Origin: an uncultured Pseudomonadota bacterium | Lineage (GTDB): Bacteria > Oederibacteriota > Muellerivitia > Muellerivitales > Muellerivitaceae | Length of the DNA stretch: 64,000 nt | Assembly (NCBI GenBank): GCA_963836235.1 | Contig: CAWIIP010000002.1 | Location: 832,001-896,000, forward strand | Reading direction: 5' to 3' | Shown: positions 1 to 64,000 of the stretch, one piece after another | Layout: each line of letters opens with the position of its first letter | Position numbering within the stretch: position 1 is the stretch's first letter | Made by a program: the position numbers and the translations under genes | Notes under the pieces: model-generated | Seen by the model: the letters and a program-made list of their open reading frames with translations, nothing else | Told to the model about the DNA's origin: nothing | Databases searched by the model: none

Positions 1-1789
1 CCTTGGGAAAACCGCAAAGGTCGAGAACGCCGTATTGGGAAGCGATGGCCGGAAAATGGAAAGGGTTTTCCTCGCCCCGGTAGTCGAAACCCGTCCAAAG
101 GAAGAGCCCCGCCAGATAGGGTCTTGCCATGTAGTACTTCCATGTTTTTTCGATGCTGGCCCCATCCTCCTTGAGGTCGCTGGGAGCCATATGGGCATAT
201 TGGCTGTCGTCATAGAAACCCCGTGTCTGGTGAGTGTCGCTTTCCTCGGTGGCCATGCTGGGTTGGTTGGGGAAATCTTTGTGCTGTTCGTCAGTGTTGC
301 CGTGCTCGTAATAGTTGTAGCCCATCAAGTCGATGACGGTGGAGGTGCCCTTGCCCCATCCCCCGCTGTCCGCCGCCGTCACCCGGCGGGTCGGGTCCAG
401 CCGCTCTACGAAATCCTGCATGGGAGGGACGATCTGGGCCCCCTTCTCGTTGCCCTCGATGTTCCATTCCTCATTGCCCAATGACCAGGCAAAAACGCAG
501 GGATGGTTGCGGTCTAGCAGGACCATCCGCTTCAAGCGGTCCATGATTTCTGGGCTCGTGCCCATCAGGCGGTTTTCCACCAGCACCAGCATTCCCAGCC
601 TGTCGCAGGCGTCCAGCAGTTCGGGCGTGGGCGGATTGTGGGCGCAGCGGTAGGCGTTGCAGCCCATTTCCTTGAGTTTTTTGATCCGGTAATATTGCAG
701 GGCGTCCGGCAAGGCCACTCCCACCCCCGCGTGATCCTGGTGGTTGGAAGTGCCCTTCAGTTCCACGTGCTGGCCATTGAGGAACATGCCTTTATCGGGA
801 TCGAAAGTGATGGTGCGGATGCCGAAAGTGGTCTCGGTTCGGTCCATAACTTCCCCTCCGGATTTGACGGTGGTCACCAACTGGTATAAGTAAGGGGATT
901 CAATGGACCAAAGCTTGGGTTGGGGAACTTGGACTTGAATGGAAAACTCCCCTACCGATCCCGGCTCAAGGGTCAAGTCCTTCTGATGCCCCAGGGCGAC
1001 GCTTTTTCCCCGCTCATCAAGGATTTCCTGGTCGACGTCAAAAACAGTTTTCGTGGTTCCGTCGTCCACCACGGTGGTTTTGGCGGTCACTAAGGTGGCG
1101 TCATCCACCACTTGCGAGTTGACGAAGGTACCGTTGTAATCCACGTGCAATGGGGCCGTCTTGGTCAGCCAGACGTGCCGGTAAATTCCCGCCCCTTCGT
1201 AAAACCATCCTTCCTCCATGGTCGCGTCCACCCTCACCGCCACCGTGTTCTCTCCGCCATAATTGAGAACGTCGGTGATGTCGTAGCGGAAGTTGTTGTA
1301 ACCGCTTTCCTCCTTACCCATGTAAAAGCCGTTCACGAATACCGCCGCGTCCCGGTAGACCCCGTCGAACTCAATGCTGACACGCCGCCCCTGGTCGGTC
1401 TTGGCGATGAAGAAGGTCTTGCGGTACCATCCCACGCTGGCTTCGGGAAAGGCACGGCCAATGGCTTTGTAACCGTGGCTGAAACTACCCTTCTCGTCGA
1501 AGGGCTGTTCCACCGCCCAATCATGGGGCAAGTTAATCACCCGCCAGGCTCGGTCGTCGAACTTGGGGTCCGCCGGCCCGTCTCCCGAACCCGCCTTGGC
1601 GAAGTAAGAGAAATACCCCGTCCCGAATCCGAAATCCTTGTCCGGGTCAGTGGCATGACCCAGCGCGAAACGCCAGCCGAAATCCATCAGGAGCCGCTCC
1701 CGGGGGGAAGCAGGTTCCTTGGCTTGACTGGGAACGGAGCTAACCACCGTCAATATTAAGAACAAAAGCAGAAAAGCCATTTTTTTCAT
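1..1789 (-). CDS. Secreted GH2 beta-galactosidase (GalA-like); 3' end runs off the window
   Basis: Not in the ORF track, translated by hand from ATG at 1789. Signal peptide MKKMAFLLLFLIL, then LPHDW, GWYRKTF, FDGVYR, LKGTSNHQDHAGVG and DRNHPCVFAWSLGNE (GH2 acid/base NE motif). Confidence 0.92.
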   Translation of the reverse strand, partial: MKKMAFLLLFLILTVVSSVPSQAKEPASPRERLLMDFGWRFALGHATDPDKDFGFGTGYFSYFAKAGSGDGPADPKFDDRAWRVINLPHDWAVEQPFDEKGSFSHGYKAIGRAFPEASVGWYRKTFFIAKTDQGRRVSIEFDGVYRDAAVFVNGFYMGKEESGYNNFRYDITDVLNYGGENTVAVRVDATMEEGWFYEGAGIYRHVWLTKTAPLHVDYNGTFVNSQVVDDATLVTAKTTVVDDGTTKTVFDVDQEILDERGKSVALGHQKDLTLEPGSVGEFSIQVQVPQPKLWSIESPYLYQLVTTVKSGGEVMDRTETTFGIRTITFDPDKGMFLNGQHVELKGTSNHQDHAGVGVALPDALQYYRIKKLKEMGCNAYRCAHNPPTPELLDACDRLGMLVLVENRLMGTSPEIMDRLKRMVLLDRNHPCVFAWSLGNEEWNIEGNEKGAQIVPPMQDFVERLDPTRRVTAADSGGWGKGTSTVIDLMGYNYYEHGNTDEQHKDFPNQPSMATEESDTHQTRGFYDDSQYAHMAPSDLKEDGASIEKTWKYYMARPYLAGLFLWTGFDYRGEENPFHFPAIASQYGVLDLCGFPK

Positions 1790-1966
1790 TTACGGGATCC
1801 TTTAAAGGAAAGTGGACCAATGATGCCACAGGTTCGGCCGGGTGCCAAAAGAGATTTTCGCCGGGAAATGACCTCATAACCATGTTCTTTTATTCCGGCC
1901 AATAGGGATAATGGAGCCCTTCTTTTCTTCCAAACCGTGAGTGGCAAAAGAACGGAGTTTCAACCC

Positions 1967-2578
1967 ATGCAAATCCGGCGCTTTTACTTTTTTTTGAAGC
2001 TATTCACCCTCTTTATCGCGCTGGTGATCGGGGAGTACCTGGCATGCAGCGCCTGCTTCCGGTGGGTCCGGCAGTCAGATTTTCTCCGGGCGGATGGGAT
2101 TTGCGTTATATCCGCGATAACCCTTTGTTATTTGATCTTCAAAAACCTCATCAAAGACGCCCTGAAAGAAGGAATACCCCGCTGGGTGGTGGCGTTATTC
2201 TTTTTATTTTTCGGCGCCTTACTGGCTTGTTTTCTGCGCTTCAGCCTCCAATTGGCCAATGGGCTTTTGGACTTTTCCCAACCCGAAATCCATCTCGTGA
2301 CCGTCAACTCGAAAATGATTTCTCCCTTCGGCGGAAGCGTCAGGGAGGGAATCAATCCCATGGCCCATATGATTTACTTCCACGATTGGGACCAAAGCGG
2401 CAATATGTGCGAAATGCTGACCCCGCAGGATTTTTATTACTCGGTCGATGACGGAAGCATGGTGCAGCTCTCCCTCCGGCAGGGCCTCTTCCACCTGCCC
2501 TGGGTCGCGGACTATCAGGCGATGGTGCCCCGCCGCATGCCCGACGGAAGCGTCCAATTGGCGCCCGCAGATAAATAA
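1967..2578 (+). CDS. Hypothetical membrane protein (about 3 TM helices plus a soluble C-terminal domain)
   Basis: ORF 1937-2578; ATG at 1967 preferred; hydrophobic segments. Confidence 0.7.
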   Translation: MQIRRFYFFLKLFTLFIALVIGEYLACSACFRWVRQSDFLRADGICVISAITLCYLIFKNLIKDALKEGIPRWVVALFFLFFGALLACFLRFSLQLANGLLDFSQPEIHLVTVNSKMISPFGGSVREGINPMAHMIYFHDWDQSGNMCEMLTPQDFYYSVDDGSMVQLSLRQGLFHLPWVADYQAMVPRRMPDGSVQLAPADK

Positions 2579-2650
2579 AAAGGAGGACTGAGTAATCTGT
2601 CAAAGCCCCCTCTTTCGGGGGATAATGGGTCAAACTCAAGGAGATGGAAC

Positions 2651-3022
2651 ATGGGCGACAAAGCCGAGATCAAATGGCTTCCCGAACCCGAGGACAAGGA
2701 CTATCCGGCGGCCCAATCCTACTTAGGCCTCCTGCATAACGATTCGGAAAGCCTCGGCCTGGTGAGAAAACTCAAGGACGCCAAAGTCATCCCGTTCAAG
2801 GCCAAGGACATCTTCCGGGCCTCGGGGCTTTCTCTGCTGGGCATCAGCAATACACATGTCACCAGGGACCAACAGAAAATCAAGGAAGGCAAAGCCCTCT
2901 CGCCTCTCTTGCTGGTGCGGGATCCCCAAAACGGCAAGGTGGTCATCGCTGACGGCTATCACCGCCTCTGCGCGGTTTATTCCTTGAACGAGGACGAAAT
3001 GATTCCCTGCAAGATCGTTTAG
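2651..3022 (+). CDS. Small stand-alone ParB/sulfiredoxin-like domain protein
   Basis: SPLLLVRD...VVIADGYHRL motif; AGGAG/GGA RBS upstream. Confidence 0.7.
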   Translation: MGDKAEIKWLPEPEDKDYPAAQSYLGLLHNDSESLGLVRKLKDAKVIPFKAKDIFRASGLSLLGISNTHVTRDQQKIKEGKALSPLLLVRDPQNGKVVIADGYHRLCAVYSLNEDEMIPCKIV

Positions 3023-3034
3023 CGGCACCCCTCT

Positions 3035-4045
3035 TTAATTAAAAACATAGCGTACTTCCCCGCCGAAGGTATCGGCGTTTCGATCCACCGTCGTCGTGTC
3101 GTTATTGGGGACCGTCGCGTAGGTGCTGGCGCTGTTGCCGTAAAAGTCATGGGTATAGATCGCCGACGCGACGAACCGGCCGGGGGTTAATTGATAGTTC
3201 AATGCCCCGACCAGGGTGGTGATATTCCCGGGCTGGCTGGTGAAGTCGATCAACTTGCCGCTGCTGTTGGTGAAGGAGGCGTCGGCGTCGCCGGTGAAAG
3301 TTTGGGACACGCCCGCGTTGAGAGAGAAGACTTCGTTGAAGCGCGTCTGCGTTGTTATATAGAAGGCATATTGCCAGTTGGAATCGTAACTGGTGGTGAT
3401 ATTGTTCGACTGGTTTAAAGTGGTCCGGGCTCCCAAATAGTCCCCGCTGAATTCCCCGTAAATCGTAAAGCTCTTGGTCTTATAGCTCAGCGCGGTGCTG
3501 AAATCCGCCATGGCCCCCCCGCGCGCCACGGTTCCGTTCAGTTCCGGGGTGGCCGATTGGGCGCTGATCAGGTTGGGAGCGTAGGAACCGATCAGGTCCC
3601 AATTAAAGGCTTTATCCTTCTGATCCAACACTCGCCAGACCGCCGAGATCGTGGGGTCCCCCAGTCCGTCCGAGGTGGTGATAGTGCTGGCACCCGAGGG
3701 GGGACTATTGGTCGATCCGAGCAATTGGAAAAACCCGCTGACCCGCAGGGTGAGATCGTCGGTAATGCCGTAATCCAATAGCTGGTTGATCGAGGTGATG
3801 GCCGTGTTATTGGAACTCAACAGGACGCCCAAGTGGTTATTCGTGTTCGAATTGGCTTCCCCCAGGGTAAATTCGGTAGCGCCGAAAATCTGGGCTCCCA
3901 GGGGCAGGTAGGCGGGATCGGAAATCACGCGCGAAGCGTCGGGGGTAAAATCAAAGGCCAGAACCCGCATCGGCAAGAGGACCAAAGCCAATCCCAAACC
4001 AAATCGATAAAGACCCCCAGCAAAGTCATGCCGAGTCATCCTCAT
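3035..4045 (-). CDS. Putative outer-membrane beta-barrel protein
   Basis: Signal peptide ending VLA-F, alternating beta-strand pattern, C-terminal VRYVFN. Confidence 0.65.
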   Translation of the reverse strand: MRMTRHDFAGGLYRFGLGLALVLLPMRVLAFDFTPDASRVISDPAYLPLGAQIFGATEFTLGEANSNTNNHLGVLLSSNNTAITSINQLLDYGITDDLTLRVSGFFQLLGSTNSPPSGASTITTSDGLGDPTISAVWRVLDQKDKAFNWDLIGSYAPNLISAQSATPELNGTVARGGAMADFSTALSYKTKSFTIYGEFSGDYLGARTTLNQSNNITTSYDSNWQYAFYITTQTRFNEVFSLNAGVSQTFTGDADASFTNSSGKLIDFTSQPGNITTLVGALNYQLTPGRFVASAIYTHDFYGNSASTYATVPNNDTTTVDRNADTFGGEVRYVFN

Positions 4046-4071
4046 GATCTTCTCTCTTTGCTCATTTCTTT

Positions 4072-6861
4072 TTACCGGATGACCACAACCCTGGCGACTT
4101 TGACATCGAGGGGCCGCTGAAGTTGAATCAAATAGACGCCGCTGGCCACGGGATCCTTGTGAGTATTGGTCCCGTCCCATTGGTACCAAATGTCGATGGC
4201 CCGGGTCAGTTCCTGATTATCGAGAATCTTGATGAGTTCGCCGGCGGTGTTGTAAACGCGCAGCGAATAGGGCCCGTTGTAGTCGGCGCTCCCCACATGG
4301 ATGGAAAGGGTGTCGGTCCCCTCCCTCATCAGGTTCAAGGAAAGGTAAAAGAGGTCGGTGCCCGGCGTAAAGGTGATGGTCGGCGTCGAGGTGGCCGTAA
4401 AAGTGGACGTGATGGTGGGAGTCAAGGTCGGGCTGGACGTGGGGGTGGTCGTCGCCGTGCGGGTCGGAGTAAGGGTGATCGTGGGAGTGAGGGTAATGGT
4501 GGAAGTAGGGGTGGAGCTCGATGTCGCGCTGGGCGTTTGGGTCGCGGTGGAACTGGCCGTGAGGGTCGGCGTCCCCGTCACGGTGGCGGTGGCTGTGGAC
4601 GTCGCGGTATTGGTGGGAGTGGAGGTGGGTGTCCCGGTGACGGCGCTTAAACTAAACTTGGTGATGAAGCCGTCCGTCCCTCCGGCGGTGGCGGTTTGGA
4701 AAGCGCCCGCCGTCGTTGGGAAATTGGTGGAAAAGCTGCCACCCGTCTCATAAATGTTCCCGCTCGTGTCCACGGCGATACCTTCGCCGTAATCAGTCCC
4801 ACTCCCACCCAAGTAGGTCGAGTAAACCAATGCCGATCCGGAGGGGTTCACCTCGGTCACAAAGGCGTCATCACCACCGGCGTTGGCCGACTGGTAGGCC
4901 CCTGCCGTGGTGGGAAAATTAGTGGAGCTGGTGTAACCCGAGACATAGGCATTTCCGCTGGAATCCACCGCGATGCCTTCCGCCGAATCGAAGCTGCTGC
5001 CGCCCAAATAAGTCGAATAGGATAACCCCGTCCCCGAGGGGTTCAGTTTGGTCAAGAAGGCGGTCGTCACGGCGCCGCTGGCGGTTTGGAAGGCGCCCGC
5101 GGTCGCCAAGGATGAGGTCGAAGTGGTGAACCCGGTGATATAGGCGCTTCCGGAGCCATCCACCGCGATGGCGAAACTATAAACACCCAAGTTCCCGCCC
5201 ACGTAAGTCGAGTAGACCAGTCCCGTTCCCGAGGGATTCAATTTGGTCACATAAGCGTCCGTCACCCCCGAACTGGCGGTTTGATAGGCCCCGGCCATCG
5301 TGGGGAAATTAGTGGAGGTGGTAAACCCTGTCACATAGGCGCTGCCTGCCGAATCCACGGCAATTCCGAAACCGTCCTCAATACCGCTTCCGCCGAGATA
5401 GGTGGAATAGACCAGCCCCGAACCCGCCGGGTTCAATTTGGTCACGAAGCTGTCATCCACCCCGCCCGCGGCAACCGTTTGAAAGGCTCCGGGGGTCGTC
5501 GGAAAATTGGTGGCGCTCGTAATGCCGGTCACATAAGCGTCTCCGGCCGCGTCCACCGCGATGCCCCTGGCGTAATCATTACTGCCGGTCCCGTCCAAAT
5601 AGGTGGAATAAAGCAGGGCGGTTCCCGTGGGATTCAATTTGCTGACGAAAGTCATCCATCCGCTGTCGATGGCCGTCGGTTGGTAGGCCCCCGGCGTGGT
5701 GGGGAAATTGCTTGAAAGCAAGGAACCGGTCACATAGGCGTCCCCGGCCGCGTCCACGGCGATCGACTCGCCGTAGTCATCCAGGTTCCCCCCCAGCAAG
5801 GTGGAATAAAGGATCGCGGTTCCCGTCGGGTTCAACTTGGCGACAAAAGCGTCATAGCCTCCGGCGTTGGTCGTTTGGATGGCCCCAGCGGTGGTTGGGA
5901 AATTGGTGGAATTAGTTTGGCCGGTCACGTAGATGTTCCCGCTCGAATCCACGGCGACGCTCGAGACCACATCCGTCCCGTTTCCTCCCAGGAGAGTGGA
6001 ATAGGAAACCGTCGGGTCGATGACCAGCGGGCGTGTCCTATCGTAAGGACCCAATTGGAAGCCAATTTTGGACTTTTCCAAAAAGACGTAGCGGCACTCG
6101 ACCTCGACCTTTCCCGAGGCCGTGGTTTGGTAAACTCTCGGGGCGTGAAATACCACATCGCTCTTGGCCCCTTGCCCGTCACTCGTCGAGTTACGGGATT
6201 CGCCCAATGGCTTTTCCCGGACTTTTAAAATCAAATTTCCAACTCCGTCCAAGGTCAGTTTTTTCGCGCCCACATAGTCCAATTGGAGAAGACCCGGGTC
6301 CGCTCCCGGATGGACGATGAAGTCATATTCTAGGTTTTCCTGGTTTCCGTAATAGACCATGTCGATCCCCGGATAAATATTTTCCGCTTTCACTTTCGCG
6401 TATAAGGGCACATGACTGTGCCAACGCGACGGATCATTGCCGATGAAGTAATTGGAAAAGCCGGGTGTTTCTTCTTCTCCCCGCCAGACCGCCTTGGGGT
6501 CGGCTCCCGGCAGGCGCAGCCGGACAACCTCCGATGGAACCCTTTTTGATTCCGGTTTTTTCGTTTTGTCCGGGCTCAGGCAAAAGACGGCTTCCCGGGG
6601 CGTGATGAAAAGGCTGTAAACCCTTCCCCGGGAGATAAACCTTACCTGGGGATCCACTTGGCCCTGGTTGGCCTCAAAGGCCAGGGGAAATTTGCCGTAA
6701 GCCTGGTTGATCCGGGCCGGTTGAATCGCGGAAGGGCGGGCGGTTTTAAGGGCGGTGACTTCGGGAATCTTTAAAAGAGGGTCGGCATCCTTGGCGCCCA
6801 GGGAGAAAAAAACACAAACAGCGGGGGCCAAGAAACTAAAAACATTTTTATGAAGCTTCAT
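4072..6861 (-). CDS. Secreted SBBP (beta-propeller) repeat protein with Thr/Pro linker and FlgD/T9SS-like C-terminal domain
   Basis: FEANQGQ N-domain; repeated YSTYLGG...IAVDxxGxAYVTGxTxSxNFPTT; TPT linker; VYNTAGELIK...WDG...VASGVY. Confidence 0.92.
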   Translation of the reverse strand: MKLHKNVFSFLAPAVCVFFSLGAKDADPLLKIPEVTALKTARPSAIQPARINQAYGKFPLAFEANQGQVDPQVRFISRGRVYSLFITPREAVFCLSPDKTKKPESKRVPSEVVRLRLPGADPKAVWRGEEETPGFSNYFIGNDPSRWHSHVPLYAKVKAENIYPGIDMVYYGNQENLEYDFIVHPGADPGLLQLDYVGAKKLTLDGVGNLILKVREKPLGESRNSTSDGQGAKSDVVFHAPRVYQTTASGKVEVECRYVFLEKSKIGFQLGPYDRTRPLVIDPTVSYSTLLGGNGTDVVSSVAVDSSGNIYVTGQTNSTNFPTTAGAIQTTNAGGYDAFVAKLNPTGTAILYSTLLGGNLDDYGESIAVDAAGDAYVTGSLLSSNFPTTPGAYQPTAIDSGWMTFVSKLNPTGTALLYSTYLDGTGSNDYARGIAVDAAGDAYVTGITSATNFPTTPGAFQTVAAGGVDDSFVTKLNPAGSGLVYSTYLGGSGIEDGFGIAVDSAGSAYVTGFTTSTNFPTMAGAYQTASSGVTDAYVTKLNPSGTGLVYSTYVGGNLGVYSFAIAVDGSGSAYITGFTTSTSSLATAGAFQTASGAVTTAFLTKLNPSGTGLSYSTYLGGSSFDSAEGIAVDSSGNAYVSGYTSSTNFPTTAGAYQSANAGGDDAFVTEVNPSGSALVYSTYLGGSGTDYGEGIAVDTSGNIYETGGSFSTNFPTTAGAFQTATAGGTDGFITKFSLSAVTGTPTSTPTNTATSTATATVTGTPTLTASSTATQTPSATSSSTPTSTITLTPTITLTPTRTATTTPTSSPTLTPTITSTFTATSTPTITFTPGTDLFYLSLNLMREGTDTLSIHVGSADYNGPYSLRVYNTAGELIKILDNQELTRAIDIWYQWDGTNTHKDPVASGVYLIQLQRPLDVKVARVVVIR

Positions 6862-7112
6862 TAAACCAATCCGTTATAAATATTCACAACGATTAAACCC
6901 TGAACCCGCGTTGGAGACGCGTAAAGACTAACAAAGTTTATCATAGGAAAATCCAAAATCGCCGAAGGAAAGCATAACCCAGTGATGGATTAACCCCTTT
7001 AATTTCAAAGGTAATTCCTGGGATCGGACCTTTGTTCCATTCAAAAGGCCGGACCTGTTCGGTTCTATTTAAATCCGCTTGAATGTAAAATGACTTTCCA
7101 AAAGGCGGCCCC

Positions 7113-7451
7113 ATGGCTTACGACGAGAAATTGGCGGATCGAATCCGAGAAATCTTGGGCAAATCCAAATCCATCACCGAAAAGAAGATGTTCGGGGGAA
7201 TTTGCTTTCTTTATGAGGGCAAGATGATCGGCGGTGTCCTCAAAAACGAGATGGTCGTCAAGATCGGGGCGGAAAACCACAATAAGGCCATGGCCCTGAA
7301 ACACGTCAGGTCTTTCAACTTCACCGGCAAGCCCATGGTGGGGATTGTTTACGTGGCCCCCGAAGCCCTCAAGACGAAAAAGGATTTGGCCAAGTGGGTC
7401 GAAATGGGGAGGGCTCACGCCCAAAGCCTGCCCCCGAAGAAAAAGAAATAA
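7113..7451 (+). CDS. TfoX/Sxy N-terminal domain protein
   Basis: MAYDEKLADRIR...EKKMFGG...TGKPM motifs. Confidence 0.85.
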   Translation: MAYDEKLADRIREILGKSKSITEKKMFGGICFLYEGKMIGGVLKNEMVVKIGAENHNKAMALKHVRSFNFTGKPMVGIVYVAPEALKTKKDLAKWVEMGRAHAQSLPPKKKK

Positions 7452-7462
7452 GAAAACGCGCA

Positions 7463-7837
7463 ATGGCGATGAACAAAAAAATCCCGAAGACGATAGATGA
7501 TTATATCGGCCGCTATCCGGAAGAGGTTCAGCGGCTTTTAACACGGATGCGCCGGACGATCCAAAAGGCCGCCCCGCAAGCGAAGGAAAAGATCCGCTAC
7601 CGCATTCCCACCTTCACCTTGAGGGGGAATCTCGTTCATTTCGGGGCCTTCACCACCCACATTAGCTTTTTCCCAACCTCCTCAGGGATCACGGCCTTCC
7701 AAAAGGAGCTCTCGACCTATAAGACCTCTCGGGGAACGGTCCAATTCCCTTTCGACAAGCCCCTGCCATTGGCCCTGGTGGGCCGCATCGTGAAGTTTCG
7801 GGTGAAGGAAAGTTTGGATAAGGGAAAGAAAAAGTAA
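7463..7837 (+). CDS. DUF1801 (YdhG-like) protein
   Basis: TIDDYI...AAPQAKEKIRYRIPTF...GTVQFPFDKPLP. Confidence 0.85.
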   Translation: MAMNKKIPKTIDDYIGRYPEEVQRLLTRMRRTIQKAAPQAKEKIRYRIPTFTLRGNLVHFGAFTTHISFFPTSSGITAFQKELSTYKTSRGTVQFPFDKPLPLALVGRIVKFRVKESLDKGKKK

Positions 7838-7858
7838 CCCTCGAAAAAGGGAAGGGTC

Positions 7859-8824
7859 TCAGCCCCCGAATTGATTCGCGACGTCAACGGCCACTCGTCC
7901 TATCACTTCCCCGGCTTTCAATCGCGCCAAGCCCTTGGCCACGTCCCGGACTGCAATCGTGGAATCCAGGGGAACCTCTAGGCCGCTGGTCAGCCATTCC
8001 CCAAGCAATTGAAGGTCCGCCGCTTTTGATTTCACCATCAAGAATTTGGCGCGGGTTTTCGAAAAAAGACTCGCCATCAGGTCCACCCCGAAGGTGAGCG
8101 AGGGAAGGGTGGTGACATAAGCTCCGCCTGGCTTCAGCAGGACTTTCCACTGGCTCCAACGGTATCCCGCCGCCGAATCGAAGACCACGTCAAAGGGGCC
8201 TTGGGCCGCGGAAATCGGGTCCGTGGATTTCCGGTCGATCACGGTCTCGGCGCCCAATCGGCGGGCTAGTTCCAGTCCCTTTCCCGAACCCACGCCTGTG
8301 ACCTTCGCCCCCAGCCGTTGGGCGATGCCGATGGCGATGGAACCCACGCCCCCCGATATTCCCGTGATCAGCACCCGTGACCCCGGACCGAGGCGGCCCA
8401 GGTCCCGCAGGGACTGAAGGGCGGAAAGCCCGGTAGTCGCGGAAGCGGCCGCTTGGAGATGGGTAACGCCCGAGGGCTTCAGGGCCAGCTCATCGATTTT
8501 GGCGATCAGTGTTTCCGCGAAGGCGCCCCGGCGGTTGCCCATGCCGTAGGGCAGGAAGCCGAAGATATCGTCTCCGACTTTCACCCGATCCACTCCAGGA
8601 CCTAGCGCTTCGATAGTCCCGGAAAAATCATAGCCCACTACCATTGGAAAATTCCGACCGTGAAGGAATTTCATGGTTCCCAAGACCACTTTATAATCGG
8701 CGGGATTCAAGGCCGAGGCGCAAACCCGAACTCTCGCCTCCCCTTGGTCCGGTTCGGGGGTTGGAATTTCAAAAACTTGAAGTTGTCCCAAAGGCCCATA
8801 TTGTTTTGTCGCCATAACACGCAT
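7859..8824 (-). CDS. NAD(P)-dependent oxidoreductase, MDR/quinone-reductase-like family
   Basis: ALNPADYK, GYDFSG, GISGGVG nucleotide-binding motif; ATG at 8824. Confidence 0.9.
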   Translation of the reverse strand: MRVMATKQYGPLGQLQVFEIPTPEPDQGEARVRVCASALNPADYKVVLGTMKFLHGRNFPMVVGYDFSGTIEALGPGVDRVKVGDDIFGFLPYGMGNRRGAFAETLIAKIDELALKPSGVTHLQAAASATTGLSALQSLRDLGRLGPGSRVLITGISGGVGSIAIGIAQRLGAKVTGVGSGKGLELARRLGAETVIDRKSTDPISAAQGPFDVVFDSAAGYRWSQWKVLLKPGGAYVTTLPSLTFGVDLMASLFSKTRAKFLMVKSKAADLQLLGEWLTSGLEVPLDSTIAVRDVAKGLARLKAGEVIGRVAVDVANQFGG

Positions 8825-8990
8825 AAATCCACCTGCTTTCGTTGGGTTCACGACACTGTCTTTGCCGTGGGCATTTAACAATTAAGTTCCAGGGGATATC
8901 AAGAAGACCCACTCAAAAACGCCGGAACATCCTCTTTAGTGGTACTATTTGAAATATCTTTTTTTCAATATTTAAATGGCGGGGCGACTA

Positions 8991-9599
8991 ATGAAAAAAA
9001 CTTTATTCTTCGGGGCGGTGATTCTGGCGTCCCTGGTTCCCCTGGCCTGCCAAAAAAACTATTATCTCGGGCCCCTGTCCACCACGCCGACCTTTACTCC
9101 TACACCCACTGGAACCCCCACAGCCACCTCCACGCCGGTCTGTTATTTTGGTGCTCCTGGCCTGGTGGGCGCGGCCCTTCCCTCCGGAGCCAATCCCAGT
9201 GCCGTTCCCCAAACCAATCCTGCGGGCGGCGCTCCTTTCACCATCATCCGCACTCAGGCCGACTGGGATGCTTTATACGGCACTTCCTCACCGCCCGCGG
9301 CTCCGGTCGACTTCTCCACGGATATGTTGATCATTGTTTCCAATGCCCTTTGCTGTCCCTCTCTCATCACTTCGATCGCCGGGGTTTGCGAAGGGGCGGG
9401 CCAGGTGAATATTACGGTAAGTGAAAGGGTTCCAGCGGTCGAATGCTACGAGGTTTGTTTTGGCTCTACCTATTCCGCGGTGGCGGTACCCACTTCCAAC
9501 TTGCCGGTGACTTGGACCGTCGCCGACTTCCTTCCGGGCTTGGGAACGACCCCCATAGTTTTTCCCCTCATCACGCCAACGCCCAGCCCCACCCCGTAA
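8991..9599 (+). CDS. Cys-rich lipoprotein with Thr/Pro linker and PrcB-C-like domain
   Basis: Lipobox PLAC; IRTQADWDALY...PVDFSTDMLI pattern. Confidence 0.65.
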   Translation: MKKTLFFGAVILASLVPLACQKNYYLGPLSTTPTFTPTPTGTPTATSTPVCYFGAPGLVGAALPSGANPSAVPQTNPAGGAPFTIIRTQADWDALYGTSSPPAAPVDFSTDMLIIVSNALCCPSLITSIAGVCEGAGQVNITVSERVPAVECYEVCFGSTYSAVAVPTSNLPVTWTVADFLPGLGTTPIVFPLITPTPSPTP

Positions 9600-9607
9600 C
9601 CCTGCCC

Positions 9608-9961
9608 TCAGCGGACCTGCGTCAGGTAAAGATGAGTCCCATCCATGTCCTTGAAGAAAGCCAGCAGGTTCACCTCGTTCTCCTGGTACTGAAACACGAC
9701 GCCCTTCTCCTCCAGCTCCTTGGCGGTTTTTCGAAGGTCCTGCACCTCGAACCCAATGGAAATATGGTTTTCTTTTGGCGCCGGGTGGGCCCCCGGCCTT
9801 TTGGGGTGCAGGCCAACAGTCAGTCCCTTGGTGGTCATCTCCGCCCAACTGTCCCCGAAACGCAGGTCCTCATAGAGCCCCAAGAGCCCGTTGTAAAATT
9901 CCACCGCCTTGTCGAGATCGGCGACCATGATGGTGACATAGGCTTTTTTGATTTCGGGCAT
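9608..9961 (-). CDS. VOC/glyoxalase family protein
   Basis: VADLDKAVEFY...LGL, IGFEVQD, FFKDMDG; AGGAG RBS. Confidence 0.9.
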   Translation of the reverse strand: MPEIKKAYVTIMVADLDKAVEFYNGLLGLYEDLRFGDSWAEMTTKGLTVGLHPKRPGAHPAPKENHISIGFEVQDLRKTAKELEEKGVVFQYQENEVNLLAFFKDMDGTHLYLTQVR

Positions 9962-9980
9962 CGTTGCGCTCCTGGATTTA
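9825..9980. repeat. Direct repeat A copy 1 (RBS and 5' part of the VOC gene)
   Basis: Aligns without gaps to 10753-10908, about 10 mismatches in 156 bp by manual count. Confidence 0.95.
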
Positions 9981-10031
9981 GAACTTGAAAGTGTCCTGCC
10001 CGCCCTACGAAAATTTACTTCAGGGGCTTCT

Positions 10032-10679
10032 CTATTGCGCTTCCTTGGGGGTTATGGTGAGCCGGTAGCTGGCGCCATCCGTGCCGTCCACGCCATAGAT
10101 CACGGCGTAATATTTAAAGCCGGATTCCGAGATTTCCACCGACTGCACCGGATTATTTTGGGTGGAGCTCCCAATCACATCGAGGGACTCGTTGTAGATG
10201 AGCAACTGAAAGTTGTTATCGTGATTCAGCGGACTGGGCCTTCCCAGGACATGTGTGTAGCAATCCAGAACCGCCAGAAAGGGGGTGGCGGCCCTAAAGG
10301 TATAGACGTCCATGTCCAAATCGGTGGTTTCCATCCGGGGATCGACCTTGAAGAAATCGGCTGCGGCCGTGTCCGCCGCGTGGGCCACCTTCTCCAGAAT
10401 GCCGTTGACTTGGAGCCCTGGGGAAGTCAGTGTGCCTAGGTCCTGGGGAGCGCCAAAGATGTTGTTGGGCTCCAGCTCCGCGACGGCGGAAGGCAAGGTA
10501 TGGGCGTTGCAAATCGGATTGAGATCGGGAGGCGCGGGGGCCGCCTGTGGCACGGGGGTGGGGGTGGGCGTGGGGGTCGTGAACCATTGAGTGGGATTAG
10601 TTCCATGCGAACCCACCATGTAAGCGGCCGCTGTGACGATCAGAAAGAAGATAATAAACAGGAATTTTTTCACGTCCAC
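10032..10679 (-). CDS. Membrane-anchored or secreted protein with PT linker and PPC-like domain
   Basis: N-terminal hydrophobic segment, PTPTPTP, ELEPNN...DMDVYTF...YRLTI. Confidence 0.7.
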   Translation of the reverse strand: MDVKKFLFIIFFLIVTAAAYMVGSHGTNPTQWFTTPTPTPTPVPQAAPAPPDLNPICNAHTLPSAVAELEPNNIFGAPQDLGTLTSPGLQVNGILEKVAHAADTAAADFFKVDPRMETTDLDMDVYTFRAATPFLAVLDCYTHVLGRPSPLNHDNNFQLLIYNESLDVIGSSTQNNPVQSVEISESGFKYYAVIYGVDGTDGASYRLTITPKEAQ

Positions 10680-10752
10680 TCCAGGCTTGAAATCCGTGCC
10701 CTCATTATAAGAACAAAGGGGTCGGAGTTAAAATTTGAAATTTGAGACCCGC

Positions 10753-10908
10753 CCCTTCTTGGTCATCTCCGCCCAACTGTCCCTAAAGCGCAGGTCCTCA
10801 TAGAGCCCCAAGATCCCGTTGTAAAATTCCACCGCCTTATCGAGGTCGGCGACCATGATGGTGACGTAAGCTTTTTTGATTTCGGGCATCGTTGCGCTCC
10901 TGGATTTA
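10753..10908 (-). pseudogene. Truncated 5' copy of the VOC gene (repeat A copy 2)
   Basis: MPEIKKAYVTIMVADLDKAVEFYNGILGLYEDLRFRDSWAEMTKKG, after which homology ends. Confidence 0.9.
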
Positions 10909-11139
10909 TTGGGTAAGACCCCATCAACCGCCATAAATCATATATGACTTCGAGGGATTGCCCCCGGTAAAACAAAGGAACGGGGCGGATTCTGGGCCCC
11001 TGATTTAAGGATTTTTGGCGGAAAGAACTATCACGAAATTTACAGTCACGGCCCCGCTTTTGTCATTAAAATACCTAACATCCATCTGACTACGATTGAC
11101 GCGGTTGCCCAACAACCAAAGGTATCAAAAAGGATATAT

Positions 11140-11541
11140 ATGCTGACCTCCAAAACCATTCTCTTAGTCGAGGATGACCCGGGTCTGAGGCTGATCGTGA
11201 AGAAGGTACTCGAAAAGTACGGCTATACCGTGTTGCCCGCCGAGGATTCGGTCATCGCCAATTCTCTTGCCCGCATGCACGGCGGCATCGTGGACCTTCT
11301 GCTGGCCGATATCAACCTGCCAGGCTTGACAGGCAGCGAATACGCGGCCTTCCGGAAAGACATCAATCCCAACTTGAAAGTCCTTTACATGTCCGGTTCC
11401 CTCGAGGACGCGCTGGTCCGCCAGCACCTGCGCCACAAGACGGCGGCCTTCCTCGCGAAGCCCTTCAGCAACGAGGAATTGGTATTGGCGGTGAAGAGGG
11501 CGCTGGGGGAAATTGCGGAAGTACCGGAGGACGGGGAATAA
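11140..11541 (+). CDS. Single-domain response regulator
   Basis: ILLVEDD, LLLADINLPG, MSG, KPF. Confidence 0.92.
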   Translation: MLTSKTILLVEDDPGLRLIVKKVLEKYGYTVLPAEDSVIANSLARMHGGIVDLLLADINLPGLTGSEYAAFRKDINPNLKVLYMSGSLEDALVRQHLRHKTAAFLAKPFSNEELVLAVKRALGEIAEVPEDGE

Positions 11542-11580
11542 GATCGAGGATCGACCCAAAGGGTCAGGTCAGGGGGTTAT

Positions 11581-11752
11581 TTATTTTTGTTCCCCGATAG
11601 GCTCAGAAAATTTCAGCTTGTCGAAATCCTTCCGAAGAACGTTGATTCCAGCGAAATATTCATCGTCTGATGGCAACGGCTTTCCCGTGGTGGTCATCGT
11701 CCGCGTCAAAAAGCGCGTAAACGGCGCTCGTATCCAACAAAACCTTATCCAT
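11581..11752 (-). pseudogene. Remnant of a PIN-domain (VapC-like) toxin
   Basis: MDKVLLDTSAVYALFDADDDHH (PIN N-terminus) stops after 30 aa; start overlaps the antitoxin stop. Confidence 0.7.
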
Positions 11753-11996
11753 GAACTTGTTCCGCCAAAACTTCGTCCAAGTCCACTTTGCCCATGTGGA
11801 ATTTTCCAATGAGGCTTTTGGTGTGTTTGCCGGTATAGACCCGGGGAGTGCTTTTTCCCGTGGAGCGAAGCGCCTCCCGGATCAACTCCCTAGCCTCCAA
11901 GCTGACGGACAGGCCGTTCTTTTTCGCCAAGCCCTTCAAGTTGTCGAATAAAGGACGTTCTAAAACGACGTGGATTCTTGGATTTTTCGTCGGCAT
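11745..11996 (-). CDS. Ribbon-helix-helix antitoxin (VapB-like)
   Basis: MPTKNPRIHVVLE...LAKKNGLSVSLEARELIREAL; GGAGG RBS; lies upstream of the PIN remnant. Confidence 0.75.
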   Translation of the reverse strand: MPTKNPRIHVVLERPLFDNLKGLAKKNGLSVSLEARELIREALRSTGKSTPRVYTGKHTKSLIGKFHMGKVDLDEVLAEQVHG

Positions 11997-12134
11997 GGTT
12001 CCTCCTATGGATTCAAAAAAGGTTAGCACAAGTGAGGAACCTATTCAATCGACTCTCGGGAGGGAAAATGGCTCGCAACCAAACTGTTAACTGGCCTGTT
12101 TGCCGAAGATTCATGATAGGCGGTTGGCCTGATC

Positions 12135-12357
12135 CCTTAGTTCTCGGGCCTATGCCCGCCAATGGGGCCTCGAGCAGGCAACTTTTGAGAGGGATATGAA
12201 CAACCCGGAGGTGGAGGAACGGATTGAAAGGGATTTCCAGGGCGCCGTGGCCAGCAAGGTCAGCACCACCCCGGCCTATTCCATCAACGGATTCCGCTAC
12301 GAGGGCTATTGGTCCTACGAGGCCCTCGCGAAAGACCTTCAAGCGGCGCGGGGATAG
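12135..12357 (+). pseudogene. 3' fragment of a DsbA-family gene (contains repeat B copy 1, 12204-12350)
   Basis: AYARQWGLEQATFERDM...IERDFQGA...VSTTPAYSINGFRYEG; no CxxC N-terminal half; in-frame stop upstream. Confidence 0.75.
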
Positions 12358-12833
12358 GGTTCAGAGGTGAGGCCGAAAGTGGTGGTTGGCAAAGGTGGAA
12401 TGCCTGCCTGTCCCACCGTTGAACACCCGGATAGGAGATGAAGTAAGCCTAGTGGATCACCGCAAGGCGAAGGGGATATTCCTCTCCGGCTTTCGGAGCT
12501 TCTTCGAGAAATCATAAAAGGGTTAGAGTCGGAGGATCAATCCATTCATTTTCAAAACCCAAATGTTACGTGCTGGCCGGAACCCCTCTTGCCTAACGCG
12601 AGGAACTCGAAAGCATGATGAATTTATTACAATTATTTTGGATTTTTTGACTTTTAACACACGGTGATCCCATTGGACTGTGGACCAAGGGATTGAATTT
12701 GATTTAAAAATGCCCTCTTTGGCATGAAGAGGATTGGCATAGGAAATGCTAAATCCTATATGACATGAAGTTGTATTAAAATTATTTTTCAAAGTTCATT
12801 TAGGCCGGCTATTTATTTTTGAAGGAAAACCAT

Positions 12834-14210
12834 ATGAAAAACCGCTTTATATTGGCTTTTGTTTTCGTTTTAACTGTCGGAACTTCGACCCTTTTCATGG
12901 CCAGCTGTAAAAGGGGAGTTTCCGTGCCGCCACTCGATCCCGGGTCAAGCCCCGCCTCTGCCCCACTCAGCCTGGTGTCTAGCGCGACGTCTACCCCCAT
13001 TCCAACTTTTTCACCGTCCTGCACGCCTACCTCCACTCCAAATTCGGCGGATACGGTTTTGATTCCTGATCCCAATCTTCTCGCCGCGGTGGTGCAGGTC
13101 TTGATTACCAACGGGGTGATTTCCAGTTCCCTCGTTCCCATCACGGCGGCCGATTTGTCCACGATCACCAGCCTGCAGGCTGAAGAAGCGGACATCAAAA
13201 ATGTGCAAGGGTTGCAATATTGCACGGGACTGACATCGCTGGATCTGAATTACAATTCCATAACGGACCCGACGCCCCTCGCGGGCTTGACAGGCCTGAC
13301 TTCCCTTTCCTTAGATGGAAATCAAATCGCCAGTCTCGCTCCCCTTTCCGGACTGACGAACTTGACCTACCTGGATCTAGGCCACAACAGTTTCACCAGC
13401 CTTGCGGGTTTGCCTAACGATCCGAACCTGTTGAACCTCAACCTGGACTGGGACAACCTCAGTGATATCTCCGCCCTTTCCGGCTACACAAGCCTTCAAT
13501 ATCTTTCTTTGTATAACAACCAAATCAGCAATCTCTCGCCCCTGTCCGGTCTTTCAAGCCTCAAAACGCTTGATCTGACGAGTAACGACATTACCGATCT
13601 CTCACCCCTATCCGGTCTGACGGGCCTTCTTGCCCTTTATCTGGACAGTAACTCCTTCACCAGCATTTCGGCTCTCTCCGGACTGACGAACCTTCAAACT
13701 CTTTACTTGGGATTCAATACGATCAGTGATTTCTCCGTTCTTTCCTCCTTTACGAATCTTGAAAATCTCGAATCGATGTATGACAACTTCACCAACGCTG
13801 ACCTTTTGTACTTGTCGAGTCTGACCAGTCTCAAATATCTTGACTTGGAAGGTAATCAAATAAGTGACTTCACGTCCCTCTCCGGCCTAACGGGAATGAC
13901 TTACTTGGATCTATCCTATAACCAGATTTCCAGCATCGCTCCCTTGGCCAACATGACTTTGCTGAAGTGGCTTTACTTGGAAAACAACCAGATCAGCGAT
14001 CTGACGGGCCTCAGTACCAGCATGACGGCTCTTTATTTCATCAATCTGGGCAATAACCTTTTGACCGATTTGAGTGTCTTGGTGAGCATCGATTCCGTGC
14101 TGGCGGCGAACAAGGGTGAGGTAGTCGTGGAAACGGGCAATCCCCTGGGTTCTACCGCCACCAGCACACAAATCCCTGAGCTTGCGGCCGCCGGAGTGGT
14201 TGTGGCTTGA
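12834..14210 (+). CDS. Internalin-like leucine-rich repeat lipoprotein
   Basis: Signal peptide with Cys (FMASC), S/T/P linker, IPDPNL cap, tandem 22-aa LRRs (LxxLxLxxNxIxDLxPL). Confidence 0.92.
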   Translation: MKNRFILAFVFVLTVGTSTLFMASCKRGVSVPPLDPGSSPASAPLSLVSSATSTPIPTFSPSCTPTSTPNSADTVLIPDPNLLAAVVQVLITNGVISSSLVPITAADLSTITSLQAEEADIKNVQGLQYCTGLTSLDLNYNSITDPTPLAGLTGLTSLSLDGNQIASLAPLSGLTNLTYLDLGHNSFTSLAGLPNDPNLLNLNLDWDNLSDISALSGYTSLQYLSLYNNQISNLSPLSGLSSLKTLDLTSNDITDLSPLSGLTGLLALYLDSNSFTSISALSGLTNLQTLYLGFNTISDFSVLSSFTNLENLESMYDNFTNADLLYLSSLTSLKYLDLEGNQISDFTSLSGLTGMTYLDLSYNQISSIAPLANMTLLKWLYLENNQISDLTGLSTSMTALYFINLGNNLLTDLSVLVSIDSVLAANKGEVVVETGNPLGSTATSTQIPELAAAGVVVA

Positions 14211-14270
14211 TCCGGCGGGAAACCGGAAGAACGTCCTACAATTCAATAGAAGATAAAAAGGAGAAAACCG

Positions 14271-14501
14271 ATGAAAAAGAACACCACAATTTGGATGCTA
14301 GTGCTTTTCACGGGTTTTGGGAGCGTAGCAATGGCAAAGGCTCCTGAACCCGGTTCCCAGGCAGAGGCCCATCAGGAGCGTTTCTTACAAATGACATCCA
14401 AGGATGGGTTGTCCCGGCACCAAGGTCCCCATAAGAAGAAAATATCAGGCACGGTTAATAAATCTTTGAAACCGGGGTCAATCACCAATCTAAAGAAGTA
14501 A
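14271..14501 (+). CDS. Small secreted basic protein
   Basis: AAGGAG RBS, signal peptide ending AMA. Confidence 0.6.
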   Translation: MKKNTTIWMLVLFTGFGSVAMAKAPEPGSQAEAHQERFLQMTSKDGLSRHQGPHKKKISGTVNKSLKPGSITNLKK

Positions 14502-14539
14502 CCGGGACCGGTTGTTCAGTCGAAGAAAAAGGGACTTCG

Positions 14540-14702
14540 CCCGGATATGGAGGAACGGATTGAGAGGGATTTCCAGGGCGCCGTGGAAAGCAGGGTCTGC
14601 ACCATCCCGGCCTATTTCATCAACGGATTCCGCTACGAGGGCTATTGGTCCTACGAAGCCCTCGCGAAAGACCTACAAACGGCCCGAACCTCGACTGGAT
14701 AA
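14540..14702 (+). pseudogene. Second 3' DsbA fragment (repeat B copy 2, 14540-14686)
   Basis: About 13 mismatches in 147 bp versus 12204-12350; MEERIERDFQGAVESRVCTIPAYFINGFRYEGYWSYEAL. Confidence 0.85.
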
Positions 14703-14757
14703 AAGATTTTCTGCCTAAAATGTCAAATGACGACCCAACCCCAAAGTCTTCTAATTC

Positions 14758-14949
14758 CTATTTCTTGCCGTTATTACTCGAAGACTGATTTGAACTAGAA
14801 GTTGGTTTGGGATTCATCGCCTGCGGAGGGGCGGGACGTGGCGTTTGAGGCGGGTTATTAACTCCGCCCTTTTTAATCCACCCTTCTTGAAGTTTATTAC
14901 TACTTCCATTTTGGATAAACCCATCATTTCTTTGCTGATCTTTTGCCAT
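14758..14949 (-). CDS. Small Pro-rich peptide coupled to the DUF6338-like gene
   Basis: AAGGAG RBS inside the 3' end of the upstream gene; GWIKKGGVNNPPQTPRPAPPQ. Confidence 0.65.
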   Translation of the reverse strand: MAKDQQRNDGFIQNGSSNKLQEGWIKKGGVNNPPQTPRPAPPQAMNPKPTSSSNQSSSNNGKK

Positions 14950-15619
14950 TTTCATTCTCCTTTTTGTTTTTAGTTTCCTTCTCATCTAACCCCAATATTG
15001 GAAAGTCATAAATTAAATCTTTTCTGTCCCTTTCAACAAACAAACCGGAAGTTTCATATAATTTTTTGCCTGTAGAATTTTTGTAAACAATGGCGTCTCT
15101 TAAAAATATACCGTTTTCCTCAGTCGTATCGGGAAAAGCTTCTATCCAGCCTTCGAACATAAGATCGGACTTTAAATCTCTAATTACAACCCAAGGCGGC
15201 ATTTTAGAATTCATAATGTGATCAAAAACGCTTAAAGCCCCAAATTTGTTTGAAATTCTAGCCCATTGGGCAAATCTGTGAAACCAACTTCTTGTTATTA
15301 CGATTGAAAAAAACAAACCTAAAAATACAGAAATTATAGAAACGAAAAATATTTCACGAAAGTTAAGGTTGGTAGTTTTATCGGTAAGATTTTTTATCAG
15401 GTCGCAACTCAAAGTTATCACATTCAACCATGTTAAAATTTTTGTTGTTGCGAAATAAACCAAATATGAAATCAACCCTAACATAAATGAATAAACGCAC
15501 TCTTCATAAAATTCATATTTTTTATGAATAGTTAATTGCTTAATAATAAAAAAAGCTACCAACCCTGGAGTAAATATCAAAAGCAGCCTAAATACAAATT
15601 CAGTTAATTCCATTTCCAT
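14924..15619 (-). CDS. DUF6338-like membrane protein (low GC)
   Basis: LLLIFTPG N-terminus, three TM segments, SVFD...WVVIRD...FEGWIEAF...IFLRDA C-domain. Confidence 0.75.
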   Translation of the reverse strand: MEMELTEFVFRLLLIFTPGLVAFFIIKQLTIHKKYEFYEECVYSFMLGLISYLVYFATTKILTWLNVITLSCDLIKNLTDKTTNLNFREIFFVSIISVFLGLFFSIVITRSWFHRFAQWARISNKFGALSVFDHIMNSKMPPWVVIRDLKSDLMFEGWIEAFPDTTEENGIFLRDAIVYKNSTGKKLYETSGLFVERDRKDLIYDFPILGLDEKETKNKKENENGKRSAKK

Positions 15620-15669
15620 ATACAAATACCTCTAAAAAAAGAGAGGCTCTCGATTCGAGCCTAATTTTC

Positions 15670-16125
15670 CTACCAGCCTAAACGCATTTTTGAAATGCGT
15701 GATTGTGGTTGCGGCCGAACATAATTTTTGTCCGGGAAAAAATTTTTACATTCTGCTCCAGTTTTACCAACAAATAACAAATTCATTTTCAATCCATCAT
15801 CTTCAAAACATACCCGGCAATACAAACCCGGCTTGTACGTCATCCTCTCTTCTTTGAGTAAATAACAACCATACTGCTGATCGTTCTCGAAGTCGTTTCG
15901 AAGCTTTGATTTAGAATCTTCTTTTTTAAGCCTTTGCTCTAAGTTTTGATTTATTTCTTGGAGTTCTAACACCTCAGTTTTCAAGTGCAAAAGATTTTCC
16001 TTCACACCCAACAGCTCTTCTCGAATCCCGACAACGGTCAATTCCTCTTTAACTTTTAAAGCTCTATTTACAAGGTCCAGGGCAGTTTCAACAGATTTCC
16101 CAATTCCCATATTTTTAAAGGCCAT
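15670..16125 (-). CDS. Hypothetical coiled-coil protein with CxxC (low GC)
   Basis: AAGGAGG RBS; heptad-rich N-half; GLYCRVCFE...C. Confidence 0.75.
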   Translation of the reverse strand: MAFKNMGIGKSVETALDLVNRALKVKEELTVVGIREELLGVKENLLHLKTEVLELQEINQNLEQRLKKEDSKSKLRNDFENDQQYGCYLLKEERMTYKPGLYCRVCFEDDGLKMNLLFVGKTGAECKNFFPDKNYVRPQPQSRISKMRLGW

Positions 16126-16148
16126 TGGCTACCTCCTTTCGTCTATCC

Positions 16149-16212
16149 GCTTATACAACTCTGTCAATAATTGATCAAGTAAAAAGTATACGGCTGTATA
16201 CTTTTTACTTGA
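16149..16212 (-). promoter_or_regulatory. Putative promoter (TTGATC-N17-TATAAG) overlapped at -35 by a perfect 38-bp palindrome (16175-16212)
   Basis: TCAAGTAAAAAGTATAC-GGCT-GTATACTTTTTACTTGA read directly from the sequence. Confidence 0.6.
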
Positions 16213-16269
16213 AAAAAACCAGTCTCCAGAAGAGAGCTGAGCTTTATCGGCCTCGTTTTTCGTCGTCCC

Positions 16270-17964
16270 TCAGTTGCCCAAAACTTCATGGATCTTCTCG
16301 GCCAGTTCCTTGATGGTGAAGGGTTTCTGGATGAAATGGACCCCTTCCTCCAGGAGGTTGGACTCGGCGGTATAACCGGACATGTAAAGGCACTTTAATC
16401 CGGGAAAAACGGGCTGGACCTTCTTGGCCAATTCCATGCCGCTCATCTCGGGCATAATCACGTCGGTGATCAGCAAATGGGCCAGGGAATGATCTCGGAT
16501 ATGCAAAACGGCCTCCCTCGGCGAGGGGTAGGGCAAAACCTTGTAGCCCAGGTTCTTGAGGATTCGGGTGGTGATCTGGAGTATGGCCGGTTCGTCCTCG
16601 ACCAAAAGGATGTTGGTCTGGCCCCGGGCCAGGGGGATCGCGAGACTTTCCGACTGTACCACCGGAAGGGGGCCGTCATAACGGGGCAAGTAGATATCGA
16701 AGGTCGTTCCGATGCCCGGCTGGCTTTTCACCTGGATGAAACCCTTGTTCTGCTGGACGATCCCATAAACCGTGGAAAGCCCGAGGCCGGTCCCCTGCCC
16801 GGGGCCCTTGGTCGTGTAAAAGGGCTCGAACACCTTGGCCATAACTTCCTCCTTCATGCCGCTACCGTTATCGCTCACGGAGAGCCGCAGAAACTGTCCC
16901 GGGTAAAAACCGGGATGCTTGGCGCAATAGGCCTCGTCGAAAGCGGCGGCCCCCGTGGTGATGTCGATTCTCCCGGACCCTTGGATGGCGTCCCGGGCGT
17001 TGACGCAAAGGTTTGTCAGGATCTGGTCGATGTGGGTGGACCCCACCCGGACCCTTCCCGGCTCGCCCCGGAGGCGCAGGGACAATTGAATATTCTCGCC
17101 CAGGATGCGCTCGAGGAAGCGAATCAAGCTGTTGACCGCCTCGTTCAGGTCCATCACCTTCAGCGTCACCGTTTCCTTCCGGGCGAAGGTCAGCAGCTGG
17201 CGGGTCAGGTCGACGGAACGCCGGGACGCCTCCAGGATTTTTTGGAGGTCGTCGCGCAGGGGGTCGTCCGGTTTCATCTGGCTGCGCACCAGGTCGGTGT
17301 AGGAAATGATCACGGTGAGCATGTTGTTGAAGTCATGGGCCACGCCGCCGGCCAGGCGCCCGATCGATTCCATTTTTTGGGCCTGGAAAAGCTGGTCGCG
17401 CAGGCTTTCCCTCTCCTCCTCGCTCTTCAAGCGCTCCGCGTTTTCCCTTTCCAGTTCCCGGATCGTGCTCTCCAGCTGGGTCATCTTGGTCTCCAGCTTG
17501 CGGATCAGGGCCTCGTTGTATTGCTTCAGGTACACCGTTTCTTCCACCGGCGCCCCCTCCCCTTTTTCCCCCGGCACGGAAAGGCCCTTCACCCTTCCCA
17601 ATATCCCTTGGATGGTCTTGCGCAAGGACTCCGGCTCCTCCGGCTTGACGATGAAGGCCTCCGCCCCCAGGCTCAGGGCGAATTGCCGGTCCCTTTCGTC
17701 GGTATAGGTGGCCGTGTAAAAAACAAAGGCGACCGGCGCCAGGCGGGGGTTCTTTTTCCACTCCCGGCAGAGGGTGAACCCGTCCATGACAGGCATTAGG
17801 ACGTCGCTGATGACCATGTCGGGCGGGTTGAGGAGGGCTTGGGCCAGGGCCTCCGCGCCGTTGGGGGCCGTGGAGACCTCGTATCCGTCGGCCTGCAACA
17901 GGGCGCGTAAAAGATAGATGTTCTCCTCGTGGTCGTCCACGATCAGGATGCGGCTTGGGCTCAT
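16270..17964 (-). CDS. Hybrid sensor kinase REC-HisKA-HATPase-REC
   Basis: GGVAHDFNN H-box, NLCVNARDA, GTGLGL, receiver domains at both ends. Confidence 0.95.
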   Translation of the reverse strand: MSPSRILIVDDHEENIYLLRALLQADGYEVSTAPNGAEALAQALLNPPDMVISDVLMPVMDGFTLCREWKKNPRLAPVAFVFYTATYTDERDRQFALSLGAEAFIVKPEEPESLRKTIQGILGRVKGLSVPGEKGEGAPVEETVYLKQYNEALIRKLETKMTQLESTIRELERENAERLKSEEERESLRDQLFQAQKMESIGRLAGGVAHDFNNMLTVIISYTDLVRSQMKPDDPLRDDLQKILEASRRSVDLTRQLLTFARKETVTLKVMDLNEAVNSLIRFLERILGENIQLSLRLRGEPGRVRVGSTHIDQILTNLCVNARDAIQGSGRIDITTGAAAFDEAYCAKHPGFYPGQFLRLSVSDNGSGMKEEVMAKVFEPFYTTKGPGQGTGLGLSTVYGIVQQNKGFIQVKSQPGIGTTFDIYLPRYDGPLPVVQSESLAIPLARGQTNILLVEDEPAILQITTRILKNLGYKVLPYPSPREAVLHIRDHSLAHLLITDVIMPEMSGMELAKKVQPVFPGLKCLYMSGYTAESNLLEEGVHFIQKPFTIKELAEKIHEVLGN

Positions 17965-18350
17965 GGCTTATCCTTTCCCCGTCCGTCCTTAAGATAGCGG
18001 CCGATTTCCTCCGCGAAGGTCGCGGGATTGATCGGTTTCTCGATGTAGCCGTCGCAGCCGGAGGCCATGGCCTTCTCCCGATCGCCCGTCATGGCGTAGG
18101 AGGTGACCGCCACGATGGGCGTGGCCGCCAGGGCGGCGTTCTGCCGGAGGTCGCGGGCGACGGCGTAACCATCCATCGTCGGGAGCTGGATGTCGAGCAG
18201 GATCAGGTCGGGCAAAAGCCTGCCGGCCATTTCCAAACCCATCGGCCCGTCGAGGGCGGTCTGGACCGTGTAACCGTTCTTTTCCAGCAAAAATTTGGCC
18301 AGGTACCGGTTTTGCTCGTTGTCTTCGATGAGAAGGATTTGGCCTTTCAT
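17961..18350 (-). CDS. Single-domain response regulator (DivK-like)
   Basis: LLIEDN, LLDIQLP, GCDGYIEKP; ATGA overlaps with both neighbours. Confidence 0.93.
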   Translation of the reverse strand: MKGQILLIEDNEQNRYLAKFLLEKNGYTVQTALDGPMGLEMAGRLLPDLILLDIQLPTMDGYAVARDLRQNAALAATPIVAVTSYAMTGDREKAMASGCDGYIEKPINPATFAEEIGRYLKDGRGKDKP

Positions 18351-20512
18351 TTCGCCCCCCCGGGCAGGACCAGCGTGAAGCGGCTGCCCTTGCCCCACTC
18401 GCTCTCCACTTCGATCTTACCCCCCAACAGTTCAGCCAGGCGCCGGCAGATGGCCAGCCCCAGGCCGGTGCCCTCGTGCTGGCGGGTGAGCCCGGTGTCG
18501 ATTTGTTGGAAGGAGTGGAACAGTTTCCCCAGGTCCTCCCGCTTGATGCCCATGCCCGTGTCGGCCACCCAAAGGCGGGCTTGCCCTTCTTTTATGGAAG
18601 CCCCCAGGGTGACGGACCCTCGTGGGGTGAACTTGATGGCGTTGTTCAGGAGGTTCAGGAGCACCTGTTCGACCCGGCGTGGGTCGCTGACAAAGCTTCC
18701 GACCTCAGGGGCGATCTCCAGGCGCAATTCCAGCTGTTTTTTCGCCGCCAGGGGGCCAACCAGGGAAGCGGCCTTGCGCAGGGAGGCCAAAAGGTCGAAG
18801 GACTCGGGGAAAACCTCCATCTGGCCCGCCTCGATCTTCGAGATGTCCAGCACGTCGTTGATGAGCGCCAGCAGGTGCCGGGCGCTTTCCTGCGCCATGC
18901 CCAGCTGCTTTTTTTGCTCGGCGTTCAGGGGCCCGGCCAGTTCCTGCAAAATGAGGCCCGTGAAGCCGATGATGGAATTCAAAGGCGTACGAAGCTCGTG
19001 GGACATGGTGGCGAGGAAGGCGGATTTCAGCCGGTCGGCCGCCTCCGCCCGGTCCCGTTCGACGGCCAGTTCGGCGGTGCGCTCGGCCACGCGCTTTTCC
19101 AGGCCGGCGTTCAGCTCCCGCACCTCGTCCTCGGCGCGCTTGCGCCGCGTGATGTCGGTCCCGATACTCAGGATTTCCACCACCTCCCCCCGGCCGTCCC
19201 TTACGATCTTGTTGGTCCAGGCGATCCAAACCCGCTCGCCGTTGCGGCGGATGTTCTCGTTGACGCTCTGCTCAAAGGAGGCCGGATCGGCGAGGATCTG
19301 CTCCATAAGCTGGCTCAGGTCCCGCCCGCCGGTCTCCGAGGGGGGGACGATGGTCTCCATCACGTGCTTGCCCAAAATCTCCTCGGAGGAATAGCCGAAG
19401 AACTTCTGGCCGTACTCGTTGAGGAAGGTGAGCTTCCCTTCCCTCGTCCAGCGCAGGATGATGCTGTTGGCGTTCTCCACCAGTTCCCGGTACTTGCGCT
19501 CGTTCTCTTTCAGCCTTTCCTCGGACTGGCGGCGTTCGGTGATGTCGTGGACCACTCCGATCAGGTGGCGGCAGGCTCCCTTGGAGTCGTCCACGGGCAC
19601 GACCGTGACGTAACCGTACTTTTTCCCGATCGGGTACTCGGAAACTTCCTCCCAGGAGACGGACCTTTTGCTTTGGATGGCCTCCCGGTAATGGCCGAAG
19701 ACCAAGGCGTGGGCGGGCTCGGGGATCACCTTCGCGACGGACATCCCGACGATCTTTTCCATCGGGACTCCCGTCACGTCCAGGAAGCGTTGGTTGACCC
19801 AGGCGAAGCGGAAATCGCCGTCCGGCTCCACGGAAATGGAGAAGATGATGTCGGAAACATTGTTCAGGATGAGCGAGAGCCGGGTTTGGCTGTCGCGGAG
19901 GTTGTCCTCGAGCCGGGCGTGCTCGGCGGCGGTGCGAAGGGCGGTGATGCCGAAGGCAAGGTCGCCCGCCATCTCGGCCAAAAGCCCGATCTCGGCCTCG
20001 TCGAAGGCCTCGACCTGCAGGGAATAGATGGTCATGGCCCCGAAGATTTTTCCCCGGTCCGCGAGGGGCAAGGAAATGCAGGAAGCGTAGCCCCGGGCCT
20101 CGACTTCCTTGCGCCAGGGGACGAAGTCCGGGTCCTTGGTGATGTCGTGGATGAAAACCGGTTTCCCCGTGCGCACGGCGACCCCCGTGGGCCCCTTCCC
20201 GTGTTCCGTCTCATCCCATGTGATCTTGGTTCGGTAGAGAAAGCCGTCGGTGGGGCCCGCGTGGGCGATGGGGCGCACCTTTTTTTCCCCATTCTCCATC
20301 TCTGCGAAACCCACCCAGGCCATCCTATAGCTTCCCTTTTCCACCAGGATGCGGCAGATGGATTCCATCAGCTCGGTCTCATTGGTGGCTCGAAGAAGGG
20401 CTTGGTTACAACCGCTGATCAGGCGCAGGGTGCGGTTCTCACGGCCTAAAGCGGGGCCAACTCCTTCTTTCGGGTCGGCGGTTAAAGGTGTGGTCGGGGG
20501 TTTTCGGTCCAA
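18347..20512 (-). CDS. Cytoplasmic GAF-PAS-PAS histidine kinase
   Basis: GAF (YRMAWVG), two PAS/PAC domains (DITERR, DITRRK), MSHELRTPLN, GTGLGLAIC. Confidence 0.95.
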   Translation of the reverse strand: MDRKPPTTPLTADPKEGVGPALGRENRTLRLISGCNQALLRATNETELMESICRILVEKGSYRMAWVGFAEMENGEKKVRPIAHAGPTDGFLYRTKITWDETEHGKGPTGVAVRTGKPVFIHDITKDPDFVPWRKEVEARGYASCISLPLADRGKIFGAMTIYSLQVEAFDEAEIGLLAEMAGDLAFGITALRTAAEHARLEDNLRDSQTRLSLILNNVSDIIFSISVEPDGDFRFAWVNQRFLDVTGVPMEKIVGMSVAKVIPEPAHALVFGHYREAIQSKRSVSWEEVSEYPIGKKYGYVTVVPVDDSKGACRHLIGVVHDITERRQSEERLKENERKYRELVENANSIILRWTREGKLTFLNEYGQKFFGYSSEEILGKHVMETIVPPSETGGRDLSQLMEQILADPASFEQSVNENIRRNGERVWIAWTNKIVRDGRGEVVEILSIGTDITRRKRAEDEVRELNAGLEKRVAERTAELAVERDRAEAADRLKSAFLATMSHELRTPLNSIIGFTGLILQELAGPLNAEQKKQLGMAQESARHLLALINDVLDISKIEAGQMEVFPESFDLLASLRKAASLVGPLAAKKQLELRLEIAPEVGSFVSDPRRVEQVLLNLLNNAIKFTPRGSVTLGASIKEGQARLWVADTGMGIKREDLGKLFHSFQQIDTGLTRQHEGTGLGLAICRRLAELLGGKIEVESEWGKGSRFTLVLPGGAK

Positions 20513-20777
20513 AAGAATACACCTCGTACGGTTACGGTAGATGGAAAAACCGGGCCCTCGAATCCGCGCCGGACACCGGACATTTTACTTTCAAACCCGA
20601 AAATATCTTATAGGCAATTCCGCTGAAATCGTCTTCTATTCCACCCACCCCGGTTGGCGGGCCAAAAAAAGCTCAAGAACTGGCGTCTGCCAGTTTGCGC
20701 GTCATTGTGGGAAGGTTGATTTTTGACCGTGGAAGCGATCCAAAACAGTCCAAAAGCTGGGTTTTAGTGGGGACTTC

Positions 20778-21032
20778 AATAAAAAACCGCCACCCTGCTT
20801 CGCTTACAGGGGAAATGACCCCTGTATACCCCTTTCGAAAACCCTAAGGGGGCTCAGCCCCCTTAGAATCCCGAGGCCGGGAAATAAAAAAGCCCGCACC
20901 CTCGCTTCGCTCACAGGGGAATTTACCCCTGTGTACCCCATTCAAGAAAAACCATAGGGGAGCTCTGCTCCCCTATAACCCCCTGAGGGCGGGAAATAAA
21001 AAAGCCCCGCCCTCAGTTAAGAGAACGGGGCT
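20778..21032 (-). repeat. Tandem ~105-112 bp multi-hairpin units ending in U-tracts (terminator/REP composite) downstream of nrdJ
   Basis: AATAAAAAA(G)CC occurs three times. Units 1 and 2 share GCTTCGCT-ACAGGGG..CCCCTGT and TAGGGG..CCCCT hairpins. Confidence 0.8.
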
Positions 21033-21085
21033 TATCGGCCTGATTTTAAAACGCTCCTTTGTTCAAAAGGAACGGTGAAAGTCTA

Positions 21086-23866
<2,781 letters not shown>

Positions 23867-24107
23867 GCATCCTCCTTAAAATAATTTGAAGCCAAAAATT
23901 CCCGCCTGAGGTTAACTTAGGGTTAACTCAGTGTTGGAATCATGGGTTGTTGTGGATGTCGTTGTGAGTTCGTGTGGAGAGCAGGCGATAAGTAGTTGAG
24001 GCGAAGCGGACGGATCCCCCGGTTTAAATCCCCCCTTTTTTGGCGCTAGAACTTCTTCCCCATTCACACCAAAAAGGCCGACCAAATAGGGTTAAAATCG
24101 TTATTTA

Positions 24108-24160
24108 ACACCACATTTAGTTGACGATCCGTTTATATACCCCCAGCGGTAGGCTGTCAA
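24108..24160 (-). promoter_or_regulatory. nrdJ sigma70 promoter with an NrdR box
   Basis: TTGACA (24160-24155), N17, TATAAA (24137-24132). ACACCACATTTAGTTG at 24108-24123 fits the NrdR consensus; a weaker box lies 32 bp away at 24140. Confidence 0.75.
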
Positions 24161-24204
24161 AGGAATTATTACTAATTTTTCTACAAAGTCATACCTAACA
24201 GCTT

Positions 24205-24330
24205 TTGAACCACGAAGGCACAAAGGGCAACAAGGGAAGCAAAAGATTAGAAAGTTATTAAGAATAATCATGAATGTTTTCCGTGATTTCCAGGGTCTTT
24301 CTTAGTGCCCTTCGTGTCTTCGTGGTTCAA
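24205..24330. repeat. REP/MITE-like inverted repeat (AACC-RCCAAG family)
   Basis: TTGAACCACGAAGGCACAAAGGGCA ... TGCCCTTCGTGTCTTCGTGGTTCAA. Confidence 0.85.
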
Positions 24331-24403
24331 TAGGTTTTTCTTCGTCTTTAGTTGACGCCCTCCCCTTTCAGTTCCGCCACCAAAGTTTTTGGACCTTCGG
24401 TCA

Positions 24404-25528
24404 TTAAACGTTGGTCCCAAGGAAGGTTCTTCGGATAATTCGATTCGCGGGCATCTCAAAAAAGTGGTAAGAAAGGGCGGCCAAAGCAACCGTGGCCGCT
24501 GTAAAAAGCGCGAAGGCCATCCACGCGTTCATGCGAAAAATTAAGGGAAACATCACCGCTAAAACCATGGGATGAAACAAGTAACTGCCATAACAATATT
24601 TTCCGGGCAAGCCCAAGGGTTTCCAAAATTTTGATTCGAAAAAGGAAAGATGAAGGCCGCCTAACAAAAATGTAAAAAGACCCAAGTCAAGGAGGCTTGA
24701 GGCGTAAACCCTGTCGCTCTCAACGTCCTGGGAAGTTCCCAAATATATTCCGGTCACCAACGCGAAGCCAGCGGCACAAAGAAGATAACTTATTTTTTTA
24801 TTCTTTATCAAATAAGCCTTCCATCGGTCCACGGCCAAGTAAAGGAAAACTCCGGCGGCGATATTGTCAAAGGCCCCTGGAGAACCGCATATCTGCATAT
24901 ACCGGTTGGAATGAAAAAAGTAGCAGCCCAACCGCCAAAGAAAACCAATGGCCATCACAAAAAATAAAAAACGGCAAAGATTTTTAACGTTTCCTAATCT
25001 TTTCAAAGCCTGAGGAAAAAGAAAATAAAACTGTTCCTCAATCGATAAGGACCAAAGTAAACCAAAATGCAAACCATAATTGATAAAGGGATTAAATGCC
25101 CGAAACCAGTTGAAAGTGAAGGTGAAAAGGCAAATCCAAAATCCCGGACCCAAGTAACCATGATCGGGCCGGAAAACATCAATATCGCTGTCGTTCGAAC
25201 CCCTTGGGATCCATAGCATTAAAATCCCAATCCAAAGGGTGAGACCCAACAGGGGAAAAATGCGGCCCGCCCTTTGGATGTAAAATTCCCGAAGTGAGGG
25301 ATTCCAAAGTGATCCCTGATTTTTCGCGATGACTCCCGCGATGAGGAAACCCGAAACCATAAAAAAACAATAAACCCCGTAGGTGCCATTTCTCCTAAAA
25401 TGTTCCCACAACCAGTAGCTCCAGGTATTTTCGGGTTTACGCAGAAGAACTTGTTCATCCTCATGGACGGCCAGCACCACGATAATGGAAAAAGTCCGAA
25501 CCAGATCAATCAGGGGGAATTTCTTCAA
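24404..25528 (-). CDS. Acyltransferase family 3 (OafA-like) membrane O-acyltransferase
   Basis: FFMVSGFLI, RAGRIFP, WSLSIEEQFY, SYHFFEMP. Confidence 0.92.
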   Translation of the reverse strand: MKKFPLIDLVRTFSIIVVLAVHEDEQVLLRKPENTWSYWLWEHFRRNGTYGVYCFFMVSGFLIAGVIAKNQGSLWNPSLREFYIQRAGRIFPLLGLTLWIGILMLWIPRGSNDSDIDVFRPDHGYLGPGFWICLFTFTFNWFRAFNPFINYGLHFGLLWSLSIEEQFYFLFPQALKRLGNVKNLCRFLFFVMAIGFLWRLGCYFFHSNRYMQICGSPGAFDNIAAGVFLYLAVDRWKAYLIKNKKISYLLCAAGFALVTGIYLGTSQDVESDRVYASSLLDLGLFTFLLGGLHLSFFESKFWKPLGLPGKYCYGSYLFHPMVLAVMFPLIFRMNAWMAFALFTAATVALAALSYHFFEMPANRIIRRTFLGTNV

Positions 25529-25639
25529 TGGCGCTTGACCTTTACTCCGAATGCTTTTCTTTTAAAAAAGCCGACATTCCATTGAGTTCCAAAAGAGGTC
25601 GGTATGGCGTCTTGGTGGTTCAACCGATTTTCGGGGTGG

Positions 25640-26950
25640 TTATACGCCCTTCCCTTTTAGTTCCGCCGCCAATGACTCGAAACCCTTTTTGCCCAAAAGC
25701 GCGAACATGTTTTTCTTGTAAGCCTCCACGCCGGGCTGGTCGAAAGGATTGATGCCCAAGAGGGTTCCGGAAATGCCGCAGGCCATCTCGAAGAAATAAT
25801 AAAGGTACCCCAATGAATATTCCGAAAGTTCGTCGAGGGTCAGGCGGATAACGGGAAGCCCGCCGTCCCGGTGCGCCAAGGCGGTGGCCTTCATGGCTTG
25901 CTCGTTCACCCAGGAAAGTTTTTTGCCCGCCAGGAAATTCAATCCCTCGCGGTCGTCCTTGTCCTTGGGGATGGCAATGTCTTTTTCTTCCGACTTCACC
26001 CACAAAATAGTCTCCATCAAATTGCGCTGGCCCTCCTGCAGATACTGTCCCATGCTGTGCAGGTCGGTCGTCAGATCCACGCTGGCCGGGAACAAGCCCT
26101 TCCCTTCCTTGCCTTCGGACTCGCCGTAAAGCTGTTTCCACCATTCGCTCACGTAATGCAGTTCGGGACGGAAATTGGCCAACACCTCGGTCACTTTCCC
26201 CTTTTGGGAGAGCAGGTAACGGGCCGCCGCGTAACGGGCCGCGAGGTTCGTGGACAGGTTGGAGGATTTCATTTCCTTGGCCGCGTCCTGCGCGCCTTTC
26301 AGGAGCTCGGCGATGTTGAACCCCGCCACGGCGATGGGCAGAAGCCCCACCGGAGTCAGCACCGAGTAGCGCCCACCCACGTCGTCGGGAATCACGAAGG
26401 TCTTATAGCCTTCGGCGTCCGCCATGCCCTTGAGAGCCCCCTTGGATTGGTCCGTCACCGCCACGATGCGGCCCTTGGCCTTCTTTTTTCCCACGGCCTT
26501 TTCCACCCAGGTTTTCAAAACACGGAAAGCCACCGCCGGCTCCGTGGTGGTGCCGGATTTGGAAATGACGACGATTCCCGTTTTCTTCGGGTTCAAATCC
26601 TTCATCAGCTTTTGGAAAAAAGTGGGCGAGAGATGGTTGCCCGCGTAGTGGATCTTGTCGGAGCCGCCGAGCGCCTCGATGGTGGCCTTGATGCCGAGAT
26701 AGGAACCGCCGATGCCTACCGACACCACGGATTCGCAAGCGGCGAATTGTTTGGCGGCCTTTTTCAAGTCGGCCAATTGCTTTTGGGCGGTGAAGGGCAG
26801 TTCGATCCAGCCCCGGTAGTCGGACCCCCGCCCCGTCCCTTCCAGGAGGGACTTCAAGGCGTTCTCCACGGGCGGCGCAAGGAAGGCGATGTCGGCTTCG
26901 GAAACCAGGTCAGAAATGTAGGACAAATCGAGCGAAAGCGGTGAAGGCAT
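25640..26950 (-). CDS. pgi: Glucose-6-phosphate isomerase
   Basis: GIGGSYLG, SKSGTTTE, DDVGGRYSVLT, QLYGESEGK, NPFDQPGVEAYK. Confidence 0.96.
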   Translation of the reverse strand: MPSPLSLDLSYISDLVSEADIAFLAPPVENALKSLLEGTGRGSDYRGWIELPFTAQKQLADLKKAAKQFAACESVVSVGIGGSYLGIKATIEALGGSDKIHYAGNHLSPTFFQKLMKDLNPKKTGIVVISKSGTTTEPAVAFRVLKTWVEKAVGKKKAKGRIVAVTDQSKGALKGMADAEGYKTFVIPDDVGGRYSVLTPVGLLPIAVAGFNIAELLKGAQDAAKEMKSSNLSTNLAARYAAARYLLSQKGKVTEVLANFRPELHYVSEWWKQLYGESEGKEGKGLFPASVDLTTDLHSMGQYLQEGQRNLMETILWVKSEEKDIAIPKDKDDREGLNFLAGKKLSWVNEQAMKATALAHRDGGLPVIRLTLDELSEYSLGYLYYFFEMACGISGTLLGINPFDQPGVEAYKKNMFALLGKKGFESLAAELKGKGV

Positions 26951-27075
26951 GGGAGGCTCCTTGAAAAAAATGATTTCACCACAGAGTACACAGAGCGTGA
27001 AAACAAAACAAACCCCGAAACCGAAAAATCTTAAGGCTTAATCGGTAGCTTCGGGGCGAAAATTTCTTTGATTTT

Positions 27076-28803
27076 TCAGCGGATTTTGAACTTCTCGACC
27101 ATGGATTTCAATTCCTGGGACAGGGCCGCCAGTTCCTTGAAGGTGGCGTTGATCTGCTCCATGCTGGCGGACTGTTCCTCGGTGGAGGCCGAGACTTCCT
27201 CGGTGGAGGCGGCCGATTCCTCGGAAACCGCGTTGATATCCTGGATGCTGTGGACGATCTGGGTGAAGCGCAGACCCTGGGCATTGATCATTTCGGTGAT
27301 TTTTTTACTGTGTCCCACCACGTTTTCGATGACCGTCACTATCCCGTCCAGCGCGCCTTCCATTTGATGGATGCCTTCCTTGCCAACCTGGGCCTCGGCG
27401 GAGCTTTTTTCCATGGATTTGATGACGGCGCTGGTTTCGTCCTGCATTTCCTGCACCAAGGTGGTGATGTCCCCGACCGCCTTGCGGGAGCCGTCCGCCA
27501 GGTTGCGGATCTCATCCGCCACGATCGTGAAGCCCCGCCCCTGTTCCCCGGCGCGGGCCGCCTCGATGGCGGCGTTGAGCGAAAGGAGGTTGGTTTGTTC
27601 GGCGATGTTGGAAATGATCTCCACCACCACGCCCACCTCTTTGCTTTTGAGGCCCAAATGCCCCACCATTTTTGAGTTCTCGAGGATGATACCGTTGAGT
27701 TCCACCATCTTGTCGATCGTGCCCCGGGCCAAGCGGCCGCCCACTTTGGCCGTTTGCGTGGCCTGGTCCACCGCTTTCGATGTCTCGTGGGCCTTCATTT
27801 CCACTTCCTTCATCGTCTCCTGGACTTCCTGCATCAGTTGGTTGACCTCGTTGATCTTGCTGGCTTGCTCCTCGGCCCCCTTGGAGATTTGCTGGATGGT
27901 GGTGGTCACATCCTCGCTCATGGCGGAGACTTCGGCGGTGGAATGGGTCATGCTTTGGACCTGCTCGGAAAGGTGCTGGGAGTTATCCAAGACCCTCAAA
28001 AGCATGGTCTGGAGCATGTCGGCGAAGGAATTAAAGGCCTTGGCCACTTCCCCGATCTCATCGTCGCTATGCACCTCCACGCGTTTCGTCAGGTCCCCGT
28101 TCCCCTTGACGATGTCTCGGATACGGTCCGACACCTGCCTTAAGGGATGGGCGATGTAATGCTGGAGCAGCATGACCGCCAGGATGGAAATCACCAGGGC
28201 CCCGGCCAGGGCCACGGAGGCGATCCAAAGGTAGGAGGACCGGAAGTCTTTGCGGTGGGCCTCGACCATTTCCTTGCTGCGGTTCAACTCATAGTCCAGG
28301 AACTGCTGGACGCTGTAACCCACGGGCTCGACGGAGGGGTAAAGCCGCTGGGCCAGGGATTGCAGCCCTTCCTTGTCTTTTTTCCGGATGATGGGTTCCA
28401 ATTCCTTCACGATAGCGTTGGCGGAGTCCATCTTGCTGGAAACATCGTCCAGCAATTGTTTCTCGTCGGCGTCCATGGGCGAGGTCTCCAGGGGCTCGAT
28501 ATTTTCCTTGATGGTCTTTTGGATAACTTTTAGTTGGCTTCCGGCCAGGTTCCAGGGATAGACCCCTAAGGTCAGCTTATGGACCAGGGACACGATGCTT
28601 TTGGAATAGGCGTTGGAAAGATTGACGGCCATGATGGTCTTGGAATTGGTTTCCTCGTAGATGTCTTGGACGCCTTTCGAGGCCCGAGTCGCGAAAAAAT
28701 ACCCCAAGCAGACGATCAAGACCATGACCGCGGAAAAAATTCCCACGCTCAGCACGAGACGGTGCCTTAATTTCAGCGATTTTCGGGTTGATGAATCCGG
28801 CAT
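27076..28803 (-). CDS. Methyl-accepting chemotaxis protein (helical periplasmic domain, HAMP)
   Basis: Two TM helices, [36 protein letters not shown]. Confidence 0.95.
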
Positions 28804-28889
28804 TGCTTTCCTTTATTTCTTATGGAGGATGGGGGATTTTAAAATCCCCCGGTCTTCAACAGGATTGGGACGAAGCCATTCGGGACGGC

Positions 28890-30137
28890 TTATTGGACCT
28901 CCGTCCAATCTTTCAAGGGCACCCATTGGCCATTTTGAACTGTGGTGAAAAAAACCTGGTTGGAAGCTTGGTGGTTGGTCGCGGAGAAGGACAGGGGGCC
29001 GCCCGTTCCCATCTCCTGGCCCTTCATGGACTCCGCGGCTTTCACGAAGGAATCCCGGGTTAAATCGACGGGGGTCTTTTTGAGGATGGCCACGAAAAGT
29101 TTCGCGTTGAGGTACCCTTCCAGGGACCCGAAGCTGTACTTGGCCGGCTTGTAATTGGGATCTTGCAGGTCGGCCGGAAGCTTGGGGTCGTAAAGGTCCA
29201 TCATGGCGCTGTATTCCTGGACCAGGGGGTTGGAGGTGTCGTACCAGGAGGGAACGACTTGCGAGTTCACCAGATGGGCCGTCAACTTCTTGCCCGATAC
29301 TTTTTCTTCCACCACTAGTTTGCTCAAAAGTTGGTCGGCTCCGACGAAGGAGAGGTTGGCGATCGGCACGTTCCAATCGGCGCCGCGGGCGTCGCGGATA
29401 AAGGCCGCGCACTGGTTATAGGCGCCCACCGCGATGACCGCTTGCGCTCCCGCGGCTTTTAGGGCCGACACTTGTTGGTCCATGCGGGTGATATAGGGGA
29501 CGTTGCGCTCATAGGTGGTTTCCGCCACGATGGTCATGCCCTTGGCCTTTAGGGCCCGGTTGATCCCATCCGCACCGGATTTTCCGTAGGCGTCGTTTTG
29601 GATGAAGGTTCCGATTTTCGTCAGGCCCAGTTTCACGAAATTCTTGACGATAGCGGCCGTTTCCTGGCGGTAGGAAGCCCTCACGTTGAAAACCAACTTA
29701 TCGTAGGGGGCCTCGCGCTGGGGCTGGGCGCCTGTGAAATCGGAAAAAAGGAAAATACCCTCCGACTCGTGTTCCTTGAGGGCGGGAAGGGCCTTCACCA
29801 GGGTGGGGGTCCCCACGTAACCGAAAAGGGCGAAAACCTTATCCTCGGTGATCAGCCGCGTGGTATTGGCCAGGGTCGTATCCCCCTCATAACCGTCGTC
29901 CAAGCTGGTCACGCGGATTTGGTGACCGTTGACACCGCCCTCGGAATTGGTTTTCTCGAAATAAGCCTGGGCGCCTCGCCAGAGTTCCGTTCCCAAGCCG
30001 GCCGCCGGGCCTTTAAAAGCCGCGGACTGGCCCAATAGGATTTCGGTGGGGGTAACGCCGTTTTCCGCCCGGGCGGCAAGGGGGAAGAGCAACCCAAGGG
30101 AAATCCACAGCATCATTTTCCATTTTAAGCGGAACAT
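28890..30137 (-). CDS. Periplasmic substrate-binding protein (LivJ/branched-chain type)
   Basis: GQSAAFKG, GGVNG..I...DDGY, VRASYRQE. Confidence 0.9.
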   Translation of the reverse strand: MFRLKWKMMLWISLGLLFPLAARAENGVTPTEILLGQSAAFKGPAAGLGTELWRGAQAYFEKTNSEGGVNGHQIRVTSLDDGYEGDTTLANTTRLITEDKVFALFGYVGTPTLVKALPALKEHESEGIFLFSDFTGAQPQREAPYDKLVFNVRASYRQETAAIVKNFVKLGLTKIGTFIQNDAYGKSGADGINRALKAKGMTIVAETTYERNVPYITRMDQQVSALKAAGAQAVIAVGAYNQCAAFIRDARGADWNVPIANLSFVGADQLLSKLVVEEKVSGKKLTAHLVNSQVVPSWYDTSNPLVQEYSAMMDLYDPKLPADLQDPNYKPAKYSFGSLEGYLNAKLFVAILKKTPVDLTRDSFVKAAESMKGQEMGTGGPLSFSATNHQASNQVFFTTVQNGQWVPLKDWTEVQ

Positions 30138-30272
30138 AAAGCCACCTCCTTTTAAAGTTCAATCGATAAAAAGATTAAGGCGCGGAATTTTCAGAACCAA
30201 AACCCTGAAAGGCGACTTATTTTAACCCGAACCGCTGTTTTTATCTCTTTTAATAAAAACACCGAAATGGGG

Positions 30273-31490
30273 CTATCCCCTTTTATTTTGTGGGGAAAGG
30301 GAGGACTTCGGGGGACCGCTTTGGGCGTCATCGTCTTCCAGGAAAGAAGACATCATTCTCAAACCATTAATGATGGCGGGAAAAGCCTGGACCAGTTGTT
30401 GGGCCTGCTCGCCCTTGTTGGAATGGCCGAAACTGAAACGAAGGCCCTGTTTGGCCTCTCTGGGCGAACGCCCCATGGCGATTAAAACGTGGGAAGGCGG
30501 CGCCGAGCCCGCCGCGCAGGCCGCTCCGGAGGAAACGGCGAAACCCTTAGCGTCCAAACTATGGACCAGGTTCTCTCCTTCGATGCCCGGAAAGGTGATG
30601 TTCAGCAGGCCCGGCACCCGTTGGGCCGATTTCTCGGGGCCGTTCACCTTGAGGTCCGGGAATGTTTTCTTCAAATCCTCCAGGAAGAGGTCCGTCATCA
30701 CCTGGAGGCGCTGCCTCTCGGTGGTTTCACCGCAGATGCGCTTGGCCGCTTCGCCCAAACCCACGATGCCCGCCACGTTTTCCGTGCCGCCCCGCCGGTC
30801 CCGTTCCTGGCCGCCCCCATGGATCAAGGGGACCATCTCCAACCCCTTGCGCTGGTAGACGAACCCCACGCCCTTCGGCCCATAAATTTTATGCCCTGAC
30901 ACCGACAGGAAATCGATATGGTCCTTTTGGACGTCGATGGGAATTTTGCCGTAACCCTGGACGGCGTCAGTGTGGAAGAGGATGCCTTGTTCCCGGGCCA
31001 TCCGGCCGATTTCCTGGAAAGGCTCGATCGTGCCCACCTCGTTGTTGGCGGCCATGATGGAAATAAGCCCGGTCTCGCCGGGACGGACGGCCTTTTGGAC
31101 GTCCTTCGGGTCGATCCAACCTTCCGAATTGACCGGAACCTCGGTCACGGCCATACCCTGGTTCGTCAGCCACTCGGAGCATTCCAGCACGCAATGATGT
31201 TCCACCGAGGAGATGACGATATGCCGGGCCTTGCCGTGGAAAGCCCAGGTGACGCCCTTGTGGACGGTGTTGACGCTCTCGGTGCCGCCGCTGGTGAAGA
31301 GAATCTCGCGGGGGTCGGCGTTCAGGGTTTCTGCGATTTTTTCCCGGGCCCGCTCGATGGCGTTGCGGGTTTCCCGGCCCGCGGCGTGCACGCTGGAGGG
31401 ATTGCCGAAGTCTTCCCTTAAATAGGGCATCATGGCTTCGAGAACTTTTTCATCCAGGGGGGTTGAGGCGGCGTGGTCGAAATAAAACAT
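30273..31490 (-). CDS. iscS: Cysteine desulfurase, IscS/NifS group
   Basis: YFDHAAST, GNPSS, TSGGTES, HTDAVQ, SGHKIYGPKG, SSGAAC. Confidence 0.9.
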   Translation of the reverse strand: MFYFDHAASTPLDEKVLEAMMPYLREDFGNPSSVHAAGRETRNAIERAREKIAETLNADPREILFTSGGTESVNTVHKGVTWAFHGKARHIVISSVEHHCVLECSEWLTNQGMAVTEVPVNSEGWIDPKDVQKAVRPGETGLISIMAANNEVGTIEPFQEIGRMAREQGILFHTDAVQGYGKIPIDVQKDHIDFLSVSGHKIYGPKGVGFVYQRKGLEMVPLIHGGGQERDRRGGTENVAGIVGLGEAAKRICGETTERQRLQVMTDLFLEDLKKTFPDLKVNGPEKSAQRVPGLLNITFPGIEGENLVHSLDAKGFAVSSGAACAAGSAPPSHVLIAMGRSPREAKQGLRFSFGHSNKGEQAQQLVQAFPAIINGLRMMSSFLEDDDAQSGPPKSSLSPQNKRG

Positions 31491-31607
31491 GGGAATCCTT
31501 GAGGAGTGATCAGGCCTTAGTTTAACACGGGGAAAGCCCTGTCGATAGCCGGAAGGTGAAAGGGAATGTATAGGAAGCTCGACCTGGAGCAGTCTTCATT
31601 TCCCGGC

Positions 31608-32159
31608 TCAACTGTTGCCGTTGATCACCACGGCGACCCCGATGCCTTCGGCGTTTCCAAGGGGTGGGCTTGTTCCATTGGTCAGCACGATATTGACATT
31701 GTTACTGTTAGAGGCTTGGGGACAATAAGAAGTGGTGCCGGGGCCGCTCCCCTGGCTCAGAACAAACGCAACCGTATGACCCTTGGTAACGCCGGGGTCC
31801 CCTCCTAAAGTGAAAGTTACCGGCTGATAGGCAGAGTTATTCAATAGGGAAACGGCTCCGCTGGAGGCGGTCCCGATGACGCTGCCGTTATAAGCCGTAT
31901 CCGTGACCGTTAAATTATAGTTGTAGCTTCCCGTTTGGTTGACCAACAACCATGCCACGACACTGGACATGCTGCTGCCCGGATAGGGTTGGACGTAAAA
32001 GCCGTTACCCGAGATTCCATTGTTGAAACCAAAAGTGATGGCGCCGCTCCAGGGATTCTCGATCAGGGCCGAGTTCGGCGCGGTAGGGGGCTTAGGACAA
32101 CCCATCATGAAAAGAACCGGTAAGAAAAGCACCGGCAAAAGCCACTTGAACTTTTTCAT
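31608..32159 (-). CDS. Hypothetical lipoprotein
   Basis: Lipobox MMGC; GGAGG RBS. Confidence 0.75.
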   Translation of the reverse strand: MKKFKWLLPVLFLPVLFMMGCPKPPTAPNSALIENPWSGAITFGFNNGISGNGFYVQPYPGSSMSSVVAWLLVNQTGSYNYNLTVTDTAYNGSVIGTASSGAVSLLNNSAYQPVTFTLGGDPGVTKGHTVAFVLSQGSGPGTTSYCPQASNSNNVNIVLTNGTSPPLGNAEGIGVAVVINGNS

Positions 32160-32263
32160 TCCGCCTCCTAATTCCTTGTATTTTAGACGCCCATCATTTA
32201 TTTTTCAGGTTGTTCTTACCTATACTGAATAAGTCAAATAAAACCGAACCACGGAGGAAACTC

Positions 32264-32857
32264 ATGAAAAAGGGATTATGGCTGGCTTTACTGCTGATTT
32301 TACCCGGGATGGCCCTTGCGGACGAGGGTGACATTCCCGCCGACCAAAGATGGACCGAGACCGCCGATGGCAGCCTCGCCCTGCCCCTCAGCACCAGTGT
32401 GGCCCAAGCCTTCAGCACGGGATTCGGGGGAGACCTTTCCGTGGGATATCGGCTTGATCGCACCTTCACCTTGGCCGTAGCCTCAGGTTATTACCAATAC
32501 GATATTTCCAAGCCCACTGCGGGCGAGAGTGGAAATTTTTCTTACGTTCCCCTCATGGGAGTAGCCCGGTTTAACCTGACCCACGAAGCCATCCGGCCTT
32601 ATCTCTTCCTGGGCTTGGGCGTGGCCCTTAATTCTTATTCCCAGACTTTCAGTTCGGAAAGTTCCAAGAGCACCCAAACCGATTTCTTGATGGCTCCCGG
32701 AGCGGGGGTTTTATTCAAGGTCGCGGACTCCGCCGCCCTATTCCTCCAGGCGAGGGTCGATATGGACTTTACCGGCGCCAACGGGTTTGGTGGGACCAGC
32801 AACAGCCCCACCATTTTTATTCCCATCCAGGCGGGTATCGGCTTTTTCGTCAATTAA
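32264..32857 (+). CDS. Outer-membrane beta-barrel protein (OmpW/OMP_b-brl-like)
   Basis: Signal peptide ALA, RPYLFLGLG, aromatic C-terminus. Confidence 0.75.
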   Translation: MKKGLWLALLLILPGMALADEGDIPADQRWTETADGSLALPLSTSVAQAFSTGFGGDLSVGYRLDRTFTLAVASGYYQYDISKPTAGESGNFSYVPLMGVARFNLTHEAIRPYLFLGLGVALNSYSQTFSSESSKSTQTDFLMAPGAGVLFKVADSAALFLQARVDMDFTGANGFGGTSNSPTIFIPIQAGIGFFVN

Positions 32858-32884
32858 TCCAATTTTAGAACAGGAAAACCACGA

Positions 32885-34249
32885 ATGGCCGCGCTAGTCG
32901 ACCCACCCATCATCCGGGCCCGTTATCCCTTTGAGTTCTTTTTTCAGTTTTCCAATGACGCGCTGGGCTTTCTCGCCCGCGCCGCCCGGACCCACGGGGA
33001 TATCTGCTGTTTCAAAGTGGGCCCCTGGCGGGCTTACCTTTTGAATCATCCTGACCTGATACAGGAAGTCCTCAGCGTTCAGCCCCAGAATTTCCAAAAG
33101 GAACCGGCCCTTCAAATCACCCGGACCATCCTGGGGGAAGGCCTCTTGACCAGCGAGGGAAATCTCCATAAACGCCAGCGTCGCCTCATCCAGCCCGCCT
33201 TCCACCGCCAAAGGGTGGCTTCCTACGCCGAAATCATGGTGGAAAAGGCGCAGGGCCTAACCCGGGAATGGAAGGACGGCCAAACCCTGGATATCAACGA
33301 GGAAATGATGCATATCGCCCTAGCCATCGTGGGCAAGGCGCTTTGCGGCGTGAACCTGGAGGAAGAGGCGGCGGAAATCGACCAGGCCCTGGGCACCGCC
33401 ATGAGGGCCTTTAAGGATTGGATGTACCGCCCCTTCCCCACCTTTTGGCCGAAACTCCCCCTGCCCAAAACCTTAAAAGTGCGAAAGGCCCGCCGCCAGC
33501 TGGACCAAACCGTGTTCCGGATTATTGAACAGCACCGCCAAAGGGGCACGGACAACGGGGACCTGCTTTCCATGATGCTCTTCTCCGAAGAAAGTTCGGA
33601 AGGGGGAACCCGGATGACCGATGCCCAGGTCAGGGACGAAGCCATGACCCTGCTTTTGGCCGGCCATGAAACCGTAGGCAACGCCCTGACCTGGACCTGG
33701 TACCTGCTTTCCCAAAACCCCCAAGCCGAGGCCAAGCTTCACGAAGAATTGGGCAGGGTTCTAGGCGGCAGGGCGTCCCGCATGGAGGACATTCCCCAAC
33801 TGCGTTATACCGAAATGGTTTTTTCCGAATCCATGCGCCTGCTTCCCCCGGCCTGGGCCCTGGGATACCAGGCCATCCGCGCCACGAAGATAGGGGGTTA
33901 CGACATCCCGAAAGGTTCGGTGGTCAACATGGTCCAATATTTGATGCACCGGGACCCACGTTATTGGGAGGACCCGGAAAAATTCAACCCAGAGCGTTTC
34001 ACCCCTGAGGCCAAGGCCGCCCGCCCCCGTTTCACCTACTTTCCCTTTGGAGGGGGGCCGCGCCAATGCATCGGGGAACCCTTCGCCTGGATGGAAGGGG
34101 TCTTGGTCTTGGCCACGCTGGCCCAACGCTGGGTGCCCCGCCCGGTTCCGGGCTACAAGCTGGAACTTTTCCCTTCCATCACCTTGAGGCCCAGGAACGG
34201 AATGCCGATGGTATTGAAGGAACGCAAGCCTTCCCTGGTGGCGGTTTAA
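32885..34249 (+). CDS. Cytochrome P450
   Basis: AGHET, ESMR (ExxR), [14 protein letters not shown] heme motif. Confidence 0.96.
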
Positions 34250-34255
34250 GAATAT

Positions 34256-34340
34256 CACCCTCATCCCTTCCTTCTCCCGTCAAGGGAGAAGGGGTCACGT
34301 CTCCCTCGCCCCTTGCGGGAGAGGGCCGGGGTGAGGGGTG
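34256..34340. repeat. REP-like double hairpin between convergent genes
   Basis: CCTTCTCCC-GTCAA-GGGAGAAGG and CCCTCGCCC..GGGAGAGGG..GGGTGAGGG. Confidence 0.75.
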
Positions 34341-34341
34341 C

Positions 34342-34902
34342 TTAAGTCGTTAAAATAAACTCCACCAAACCCAACCATTCGATTTCCTGGATTTTTGCGA
34401 GCGTCCGGTAGGCAGGTGAGTCTGAATCCTCTTGGCGGAAACGGTCGCACAAATCCACGAAAGCTTCCGGCTCCCAGGTCTTGGACTTCTCCATCTTTTT
34501 AACCAGGGATTCGAGTTCTGAAGCCGGATTTTCCTTTAGGTCGGCCAATGCCTTATTTCCAATGCCCTCATATACCTTCGCCGGAGCATGCACCCGGGCA
34601 TACCAGTATTTGGAATTGCCCGCGTCCGGCTCCCGCCTATGCAGAATGGCGTGTAGCCAGTTGCCAATAGGGCCTTCATGGTCTTGGGCGATATTATGGG
34701 CTTCTTCAAAACAATCGAAGCAGAGATAGAGGGCGCTTTGGATGAGCGGGGTCTTGGCGCTTTTCTTGTCCTGTTCGACCAGATCGGCCACCGCTTCCCG
34801 GCCCTTCACCACGGGTTTCCCCCGTTCCAACCGTGTGAAAGGATGGGGCTCCTGTTTCCTCGCCAATTCCATGAGGGTTAATATTTTTGGGGAGTTGTTC
34901 AT
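34342..34902 (-). CDS. Conserved hypothetical protein
   Basis: AHNIAQD...WLHAILHRREPDAGNSKYWY motif. Confidence 0.75.
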   Translation of the reverse strand: MNNSPKILTLMELARKQEPHPFTRLERGKPVVKGREAVADLVEQDKKSAKTPLIQSALYLCFDCFEEAHNIAQDHEGPIGNWLHAILHRREPDAGNSKYWYARVHAPAKVYEGIGNKALADLKENPASELESLVKKMEKSKTWEPEAFVDLCDRFRQEDSDSPAYRTLAKIQEIEWLGLVEFILTT

Positions 34903-34952
34903 CCAAGCCTTCCCATTTCAAATGAATCTCAGACAATTCCAAGCCTAAGACG

Positions 34953-35468
34953 CTATAAAGCCTTTTTCTCAATTTTTCTTATGAAATCGGTCTTGGCCGC
35001 CGCATATTCATTACCGTCGTTAAATTGAGGGGCTAGAAGTCTTTTGAGCTTTTCGTACTCAAAGGCGGCTTCCCTATTGGCGCGAAGATAATCGCGGAAG
35101 GCAAGGTGGCGTTTCCAAAACTCCGTTCCCTGTTCGACAAGATGAATATGATGTTCAAAAACATTCCCCGTTTTGGCTCTTCGAAAATAGCGGCGAAAGG
35201 GAAAGTCGGTTTCATATTTTTGGATGTACTCATAACCCAAGCTGACGATGGGAGCCAGACAATAGTAGTCGGCATCCTGGAGTATTCGGACACCCACCAT
35301 GATGTCAATGACCGGTTTTGCGCCAAGCCCGGGAACAGCGGTGCTTCCGATATGCTCTATACCCAATGCCCATTTGCCCACACAGCTAAGCAAGCGGTCT
35401 TTTTCTTCCTCGAATAGTCCAGGCCAAAGAGGATCGTAATCCACGATAACAATGCTAGGCGCCCCCAA
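34953..35468 (-). CDS. GrpB family (nucleotidyltransferase-fold) protein
   Basis: YDPLWP, IEHIGSTAVPGL.AKPVIDI, FRDYLR; TTG start after AAGGAG. Confidence 0.88.
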   Translation of the reverse strand: MGAPSIVIVDYDPLWPGLFEEEKDRLLSCVGKWALGIEHIGSTAVPGLGAKPVIDIMVGVRILQDADYYCLAPIVSLGYEYIQKYETDFPFRRYFRRAKTGNVFEHHIHLVEQGTEFWKRHLAFRDYLRANREAAFEYEKLKRLLAPQFNDGNEYAAAKTDFIRKIEKKAL

Positions 35469-35922
35469 TGGACGACTCCTTACTCCATTCCAAGGCCTCT
35501 TCCAACACTTCCTCGGGTAATCCCCATTCTTTGTAACCTTGCTTGACCTGCATCTGATATCCCAGATTAGGCTGGCCGAAGGGCGGGTTTTCCTGGGCCA
35601 ATTGGTAACAGGCCGCCGCCACCTTTTCCCCATCGTCCTTCTCCACCGTCACTTCCAACTTCTGGTAAATCCCTTTCTCGCAGGCCTCGGCCCGGTCTAA
35701 ATATTGGATCATGACCTCGTTCAGTTCATAAAGGGTTCCCGGAACGAAGCGGGTGGGGTCGGGGATCAGGTTAACGACCGGGCCCTTTCGCTCGGTGGAG
35801 TGGCCCATGAAAGCCAGGCGGTAACCCTTGAGAACGGCACGGGTGACAGGAATGTTGCCCATGAGACGCCGTTCCATCTGGGAACGCAGAAGGCTTGAAC
35901 CGTAAGCGAAATAAAGTGACAT
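35455..35922 (-). CDS. Gamma-glutamylcyclotransferase (AIG2-like) family protein
   Basis: LYFAYGS...QM..R, GYRLAF, LDRAE. Confidence 0.85.
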   Translation of the reverse strand: MSLYFAYGSSLLRSQMERRLMGNIPVTRAVLKGYRLAFMGHSTERKGPVVNLIPDPTRFVPGTLYELNEVMIQYLDRAEACEKGIYQKLEVTVEKDDGEKVAAACYQLAQENPPFGQPNLGYQMQVKQGYKEWGLPEEVLEEALEWSKESSIGGA

Positions 35923-35940
35923 AAAAACCTCAAAGACAGA

Positions 35941-36054
35941 TTGAACCACCAAGACACCAAGGGCACCAAGAAAGGCAAAAAAATAATCTCTTCTAACAAA
36001 TTTTAAAATTTCGTCTTTCGCTGTTCTTGGTGCCCTTGGTGTCTTGGTGGTTAA
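35941..36054. repeat. REP/MITE-like element with perfect 29-bp inverted arms
   Basis: AACCACCAAGACACCAAGGGCACCAAGAA (35944-35972) and its reverse complement (36024-36052). Confidence 0.92.
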
Positions 36055-36062
36055 TCGGGTTA

Positions 36063-36599
36063 TCAGTCGCCGAAAGGCACCGGGGTTTGAACATCACCGG
36101 GGCCCATCAAGGCCCGGGTCGCGGAGATCTGACTGGTAATCGTGATGTGAACGGGAGCGCCATCTTGGCATAGCCGGAAAAGGGCTACCCGGTCTTCTCC
36201 CGGATTTCCAACACCGAGGATCGCCTGTAATCCTTCCCGCGCCAAGTCAAAGTCCTTGGCGAGGCCGATATTGGGAAGCTGTCCCCAAGGAGGGTTTGTT
36301 TGTTGAATAGCCGCGGTCAATTCCCCCCGTCGCGTGTCGTCCCGGGTGGCGACGGTTAGGTAAACCTTCCAATACCATTTGGACGGAACCACCATGGTGA
36401 AAAACCGGCATTCATTGGCCGCCATGACCAAGTCGTAAGTTTTAAAAGGGTCCAGGGGCGTGGGATTGGCGATCGTGCCGGTAATTCCAGCCCTTTGCTG
36501 GAGGTCGGGGGGATGATCGATGCCCATGTCCCGGGCCAACCCCGCGCAGGACGAAAGGGACAAAAGCATAAAAGCCGCCATGAGATATCTTAGTTTCAC
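36063..36599 (-). CDS. Hypothetical lipoprotein
   Basis: Lipobox LSSC; start uncertain (GTG at 36599). Confidence 0.7.
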   Translation of the reverse strand: MKLRYLMAAFMLLSLSSCAGLARDMGIDHPPDLQQRAGITGTIANPTPLDPFKTYDLVMAANECRFFTMVVPSKWYWKVYLTVATRDDTRRGELTAAIQQTNPPWGQLPNIGLAKDFDLAREGLQAILGVGNPGEDRVALFRLCQDGAPVHITITSQISATRALMGPGDVQTPVPFGD

Positions 36600-36681
36600 A
36601 AAAAAACCTTTTGGCCGCGAATTGACGCGAGTCAACGCGGATGAATTTATTTTTTCTCATCTTCAACAGCGACCATTTACA

Positions 36682-38826
36682 CTAATTCGCGGCTAGTTTT
36701 TCGACGCTTCCCTTGGGGAAATAGTGGCGTAAAATTTCAGCGCAATCCTTGCCCGCCTCGGCTAAACCATAGCATCCCACCTGGCACATTCCAACCCCGT
36801 GGCCCCAGCCGCCGCCATAAATAATAAAATCCTCGGGCCATCCCTTGGGGTCAAATTGGGGCTCGATCCAGATCAGGTTGCTTCGGATGCCCCCTAAACA
36901 ACGGCGGATGCTGTCCGCCTTGAAAACCTTGTTCCCCGCTTCACCCTCCACTAAAAGGCTGTCGGCCCATCCGGCCGTGGAACGGTGCGTCACGATCATC
37001 CGGCGGATGCGGCCGATCCCCGGGGTTTTCTTTTCGATTTCCGTGGCGGGAATGATCCAAACCCAGCGGTAATTTTGGTAGCCACGCAAAGTATAGACCC
37101 TGCACCAGGCTTCCCGGTCTTCCTTGATCCAGGTTTCCATGCGGGCGGGCGAAAGGGGAAATTCCATGTCCTGGTTATAGCGGGAGTCATAATCTTCCAC
37201 GCCCACCACCGGTGACTTGTAACCCCAGGCTTCCTCGTAATCCTGGGTGTGGCCCCCGCATTCGGCGGAAAAAACCACCGGCATTATTTTCCCGTGGTAC
37301 TTCACCACCAGCCCGGCGGTCTGTCGCACCGCCTCGTTGGATTTCGCCTCCTCGGCCTCCACACCCCGATAGACCTGGTCCTGGACGTTATCGGAAACAT
37401 CGTATCCGTCCTCGTTATGGCGCCCCAGTTTGGAAAGGACGTAAGTCCTCACCACGATCGCCTGGGCCTTCAGGGCTTCCATGGGCCAAGTAGACAGCAT
37501 CTCGGAGGGCAAGACGCCCGCGGTGTAATCCTCCAAGGTCACCCGGTTGATGACGTTGAATCCATTCCCTTGGCGCGGGGATATCTCCAAGAACCCCCGA
37601 TAAGCCCGGTCTTCTTCCCGGGCGAAGAAATAACCCTTGTTGAAAGGCACCGCGTGAAGCAGAAGGGGTTTTGAGGGATCAACGGGAACGATCCAGACGC
37701 GTTGGTCAAAAGTAACGAGGGTTCTTTTCTTTTTATCCTGAATGAGCCATTGGTCCTTGGGCGCTTGGGAGGACTTGCCTCTTTCATAATAAACATCGTA
37801 GTCTTCACCCCCCTTAAGGATGGTTAGGGGTGTTTGAGCAGGAGCCTGCCCTGAGCCAGGTAAACCGGTCGAAGGGGTCATGACCCGCATGTCCGATTGG
37901 CCCCGGAATAGGAGATGCCCCATTCCGGTGAAAATCCCCACACGAATGGTCACCGCGGAAGCCTCGATGGGCTTGGCATTTGAGGGAATCCAATCCTCCC
38001 ATTGTTTTTGGCGTTCCTTCTTGCGCTCTTTGGCCTCTTGGGGTGCGAGCAGGGCCACCCCTTGCGCCTCTTTTTTCAGTTTTAAATCGTCCGGTTCGAT
38101 GGCCATGGCCTGCTCGTATTTTGCCAGGGATTCTCGGTATTTTCCCTTTTGGGCGAGCAACAAGGCCATATAGCGGTGCGCGTACTTGTAACTTCCGTCC
38201 TGCTTCACCACCGCTGTGTAATCCTTTAAAGCCTCCTCCGCATCCCCCAGTGCCCGGGAAACTTCGGCCAACTGCCAAATGGCCATGGCGAAATGGGGTT
38301 GGAGAGCCGTTAAGGTCAAAAGGTATTTTTGGGCTTCCTTGAGGGCTTCCCTGGCCGAAGCCTGGGTTCGAATATTTTTCCATTGGGACTGGTAAAGGCG
38401 CAATCGCGCCAATCCCCAAAGAAGTTCCGGGTCCTTGGGATGTTCCCGGTCCAGTTCCCCCAAGCTTTGGCCCGCGTTGGAAAAATCTCCCATTTGTTCC
38501 TGAGCCAGGGCCAGGGAAACCCGTACCTTCCAATCCTCTTTCTTCACCAGGTAACTTTGGTAGGCGGCAACGGTGCCGGAATAATCGCCTTGGCTCTTGT
38601 CCAGGTCCGCCAATTCCAGCCAAAGATAAAGCTGGCCGGGATTTTCCTCCAGCTCTTGGTGGATGGCTTGGTCGATCTCGGCCGTCTTTCCTTGGGCGAA
38701 AAGCTTGCCGATTTTTAATTGGAACGACTCGGGAAAAACGGGAGAAGTAACCTGCAAAAAAATAAAGTTAACCGCCAAGGCGCCAAGGCGCCAAGAAAAT
38801 CTTTTCCGGCCAGAAGAAAAAAACAT
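36682..38826 (-). CDS. TPR plus SpoIID/LytB domain protein (peptidoglycan lytic transglycosylase-like)
   Basis: TPR helices; GVLPSEM..WPMEALKAQA, DQVY.G, GWGHGVGMCQ, ILRHYF. Confidence 0.92.
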   Translation of the reverse strand: MFFSSGRKRFSWRLGALAVNFIFLQVTSPVFPESFQLKIGKLFAQGKTAEIDQAIHQELEENPGQLYLWLELADLDKSQGDYSGTVAAYQSYLVKKEDWKVRVSLALAQEQMGDFSNAGQSLGELDREHPKDPELLWGLARLRLYQSQWKNIRTQASAREALKEAQKYLLTLTALQPHFAMAIWQLAEVSRALGDAEEALKDYTAVVKQDGSYKYAHRYMALLLAQKGKYRESLAKYEQAMAIEPDDLKLKKEAQGVALLAPQEAKERKKERQKQWEDWIPSNAKPIEASAVTIRVGIFTGMGHLLFRGQSDMRVMTPSTGLPGSGQAPAQTPLTILKGGEDYDVYYERGKSSQAPKDQWLIQDKKKRTLVTFDQRVWIVPVDPSKPLLLHAVPFNKGYFFAREEDRAYRGFLEISPRQGNGFNVINRVTLEDYTAGVLPSEMLSTWPMEALKAQAIVVRTYVLSKLGRHNEDGYDVSDNVQDQVYRGVEAEEAKSNEAVRQTAGLVVKYHGKIMPVVFSAECGGHTQDYEEAWGYKSPVVGVEDYDSRYNQDMEFPLSPARMETWIKEDREAWCRVYTLRGYQNYRWVWIIPATEIEKKTPGIGRIRRMIVTHRSTAGWADSLLVEGEAGNKVFKADSIRRCLGGIRSNLIWIEPQFDPKGWPEDFIIYGGGWGHGVGMCQVGCYGLAEAGKDCAEILRHYFPKGSVEKLAAN

Positions 38827-38872
38827 TTCTTAATTTTACGTCTTTCTTGGCGTTTTGGAGTCTTGGCGGTAA
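38769..38872. repeat. REP/MITE-like element overlapping the start of the SpoIID gene
   Basis: TAACCGCCAAGGCGCCAAGGCGCCAAGAA ... TTCTTGGCGTTTTGGAGTCTTGGCGGTAA. Confidence 0.85.
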
Positions 38873-38890
38873 AAACTTGCCGGATATTTT

Positions 38891-38932
38891 AAAATAAAAA
38901 AGCCCCCTGTAGCGCTTCGCTCCAGGGGGCTT
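38891..38932 (-). terminator. Intrinsic terminator
   Basis: AAGCCCCCTG...CAGGGGGCTT stem followed by a U-tract on the minus strand. Confidence 0.8.
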
Positions 38933-38945
38933 ACGTTCGAAAGGA

Positions 38946-39446
38946 TTATTTCTTGGCCAGTTCCAGTTTTTTGGCGCTCAAAACCGATTCGTCCCGGGAA
39001 TACCAGTAGCCCGTGTTGTCGATGACTTCCAGGTTGGGCACATAACGCTTTTTCACGTAATCCAAAAGCTTGACCACGGAAACGTGGGTGGCCGAGTCAC
39101 CGGTACGGATGCTGGTGCTGGTATGGACTTGGTGCAGAAGCTGGCGGGTCGCTCCGGTCGGACGCTGGCCCGGCATTTCAGCGGGAGCCTTCTCGTAATA
39201 AATGTGGGACAGGTAACCGTCCTTGTCGAAACTCAATTGAAGGGGGGAGGTACTTTTGTTCAAGGTAACCCGGATGCCGCGTAAGGAAAGGCGGGTCCCT
39301 GGTATCTCACCTTCTTGGGTAAAAACATGGTCCACCATTTCATGCGACCAACCAATGACCTGGGCGATCTCACGGAATTCATCCTGGATTTCTCGGATGG
39401 CTTCCTGGCTTTTAATTTTTCCGAAGTAATGAACCGTGGTGGACAT
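38946..39446 (-). CDS. Hypothetical protein
   Basis: GGAGGGG RBS; 166-aa ORF downstream of the HU gene. Confidence 0.75.
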   Translation of the reverse strand: MSTTVHYFGKIKSQEAIREIQDEFREIAQVIGWSHEMVDHVFTQEGEIPGTRLSLRGIRVTLNKSTSPLQLSFDKDGYLSHIYYEKAPAEMPGQRPTGATRQLLHQVHTSTSIRTGDSATHVSVVKLLDYVKKRYVPNLEVIDNTGYWYSRDESVLSAKKLELAKK

Positions 39447-39476
39447 CCATCCCCTCCGTGGGACCAGAGCTTCCTC

Positions 39477-39836
39477 TTACCGGTTGACAACCTCAAGTAA
39501 AATCGACATTTCCAACTGTCCGTTTTTCGCCACGACCGGTGGTTTTTCTTCCGGAATGGAACGAAAAAACTTGCGTAAATTCTTTCCGGCTTTGAATGAA
39601 ACTTTTTTATAAGCGGGGAGAGGTATGGTTAAGTTTCGGGCCATATCACGACCCTTTTTACCGGAAACGATTTTTGTTTGAAAGACCCCAAAATCACGAA
39701 TTTCAATTCTGTGCCCGCTTAAAAGCCCTTCCTCCATGGTGGAAAGAAGCCTTTTGACCACCACTTTGGCGTCAGGCAGGGCAAGTTTTGTGGTCTTTGC
39801 GACTTCGCGCACAATATCTTGTAGAACCACCTTCAT
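39477..39836 (-). CDS. HU/IHF family DNA-binding protein
   Basis: RIEIRDFGVF...GRD...VSFKAGK. Confidence 0.9.
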   Translation of the reverse strand: MKVVLQDIVREVAKTTKLALPDAKVVVKRLLSTMEEGLLSGHRIEIRDFGVFQTKIVSGKKGRDMARNLTIPLPAYKKVSFKAGKNLRKFFRSIPEEKPPVVAKNGQLEMSILLEVVNR

Positions 39837-39843
39837 ACAATGA

Positions 39844-39873
39844 ATTATAGGCCCGATTTTAGGATAAAGTCAA
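39844..39873 (-). promoter_or_regulatory. Sigma70 promoter for the HU-like gene (probably leaderless)
   Basis: TTGACT-N18-TATAAT-N7-ATG, with no SD sequence. Confidence 0.7.
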
Positions 39874-39897
39874 TCTTGCGCCCTGAAATTGTCCTCT

Positions 39898-42261
39898 TCA
39901 CTTTCCACTGGTGAATGGCTTCCATTGTTCCTCAAGAAAAGTCCGGTACCTTCCCACACCTTTCGGACTTATTTCAACTTCGATGGCTCCCTCTTCGGCC
40001 GTGGATAAAACGACGGCTTCCGGCACCATGGATTGGAAGACTAAATGATCGTCCGGATAGTCACGCCAATCGCTTAAAACCACGAATCGGGGCTTGAAGC
40101 CTCTGGCGCAAAGAGCGGGTTCCCCACTTTTACGGCCGTGATGGGGAGCCATGAGCCAATCCACTTTGGGAAAAGGCTGGTTGTCTTTCAATAACTTCAC
40201 CAGCCCGTCTTTTTCCAAGTCACCTGGAAGGATCAGGTTGAATCCCGCGAAAGAAACCTTCGAAACAACCGACCGATTGTTGTCCGCGTGCAGATGAGGA
40301 ACGTACCTATCCGACGGGTGCAGAACGGTGAGTTGGGCCGGATTTAATTCGTTAAGCTGGTCCCCTTCTTTTAAAGCGATTAATCTCACGCCCCGTTTCC
40401 AGATCATCTCCTTGAACTCATGATAAATCCAACTATCCGATTGGGCTTGGGTTCCCTCATAGGCCTGGGAGACAGGATAGGCCGAGAGCACATTCACCAA
40501 CCCGCCTACATGATCCTCGTCGGGATGCGTATCCAGAACCCCCTCCACTTTTTGAATCCCCTTATGCCGAAGGAAGGAAACGACCACGCTGTACCGGTCC
40601 GGACCCCGGGCTTCCTTTCCACCGTCCACAATTAAGGTTTTACCTTGGGGTGACTCCAACACCACCGCGTTACCATGGCCTACAGCGAGGAAAGTGATTC
40701 GAAAAGGTTGGGGTTGAAAGTTTGAAAATCCCCAAGCTGTTCCCGCTGTTAGTAGGAAAAAAAGCCAAGCCCGGATCACCCAACGACGGCCCTTAAGGAA
40801 AAGCCGATGGCGTTGGATCCATTTTTCAGAGGGTTTTTCCGGCCGGGGAGAAGGCCAAAACCAGAAAAAGGTGGCCAAAAGAAGGCCATGAAAAATCAAA
40901 ACCCATCCGAGGGGAGGGGAAGCCACAATCCATTCGGCTTTGGGCAGTTGGGACAACCTATTGGCCAACCATATCAAAAGCTCCAAGGGAGCTTCGCAGG
41001 CTGCCCCAAATAAGTTTCCCAAAATTGGATGGACTAAAGCCCCGGCCAGCAAGGTGAGTCCCCCGGCCGCCGCGAACAAGGCAAGGGGAACAATCAACAG
41101 GTTGGATAAAACGGAATAGAAAGAGAATTGGTTGAAGTCATAAACAATGAGACACCAGACCGCCAGTTGGGCGGCGGTTGTCGCGGTGATCAAGAAAGCG
41201 GCAGGCCGCCATAGAAAAGAAAGTTTTTCCATTATCCAGGGCGCCATCACCATCAAACCCGCGGTAGCCAAAAAAGAAATTTGAAAGGAAAGGTCTTCCA
41301 ACACGAAAGGATTGAAGGCGATGATGAGGGCCGCGGTCGTCATGAGCAACATTCCGCCGTGAACACGCCTCTCAAATAGGATGGCGAACAGCGCCAAAGT
41401 TGAAAAAAGTCCCGCCCGACACACCGGCGGATGGGCACCCGTCATAAAAACAAAGAAAAGAAGGACTACCAGGGTCAATCCGGCCGCCCATTTGCGCTTG
41501 ATCTGAAAGGTTCGAAAGACCAAGAAAAACAGCCCTGCGATAAAAGCCGTAATCATGCCTGAAACAGCGAGGATATGGATCGTCCCTGTTAGAAAAAAGG
41601 ACTCCACCAAGTCATCGGGCAGCGGCGACCTCTCCCCTAGGAGAATTCCATCCAAAAGCGCGTTCTCAGGAAACGGCAGGTAGCGGTAGAGCGCGTTTTC
41701 CGCCGCGCGCTTGAGTCCATAGGACCAGCGTAAGATCGTCCAGCCCTGGAAACCAGGATGGCCGTTTCCGCCTGAAACCTGGCGAACTTTCTCCCATTTC
41801 CCCGGCGCGGCGTATATCAAGTAAGCCACGCCTTTGGTCTTAAGATAATGGGCATAATCAAATTGCCCGGGATTGAGGACCGGCAAGGGTTTTTCGACCT
41901 TCCCTTGAATCCGTAGCACGTCTCCATAAGACAAAATCGGTTGGGTTGTTCGGGGATCAAGGCGGAAAGTACAGCGGGCCTTAACCGGTGGAACCGGACG
42001 GCCGTCGTGGGAAAAAAGGGTGCAAACCGCCCGGACTTCCTTAACAAAAGGCTGGTAAGAATTATTCAGTCGGCCCGTGTCATGGCTTCCGGGATTGTGT
42101 TCGAAGAGAACCTCCGGTTCTTCCGAAACCCATGCGGTGAAAATCCCGGTTTGGGGCCCGGGGAAAACCGCCCGCTGCTTTTCAAAGGCCCATTGTCCCT
42201 GGAAAACGCGGAAAAGAAGGGCGACCGAAAGGACAAAGGCAAACCAATAGCGGTAGGCCAT
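39898..42261 (-). CDS. comEC: DNA uptake competence protein ComEC/Rec2
   Basis: NPGQFDY, GTIHILAVSG, SFQISF.AT, MBL motif THPDEDHVGG, GDLE, PHHG. Confidence 0.93.
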   Translation of the reverse strand: MAYRYWFAFVLSVALLFRVFQGQWAFEKQRAVFPGPQTGIFTAWVSEEPEVLFEHNPGSHDTGRLNNSYQPFVKEVRAVCTLFSHDGRPVPPVKARCTFRLDPRTTQPILSYGDVLRIQGKVEKPLPVLNPGQFDYAHYLKTKGVAYLIYAAPGKWEKVRQVSGGNGHPGFQGWTILRWSYGLKRAAENALYRYLPFPENALLDGILLGERSPLPDDLVESFFLTGTIHILAVSGMITAFIAGLFFLVFRTFQIKRKWAAGLTLVVLLFFVFMTGAHPPVCRAGLFSTLALFAILFERRVHGGMLLMTTAALIIAFNPFVLEDLSFQISFLATAGLMVMAPWIMEKLSFLWRPAAFLITATTAAQLAVWCLIVYDFNQFSFYSVLSNLLIVPLALFAAAGGLTLLAGALVHPILGNLFGAACEAPLELLIWLANRLSQLPKAEWIVASPPLGWVLIFHGLLLATFFWFWPSPRPEKPSEKWIQRHRLFLKGRRWVIRAWLFFLLTAGTAWGFSNFQPQPFRITFLAVGHGNAVVLESPQGKTLIVDGGKEARGPDRYSVVVSFLRHKGIQKVEGVLDTHPDEDHVGGLVNVLSAYPVSQAYEGTQAQSDSWIYHEFKEMIWKRGVRLIALKEGDQLNELNPAQLTVLHPSDRYVPHLHADNNRSVVSKVSFAGFNLILPGDLEKDGLVKLLKDNQPFPKVDWLMAPHHGRKSGEPALCARGFKPRFVVLSDWRDYPDDHLVFQSMVPEAVVLSTAEEGAIEVEISPKGVGRYRTFLEEQWKPFTSGK

Positions 42262-42266
42262 GGAAA

Positions 42267-42761
42267 TTACCGCAGATAATCCGGAATGTTACCATCCTTA
42301 AAGTCAAAAAAACCGAAACCTGAAACATCGATCGAGCTGGCCTGGGCATTGGCCACCACCTCGATTTTTAAAAAATATTTGCCCTTGGGATACTTCGTGG
42401 TCTTCGCTGCGTAAAAAAAGTCCCTTTTAGACCTTTTCCAGGTGCCGTCGACACGCGTACCGGATTTGGAAATCTTATAGTCGCATTCCAGTGGCCGCCC
42501 ATAAAATCCATATATCTTTTGGATGACTTTCTCCACGTCCTTTTCATCCCGCACCATGGCGGAAAACCCAGCGTCCAACCGGTTAAACAGATCCTTTGAA
42601 TTATCTCCAATGAGGTCGTTGGCCGCGGCGTCACTGACCGCTCGGGCTTGTTGAAGGTCGAGTTCCGGAAGCCCTGGTTCGGGAGAGGAACCACAGGAGG
42701 ACAATCCGGCCCATAAAATCACAAAACCTAATAGTAAATGAAAAATCGAGGGTCGAAACAA
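42267..42761 (-). CDS. Hypothetical lipoprotein
   Basis: Lipobox LSSC. Confidence 0.7.
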   Translation of the reverse strand: MFRPSIFHLLLGFVILWAGLSSCGSSPEPGLPELDLQQARAVSDAAANDLIGDNSKDLFNRLDAGFSAMVRDEKDVEKVIQKIYGFYGRPLECDYKISKSGTRVDGTWKRSKRDFFYAAKTTKYPKGKYFLKIEVVANAQASSIDVSGFGFFDFKDGNIPDYLR

Positions 42762-42832
42762 ATGCCGCTCCCAAAATTTAATTTTGAATATCTTTCGGGT
42801 GAGGAAGTAAAACCCAAGAGAGTTATCAGATT

Positions 42833-43402
42833 TTAAAGACTGAAATTGATTCCGGTTTGGATCGGAAGATAAAGGGTCGTTTTATCCGCAGAAAACCGGG
42901 AGGAAGTTAAATCCAGGGATTCCTTTGCTTGGATAAAGACATTGGCTTGATCGGCCAGGGTGAATTCCAACCCCAGCCCGCCCTCGAATAAGGCGTCGGT
43001 CTCATGCGGATTATCCGTGGAAGCCTTGCTGGTGGGCATGTTGATCACGGCCCCTTCCCCTATAAAGAAGAAAGGATGGATGGTGGAAATGGAGCTAAAC
43101 CGGTACTTTTCCAGAACCGCCAATTCCACGGTGTCAAAAGCGAAGGCCGGAAGGTTTCCCGATGGATTTTGACCGTCCATATCCTGAATCTCTCCGTCCA
43201 GGAGAATGGAAAAGTGGGAATTGAATTTATAACCCACTTCTGCTCCAAAACTGTAGCCCGAGGTGTAATTTTCGTAAAGGGTCTTGCTGACAGGAGAAAC
43301 CATTCCACCCTCGGCTTGAAACTCAATTCCTGAATCCGTTCCGGCCCAAAGACGGGAAGCGATCGATAGGATAAGCGCCGCAAAGAATAATTTATTTTTC
43401 AA
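42833..43402 (-). CDS. Outer-membrane beta-barrel protein (paralog of 32264-32857)
   Basis: Signal peptide LWA; C-terminal LPIQTGINFSL; TTG start after AGGAG. Confidence 0.72.
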   Translation of the reverse strand: MKNKLFFAALILSIASRLWAGTDSGIEFQAEGGMVSPVSKTLYENYTSGYSFGAEVGYKFNSHFSILLDGEIQDMDGQNPSGNLPAFAFDTVELAVLEKYRFSSISTIHPFFFIGEGAVINMPTSKASTDNPHETDALFEGGLGLEFTLADQANVFIQAKESLDLTSSRFSADKTTLYLPIQTGINFSL

Positions 43403-43492
43403 AAGAAAGCTCCTGCCTTTCGAGTAGTTGAGCAATTATAAAAGGTCCTTCGTAAAAGGGAAATCTATTGTCGGAAAGCCGGGTAATTCACT

Positions 43493-44914
43493 TCATTTTT
43501 CATAGGAAATAGGCACTCGAACTTCCTTCGCGATCCGGTCGCGGGAGGAATAGGTGGCCATCACCTGCATTTTCAAATAATAGGTTCCCTTGGAGAGGGA
43601 CGAACCGGGCGTCCAGTCGATCTCCTGGGAACCTTGTCCCAAATCCTGCTTCTGCGACAAAGTGGTAACCGAATTGCCCGCGTCATCCTGAATCTCGGCG
43701 CTAATCAGGGCCCTTTCCGTCAAAAAACAGGAGATTCGGAAGCCTTTGTCGGACGGCTCCACCTTGATATTGACCGCATCCGCTCCGTTCCAAAAATATT
43801 GAACGCTGTTTTTTTCGGCTACGAGGATCTGGCCGAACTGGTGGTTGATGGCGATTCCCCGGGGTTCGGTAAATTGGAAATCGTCCGTTCCCAAGCTTCC
43901 AAAGGTCACCACATAGTGGAGGTCCTTATCGAACTTCCGCAAGCAGGATTTCTCAAAATCCGTGGTCACGACGTTTCCGTAATAATCGAAAGCGCAGCCA
44001 TACAATTTGACGGGTGAATCAGGAATTTGGTCAGTAGTGATTTGGGCGAGCGCCCCTCCCTCCAAATCCATCGTTTGAAGCCTTTGCCCCTGGCGGTCGA
44101 TGATCGCCAATCGGTTGGCGTAGGGGCCTTGCTGATAAAAGGTCCAGGCTTCGTGGGCGTCGATTACCGCGATTGCCGAAGGGCCTTCTAAGGGTGGCGT
44201 ATTTAAAACCCGGAACCGTCCGTTGGCATCCCGCACCTGAATCCGGTTATTTCCGGTGTCCGCGACGTAAAGGCGGCCCTGGGAGTCATAGGCCACGCCC
44301 ATCGGCCCGTTGAACTGTCCGGTGCTGGCCCCGAGTTTACCTATGGTGTTAATCCAAGTCAGCCTCAGTCCGTCATGTTGCAAAAAAGCGATCCGGTTGT
44401 TTCCTGTATCGGCAATGGCGACTTCCCCGCCCGTACTGATGGCGGCGCCGGTAGGATGGTAAAACTGTTTATCATCGTGACCAACGGACCCGAAGCGGCG
44501 AATATCCTTAAGACCCACGTTATAAATAATTTCTCCCGCCCCCGAATTCACTCCGATGCAAGTCACCACAATGTCATTTTGAGGGGATTTGGGGTCGTGG
44601 TCATTTTTTAAGAGGGCGCAAGCGACTCCTCGGGGATCGTCAAAACTGCAGCCCGGAACCATGAGCGACAACATGGTTTGGGTGCCACGGTGAATATTGA
44701 ATGGCAGGAACCCGTCGGAAGGATAAAGAAAAGTGGAGGGGACTTCCTTAATGATCTGTACTCCATCCGCAAAAACCCAGCCGGCAAGAGCCAAAAAAAG
44801 AAGAGTTAACCGCCAAGACGCTAAGATGCCAAGAAAACCCGGAAACAGGGATTCATCTCCTTTTTTATTTTTGTTATCGGCTTTTCTTAGTGCCTTGGCT
44901 TCTTGGCGGTTCAA
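43493..44914 (-). CDS. Exported NHL-repeat protein with FlgD-like C-terminal domain
   Basis: QF..P.G...IADTGNNRI repeats; C-terminal DAGNSV...W...GTYY; TTG start after AAGGA. Confidence 0.85.
   Translation of the reverse strand: MNRQEAKALRKADNKNKKGDESLFPGFLGILASWRLTLLFLALAGWVFADGVQIIKEVPSTFLYPSDGFLPFNIHRGTQTMLSLMVPGCSFDDPRGVACALLKNDHDPKSPQNDIVVTCIGVNSGAGEIIYNVGLKDIRRFGSVGHDDKQFYHPTGAAISTGGEVAIADTGNNRIAFLQHDGLRLTWINTIGKLGASTGQFNGPMGVAYDSQGRLYVADTGNNRIQVRDANGRFRVLNTPPLEGPSAIAVIDAHEAWTFYQQGPYANRLAIIDRQGQRLQTMDLEGGALAQITTDQIPDSPVKLYGCAFDYYGNVVTTDFEKSCLRKFDKDLHYVVTFGSLGTDDFQFTEPRGIAINHQFGQILVAEKNSVQYFWNGADAVNIKVEPSDKGFRISCFLTERALISAEIQDDAGNSVTTLSQKQDLGQGSQEIDWTPGSSLSKGTYYLKMQVMATYSSRDRIAKEVRVPISYEK
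44806..44914. repeat. REP/MITE-like element in frame in the N-terminus of the NHL gene
   Basis: TTAACCGCCAAGACGCTAAGATGCCAAGAA ... TTCTTAGTGCCTTGGCTTCTTGGCGGTTCAA. Confidence 0.85.
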
Positions 44915-44925
44915 ATTCTTTTCCT

Positions 44926-47064
44926 TTAAACTTTTTTGGGAACCACTTTGAAATCCTGTTCGTTGTGCGCGACCGGCTTGCCTTTTCGATCCCAAACCCT
45001 AATTTGCACCTGATAATCACCATACCGGGCGGTCTCGGGAACGGTGAAGCCTTTCATATGGGCGAACCTTTCTTTTGTATCGAAGGGTGTGGAAACCGAA
45101 TCCGCTGCGATATCGCAGGTCTTCGCTTCCCGAAAAAGGACTTTGCCTTTCGGATCCAAAACCCGGGCCTCCACTTTAAGGCCTTTCCACGAGTAGGGAA
45201 AGTCGTTGACCATATGAAGGCCCTTCAAAAAAGATTGCCCCCAATTCAGGATATCCTTGCGGTTGTATTGGGTAACATGGGTGCGCCAGACGGGCAAAAG
45301 CGGCTGGGATGCCGTCTGAAGGGCCTCATAACCCTCCTTCGGTTTGCGGAAATAATCCACCACGCTCCAGGTAATGGAGGGCCAACAGTCCACGAACATG
45401 AATTGAAAATAACCGGTCATGGGTTTGTACTTTTTGATGCGGAAGCTTTGGATATATTCTTTCAACACAAGGGCTTGGTACTTCTGGCTATTGGCCACGA
45501 ATTCCCCTATTGATTTTCCCATTTCAATCCTGGCCACGTTGAAAGTTTGAAAATATTGAAAGTCGTGGACGGCCCACTTTTTCCAATCGGGCGGCCATAA
45601 CTCCTTGGGACCAAACATTTTCTTTAAAGTCGAAAGTTCCGGCAGGGCCTGGGCGCCGAACTCGGAATAAAAGGGATTTTCCGGGCCAAGTATTCCGGGA
45701 GCATCCTTGAGCACCGAATCCTCCCAATACCATCCCGGGTAAGGGTGAAAGCGGAAGTCGCTGGCTTCATCCACAAAGCGGCTCTGATCCTCTTCCTTCA
45801 CGGCCCTGGCCAAAATCGGATCCAGTTTGTCACGGTTATGGGACGGCTCATTGTGGCAGCACCAGACCAGAATGGAGGGATGGTTGTAAAGCAAATGGAC
45901 CATTTCCTTGATCTGCCGACAGGCGTTGCGGGTAAAGGCGGGCGTATCCTCATAACTCCATTGCAAGGCGAAGTCCTGCCACACGAAAAGGCCCGCCTCA
46001 TCGCAGGCGGCATAAAACTCTTCCCGATTCACGTGCGCGTGAACCCGGACCCCATTCAAGTTGGCGTCCTGCATCAATTGCACATCCCGCCTGGCCCGTG
46101 AAGCCTTGTATTCCGAAAGCCATTGGGTAGGAATAATATTAGTGGCCCGGGGGAAAAAAGTCCGGCCGTTGAGGATAAACTTCCATTCGGGCGTCACTTT
46201 AACTTCACGGATACCGAAACGCGCCTCGCCTTTTTCCACCACATGACCCGTCCCCGAGTGATGAACGGCGATGGAAGCCTTATAAAGATTCGGCTTGCCC
46301 TGGTCCCATGTCCACCAGAGACGGGGCTTTTTAAAAACTTGTTGAATTTGGACTTCGGTCTGTCCCCTTTGCAGGTGGATATTCTTTTGGGTCAACAGCT
46401 TCGTGGGAAAACCAATGCCTTCAAACTGAGTCCGGATGTCATAGGTTCCAGATTCCGCCACATTGACTAAAACCAGCTTCAGGGTCACTACCGCTTGACC
46501 GTTGGGCCGCAGGGCCGTATCCACCTGGGTGCGCTTTAAGAATACCTGGTCCACAATCAGCAGTTCCACGTCGTTCCAGAGGCCTCCCGTATTATGATCC
46601 TGTCCATGTTCCAGGTCCCAACTTCCTGGACGGGCATCATGGTGGTTGAAGATGCCTTTGATCAGGTGTTTGTGGTGAGGCCAGGCCTTTGGACTTTCCT
46701 TCGGGGACTCCACCCAGACTTTTAGATGGTTCTCCCTACCCAAAATCTTTGAGGCGTCGAACTCAAAGGTTTGGAAATAACCTTCGTGCTTCCCCAGAAG
46801 ATGTCCATTGAACTCAGCCTTCAGGAAATAATCAGCCCCTTTAAACCGCAGAAAGGCCGCTTGGCCTTTTTTGAGTGGTGATGCCTTGAACTCCCTCTCA
46901 TAAAGAGCTTCGCCAGCGAAATCCTCGCCTTGCAGATACCAATTGGAGGGAACAGCAATGTTTCGTGCCTTGGGATTCTCAAGCGGAATGGACCTTTTAT
47001 AGAGGGACGACTCGGCCAGTTTTGTGAATTTCCACCGGCCATTCAGGGTGAGAGCTTGAGTCAC
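44926..47064 (-). CDS. GH2 glycoside hydrolase (beta-mannosidase-like), cytoplasmic
   Basis: RVHAHV, WQDF, NHPSI..WCCHNEP, SEFGAQALP. Confidence 0.9.
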   Translation of the reverse strand: MTQALTLNGRWKFTKLAESSLYKRSIPLENPKARNIAVPSNWYLQGEDFAGEALYEREFKASPLKKGQAAFLRFKGADYFLKAEFNGHLLGKHEGYFQTFEFDASKILGRENHLKVWVESPKESPKAWPHHKHLIKGIFNHHDARPGSWDLEHGQDHNTGGLWNDVELLIVDQVFLKRTQVDTALRPNGQAVVTLKLVLVNVAESGTYDIRTQFEGIGFPTKLLTQKNIHLQRGQTEVQIQQVFKKPRLWWTWDQGKPNLYKASIAVHHSGTGHVVEKGEARFGIREVKVTPEWKFILNGRTFFPRATNIIPTQWLSEYKASRARRDVQLMQDANLNGVRVHAHVNREEFYAACDEAGLFVWQDFALQWSYEDTPAFTRNACRQIKEMVHLLYNHPSILVWCCHNEPSHNRDKLDPILARAVKEEDQSRFVDEASDFRFHPYPGWYWEDSVLKDAPGILGPENPFYSEFGAQALPELSTLKKMFGPKELWPPDWKKWAVHDFQYFQTFNVARIEMGKSIGEFVANSQKYQALVLKEYIQSFRIKKYKPMTGYFQFMFVDCWPSITWSVVDYFRKPKEGYEALQTASQPLLPVWRTHVTQYNRKDILNWGQSFLKGLHMVNDFPYSWKGLKVEARVLDPKGKVLFREAKTCDIAADSVSTPFDTKERFAHMKGFTVPETARYGDYQVQIRVWDRKGKPVAHNEQDFKVVPKKV

Positions 47065-47077
47065 GGTGTTTCCTTTT

Positions 47078-47182
47078 CTATCGGGCAAGCCATTTAAATC
47101 CAAGCATGACTAAACCCAAAACCACCATCAAGGCGATAAACCCCAGGACTTTCTTTTCCTGGGAAGTCAGGGCTATCCGCAT
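47078..47182 (-). CDS. 34-aa single-TM protein
   Basis: Manual translation MRIALTSQEKKVLGFIALMVVLGLVMLGFKWLAR; its stop abuts the RBS of the GH2 gene. Confidence 0.55.
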   Translation of the reverse strand: MRIALTSQEKKVLGFIALMVVLGLVMLGFKWLAR

Positions 47183-47365
47183 AAATATCACCAATGATTC
47201 CAAATCTTATCCCAATAGAAAAAAACAGGGAGAACAAAGGCGTTCATTATATCCAGGTTGGAGGTTTCCATAAGTACTTGAACTATCTGTCTTTGGTTTT
47301 TTTCGGGTGACTCAGGCGTTAAAAACCCCTTTTCCTCCGTTAATTTCGGCCAATGGGTTCGTCCC

Positions 47366-47393
47366 GAACACTTTTATCCCTTTAAACCGTCTA
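47366..47393 (+). promoter_or_regulatory. Putative autoregulatory ECF promoter GAACAC-N16-CGTCTA
   Basis: AAC/CGT ECF signature; a similar motif recurs at 47970-47997. Confidence 0.6.
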
Positions 47394-47431
47394 AAATAAG
47401 GAGTCGGTATCAATATTAGGTAGGCAATGCC

Positions 47432-48019
47432 ATTAACGACCATGAACTGATTGAAAAAATCCGCTCCGGCCAAAAAGAGCTTTACGCCGAACTTGTGCGC
47501 CAATACCACAAGAAAGTGATGGGCTATTGCCTTTCCATGCTCCAAAACCATACCGAGGCGGAGGAAGCGGCCCAGGACGTTTTTGTGAAAGCCTATAAAT
47601 CCTTGGGCAAATTTAAGGGTAATTCTTCCTTTTCCACCTGGCTGTACCGCATCACAGCCAACCATTGCCTGGATGTATTAAGGAAGAGAAACCGGCGAAG
47701 AACCGTCTCACTCGATACCCTGGTGGAGGAGGAAGGCGACCAGGTCCACCAGCTCTTTTCCACCCCTCCCGTGGCAGCTTCCCAGATGGAAAACCGTGAT
47801 TTGGCGGGTAAAATCCTCTCCACATTGCCCCAGGACTACCGTACCATCCTGACGCTCCGGGAAGCGGAAGGCCTGGAATACCAGGAAATCGCTGAAGTCA
47901 TGGAATGTTCCCTGGATGCCGTGAAGGGCCGCCTTTCACGCGCCCGTAAGCAATTGCAGGAGAATTTACGACACTTTATCCAGGAAAAAGACGTCTATAC
48001 CGATGAGCGGGAGAAATAA
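47432..48019 (+). CDS. ECF sigma factor (start uncertain; possibly ATT at 47432)
   Basis: NDHELIEKIRSG, AEEAAQDVF, FSTWLYRI..N.C.D, YQEIAEVM..S...VKGRLSRAR. Confidence 0.92.
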   Translation: MNDHELIEKIRSGQKELYAELVRQYHKKVMGYCLSMLQNHTEAEEAAQDVFVKAYKSLGKFKGNSSFSTWLYRITANHCLDVLRKRNRRRTVSLDTLVEEEGDQVHQLFSTPPVAASQMENRDLAGKILSTLPQDYRTILTLREAEGLEYQEIAEVMECSLDAVKGRLSRARKQLQENLRHFIQEKDVYTDEREK

Positions 48020-48478
48020 ATGAATCACGAAGCAATCCAACAAAAACTACTGGCCTTGTTTGACGGACCCCTGACCGAAAAGGAAAGGAAGCTGGTAGAA
48101 AGCCATTTGCCTCATTGCGCCGAATGCCGTCGGGCCATCGCCGAATGGAAAGTCGTGTCTCGTAAGCTATTCTCAGCTCAGACCTTCTCGGAGGCGTCTG
48201 AGGATTTCTTCGTCTTGAAAGTCATGAACCGTTTGGAATCCGCTTCCCCAAAGAGCGGCTTCTTCTCTCGCGGTTTTGCCCTGCGGTGGCTGGTCCCCCT
48301 CCTGGGGTCAGCCGCCGTGGCGGCTTGGGTCTTTTTCACGATTCTTCCCGATTCGACTGAGCTGGTTTCACCCACCAATGTTGAAACGGCTTTTTCCTCA
48401 AACTTTTCTTACGGTACTTCCACGAACACCGGGATTACCTTGGCTTCCTATACACCCGCCGACGATTACACACCTTAA
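48020..48478 (+). CDS. Zinc-binding (zf-HC2/ZAS) anti-sigma factor
   Basis: HLPHCAEC (HxxxCxxC) followed by one TM helix. Confidence 0.88.
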   Translation: MNHEAIQQKLLALFDGPLTEKERKLVESHLPHCAECRRAIAEWKVVSRKLFSAQTFSEASEDFFVLKVMNRLESASPKSGFFSRGFALRWLVPLLGSAAVAAWVFFTILPDSTELVSPTNVETAFSSNFSYGTSTNTGITLASYTPADDYTP

Positions 48479-48490
48479 AAGGACTCAATT

Positions 48491-48913
48491 ATGAAATCAT
48501 GGATTAAAACTTCGTTAACCCTCCTCATTGGGTTCCTTTTGGGAGTCACGGCCACTGGTATAGTGATCCACCATTTTTTTGGTCCACACCATCCACCTGG
48601 AATCGTCGATGCGGACCGCATTCTGAAGCGCTTGGTTTCCCGATACGACTTAACCGAGGACCAAAAAGGGAAAGTATCTGTTCTTTTAAAACAAGAGCTT
48701 CCTAAAACCGACGCCTTACGCAAAGAAGGAGACGAAAAATTCAAGGCTCTCAGGGACTCCTTCAATAGCCAGCTCAGGGCACTCTTAACCCCCGATCAGC
48801 AGAAAAAGTTAGATGACATGGTGGCAAAATGGGAACAAAAGCAAAAGGAAAGGTCCCACTTTTTTGGTTGTGATAATGGCCCTGTTTCCGCCTCGGCCGT
48901 TACGGGCAATTAA
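48491..48913 (+). CDS. Spy/CpxP/ZraP-like periplasmic helical protein
   Basis: LTEDQ and LTPDQ (LTxxQ) motifs; His-rich segment after the N-terminal TM. Confidence 0.78.
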   Translation: MKSWIKTSLTLLIGFLLGVTATGIVIHHFFGPHHPPGIVDADRILKRLVSRYDLTEDQKGKVSVLLKQELPKTDALRKEGDEKFKALRDSFNSQLRALLTPDQQKKLDDMVAKWEQKQKERSHFFGCDNGPVSASAVTGN

Positions 48914-49059
48914 TTCGCTTGAAATTTGATATTTTAAGCTCATCTGGTTTTACCCGACTTTTTTAATCAGTCAGGATTGAATCCAGGCTCCCAATGGGCA
49001 TAATGTCCCCCACTTGAATATCCGTTCGAATCTAGTTCCTATGATGAGGAGACTTTAAC

Positions 49060-50433
49060 TTGATCCGCAATCCTTTCCTCCAAGCGCTGGCTACCGGCGC
49101 TTTTTTGTTATTCCTTTCGGGCTGCGCTGAGGCCCCGATCAATGTGACGAATAACAACGTTGAAAAACCCTTAGAACAAATCACCGGAGTAACTAGCGAC
49201 GTCGTGGAAAAAGCCGCCCAAAAGGCCCAAATGAACCTTTGGGATGTTTACGCCCTTGCGGTAAAACATACGGAGGACTTGGCCGGCAAATACGAGAATA
49301 TCCTCCAAGCCAATGCCCAAAGCGATCAGGCAGTCGCCTCGGTTCTACCCCAAATCTTTTTGAATGATAGAGCGAACTGGCAATCGGGTAATTACGTTTT
49401 CGGCTCGGAAAATGCCCTTTTTCAACCTTTAGGCAATACACTCTATCTCTCGGGAACCGAAACCCTCTTAACAGGTTTAAACCAGGTGGCTGCGATCCAG
49501 GGGGCCCAAGCCCAGATCGATCAAAATCATCACTTTTATAAACAAGAAGCCCGCACGCTGCTTTTAAATGTGGCCCGTTCCTTTTACGGCATTCTACAGT
49601 TGCAAGATACCCTTCAATCAAAGCAAGAAATTGAGGGCCTGACCCTGGAAATCCTGAAGCAGGAACAACAGTGGAAAAATATCGGACGGTCCCGGGACAG
49701 CGACGTCCTGACCACGGAGGCCCAATTGGCCCAACTGAAGGGGGACGAGGAGGCCGCCCAGGGACAGTTGAACATCGCCCGCGACAGTTTGGTGGTCCTG
49801 ACCGGCTTGAAAACCGAACAGCCCTTGGTATCGGAGGAACAACCGATTCCCGCCACGATAACCTTTGAACAAGCCGAAGCCCTCGTCGATAACCGGTCGG
49901 ATGTCATTGCCGCGAAAGCGGGAGTCGATTTGGCGGATGCCACAGTCCTGCAAGCGCACGGGGAACATCTACCCTCCCTTGCCGTCCAAGGCCAATATTA
50001 CCTTCAACAAGACGGCGGAAGCCCTACAGCCGATTGGAACGTCCAATTGGTGGCTTCCCTCCCCATCTTTGAGGGCGGAGCCATCGTGGCCCAAGAAAAC
50101 GCCGCCGATTCCAAAAAACGCCAAGCCGATATGCAATATTCGCTCACCCGTCGCCAGGCTCTGCAGGATATCCGCGGCGCCTACCGCGCCCTGGCCAATT
50201 CCATGAACCAAGTAGACGCATATAGTAAAGCCTTGGACGCCGCCCAAAAGGATTACACTGCGGTGGAAAGAGACCGAAGGCTGGCCCTGAACACCAATCT
50301 GGATGTTTTGAACGCCCTGACCCAGCTCGAAACCGCCAAAACCAACTACGACCAGGCGAAATACCAGGTGCTGATTAATTCCATATGGCTGGGCGAAGCC
50401 ACGGGTGATTTGCCGAAGACAGATAACAACTAG
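49060..50433 (+). CDS. TolC-family outer membrane efflux lipoprotein
   Basis: Lipobox LSGC; OEP repeats, LPIFEGG. Confidence 0.9.
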   Translation: MIRNPFLQALATGAFLLFLSGCAEAPINVTNNNVEKPLEQITGVTSDVVEKAAQKAQMNLWDVYALAVKHTEDLAGKYENILQANAQSDQAVASVLPQIFLNDRANWQSGNYVFGSENALFQPLGNTLYLSGTETLLTGLNQVAAIQGAQAQIDQNHHFYKQEARTLLLNVARSFYGILQLQDTLQSKQEIEGLTLEILKQEQQWKNIGRSRDSDVLTTEAQLAQLKGDEEAAQGQLNIARDSLVVLTGLKTEQPLVSEEQPIPATITFEQAEALVDNRSDVIAAKAGVDLADATVLQAHGEHLPSLAVQGQYYLQQDGGSPTADWNVQLVASLPIFEGGAIVAQENAADSKKRQADMQYSLTRRQALQDIRGAYRALANSMNQVDAYSKALDAAQKDYTAVERDRRLALNTNLDVLNALTQLETAKTNYDQAKYQVLINSIWLGEATGDLPKTDNN

Positions 50434-50524
50434 TTTTTAGTTCTAAATGTTGAGTTTTGAGTTAATGATATTTTCCATCTGCCCGGCGGATTGAAAATTT
50501 TCCGCAACTCAAAACTTAAAACTT
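50434..50524. repeat. AT-rich inverted repeat with 7-bp units (TTTTGAG/CTCAAAA)
   Basis: GTTGAGTTTTGAGTT ... AACTCAAAACTTAAAAC between tolC and the RND gene. Confidence 0.65.
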
Positions 50525-50534
50525 GGAGTTTAAA

Positions 50535-53500
50535 ATGACTTTATCCGACGTCTCCATTAAGAACCCCGTCTTCGCCTGGATGCTCATGTTCGGGCTCATC
50601 CTCTTTGGAATCGTCTGCTTTACCCGTATGGGTGTCTCCCAACTGCCCGACGTGGATTTTCCGGTGGTGAACGTCTCCATCACCCTGCCCAACGCCTCTC
50701 CCCAAATCATGGAGTCCGACGTGGCTGATCCCGTGGAGGATTCGGTTTTGGGCGTGGAAGGGGTCCAGGACGTCCAGACCACCTGCACCGAGGGAAACGT
50801 CAGTATCTCGGTGTTTCTCGACATCAGCCGAAACGTCGATGTGGCCGTTCAGGACGTGCAGACCGCCGTCTTCCAGGTGCAAAAATCCCTCCCGACGAAC
50901 ATCTATCCCCCCATCATCAAGAAGCAGAATCCCAACGCCTCCCCCATCATTTGGTTCGCCGTGACGGCGGACCCGCCCCTGACCCTGAGAGACCTCATGC
51001 TTTACACCCGCGACTACCTAAAGGACCGCTTCACCAGCCTTAACGGCGTGGCCAGCGTCAATTTGGGTGGCTTCATCAACCGCCAGGTCAATATCTGGGT
51101 GGATAACAATAAATTGACCGCCCGTCAGTTGACCGCAGACGATATCGTCAACACCATCAATACCCAGCACGCCGAAGTGCCGGCGGGCTTCATGGAAACC
51201 CCCTTGACCCAATATGACGTCCGCTCCATGGGGGAGGCCTATACGGTTAAGGCTTTCGAGGATCTTCCTATTCTTTCCCGTGGCGGCACGCCCAACTATA
51301 TCCTCACTAAAATAAAGGACGTGGCCACCGTCGAGGACGGTTTGGCGACCGTTACCCGTATTTCGCGCTTCAATGGCATTCCCTCCTGCGGGATGGGGCT
51401 GGTGATGCAGGACGGTTATAACGCCGTCGATGTGGCCAACGCCGCCAAAGCCCGTTTGGCGGAAGTCATCAAGGAAATGCCCAAGGGCTACCACATGTCG
51501 GTCAATTTCGACACCACCACTTCCATTAAAGATAACGTCCATGAATTGGAACTGACCATCCTCCTGGCTGCTATCCTTACCGCCTTGGTTTGTTACCTGT
51601 TCCTGGGCAGCTGGTCCTCCACTTTCAACGTCTTTTTGGCTATCCCCACTTCATTGTTCGGGACCTTCATCGTTATGTACTTCTTCAACTTTACCCTTAA
51701 TACCTTCACTCTCCTGGCCCTGTCCCTTTCCATTGGCGTGGTGGTGGATGACGCCATCATGGTCTTGGAAAACATAGTACGGCACCAGGAGCATGGAGAA
51801 AACATGGTAGAGGCGGCCTTGAAGGGCGCCCGGGAAATCACCTTCGCCGCCGTGGCCACCTCCACGGCCATCGTGGCTATCTTCCTTCCCCTCGCCTTCA
51901 TGCAGGGAATCATCGGCAAGTTCATGTTTCAATTCGGCGTCACCATCACGGGGGCCGTGCTGATTTCCCTGTTGGAAGCCGTCACCCTGACCCCCATGCG
52001 CTGTTCCCAGTTCGTGCATATGGCCGACGAAACCAAGGGCTTCAGCCATGTGGTGAAAGTCCAGTTTGACCGTTTGTCCGCCTTTTATTCCAAGGTCCTG
52101 GATTGGTGCCTCTGGTACCGCACCGACCTGCTGGCGGCCCAGGCGAAATCGGGTCACCTGCCCTTTTTTAAATCCATGGTTTCTCTCTTTTTCTTCACCA
52201 GTCCCAAACAGCTTCAAGTGGAGGTCCAGGAGGAAACCAAGAATCCCCAATATTCCCTGGTTCCCCTCTTTTGGTTCGTTTCCGGCCTTATCGTTTTGTT
52301 CGGCCTGAAAAGCTGGAACCTTCGGGCCTTCGAAATCGGGGGAGGCTTGTTTCTTTTGGTTGTCTTGGCCCACTTGTGGAAAGAGCGCCATTTCCTCTTC
52401 GCCCACTTGCTTTACGACCACCGTTGGTGGGTGGTTTTCGGAGCCGTTGCTGTCTTCGCGGGTTCCATGAGCCTCTCAAAAATTATCAAGAAAGAAATGG
52501 TTCCCTCCACGGACCAAAGCGTCTTTCTATTGAATTTACAGCTTCCCGTGGATTATTCCATTTTCCGGACCGACGATATTGTTAAACAATGCGAGACCCT
52601 CCTGAGTAAACGAGGGGAAATCAAGAACCTTTATGTAGCCGTCGGGGGATTCGGGGGCAACGCTTCTAACACCGCCATCATGTTCATCACGATGAAAAAC
52701 GAGAAGGACAGGCCGGTGGCTTCCTGGGACGAAAAATTCAAGCCTTCGGGGCCCTTGGGCTTTATCACCAACATCTACCGGAAATTCGCGACCCCCCGCC
52801 TCACCCAAGCTGAATTTATGCAGGTCTGCCGGAAGACCCTAAAGACCGTGTCACCCGATCTTCAGGTTTTCCTTCTCGATCTCTCCCAACGCGGCCTTTC
52901 GACCGGAAAAGGCTATGCCGCCGAATTCATTGTGACGGGTCCCGATTGGGACAAACTGGCCGGTTATGCCACGGAAATCATGAAGCGCATGAGGGCCAGT
53001 TCCAAACTGGCCGACGTGAACAACAATTACCTGTCCGGCGAGCCCGAAATACAAGTCATCCCCGATCGTGCCAAGGCCGCCGCGCGTGGAGTGGACATTG
53101 CCGATTTGGGAAACGTCCTTGGCACCCTTGTCGGGGGCTTCACCTCCCAAACGGCCTATTACCACGAAAACGGGCATGAGAACAGCATCTTCATCCGGAT
53201 GCCCAAGGACCAGCGCTTGAAGCCGGATGACATCAAAAAAATCTACACGCGCAACAACCGGGGGGAAATCGTGCCGATCACCGACGTGACCACGATCCAA
53301 CAGTTTCCTTCCCTCCAGCAAATCACCCGGGATAACCGTCAGCGCGCCATTTTTTTCCAGGCTAACGCCGCCCCCGGCTCGTCCGCCCAGCAGGCCCTGG
53401 ATGAAGCCATCAAAATTTCGGGCGATGTCCTGCCGGACGGTTACCAGGCCATTTTGACGGGTACGTCCCAAAACAACTCCCAGACGGGAAGCCAGCTCAT

Positions 53501-54065
53501 CATTACGATGGTCTTGGGGGTCGTCGTGGCCTATATGATCCTGGCCAGCCAGTTCAATAGCTTCCTTCATCCCTTTGTCGTACTGCTAGCCCTGCCCTTT
53601 TCCATCACCGGGGCTTTCGGAGGCTTATGGCTCTTCAACCAATCCTTGAACATGTACAGCCTGATCGGGCTCATCCTTCTTTTAGGGCTGGTTAAAAAAA
53701 ATTCCATTATGATCGTGGACTTCACCAACCAAGCCCGGGCCCGGGGATCCTCCCTTCATGACGCGCTGATGTACGCCTGCCCGGTGCGTTTGCGGCCCAT
53801 CCTGATGACCTCCTTCGCCACCGTGGCCGGCGCCATACCGGCGGCCGTGGCCCTAGGTCCGGGCGCCGAGCTGCGGCAGCCCATGGCGGTGGCCATTATC
53901 GGCGGCATTCTGGTATCCACCCTGCTGACCCTGATCGTGGTGCCCTGCGCCTATAGCATCATGGAGGGATGGGAAAGACCCGACGCTTACGAATTCGATA
54001 TCGATGCCAAGGGGCAGGTGATGGTCAGGAACAAAAAATCGGTCGGTAAAACAAAACGCGCCTAA
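50535..54065 (+). CDS. RND efflux permease (AcrB/AcrD/AcrF family)
   Basis: SIKNPVFA, LPDVDFP, GVVVDDAIMVLENI, KKNSI, RLRPILMTS. Confidence 0.95.
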   Translation: MTLSDVSIKNPVFAWMLMFGLILFGIVCFTRMGVSQLPDVDFPVVNVSITLPNASPQIMESDVADPVEDSVLGVEGVQDVQTTCTEGNVSISVFLDISRNVDVAVQDVQTAVFQVQKSLPTNIYPPIIKKQNPNASPIIWFAVTADPPLTLRDLMLYTRDYLKDRFTSLNGVASVNLGGFINRQVNIWVDNNKLTARQLTADDIVNTINTQHAEVPAGFMETPLTQYDVRSMGEAYTVKAFEDLPILSRGGTPNYILTKIKDVATVEDGLATVTRISRFNGIPSCGMGLVMQDGYNAVDVANAAKARLAEVIKEMPKGYHMSVNFDTTTSIKDNVHELELTILLAAILTALVCYLFLGSWSSTFNVFLAIPTSLFGTFIVMYFFNFTLNTFTLLALSLSIGVVVDDAIMVLENIVRHQEHGENMVEAALKGAREITFAAVATSTAIVAIFLPLAFMQGIIGKFMFQFGVTITGAVLISLLEAVTLTPMRCSQFVHMADETKGFSHVVKVQFDRLSAFYSKVLDWCLWYRTDLLAAQAKSGHLPFFKSMVSLFFFTSPKQLQVEVQEETKNPQYSLVPLFWFVSGLIVLFGLKSWNLRAFEIGGGLFLLVVLAHLWKERHFLFAHLLYDHRWWVVFGAVAVFAGSMSLSKIIKKEMVPSTDQSVFLLNLQLPVDYSIFRTDDIVKQCETLLSKRGEIKNLYVAVGGFGGNASNTAIMFITMKNEKDRPVASWDEKFKPSGPLGFITNIYRKFATPRLTQAEFMQVCRKTLKTVSPDLQVFLLDLSQRGLSTGKGYAAEFIVTGPDWDKLAGYATEIMKRMRASSKLADVNNNYLSGEPEIQVIPDRAKAAARGVDIADLGNVLGTLVGGFTSQTAYYHENGHENSIFIRMPKDQRLKPDDIKKIYTRNNRGEIVPITDVTTIQQFPSLQQITRDNRQRAIFFQANAAPGSSAQQALDEAIKISGDVLPDGYQAILTGTSQNNSQTGSQLIITMVLGVVVAYMILASQFNSFLHPFVVLLALPFSITGAFGGLWLFNQSLNMYSLIGLILLLGLVKKNSIMIVDFTNQARARGSSLHDALMYACPVRLRPILMTSFATVAGAIPAAVALGPGAELRQPMAVAIIGGILVSTLLTLIVVPCAYSIMEGWERPDAYEFDIDAKGQVMVRNKKSVGKTKRA

Positions 54066-54108
54066 AATTCCATTCTTTTCCCTGGCCGAACCCGGAGGAA
54101 TTGATCCT

Positions 54109-55128
54109 ATGAAAAAAGAAAAAATAATACAGAAAATCCTGGTCCTCGTCCTTTTTCTGGGCAGTTGGGGAGAATTGTTCTTCAAACCTTCTCCAGCCCA
54201 GGGAGGTATTCTGTCCTTTTCCAAACCTGAGCACCTGGCGACAATTCCCTGGGGAGATGGTTCCAACCACGGCGTGCCCTCAACCGGGCCCGAATGGCTG
54301 GTGGTGGATGGTCACGGCCGCTTTTATTTGGAATCCGGCCTGGATTTCGACCTCTACGCCCCCAACGGCAAATACCTGACGACCCTCAACCCCATCGACA
54401 AGTCGAAAAACTTTTACGGTTTCACCGCGATGGAAACCCTACCTGATAGTTCGGTTGCCCTTTTGGTGCGTTTGGAGAGCCCCCAGGAACAGTGGGGCAA
54501 GGACGACTATGAGGAACACACCAAGCCCGGTTCGCGGTTGGTCGTCTTGAAGGACGATGGGCAAGTTCCAGTGGACAAGGAAGTGGTGGACCCGGGCCAG
54601 CCCCATTCCAACTATTACCTGGAAAACGGGGTTGTTTACAGCGTACGGGATGACGGCACTTACCAAATCCTCGACTCACTTGGCCCAGACTCGCCCAAGG
54701 ACCGCGATTTCGCAAGCTTCGCCGCTATCGGCTACAACCTGGACCGCTGGTTGGACCACCTGAAAAAACTGCCAGTTTTTGAGTCCGGGAACAAGAGCTA
54801 CCATGACGCCAAGGGCGCCGTTCACGAGATCAAGGGGGCGGCTTCTTCCCTCATGGGCCGGCCCTTCGTGGAAGGATTGGGGACCCTGGCGGAGCGCAAC
54901 GGCACCCTCTATTACCAGATCGTTTGCGACAAAAACCAGGACTTCATCAACTCGGTCTTCGTGGAGGATTTCAAGAGGAAGGCCTACGGCCTAGTGGAAC
55001 TCTTCCATTCGGACGAAGACCTGGACATGGCCCACGGGCACACGGTTTTCGTGGACTCAAAAGGGGATATCTTCGAAGGGGTGGGCAAAAAGGAAGGCTA
55101 CCGGATTTACGAATGGAAACGTCAATAA
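54109..55128 (+). CDS. Hypothetical exported protein
   Basis: GGAGG RBS, signal-like N-terminus, 339 aa. Confidence 0.75.
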   Translation: MKKEKIIQKILVLVLFLGSWGELFFKPSPAQGGILSFSKPEHLATIPWGDGSNHGVPSTGPEWLVVDGHGRFYLESGLDFDLYAPNGKYLTTLNPIDKSKNFYGFTAMETLPDSSVALLVRLESPQEQWGKDDYEEHTKPGSRLVVLKDDGQVPVDKEVVDPGQPHSNYYLENGVVYSVRDDGTYQILDSLGPDSPKDRDFASFAAIGYNLDRWLDHLKKLPVFESGNKSYHDAKGAVHEIKGAASSLMGRPFVEGLGTLAERNGTLYYQIVCDKNQDFINSVFVEDFKRKAYGLVELFHSDEDLDMAHGHTVFVDSKGDIFEGVGKKEGYRIYEWKRQ

Positions 55129-55149
55129 ACCCTAGGTTTGACGGAAATT

Positions 55150-55512
55150 TTAATGGTCTTGCTTCTCTTGATCCATTTTATCCGTTTCCGTGTCATCGTC
55201 CGCGTCCTGATCATCCTTAAACTTGGAATTGGATTGGCCGTCTAAGTCGGTCGCAGTATCTTCATAGGTATCGTCTGAGTCGTCCTTGAACTTGCTTTTT
55301 TCGGTGCCATCATCGCTTTTATCGTCATCTAGACCCAAGTCCCAATCCAAGTCATTGTTGGAATCCCGATCCTGCGCTTTTTCCTCATTCTGATTTGAAT
55401 CAGTGGAGTCTGTTGCCTCGGCCCAAAGTCTGGGAGCACCCCACCTTGATCCGCAAAGAAAAATGATAAGAAATAAAACCAATAGCTTTCGCGCGAAAGA
55501 AATTCTAAGCAT
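55150..55512 (-). CDS. Exported, highly acidic low-complexity protein
   Basis: Signal peptide, then D/E/S/T-rich; overlaps the pth stop. Confidence 0.65.
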   Translation of the reverse strand: MLRISFARKLLVLFLIIFLCGSRWGAPRLWAEATDSTDSNQNEEKAQDRDSNNDLDWDLGLDDDKSDDGTEKSKFKDDSDDTYEDTATDLDGQSNSKFKDDQDADDDTETDKMDQEKQDH

Positions 55513-56080
55513 CTTTATTTAACTCCCGCATGGCGGCTACCGAGCCCTTGAGAATGAAAGTTTCAATCCCATCTCTGGATCGCTCAATAGCTTGTTCAAT
55601 CTTGGGCTTTTCGTCCGGCGTAAAAGAGGATAACACATGATGTGCTCCCTCCTCGGCGGAAGACGGCTTGCTGACGCCGATTCGAAGCCTGGAAAAGTCG
55701 GAGCTTTGCAAATGGGCGATCAGGGAATCCAACCCGTGGTGCCCCCCGGACCCGCCGGAGGTCCTCAAACGGATTTTCCCCACGGGTAAATCCAGGTCAT
55801 CGGAGACCACCAGCATTTTTTCCAAGGGTATATTTCGGTACCTGAGGAAGGGGGCGACCGCCCGGCCCGACTCGTTCATGAAAGTCTGGGTAAAAAAGAG
55901 ATGGACTTCCCGCTCTTCGAGCGTAAAGCTCCCCCAAATCGCCTCGTCCTTTTCCCTTAGCTTGACGTTATGTTTAAGGACAAGTGCTTCCACCACCCGG
56001 AAGCCCACATTGTGGCGGGTAAACCGGTAGTTTTCCCCCGGATTGCCCAGGCCGACAATCATCCAGGTTTCAACAGCCAT
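55505..56080 (-). CDS. pth: Peptidyl-tRNA hydrolase
   Basis: GLGNPG..Y..TRHNVG, TFMNESG, DDLDLP, GGHHG. Confidence 0.96.
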   Translation of the reverse strand: MAVETWMIVGLGNPGENYRFTRHNVGFRVVEALVLKHNVKLREKDEAIWGSFTLEEREVHLFFTQTFMNESGRAVAPFLRYRNIPLEKMLVVSDDLDLPVGKIRLRTSGGSGGHHGLDSLIAHLQSSDFSRLRIGVSKPSSAEEGAHHVLSSFTPDEKPKIEQAIERSRDGIETFILKGSVAAMRELNKDA

Positions 56081-56135
56081 GTCGCTCTCGTTTAAGGCGG
56101 GATAATAAAAACGGTGTTGCCATAAAAAGGCCTCG

Positions 56136-56172
56136 AAAAAAAAGAAGCCACCCAGGGTAACCCCTGGATGGC
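56136..56172 (-). terminator. Intrinsic terminator after rplY
   Basis: GCCATCCAGGG-GTTA-CCCTGGGTGGC then TTCTTTTTTTT on the minus strand. Confidence 0.8.
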
Positions 56173-56196
56173 CCCAAAACGTTTTGAAGTTCCGGC

Positions 56197-56949
56197 TTAC
56201 TTCTTGTCGGCCTTGGCCGCGGGGGCGGCCTTTGCGTCGGCCTTGCCGGCAGGCGCCTTGGCATCGGCGGCGGCGCCCTCTTCCTTCTTTTTGGCTGTAA
56301 GGACTTCGGGCTCTCCAGCGGCAGCGGCACCCTCAACAGGAACGGTACCTTCAGCGACAGCGGCCTTAACTTCTTCCGCCATTTGCTGGGCCACGGAGAC
56401 GACGACGTTCTTGGCGGCCTGAACGGCTTTAACGCCTTCCGGCAGCTTCAGGTCGGAAACGTGCACCGAATGGCCGACGGCTAAGTGAAGGGCGTCAACT
56501 TGGATGGCATCCGGAATCTGTCCCGGCAAGCATTGGACTTCCAGTGTACGCATAAAGAGCTGCAAAACCCCGCCCAACTTGACGCCTTCGCAAGTATCGG
56601 CGTTGAGCACACGGATGGGGATCTTGATACGAATCTTTTCCTTCATGTTCACCTTATGGAAATCGGCGTGAAGGATCGAGTTGTTTATTTTATGGACCTG
56701 GACTTCCTTAATGACGGCCAAAAGAGGCTCGCCGCTCTTGGCTCCCTCGATATTCAGCGCGAAGAAAATATTATCTCCCTTGGCGGAGGAAAGGATTTTC
56801 GTCAGTTCCTTCTCAGGGACCTCAATGGATTGGTTAGGTTCTTTATGCCCGTAGACTTCCGCGGGAACGAACCCGCTTGAGCGCAGGCGGCGGGTGCGGC
56901 TGCTGCCCCGGACGGTCCTGATTTTAGCGGCTAAGGGTACTTGTTTCAT
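56197..56949 (-). CDS. rplY: 50S ribosomal protein L25/Ctc
   Basis: RRLR..G.VPAEVYG, HADF, GVKLGG, IPDAI.VD; position between prs and pth. Confidence 0.95.
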   Translation of the reverse strand: MKQVPLAAKIRTVRGSSRTRRLRSSGFVPAEVYGHKEPNQSIEVPEKELTKILSSAKGDNIFFALNIEGAKSGEPLLAVIKEVQVHKINNSILHADFHKVNMKEKIRIKIPIRVLNADTCEGVKLGGVLQLFMRTLEVQCLPGQIPDAIQVDALHLAVGHSVHVSDLKLPEGVKAVQAAKNVVVSVAQQMAEEVKAAVAEGTVPVEGAAAAGEPEVLTAKKKEEGAAADAKAPAGKADAKAAPAAKADKK

Positions 56950-57025
56950 GTCTTCCCAGCTCCTTCTTGGGGCGTAACCACGGACGGCAGGCAGTCACGG
57001 AATCCAAGTTCTTGTTTTAATTTGG

Positions 57026-57991
57026 TTAGATCACATCGTTGAACAACGAACTGATCGACTCTTCGTTGTGGATTCGTATGATCGCTTCCCCGAAAAGGGG
57101 AGCCACTGGGAGGACGGTTATCTTGCTGATCCGCTTCTCCCGGGGGATAGGAATAGTATCCGTTACCACCACTTCTTTCAAGACCGATTTTTCCAGTTTT
57201 TCCATGGCATTTCCCGATAAAACCGCGTGGGTGCAGGAAGCGTAAATATCCTTAGCGCCAAACCTCACGAGAGCGTTGACGGCCTCCACCAGCGACCCTC
57301 CGGTGGCGATCATATCGTCGGGTACCAGGACGGTCCGTCCCTTTACCTCTCCAATGAGGTTCATGGCTTCCACCTCGTTGGGGCCGCTGCGGCGCTTGTC
57401 CACGATGGCGAGGTCAGCGTTCAGGCCCTTGGCATAGGCGCGGGCCATCTTGATGCCGCCCACGTCGGGCGAAACCACCGTCAGGTTCTTCAGTTTCTTC
57501 TGGCGGAAATAGTTTGCGATAACCGGAAAAGCGTAAAGATGGTCTACGGGGATATCGAAGAAACCCTGGATCTGCTGGGCATGCAAATCCATGGTCAAGG
57601 CCCGATCGGCTCCGGCCTGGGTGATGATATTGGCGACCAGTTTAGCCGTAATCGGAACGCGGGGCTGGTCCTTACGGTCCTGCCGGGCGTATCCGTAATA
57701 AGGAAGAACGGCCGTCACGCGGCGCGCGCTTGCCCGCCAGAAAGCGTCCAGCATGATCAGAAGTTCCATGACATTGTCATTCACCGGGGGGCAGGTAGGC
57801 TGGATGATGAAGATATCCCTGCCGCGAACGTCCTCGTTGATCTTGACGCGAATTTCACCTTCGGAAAAACGGCTGACCATGATATCGCCCAGCGGCACCT
57901 TGAGGGACTTGGCGATATTCTTCGCCAAGTCGGGATTTGCCGTTCCACTGAAAATTTTCAACCCGTTTGGACCCGCGACTCTGGGACTCAT
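57026..57991 (-). CDS. prs: Ribose-phosphate pyrophosphokinase
   Basis: PYYGYARQDRK, DLHAQQIQGFF, VSPDVGG, DDMIATGGS. Confidence 0.97.
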   Translation of the reverse strand: MSPRVAGPNGLKIFSGTANPDLAKNIAKSLKVPLGDIMVSRFSEGEIRVKINEDVRGRDIFIIQPTCPPVNDNVMELLIMLDAFWRASARRVTAVLPYYGYARQDRKDQPRVPITAKLVANIITQAGADRALTMDLHAQQIQGFFDIPVDHLYAFPVIANYFRQKKLKNLTVVSPDVGGIKMARAYAKGLNADLAIVDKRRSGPNEVEAMNLIGEVKGRTVLVPDDMIATGGSLVEAVNALVRFGAKDIYASCTHAVLSGNAMEKLEKSVLKEVVVTDTIPIPREKRISKITVLPVAPLFGEAIIRIHNEESISSLFNDVI

Positions 57992-58098
57992 GGAAGCTCC
58001 TTAAAAATGTCTCCGAGGCGAAGAAAAGCGTCGTGGGAAGGCCCAATCATAAAAGACGGAGCGTGAAAGACAAAGCTTAAAAAAAGGGGAATGTTTTA

Positions 58099-59442
58099 TT
58101 ATTTCCGCTTCATGGGACGAGCGGGCACACCCACAACCGTCATTCCTGCGGGGACATCCTGGGTGACAACCGATCCGGCTCCAACGACCGCTCTCGGGCC
58201 GATTTTGATGGGCGCGACCAGGGTGGAATTGCTCCCGAGGAAAACTTGGTCTCCCACCTGGCATTCATGCTTATGCTTGCCATCGTAATTTGCGAAAACA
58301 CAACCCGCGCCGACATTGACATCCTTTCCCAGTTTGGCGTCCCCTACGTAGGCAAAGTGGCCCACTTTGCCTCCGCTGCCGATACGGACGTTTTTGATCT
58401 CGGTATTGGTTCCCACATGGACGTCCTTGTCCAGGACACAGCCTCCCCGGACATGGGCAAAGGGCCCCGCGTCGCACCCATCCCCCAAATGGCTGTCTAA
58501 AATACGGGAAGCCCGGACGATAACTTTCGAACCCAGCCGGGCAGATTGAAGGACGCTTCCCGACTCCACCTTGCAGTCCTCTCCTAATACCGTGGAACCC
58601 AGCAGTTGGACATTTCCTTCAATCACGGTGTCTCGACCAATCACTACTTTTGGACCCACTTCCACCGTCTTAGGATTCGAAAAAGTGACGCCGTCGCGTT
58701 GGTGTTCCACGACCCTGCGGAGGTTCCAAAGGCGGTGCGCTTGGGCCAGTTGGCTCCGGTTATTGACTCCGAGGACTTCGGAACGGTCCGGAACCATGAG
58801 AGCGTGGACCTTTCCACCCTGGGTCAAAATCCGTTGGATAGTATCGGGCAGATAAATTTCCTTGTTCTCGCTTTTGGGCTTCAGGTTTTTCAAGGCCGGT
58901 CCCAAAGACTGGGATTTAAAGAAGTAAACGCCCCCGTTGATTTCGTTCAACCGTCTTTCCTCTTCGGTCGCGTCTTTCTCCTCCACGATTTTTTCCACTT
59001 CCCCTCCCCGTCCCCGCACAATACGGCCATAACCGAAGGGCTCGTCCACTCGGGCGGTTAAGAGGGTGGCTTCGGCCTTTTGAAGAAGATGAAATTGCCT
59101 AAGGGCAAGAACAGTTTGGGGCCGCACCAGACAGGCATCAGCATAAAGAATGAGGACATGGCCCCTGAAGGATTTTAAGAAGGGTAATACCTGTTCGACC
59201 GCGTGGCCGGTGCCGAGCCTCTTCTTTTGAAAAATGGGAATGGCTCTTTTGTCCAGATATTCGGCGACTTCCCGGGACCCCACCACCCCATAAATTTTGG
59301 AAGGAGAAAGGGCTTCGGCATTTTGGAGGGCGTAATCGATCATCGGCTGGCCCGCCACCGGATGGAGAACCTTGGGGGTTTTGGAGTTCATGCGGGTGCT
59401 GTCTCCCGCCGCTAAAATGATCGCTACCAAAGGAATAGCCAC
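58099..59442 (-). CDS. glmU: Bifunctional UDP-GlcNAc pyrophosphorylase/glucosamine-1-P acetyltransferase
   Basis: LAAG.STRM.S..PKVLH, LGTGHAV, GYGRIVR, hexapeptide repeats, NYDG. Confidence 0.93.
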   Translation of the reverse strand: MAIPLVAIILAAGDSTRMNSKTPKVLHPVAGQPMIDYALQNAEALSPSKIYGVVGSREVAEYLDKRAIPIFQKKRLGTGHAVEQVLPFLKSFRGHVLILYADACLVRPQTVLALRQFHLLQKAEATLLTARVDEPFGYGRIVRGRGGEVEKIVEEKDATEEERRLNEINGGVYFFKSQSLGPALKNLKPKSENKEIYLPDTIQRILTQGGKVHALMVPDRSEVLGVNNRSQLAQAHRLWNLRRVVEHQRDGVTFSNPKTVEVGPKVVIGRDTVIEGNVQLLGSTVLGEDCKVESGSVLQSARLGSKVIVRASRILDSHLGDGCDAGPFAHVRGGCVLDKDVHVGTNTEIKNVRIGSGGKVGHFAYVGDAKLGKDVNVGAGCVFANYDGKHKHECQVGDQVFLGSNSTLVAPIKIGPRAVVGAGSVVTQDVPAGMTVVGVPARPMKRK

Positions 59443-59520
59443 CCAATCCCTCCCGGTGATCGCTTCAAGAATCGGTCCTTATGATAATCGAGAAAACCTT
59501 ATCCAAGGACGATAAAAGAA

Positions 59521-61612
59521 TCAGGTTCCGGCTTGGAAAAACCCCAGAAGATTGGAGACTGGCGCCCTTCTAACAGCGGGTTGGAAACGCAAAAGATAGA
59601 TTCCACTCCCACCCTTGAGGACCAGGGGATCGGTCCAACGCTGGATAAAGTGGTCAAGTTTTTCCACCTCTTGGGCGTGAAGATTAGAAAAAGCCCCTTG
59701 CCCATAAATGCGTTTTCCTTCCTCGCCGGATACCACCAGGGCGTCTATCCCCATTTCATGCAGTCTTTTCCCAATACCATCCCCATCCATTTCCTGCCTC
59801 GCCAGCTTCGGCAAAACCTGTTCGTCAAAAACGCTGTTGGTATAAAAGGGAAGGGGATAATAAAGGCCCCGGGCATCCCCCACCACCAACACTTGATCCC
59901 CCGGCGGCAAAAGCTTCCCGGCCAATTGAGCGAGGCCGAAATAAGAGGATGTCTGCGGGGCCTGGCTAAGATATTCCGAACGCGTCTGTTCCCCGAACCA
60001 AACCTTGTCGCTATGGTAATAATTAACGCTTAATCGGCAGAGGGAAAGAAAGCTAGCGAGGCCAAAGACTAGCGCCGCCCAGGCCCCTATCGAAACCAGC
60101 TTTTCCTTTTTGAGTTCCCCTAAAACCAACCCGAAGGCGCTCAAGACTGTCACAAAGACGGGAATCATCAGCCTTAATTGATGGGAGACGAGGAACCCCA
60201 GCACCAGCCACAAACCGCTGAGAACCAACATGAACTGGGTGACAGGTTTTCGGTCGCCCTTCAAAAAAAGAAAAGGAATAAATCCAAAGATCAAAGGAGC
60301 TATCGTTTTGTCCAAATCTTTGGATAGCACTTGGAACAGCCAGGTTCCTAGTGAGAAATTCCCGTTCAAAACCGCTTCGTGATCTCCCATCAGCGCACCC
60401 ATGTTTTCAGTGGGAAAGGGACGAGCCGCCAAACAACGAGGAAAGATAGGGATAAAAGGGGTTCACCGTATAAGCGACATTTCTTAAAAGCCAAGGAACA
60501 AGGGAAAGTATTCCAAGGGATAACATCCATAACCATCCCCCGATTCTTTTGCCCTTCCAAAGGCCATCGAAGAAAAATAAGGAGATCAGTCCCCCTAAAA
60601 GAACACCAAGGATCGCGGTGTACTTAACCGTCAACGCGGCCCCTCCCAAAAGCCCCGCCGCCGCCGCCCAAGCCAGGGAGGGTTTTTCCCGGGCCCAACG
60701 GACTAAGGCGTAAAAGAAGAGAATTAAAAAAAAGGCCAGCAATAGGTCGTTCTGCGTGGTCCAAACGGTGGCCGAAACCAAAGGAAGGGTCAAAACCATG
60801 GCCCCCGTAAGCCATCCGCATTCCAGATTTGTTTCCTCCGCTACCCAGCCCGCGGCGGCCAAGCCGCAGAGATCCGCGGCAAAAGTGTTTAACAGCTTGG
60901 CGGCTTCGCTTCCCCCGAAAATAAAGCCGTTGAAAAAGTAAAGTTCCCCGCCGAAAGGATAATAGGAATAAAGATTGGTGTAAAAATCGGCGATGCCATG
61001 GTGGTACCGCCAAAACTCGAGAGTAGAAAGATGGTAAACCAAAGCGTCAAAGTAAACGTCGGGAACCGCCCCTTGAAGAAGAGCCAAAAGGAAGCAAGCC
61101 ATTCCCAATCCACCCAAGGCCAAAGTAAGCCTGCCGGGGGGGCGAAGCCGGGGAAGTCTTTGGATCTTCATAAAGCCTTGGAAAAAATCCAAGAGAGCCC
61201 ATCCCAAAAGGGCTAAAGCCAGGAAACCTAAAAGAAGGGGCCACCAAAGGCCGTTGAGCCCCAAACCTAACCACAAGCCATTGAGAAGAAGTATCCCGAA
61301 AGCCATCTCCACGCAAAAACGGATAGGGTTATGGGTGATAGCCAATCCCAACCACCCCACCAACTTCCGTCCCGCGCGCCAAAGAATGAAGGCCGCCCCC
61401 AGGGCCATCCCGATCGTCTTGAGGAAGTGGAACCCATTAGCCGCCATCTTGGCTAGGCTCGCCTGGTTAAAACCCGCCAGAACCTTGGAAACAAATGAAA
61501 AGTCAGAGATCGAAGCCCAAGAAAAATAATGGGCGAATACCAAAAAGAACCAAACCATAAACGCGCCACAAAGGAGCCTTTGGGACATCGTTATTTTGGT
61601 AGGGATTGTCAT
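59521..61612 (-). pseudogene. GT-C-like polytopic membrane protein (ArnT/PMT-like glycosyltransferase) split by a frameshift near 60415
   Basis: ORFs 60407-61612 (DALVYHL, ND, VKYT, PWLLRN...NPFYP) and 59521-60432 (QLRLMIP) join into one ~690-aa protein. Confidence 0.7.
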
Positions 61613-61646
61613 AAAGTAATTATGCCTTATTTCACCAGATGTCGAA

Positions 61647-63128
61647 TTACTTTTGAGAACCGGGTTTAAAGGCGTCCATCACTTCTTTAAATATCTCGAA
61701 AGAATGATTGGCCGCTATTCCATCCTTATAGTTTCCTCCGGTTAAAACACAAACCAAATCCAACCCTGGAACGATAAAGATATGTTGTCCCCCCACGCCC
61801 CAAGCGTCCAAAACCCGTAGTTTTCTTCCATTCCAATCGGCGTCCCTTTCCCACCATAAGTAACCATAGTCGGATTTCTTGTCTGTCCTTGGACTTAGGA
61901 CATGCGGCGCCGTGGATTCACGAATCCACTGTTCCGGAACTACCTGCCGCCCTTTCCAATTTCCATTTTCTAAAACCAGCCAACCGATCTTCGCCATGTC
62001 GCGGGGCCTCAAAGCCAGCCCAAAGGCAGGACAATGGATGCCTTGGGGGCCTTCCCACCAAGGAGGACGCTTTATCCCCAACGGGTCAAAAAGGAACTTT
62101 TGGGCATAATCCGCCAATGTTAATCCGCTTTGTTTTTCGAGAATAGCTTCTAAGGGAGTGAGGCAGGCACCGCAATAGGCGAAATGGGAACCCGGCTTTT
62201 CATTCAATGGAAGGGAAAGGGAAAAATCCAGCCAATCCGGCGAGGCAACCATGGGCCAGGAACAGTCCTTCGCGTCTTTGGAATCATCGCAGCCCAAACC
62301 GGATGTCATCGTGAGAAGGTTTTCCAAACTGATCCCGTCTTTGCGGGGGTCCCAATTGGACTGGGAGCGATAGGAGGGGAAAAAATCGTAAAGCTTTTGG
62401 GAAGCACAGCAAAGACCTTGGGTTTCGGCAACTCCAAAGAGAAGGGAGAAAACCGGTTTCGTGATGGACTGGACCGGATGGGCATCATCCGGCCCATAAC
62501 CGTAGAAATACTCCTCCAATACCAGCTTCCCATCCTTGACGGCTAAAAGGCTGTGGACGTAAGGAAAATCCGGTCTTAGAAGTTTCTGAACTGTCTTCTC
62601 GATTTTTTTAACATCCGCATTTGTTTTCCTTAAGTCCCCCGATTCCCACCCGTCTGAAAGGTCTTTCGGCGGTTCATAGGTATATTCGTTTTGCCCCTCA
62701 GAAGGCCCGAGCCGGGGGTGGAGGAAATCTTCGCACCTCTTCAGTGTAACCGGATAGGTCTTTCCTTCCCCGACAAGGCTCTGTTGGGAATCCTTTCCGG
62801 GCCCCTGATAAAAAGACCCGGTGAGAAAGTCCCCCGATTCATCCGGTTTCAATTCCAGGGTTCCGCCACCCGCCGTTTGAGCCTTAAGGGAATTCCCTTC
62901 CCTTGAAACAATCGTCAAGGGTTCGGCATGGATTCCATCATCGATATTGTGATATTCCCCTTCACTTGGCCCCAGGACAAAGGCAACCCGGAAGCGGTTG
63001 GAACCCACTCCCATGGACCCTTCCCAGGTCCCCCTCAGGTCGGCGGTGGAAGGAGGTCCGGCGAAAAACAGCCAAGGCATTAGAAAGGCGGGAACAAAAA
63101 AAGAAATAACTTTCCAGTGCGTTGCCAT
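61647..63128 (-). CDS. Serine hydrolase, beta-lactamase class C/NylB-like family
   Basis: SITK (SxxK), LLTMTSGL, RPRDMAKIG, YGYLWW, G.GGQ. Confidence 0.92.
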   Translation of the reverse strand: MATHWKVISFFVPAFLMPWLFFAGPPSTADLRGTWEGSMGVGSNRFRVAFVLGPSEGEYHNIDDGIHAEPLTIVSREGNSLKAQTAGGGTLELKPDESGDFLTGSFYQGPGKDSQQSLVGEGKTYPVTLKRCEDFLHPRLGPSEGQNEYTYEPPKDLSDGWESGDLRKTNADVKKIEKTVQKLLRPDFPYVHSLLAVKDGKLVLEEYFYGYGPDDAHPVQSITKPVFSLLFGVAETQGLCCASQKLYDFFPSYRSQSNWDPRKDGISLENLLTMTSGLGCDDSKDAKDCSWPMVASPDWLDFSLSLPLNEKPGSHFAYCGACLTPLEAILEKQSGLTLADYAQKFLFDPLGIKRPPWWEGPQGIHCPAFGLALRPRDMAKIGWLVLENGNWKGRQVVPEQWIRESTAPHVLSPRTDKKSDYGYLWWERDADWNGRKLRVLDAWGVGGQHIFIVPGLDLVCVLTGGNYKDGIAANHSFEIFKEVMDAFKPGSQK

Positions 63129-63220
63129 AGCCCTATTAAAATCGAAAAAACACTGAAGCGCCAGGATCCATACCCGCGCCAACTGAAGAAAAACCGCAAA
63201 CGCAGGCGTTCTGATCCGGA

Positions 63221-64000
63221 TTAGTTCTGTTGAACCGGGGCGTTATCGTCGCTGTAATTCAAAGGGTTGCCCTGGTCGTCGAAAACGTCGTAGGTTCCGT
63301 CGCTCAAAGTCAGCAAGATTTGAAGCGGGCTCCCGTCGCTGTTATCGGAAAATTGAACATTCGTAACCTGCGACGCCAGATAAATAGGATTGAAAGAGGG
63401 CGGGATAGCGTTATCAAACAAGAAACTGTCCCCTCCCCCCAATACTTTGACCGTACGGGTCCCGTCCGGACTGCGGTAAACCGTCGCCGTTCCCGGCTGA
63501 ACCGTAGTCACCACCGCGTCTTTGGACGAATCGCAGGGAATATACTGGTCCCCGTTGTAATCGTAGAGATAAAGGTCACCCACGTGGTCGGGATCCTGCC
63601 ACCACCAATAGCCACTGTCCCAGAAACACCAACGGTCCAGGTTGTCGTCATAGAACCACCAACGTTCGGCGTAAAAGCGGGTCCAAAAGCAGTCGTCCCC
63701 CGCGTACCAGCCGTACCAGTGGTAACCCCAGCTGTCCACGTAATGGCAGTAATTAAAACTCTCACCGGTGTGCCAATAATAATGGCCGGCACGAGTTTCG
63801 GATGTGGTCGTTCGAGCCAATTCGTCATTAAGCGTTCCACTGCTGATGTAGGCCATTTGGGCCGTCACCACCTGGTTGCCCAGGTCTTTGCGGCCTAGCA
63901 GGGTAGTGTTGAGTGGCTGGTGGTCGGGGCCTTTTTGAGGGAAACGAATGGTGGAATGCAGGTTGTCCGCGTCCAACATGTTCCGGCGGTCGGTAATGTA
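63221..64000 (-). CDS. Hypothetical Trp/Tyr-rich protein; 5' end outside the window
   Basis: Frame is open to the window edge; YYWH..YCHYVDSWGYHWYGWY..WWFYD..YWWWQDP. Confidence 0.75.
   Translation of the reverse strand, partial: YITDRRNMLDADNLHSTIRFPQKGPDHQPLNTTLLGRKDLGNQVVTAQMAYISSGTLNDELARTTTSETRAGHYYWHTGESFNYCHYVDSWGYHWYGWYAGDDCFWTRFYAERWWFYDDNLDRWCFWDSGYWWWQDPDHVGDLYLYDYNGDQYIPCDSSKDAVVTTVQPGTATVYRSPDGTRTVKVLGGGDSFLFDNAIPPSFNPIYLASQVTNVQFSDNSDGSPLQILLTLSDGTYDVFDDQGNPLNYSDDNAPVQQN

Follow-up and report, generated by a model that had tools for sequence, protein, structure and literature searches.

A predicted membrane-anchored Sm-like protein and its conserved proline-rich micro-protein partner, a possible phage-conflict module of mobile elements

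A described counterpart of the locus reported here is 'operon 9' of P. stutzeri, in which a DUF6338 gene is accompanied by three previously undescribed small proteins rich in proline (PMC10433244, Anal Chem 2023). According to the portion of that paper drawn on here, the three peptides were sequenced by digest-free MS (85, 114 and 44 PSMs), were intact (98-100% coverage, starting at the peptide's own Met) and turned up at high counts in non-membrane fractions with no harm evident; the same portion has the authors raising an antimicrobial role and stating that the peptides are restricted to P. stutzeri and 'not conserved beyond'. For DUF6338 itself (PF19865) the libraries searched record no function, fold or partner, and our search of the full-text literature returned no description of a system of this kind and a single paper naming 'DUF6338'. 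Sm, LSm and Hfq proteins, the structural relatives discussed below, assemble into rings and bind RNA and proteins.

The window (the whole stretch of DNA analysed, 64,000 nucleotides) contains, as originally noted, an AT-rich islet with GC-richer flanks: GC is 0.27-0.41 over approximately 14,800-16,300 versus 0.45-0.65 outside (0.55-0.65 in the right flank, 0.45-0.52 in the left). The islet holds three open reading frames (ORFs), all on the minus strand (15670-16125, 14924-15619 and 14758-14949), and the following features were assigned.

14758-14949, minus strand: 63-aa basic proline-rich micro-protein, AAGGAG at 14957-14962, +1 frame relative to gene 2
14924-15619, minus strand: gene 2, 231-aa membrane protein, divergent DUF6338 relative
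15293-15613, minus strand: three membrane helices predicted by AF2 (residues 3-29, 37-64, 87-109)
14987-15250, minus strand: predicted Sm/LSm-fold domain (residues 124-211), acidic, pI 5.3, putatively cytoplasmic
15644-15662, minus strand: terminator-like hairpin with T-run between genes 1 and 2
15670-16125, minus strand: gene 1, 151 aa, coiled-coil-like N-half and C..CxxC..C
16150-16178, minus strand: weak candidate promoter TTGATC-17 nt-TATAAG, read from the sequence
16175-16212, no strand assigned: inverted repeat (I3), perfect 17-bp arms, 100% complementary, 4-nt loop

The three genes had been proposed to form one cassette. This was not upheld because gene 1 is not a conserved partner: it is absent beside the homologues of gene 2, with no relatives among 5386 ORFs of the other loci, and the terminator-like hairpin splits it from gene 2. 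Gene 1 does encode the anticipated CxxC protein with a coiled-coil-like N-half and carries a strong ribosome binding site, AGGAGG 6 nt 5' of its ATG. It matches phrog_1244 (unknown function) at E 7.9e-8; the word-indexed search found only gene 1 itself, tblastn against phages gave no match, the Atlas returned unnamed clusters only and PADLOC-DB v2 a non-significant HEC-07 match (E 0.0047, 13.5 bits). Judged by these sequence searches, gene 1 is a local orphan unrelated to the conserved module, and the conserved unit is two genes, gene 2 and the 63-aa peptide, not three. The intergenic hairpin (fold energy -16.2 kcal/mol, z -1.5, not significant) may serve as an attenuator. As for the islet's own promoter, TTGACA (16162-16167) and TATAAG (16150-16155) lie 6 nt apart and therefore do not form a spaced promoter, and none of the sites listed by the promoter scan precedes gene 1 (in total 4 sites versus a shuffle expectation of 4.5 +/- 2.1); the TTGATC-17 nt-TATAAG pair is a weak candidate for such a promoter. 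The inverted repeat lies 58 nt past the stop codon of the histidine-kinase gene upstream, overlaps the candidate -35 and is present when the region is folded to minimum energy; it might terminate the preceding operon or act as an operator. An empty-site comparison of the flanking kinase gene DNA with three related genomes gave no syntenic match, and the sequencing-run search yielded no RNA run with the stretch and three soil-metagenome DNA runs with small word shares.

Assignment of the gene 2 product to DUF6338 held as far as relationship goes. It aligns to positions 11-176 of 205 of the PF19865 profile at E 6.9e-5, but its 23.0 bits fall below the curated gathering cut-off of 26.5 bits. Among its homologues, 66 of 102 match PF19865 at E<=1e-3 (best 1.8e-14), and plasmid homologues found by tblastn at 23-27% identity bear the RefSeq label 'DUF6338 family protein'. 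Transitive homology through such close relatives, as read from sequence, links gene 2 to the family, for which we collected 929 representatives at E<=1e-3 (50% identity clustering). The AF2 model (pLDDT 92.7) supports the originally proposed architecture of a 3-TM protein with a soluble beta-rich domain, and the positive-inside rule, applied by eye, suggests an N-out/C-in orientation. The soluble part, a helix (131-136) followed by five bent strands within 143-205, resembles Sm/LSm/SmAP chains with Z scores of 8-8.9 and Hfq chains with 6.3-7.1 (rmsd 2.1-2.5 A across 68-76 residues); TM-scores, normalised by target length, are 0.6-0.76, and Foldseek gave E values of 6e-4 and weaker. An Sm/LSm/Hfq fold is confidently predicted for this domain from the structural model. 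Its conserved surface includes W143, R147, D148 and Y194. Of the Sm1 motif, G157 and D164 of gene 2 stand at matching places by eye, whereas no 'RG' of the Sm2 motif of Sm proteins is evident. A profile search against PDB sequences gave no meaningful match to any solved chain, and no MscS chain appeared among the structural matches listed, which were Sm, LSm and Hfq; an MscS-like channel, an idea prompted by three helices plus a beta domain, is less likely on this count but conceivable.

The ribosome binding site of the small ORF lies, as claimed, inside the 3' end of gene 2: AAGGAG is placed 7 nt before the ATG and the two genes overlap by 26 nt; the open frame extends up to 14985. Its sequence contains the core GWIKKGGVNNPPQTPRPAPPQ as well as the GFIQNG/GWIKKG echo, and the peptide fits the pattern KGGxNxxPxxPRPxPP that had been proposed for searching. 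Across the family, conservation is strongest in the EG-x-x-KKGG-x-N motif and not in the proline run; in the general form [D/E]-G-hydrophobic-x-K-K-G-G-x-N it is often repeated. We describe the product as a basic, disordered micro-protein: the median pI of the peptides is 10.3 versus 5.3 for the Sm domain, a charge complementarity, and they have no signal peptide. No Pfam or NCBIfam model matches the peptide family, the word-indexed search returned only the copy in the window, and the Atlas gave nothing usable (best score 0.76). A Shine-Dalgarno-like element with an in-frame start precedes 27 of 28 peptide ORFs, which are spread over the three possible frames with respect to gene 2 (in L003 and L046 frame 0, following a stop), and an 8-nt overlap with gene 2 is common to seven of the 28. 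Over the 22-codon core, 66 pairs display 578 synonymous-only versus 508 amino-acid-changing codon differences, and L018 versus L046 10 versus 2. The codon comparison thus shows that the peptide evolves as coding sequence, with close relatives differing mostly synonymously.

Loci were collected through the membrane protein alone, and 17 of 18 carry a proline-rich small ORF downstream of it, so that the peptide proved to be conserved beside the homologues. The 17 comprise L002, L003, L004, L006, L127, seven plasmids, one phage, L179-L181 and E. coli ET776; the exception, L135, is a distant homologue with a caspase-like gene downstream instead. Conversely, a degenerate peptide pattern had a family gene directly upstream in 21 of 119 matching stretches of genome contigs and in 1 of 35 matches in viral contigs, matches without a family gene being chance background. 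Identities of membrane proteins and peptides are correlated over 20 pairs (Mantel r 0.62, reached by 0 of 2000 permutations). In the fused form P0137 the motif stands as an in-frame C-terminal tail, and by eye around half of the long representatives, 26 in number, have a tail with EG in it. Single-protein scans of metagenome and viral contigs, as well as a profile (A1) run against genome and viral contigs, gave no match. The pair is conserved across phyla and its two genes co-diverge, and we hold with high confidence that it is real, conserved and translated.

The module is rare and patchily distributed, and its carriers are phages, plasmids, cassette arrays and genomic islands. The Yersinia P2-like phage vB_YenM_06.16-2 has the pair between gpA/tum and the portal gene gpQ, and the P2 gpA-gpQ locus is described, in the part of the work drawn on here, as a validated defence hotspot (Rousset et al. 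2022, PMC9122126). In E. coli ET776 the pair adjoins Gabija-like genes and a WYL gene; further defence-type neighbours are Avs2 in L004, PDC-S60 in L003 and a type IV restriction enzyme in L005. Searched against PADLOC-DB v2, gene 2 and the peptide matched no family at E<=1. These settings (the hotspot, cassettes, plasmids and the vicinity of Avs2 or Gabija-like genes) suggest that the module is cargo serving phage conflict or addiction.

In our explanation gene 2 encodes a predicted membrane-anchored Sm-like protein, putatively with its N-terminus outside and the Sm domain in the cytoplasm, and the micro-protein is translated from its own start, which overlaps or abuts the 3' end of gene 2. 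Going by the fold, the Sm domains may form a ring like that of Sm/LSm/Hfq proteins, bundling 18-21 membrane helices, and fold and charge suggest that the peptide binds the acidic Sm domain via the [D/E]-G-hydrophobic-x-K-K-G-G-x-N motif; we rate this binding as slightly favoured over its absence. The AF2 monomer of P0137, with a tail pLDDT of 55-67 and no docking, says little either way. Once bound, the peptide would control how active the membrane part is; the membrane protein would thus serve as effector and the hard-to-translate proline-rich peptide as its labile regulator, and gene 1, as a local neighbour, would supply the transcription start. The P. stutzeri peptides are abundant in ordinary culture in the data excerpted from PMC10433244, and are thus not obviously scarce or labile. 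A role in conflict or defence (defence, exclusion or abortive infection), read from the mobile-element context, is a tentative proposal to which we give somewhat less than an even chance; the neighbour count given below does not set module loci apart from controls, and the gene neighbours in the window also speak against it. The explanation as a whole, a conserved pair of membrane Sm-like protein and peptide, with peptide binding and phage-conflict cargo, comes close to an even chance and falls a little short of it. An improbable extension would make the membrane-tethered Sm-like ring a new class of abortive-infection effector, gated by the polyproline micro-protein or sensing phage nucleic acid directly. 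Peptide supply would then track host translation (or, alternatively, the ring itself would sense the nucleic acid), and upon loss or displacement of the peptide the 18-21 helices would open or disrupt the membrane; in a bolder variant the released peptide would block ribosomes, like proline-rich antimicrobial peptides.

Much of the same context could fit a toxin-antitoxin or plasmid-addiction pair, a membrane toxin with a peptide antitoxin or the reverse, which would stabilise mobile elements and not act against phages. The module is found on seven plasmids: on a 4.2-kb Oceanimonas plasmid its sole companions are a relaxase gene and a RelE/ParE pair, and in a Vibrio plasmid the pair sits in an integron-like cassette amid CcdAB, HigB and Phd/YoeB toxin-antitoxin genes; the tight two-gene overlap is likewise typical of such pairs. 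However, the small partner is downstream and needs the large one to be translated, an arrangement seen less often with antitoxins, and fused single-chain forms are unusual for such pairs. We consider an addiction pair unlikely, with the qualification that it shares ground with abortive infection as an explanation and that no clean line divides it from our preferred one.

Equally unlikely, in our assessment, is an accessory membrane protein with a split-off disordered C-terminal tail, which would have a physiological role outside any phage or plasmid conflict, be it RNA or protein anchoring at the membrane or an envelope-stress response. The tail is fused in many representatives, the RNA and protein binding of Sm/LSm/Hfq proteins agrees with such a role, and the P. 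stutzeri operon was well expressed in plain culture in the part of PMC10433244 considered here. Defence enrichment is also not clear in a crude neighbour count (PADLOC matches within 2 kb at E<=1e-5), with 7 of 18 module loci versus 13 of 38 control loci, both from one pattern scan; at E<=1e-20 the counts were 6 of 18 versus 6 of 38, a trend only, and the five metagenome module loci, all PADLOC-positive, have longer flanks and include three close kin. The genes around the module in the window are those of two-component signalling and one for an LRR protein, and none is a defence gene. What speaks against a physiological role is a very patchy distribution (matches in 2-3 of 99, 2 of 401 and 4 of 401 genomes, and absence from an 80%-complete genome of the same genus), the carriage in a phage hotspot, plasmids and cassette arrays, and the near-identical modules of L002, L003 and L004 in three different neighbourhoods.

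Insect and mammalian proline-rich antimicrobial peptides inhibit translation. The PRP/PP-rich basic core seems to resemble them, a likeness that counts for a peptide which is itself the active agent, as a translation inhibitor or exported signal, the membrane protein being its exporter, immunity factor or sequestering site. Two or three tandem copies in L008 and P. stutzeri would suit this scheme, as would the antimicrobial role raised in the cited portion of PMC10433244. We nonetheless regard it as highly improbable: a signal peptide is missing, the high counts in non-membrane fractions came with no evident harm as far as the same portion goes, the EG-x-x-KKGG-x-N motif is better conserved than the proline run, and fused tails argue for action of the peptide in place on the membrane protein. 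That the small ORF is no separate gene, arising by programmed frameshift from gene 2 or as a frameshift-mutation remnant, might be read from the +1 frame with overlap in most loci and from the fused forms, but is largely refuted and of negligible probability in view of the use of three relative frames, among them frame 0 after a stop codon in L003 and L046, the Shine-Dalgarno element and ATG of 27 of 28 ORFs and the intact P. stutzeri peptides, which were covered to 98-100% starting at their own Met, as given in the portion of PMC10433244 used here.

Returning to the preferred pair of membrane Sm-like protein and peptide, the DUF6338 relatives (929 representatives) gain a predicted membrane-anchored Sm-like fold and a near-universal partner, which is uncalled in several annotated records (Vibrio, Agrobacterium and Methylobacterium plasmids and the E. 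coli chromosome). The peptides are spread over many phyla, with plasmids and phages among their carriers, and are not confined to one species, which corrects the single-species claim as it stands in the portion of PMC10433244 drawn on. Carriage by small plasmids, by cassette arrays and within a validated phage defence hotspot, together with the E. coli example, makes the module directly testable as a defence, exclusion or addiction system. If the Sm ring and peptide gating were true, an ancient RNA-binding fold would be linked to membrane effector function.

Compared with operon 9 of P. stutzeri, as presented in the part of PMC10433244 at hand, the order is the same, a family gene and then short basic proline-rich ORFs, and by eye the peptides share a GG-V-N...RP..PP core with that of the window; operon 9 has three tandem peptides, whereas the window has one. 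The Yersinia phage pair occupies exactly the locus of the P2 gpA-gpQ hotspot cargo (old, tin and others); the portion of PMC9122126 used here does not name this pair, and the supplementary list of 169 hotspot systems may include it. Unlike abortive-infection systems, the pair comes without a sensor, enzyme or nucleotide-signalling partner; with abortive-infection membrane effectors and type II toxin-antitoxin systems it shares the small, coupled two-gene mobile unit with one membrane component. In contrast to Sm, LSm and Hfq proteins, the predicted Sm-like domain of gene 2 is tethered to three membrane helices.

The AT-rich islet of the window carries a conserved, co-inherited and separately translated gene pair, a reading that is well supported: one product is a membrane-anchored protein with a predicted Sm-like fold (gene 2), the other a proline-rich micro-protein (the peptide). 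It is equally well supported that the pair is accessory cargo of mobile elements. The predicted AT-rich island was confirmed as a GC dip (0.27-0.41 at approximately 14,800-16,300) between a right flank of 0.55-0.65 and a left flank of about 0.45-0.52, and its three open reading frames were all found on the minus strand.

Features of the islet (window coordinates)
16175-16212, no strand assigned: perfect 17-bp palindrome, overlapping a candidate -35 element (TTGATC)
15670-16125, minus strand: gene 1, ORF of 151 aa
15644-15662, minus strand: terminator-like hairpin with T-run, separating genes 1 and 2
14924-15619, minus strand: gene 2, ORF of 231 aa; the frame also takes in a TTG two codons further upstream
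14949 (ATG) to 14758 (end), minus strand: small ORF encoding the peptide, 63 aa; frame open from 14985

The ribosome binding sites agree with the original prediction, which had given the islet a strong one and placed the one of the peptide inside the 3' end of the membrane gene. AGGAGG lies 6 nt before the gene 1 ATG. The site of the peptide, AAGGAG (14957-14962), lies 7 nt before the ATG at 14949, the start that fits it, and the first 26 nt of the peptide gene fall within gene 2, in the +1 frame; for gene 2, AGAGG stands 9 nt ahead of the ATG. The promoter assigned to the islet did not hold up: TTGACA (16162-16167) and TATAAG (16150-16155) are only 6 nt apart, and a promoter scan placed no site upstream of gene 1, its four promoter-like sites in total being what shuffled sequence gives (mean 4.5 ± 2.1). 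A weaker promoter, TTGATC-17 nt-TATAAG, is possible upstream of gene 1. The palindrome lies 58 nt beyond the stop codon of the kinase gene upstream and thus may be the terminator of that operon or an operator. The fold energy of the hairpin is unexceptional (z -1.5).

The peptide is, as judged by comparative sequence analysis, a real conserved partner of gene 2. Among 18 loci located through the membrane protein alone, 17 have a short basic proline-rich ORF after the gene 2 homologue.

Loci with the peptide
Metagenome loci L002, L003, L004 and L006 (L005 is cut off)
L127, the only other clear gene 2 match in the phylum of the window
Seven of seven plasmid matches and the one phage match
Three alphaproteobacterial genomes
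E. coli ET776

Only L135 departs from this: in that distant homologue from Bacilli, a caspase-like gene directly follows the membrane gene and the peptide is missing. In the reverse direction, a degenerate DNA pattern for E-G-x-x-K-[KR]-G-G-x-N-x-x-P matched at least 119 stretches of genome_contigs, and among the matches listed 21 of 119 were directly preceded by a family gene in the same orientation (18 among the 80 whose flanks were complete, 3 among the 39 whose flanks were short); in viral contigs this was so for 1 of 35. Since the remaining matches lack a family gene, the pattern alone is unspecific and informative only in conjunction with one. Hosts named in the record titles are Bacillota, Planctomycetota, Acidobacteriota, Nitrospirales, Alphaproteobacteria, Paceibacterota and KSB1. 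Beyond the search pattern, conservation extends to an M-[AS]-[DN] start, a hydrophobic residue 2 or 3 positions after EG and a downstream P-[ST]-[TS]-P-R-P-x-x-P-P. The GFIQNG/GWIKKG echo noticed in the peptide is also conserved, with extra [D/E]-G-hydrophobic copies in the L127, Acidiphilium and Methylobacterium peptides and up to three copies in those of Pantoea, the Yersinia phage, Oceanimonas and E. coli. None of 28 peptides matched Pfam or NCBIfam at E ≤ 0.01. The partner ORF is missing from the RefSeq/PLSDB gene tables of the E. coli ET776 chromosome (L182, 5629-5901) and of the Vibrio, Agrobacterium and Methylobacterium plasmids (L138, L142, L143). For B. cereus, Acidiphilium, Pantoea and the Yersinia phage the annotation does include it, as a hypothetical protein.

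The peptide is translated on its own. A Shine-Dalgarno-like element lies 4-14 nt before an in-frame start in 27 of 28 peptide ORFs (27 ATG and 1 TTG starts), each of the three possible frames relative to gene 2 is represented, and the arrangement varies between an overlap of 128 nt and a gap of 47 nt, an 8-nt overlap being common to seven loci. Comparison of the 22-codon core among 12 peptides gave 578 synonymous-only and 508 residue-changing codon differences; the Bacillaceae pair L018/L046 showed 10 synonymous and 2 non-synonymous differences. An origin of the peptide by frameshifting is largely excluded. At L181 (~2101-2585), a distant alphaproteobacterial locus, the peptide gene seems to be tandemly duplicated together with a portion of the membrane gene.

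Gene 1 lies outside any conserved unit, and the three-gene cassette originally proposed was not upheld: at E ≤ 1 phmmer detected no relative among 5386 ORFs of 182 other loci, including all module-bearing ones, and the upstream neighbours of gene 2 homologues vary by locus (L002, L003, L004, L006, L127). A word index of 5.8 billion proteins returned only the self-match of gene 1, tblastn against phage records no match and the Atlas unnamed clusters only; one match was to phrog_1244 (function not assigned, E 7.9e-8).

Gene 2 is read as a divergent branch of the DUF6338 family. The assignment to DUF6338 stood as a relatedness, 66 of 102 aligned homologues matching the profile at E ≤ 1e-3; gene 2 itself stayed below the gathering cut-off (23.0 bits against 26.5; E 6.9e-5; profile positions 11-176 of 205). 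Plasmid homologues are named 'DUF6338 family protein' in RefSeq, and an exhaustive HMMER search returned 929 representatives at E ≤ 1e-3, with 58 at E ≤ 1e-30. The AF2 model built on the homologue alignment (pLDDT 92.7, pTM 0.80) has long helices at 3-29, 37-64 and 87-109, two short helices and five strands within 143-205; its C-terminal helix, which some relatives (P0003 and L003 among them) lack, is encoded by the overlap region. Read by eye with the positive-inside rule, the sequence suggests an N-out/C-in topology. By Foldseek and VIA-align, an Sm/LSm/Hfq fold is credible for the modelled soluble domain: Sm-type chains aligned at Z 8-8.9 (2.1-2.5 Å rmsd, 68-76 residues), where by the tool's own caveat best Z values of 7-8 are common, and the credibility derives from match lists uniform in family (mostly Sm, LSm, archaeal SmAP and Hfq chains) and near-complete target coverage. 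A sequence-level search of gene 2 against solved chains gave no match. The uncharacterised phage protein BFVD A0A8S5PTE5 matches it over its full length (E 6e-5).

Identities of membrane protein and peptide correlate across 20 pairs (Mantel r 0.62; reached by 0 of 2000 permutations), which shows that the two are inherited together but does not show contact; relatedness contributes to the correlation. A fused form, the homologue P0137, ends in ...LKEGNIKGGRKTGP...PPP, and about half of 26 representatives longer than 240 aa have, by eye, an EG-containing low-complexity tail; when the fused form was folded as a monomer, the tail was undocked (tail pLDDT 55-67). The peptides have a median length of 48 aa, a median pI of 10.3 and 21.5% proline, with runs of at least three prolines in 12 of 28, and the Sm domain of gene 2 is acidic (pI 5.3). 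Domains of the Sm type form rings; six or seven subunits of gene 2 would therefore gather 18-21 membrane helices. We infer that the basic peptide, which carries between one and three [D/E]-G-hydrophobic motifs, would bind to and regulate the acidic ring.

The family is sparsely distributed: it occurs in two of 99 genomes of the window's phylum (G000 and G044, with a marginal third at E 6.4e-4), in 2 of 401 sampled genomes of Bacilli and 4 of 401 of Alphaproteobacteria, and was absent from a same-genus genome that is itself only 80% complete. By blastn, the enterobacterial-type module is present in 2 of 5426 complete E. coli genomes. Further carriers are plasmids of Acidiphilium, Agrobacterium and Methylobacterium. 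Near-identical modules of L002, L003 and L004 stand in three different neighbourhoods. Related repeats of ~100-200 nt flank the module on both sides (L002, 3918-4121 and 5590-5715; L003, 3971-4156; L004, ~5738-5952). The neighbouring genes differ from one of these loci to the next, a hint that the module travels as a cassette bounded by repeats.

No tRNA gene was found in the window and no integrase gene among the neighbours scanned around the islet, which include two-component signalling genes and an LRR protein. A 147-nt direct repeat of 91% identity (12204-12350 and 14540-14686), both copies of which by eye encode the C-terminal end of a DsbA/thioredoxin-type protein (no Pfam match of the translations at 1e-3), brackets the LRR gene (12819-14210) and a small ORF whose product looks secreted (14271-14501), and its second copy abuts the peptide gene; the region looks like a patchwork of insertions. 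A 94-aa ORF (11745-12029, minus strand) has by eye a ribbon-helix-helix antitoxin-like N-terminus and no Pfam match at E ≤ 1e-3.

A role of the module in phage conflict is the reading we favour, which we put forward tentatively and short of calling it probable. It competes chiefly with an addiction module and with a membrane function outside conflict. The pair lies amid toxin-antitoxin cassettes between DUF3265 ORFs on a Vibrio plasmid, a putative integron array, and a 4.2-kb Oceanimonas plasmid consists of a relaxase gene, a RelE/ParE pair and the module, nothing more. Other modules adjoin ADP-ribosyltransferase and RES genes (Pantoea plasmid), caspase-like and nuclease genes (B. cereus plasmid), genes for an ATP-dependent endonuclease, a UvrD helicase and a WYL protein (E. 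coli ET776), Avs2 (L004, E 0), PDC-S60 (L003, 1e-64), a type IV restriction enzyme (L005) or PglX/type IIG and PDC-S31 (L006). In the Bacillaceae loci L018, L046 and L136 (B. cereus pAH187_45) the module adjoins a caspase-like (Peptidase_C14) gene and a TIR-like or nuclease gene; these loci and L135 may share ancestry and would then not be independent. Enrichment of defence genes cannot be claimed, with any PADLOC match within 2 kb at 7 of 18 module loci versus 13 of 38 controls (the first 38 of 43 eligible, same scan) at E ≤ 1e-5 and 6 of 18 versus 6 of 38 at E ≤ 1e-20; many control matches were generic domains (kinases, helicases, cysteine desulfurase).

In the Yersinia P2-like phage vB_YenM_06.16-2 the pair sits between gpA/tum and the portal gene gpQ, and the gpA-gpQ locus is presented by Rousset et al. 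(PMC9122126) as the P2 defence hotspot, home of old and tin. In the literature searched, DUF6338 is named in a single paper and no system of this kind is described; the supplementary tables of Rousset et al. could list the pair. A close counterpart comes from P. stutzeri, for which digest-free mass spectrometry is reported to have sequenced three small proteins (36, 47 and 41 aa) directly after a DUF6338 gene, with 85, 114 and 44 PSMs and coverage of 100% and 98% for two of them (PMC10433244). The same report describes them as proline-rich and 'not conserved beyond' P. stutzeri; by eye, the sequences given there have the GG-V-N...RP..PP core in common with our peptides. Tandem peptide copies are likewise found in both, three in P. 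stutzeri (PMC10433244) and two at L008 (1931-2279, minus strand), where two paralogous peptide genes follow one membrane gene.
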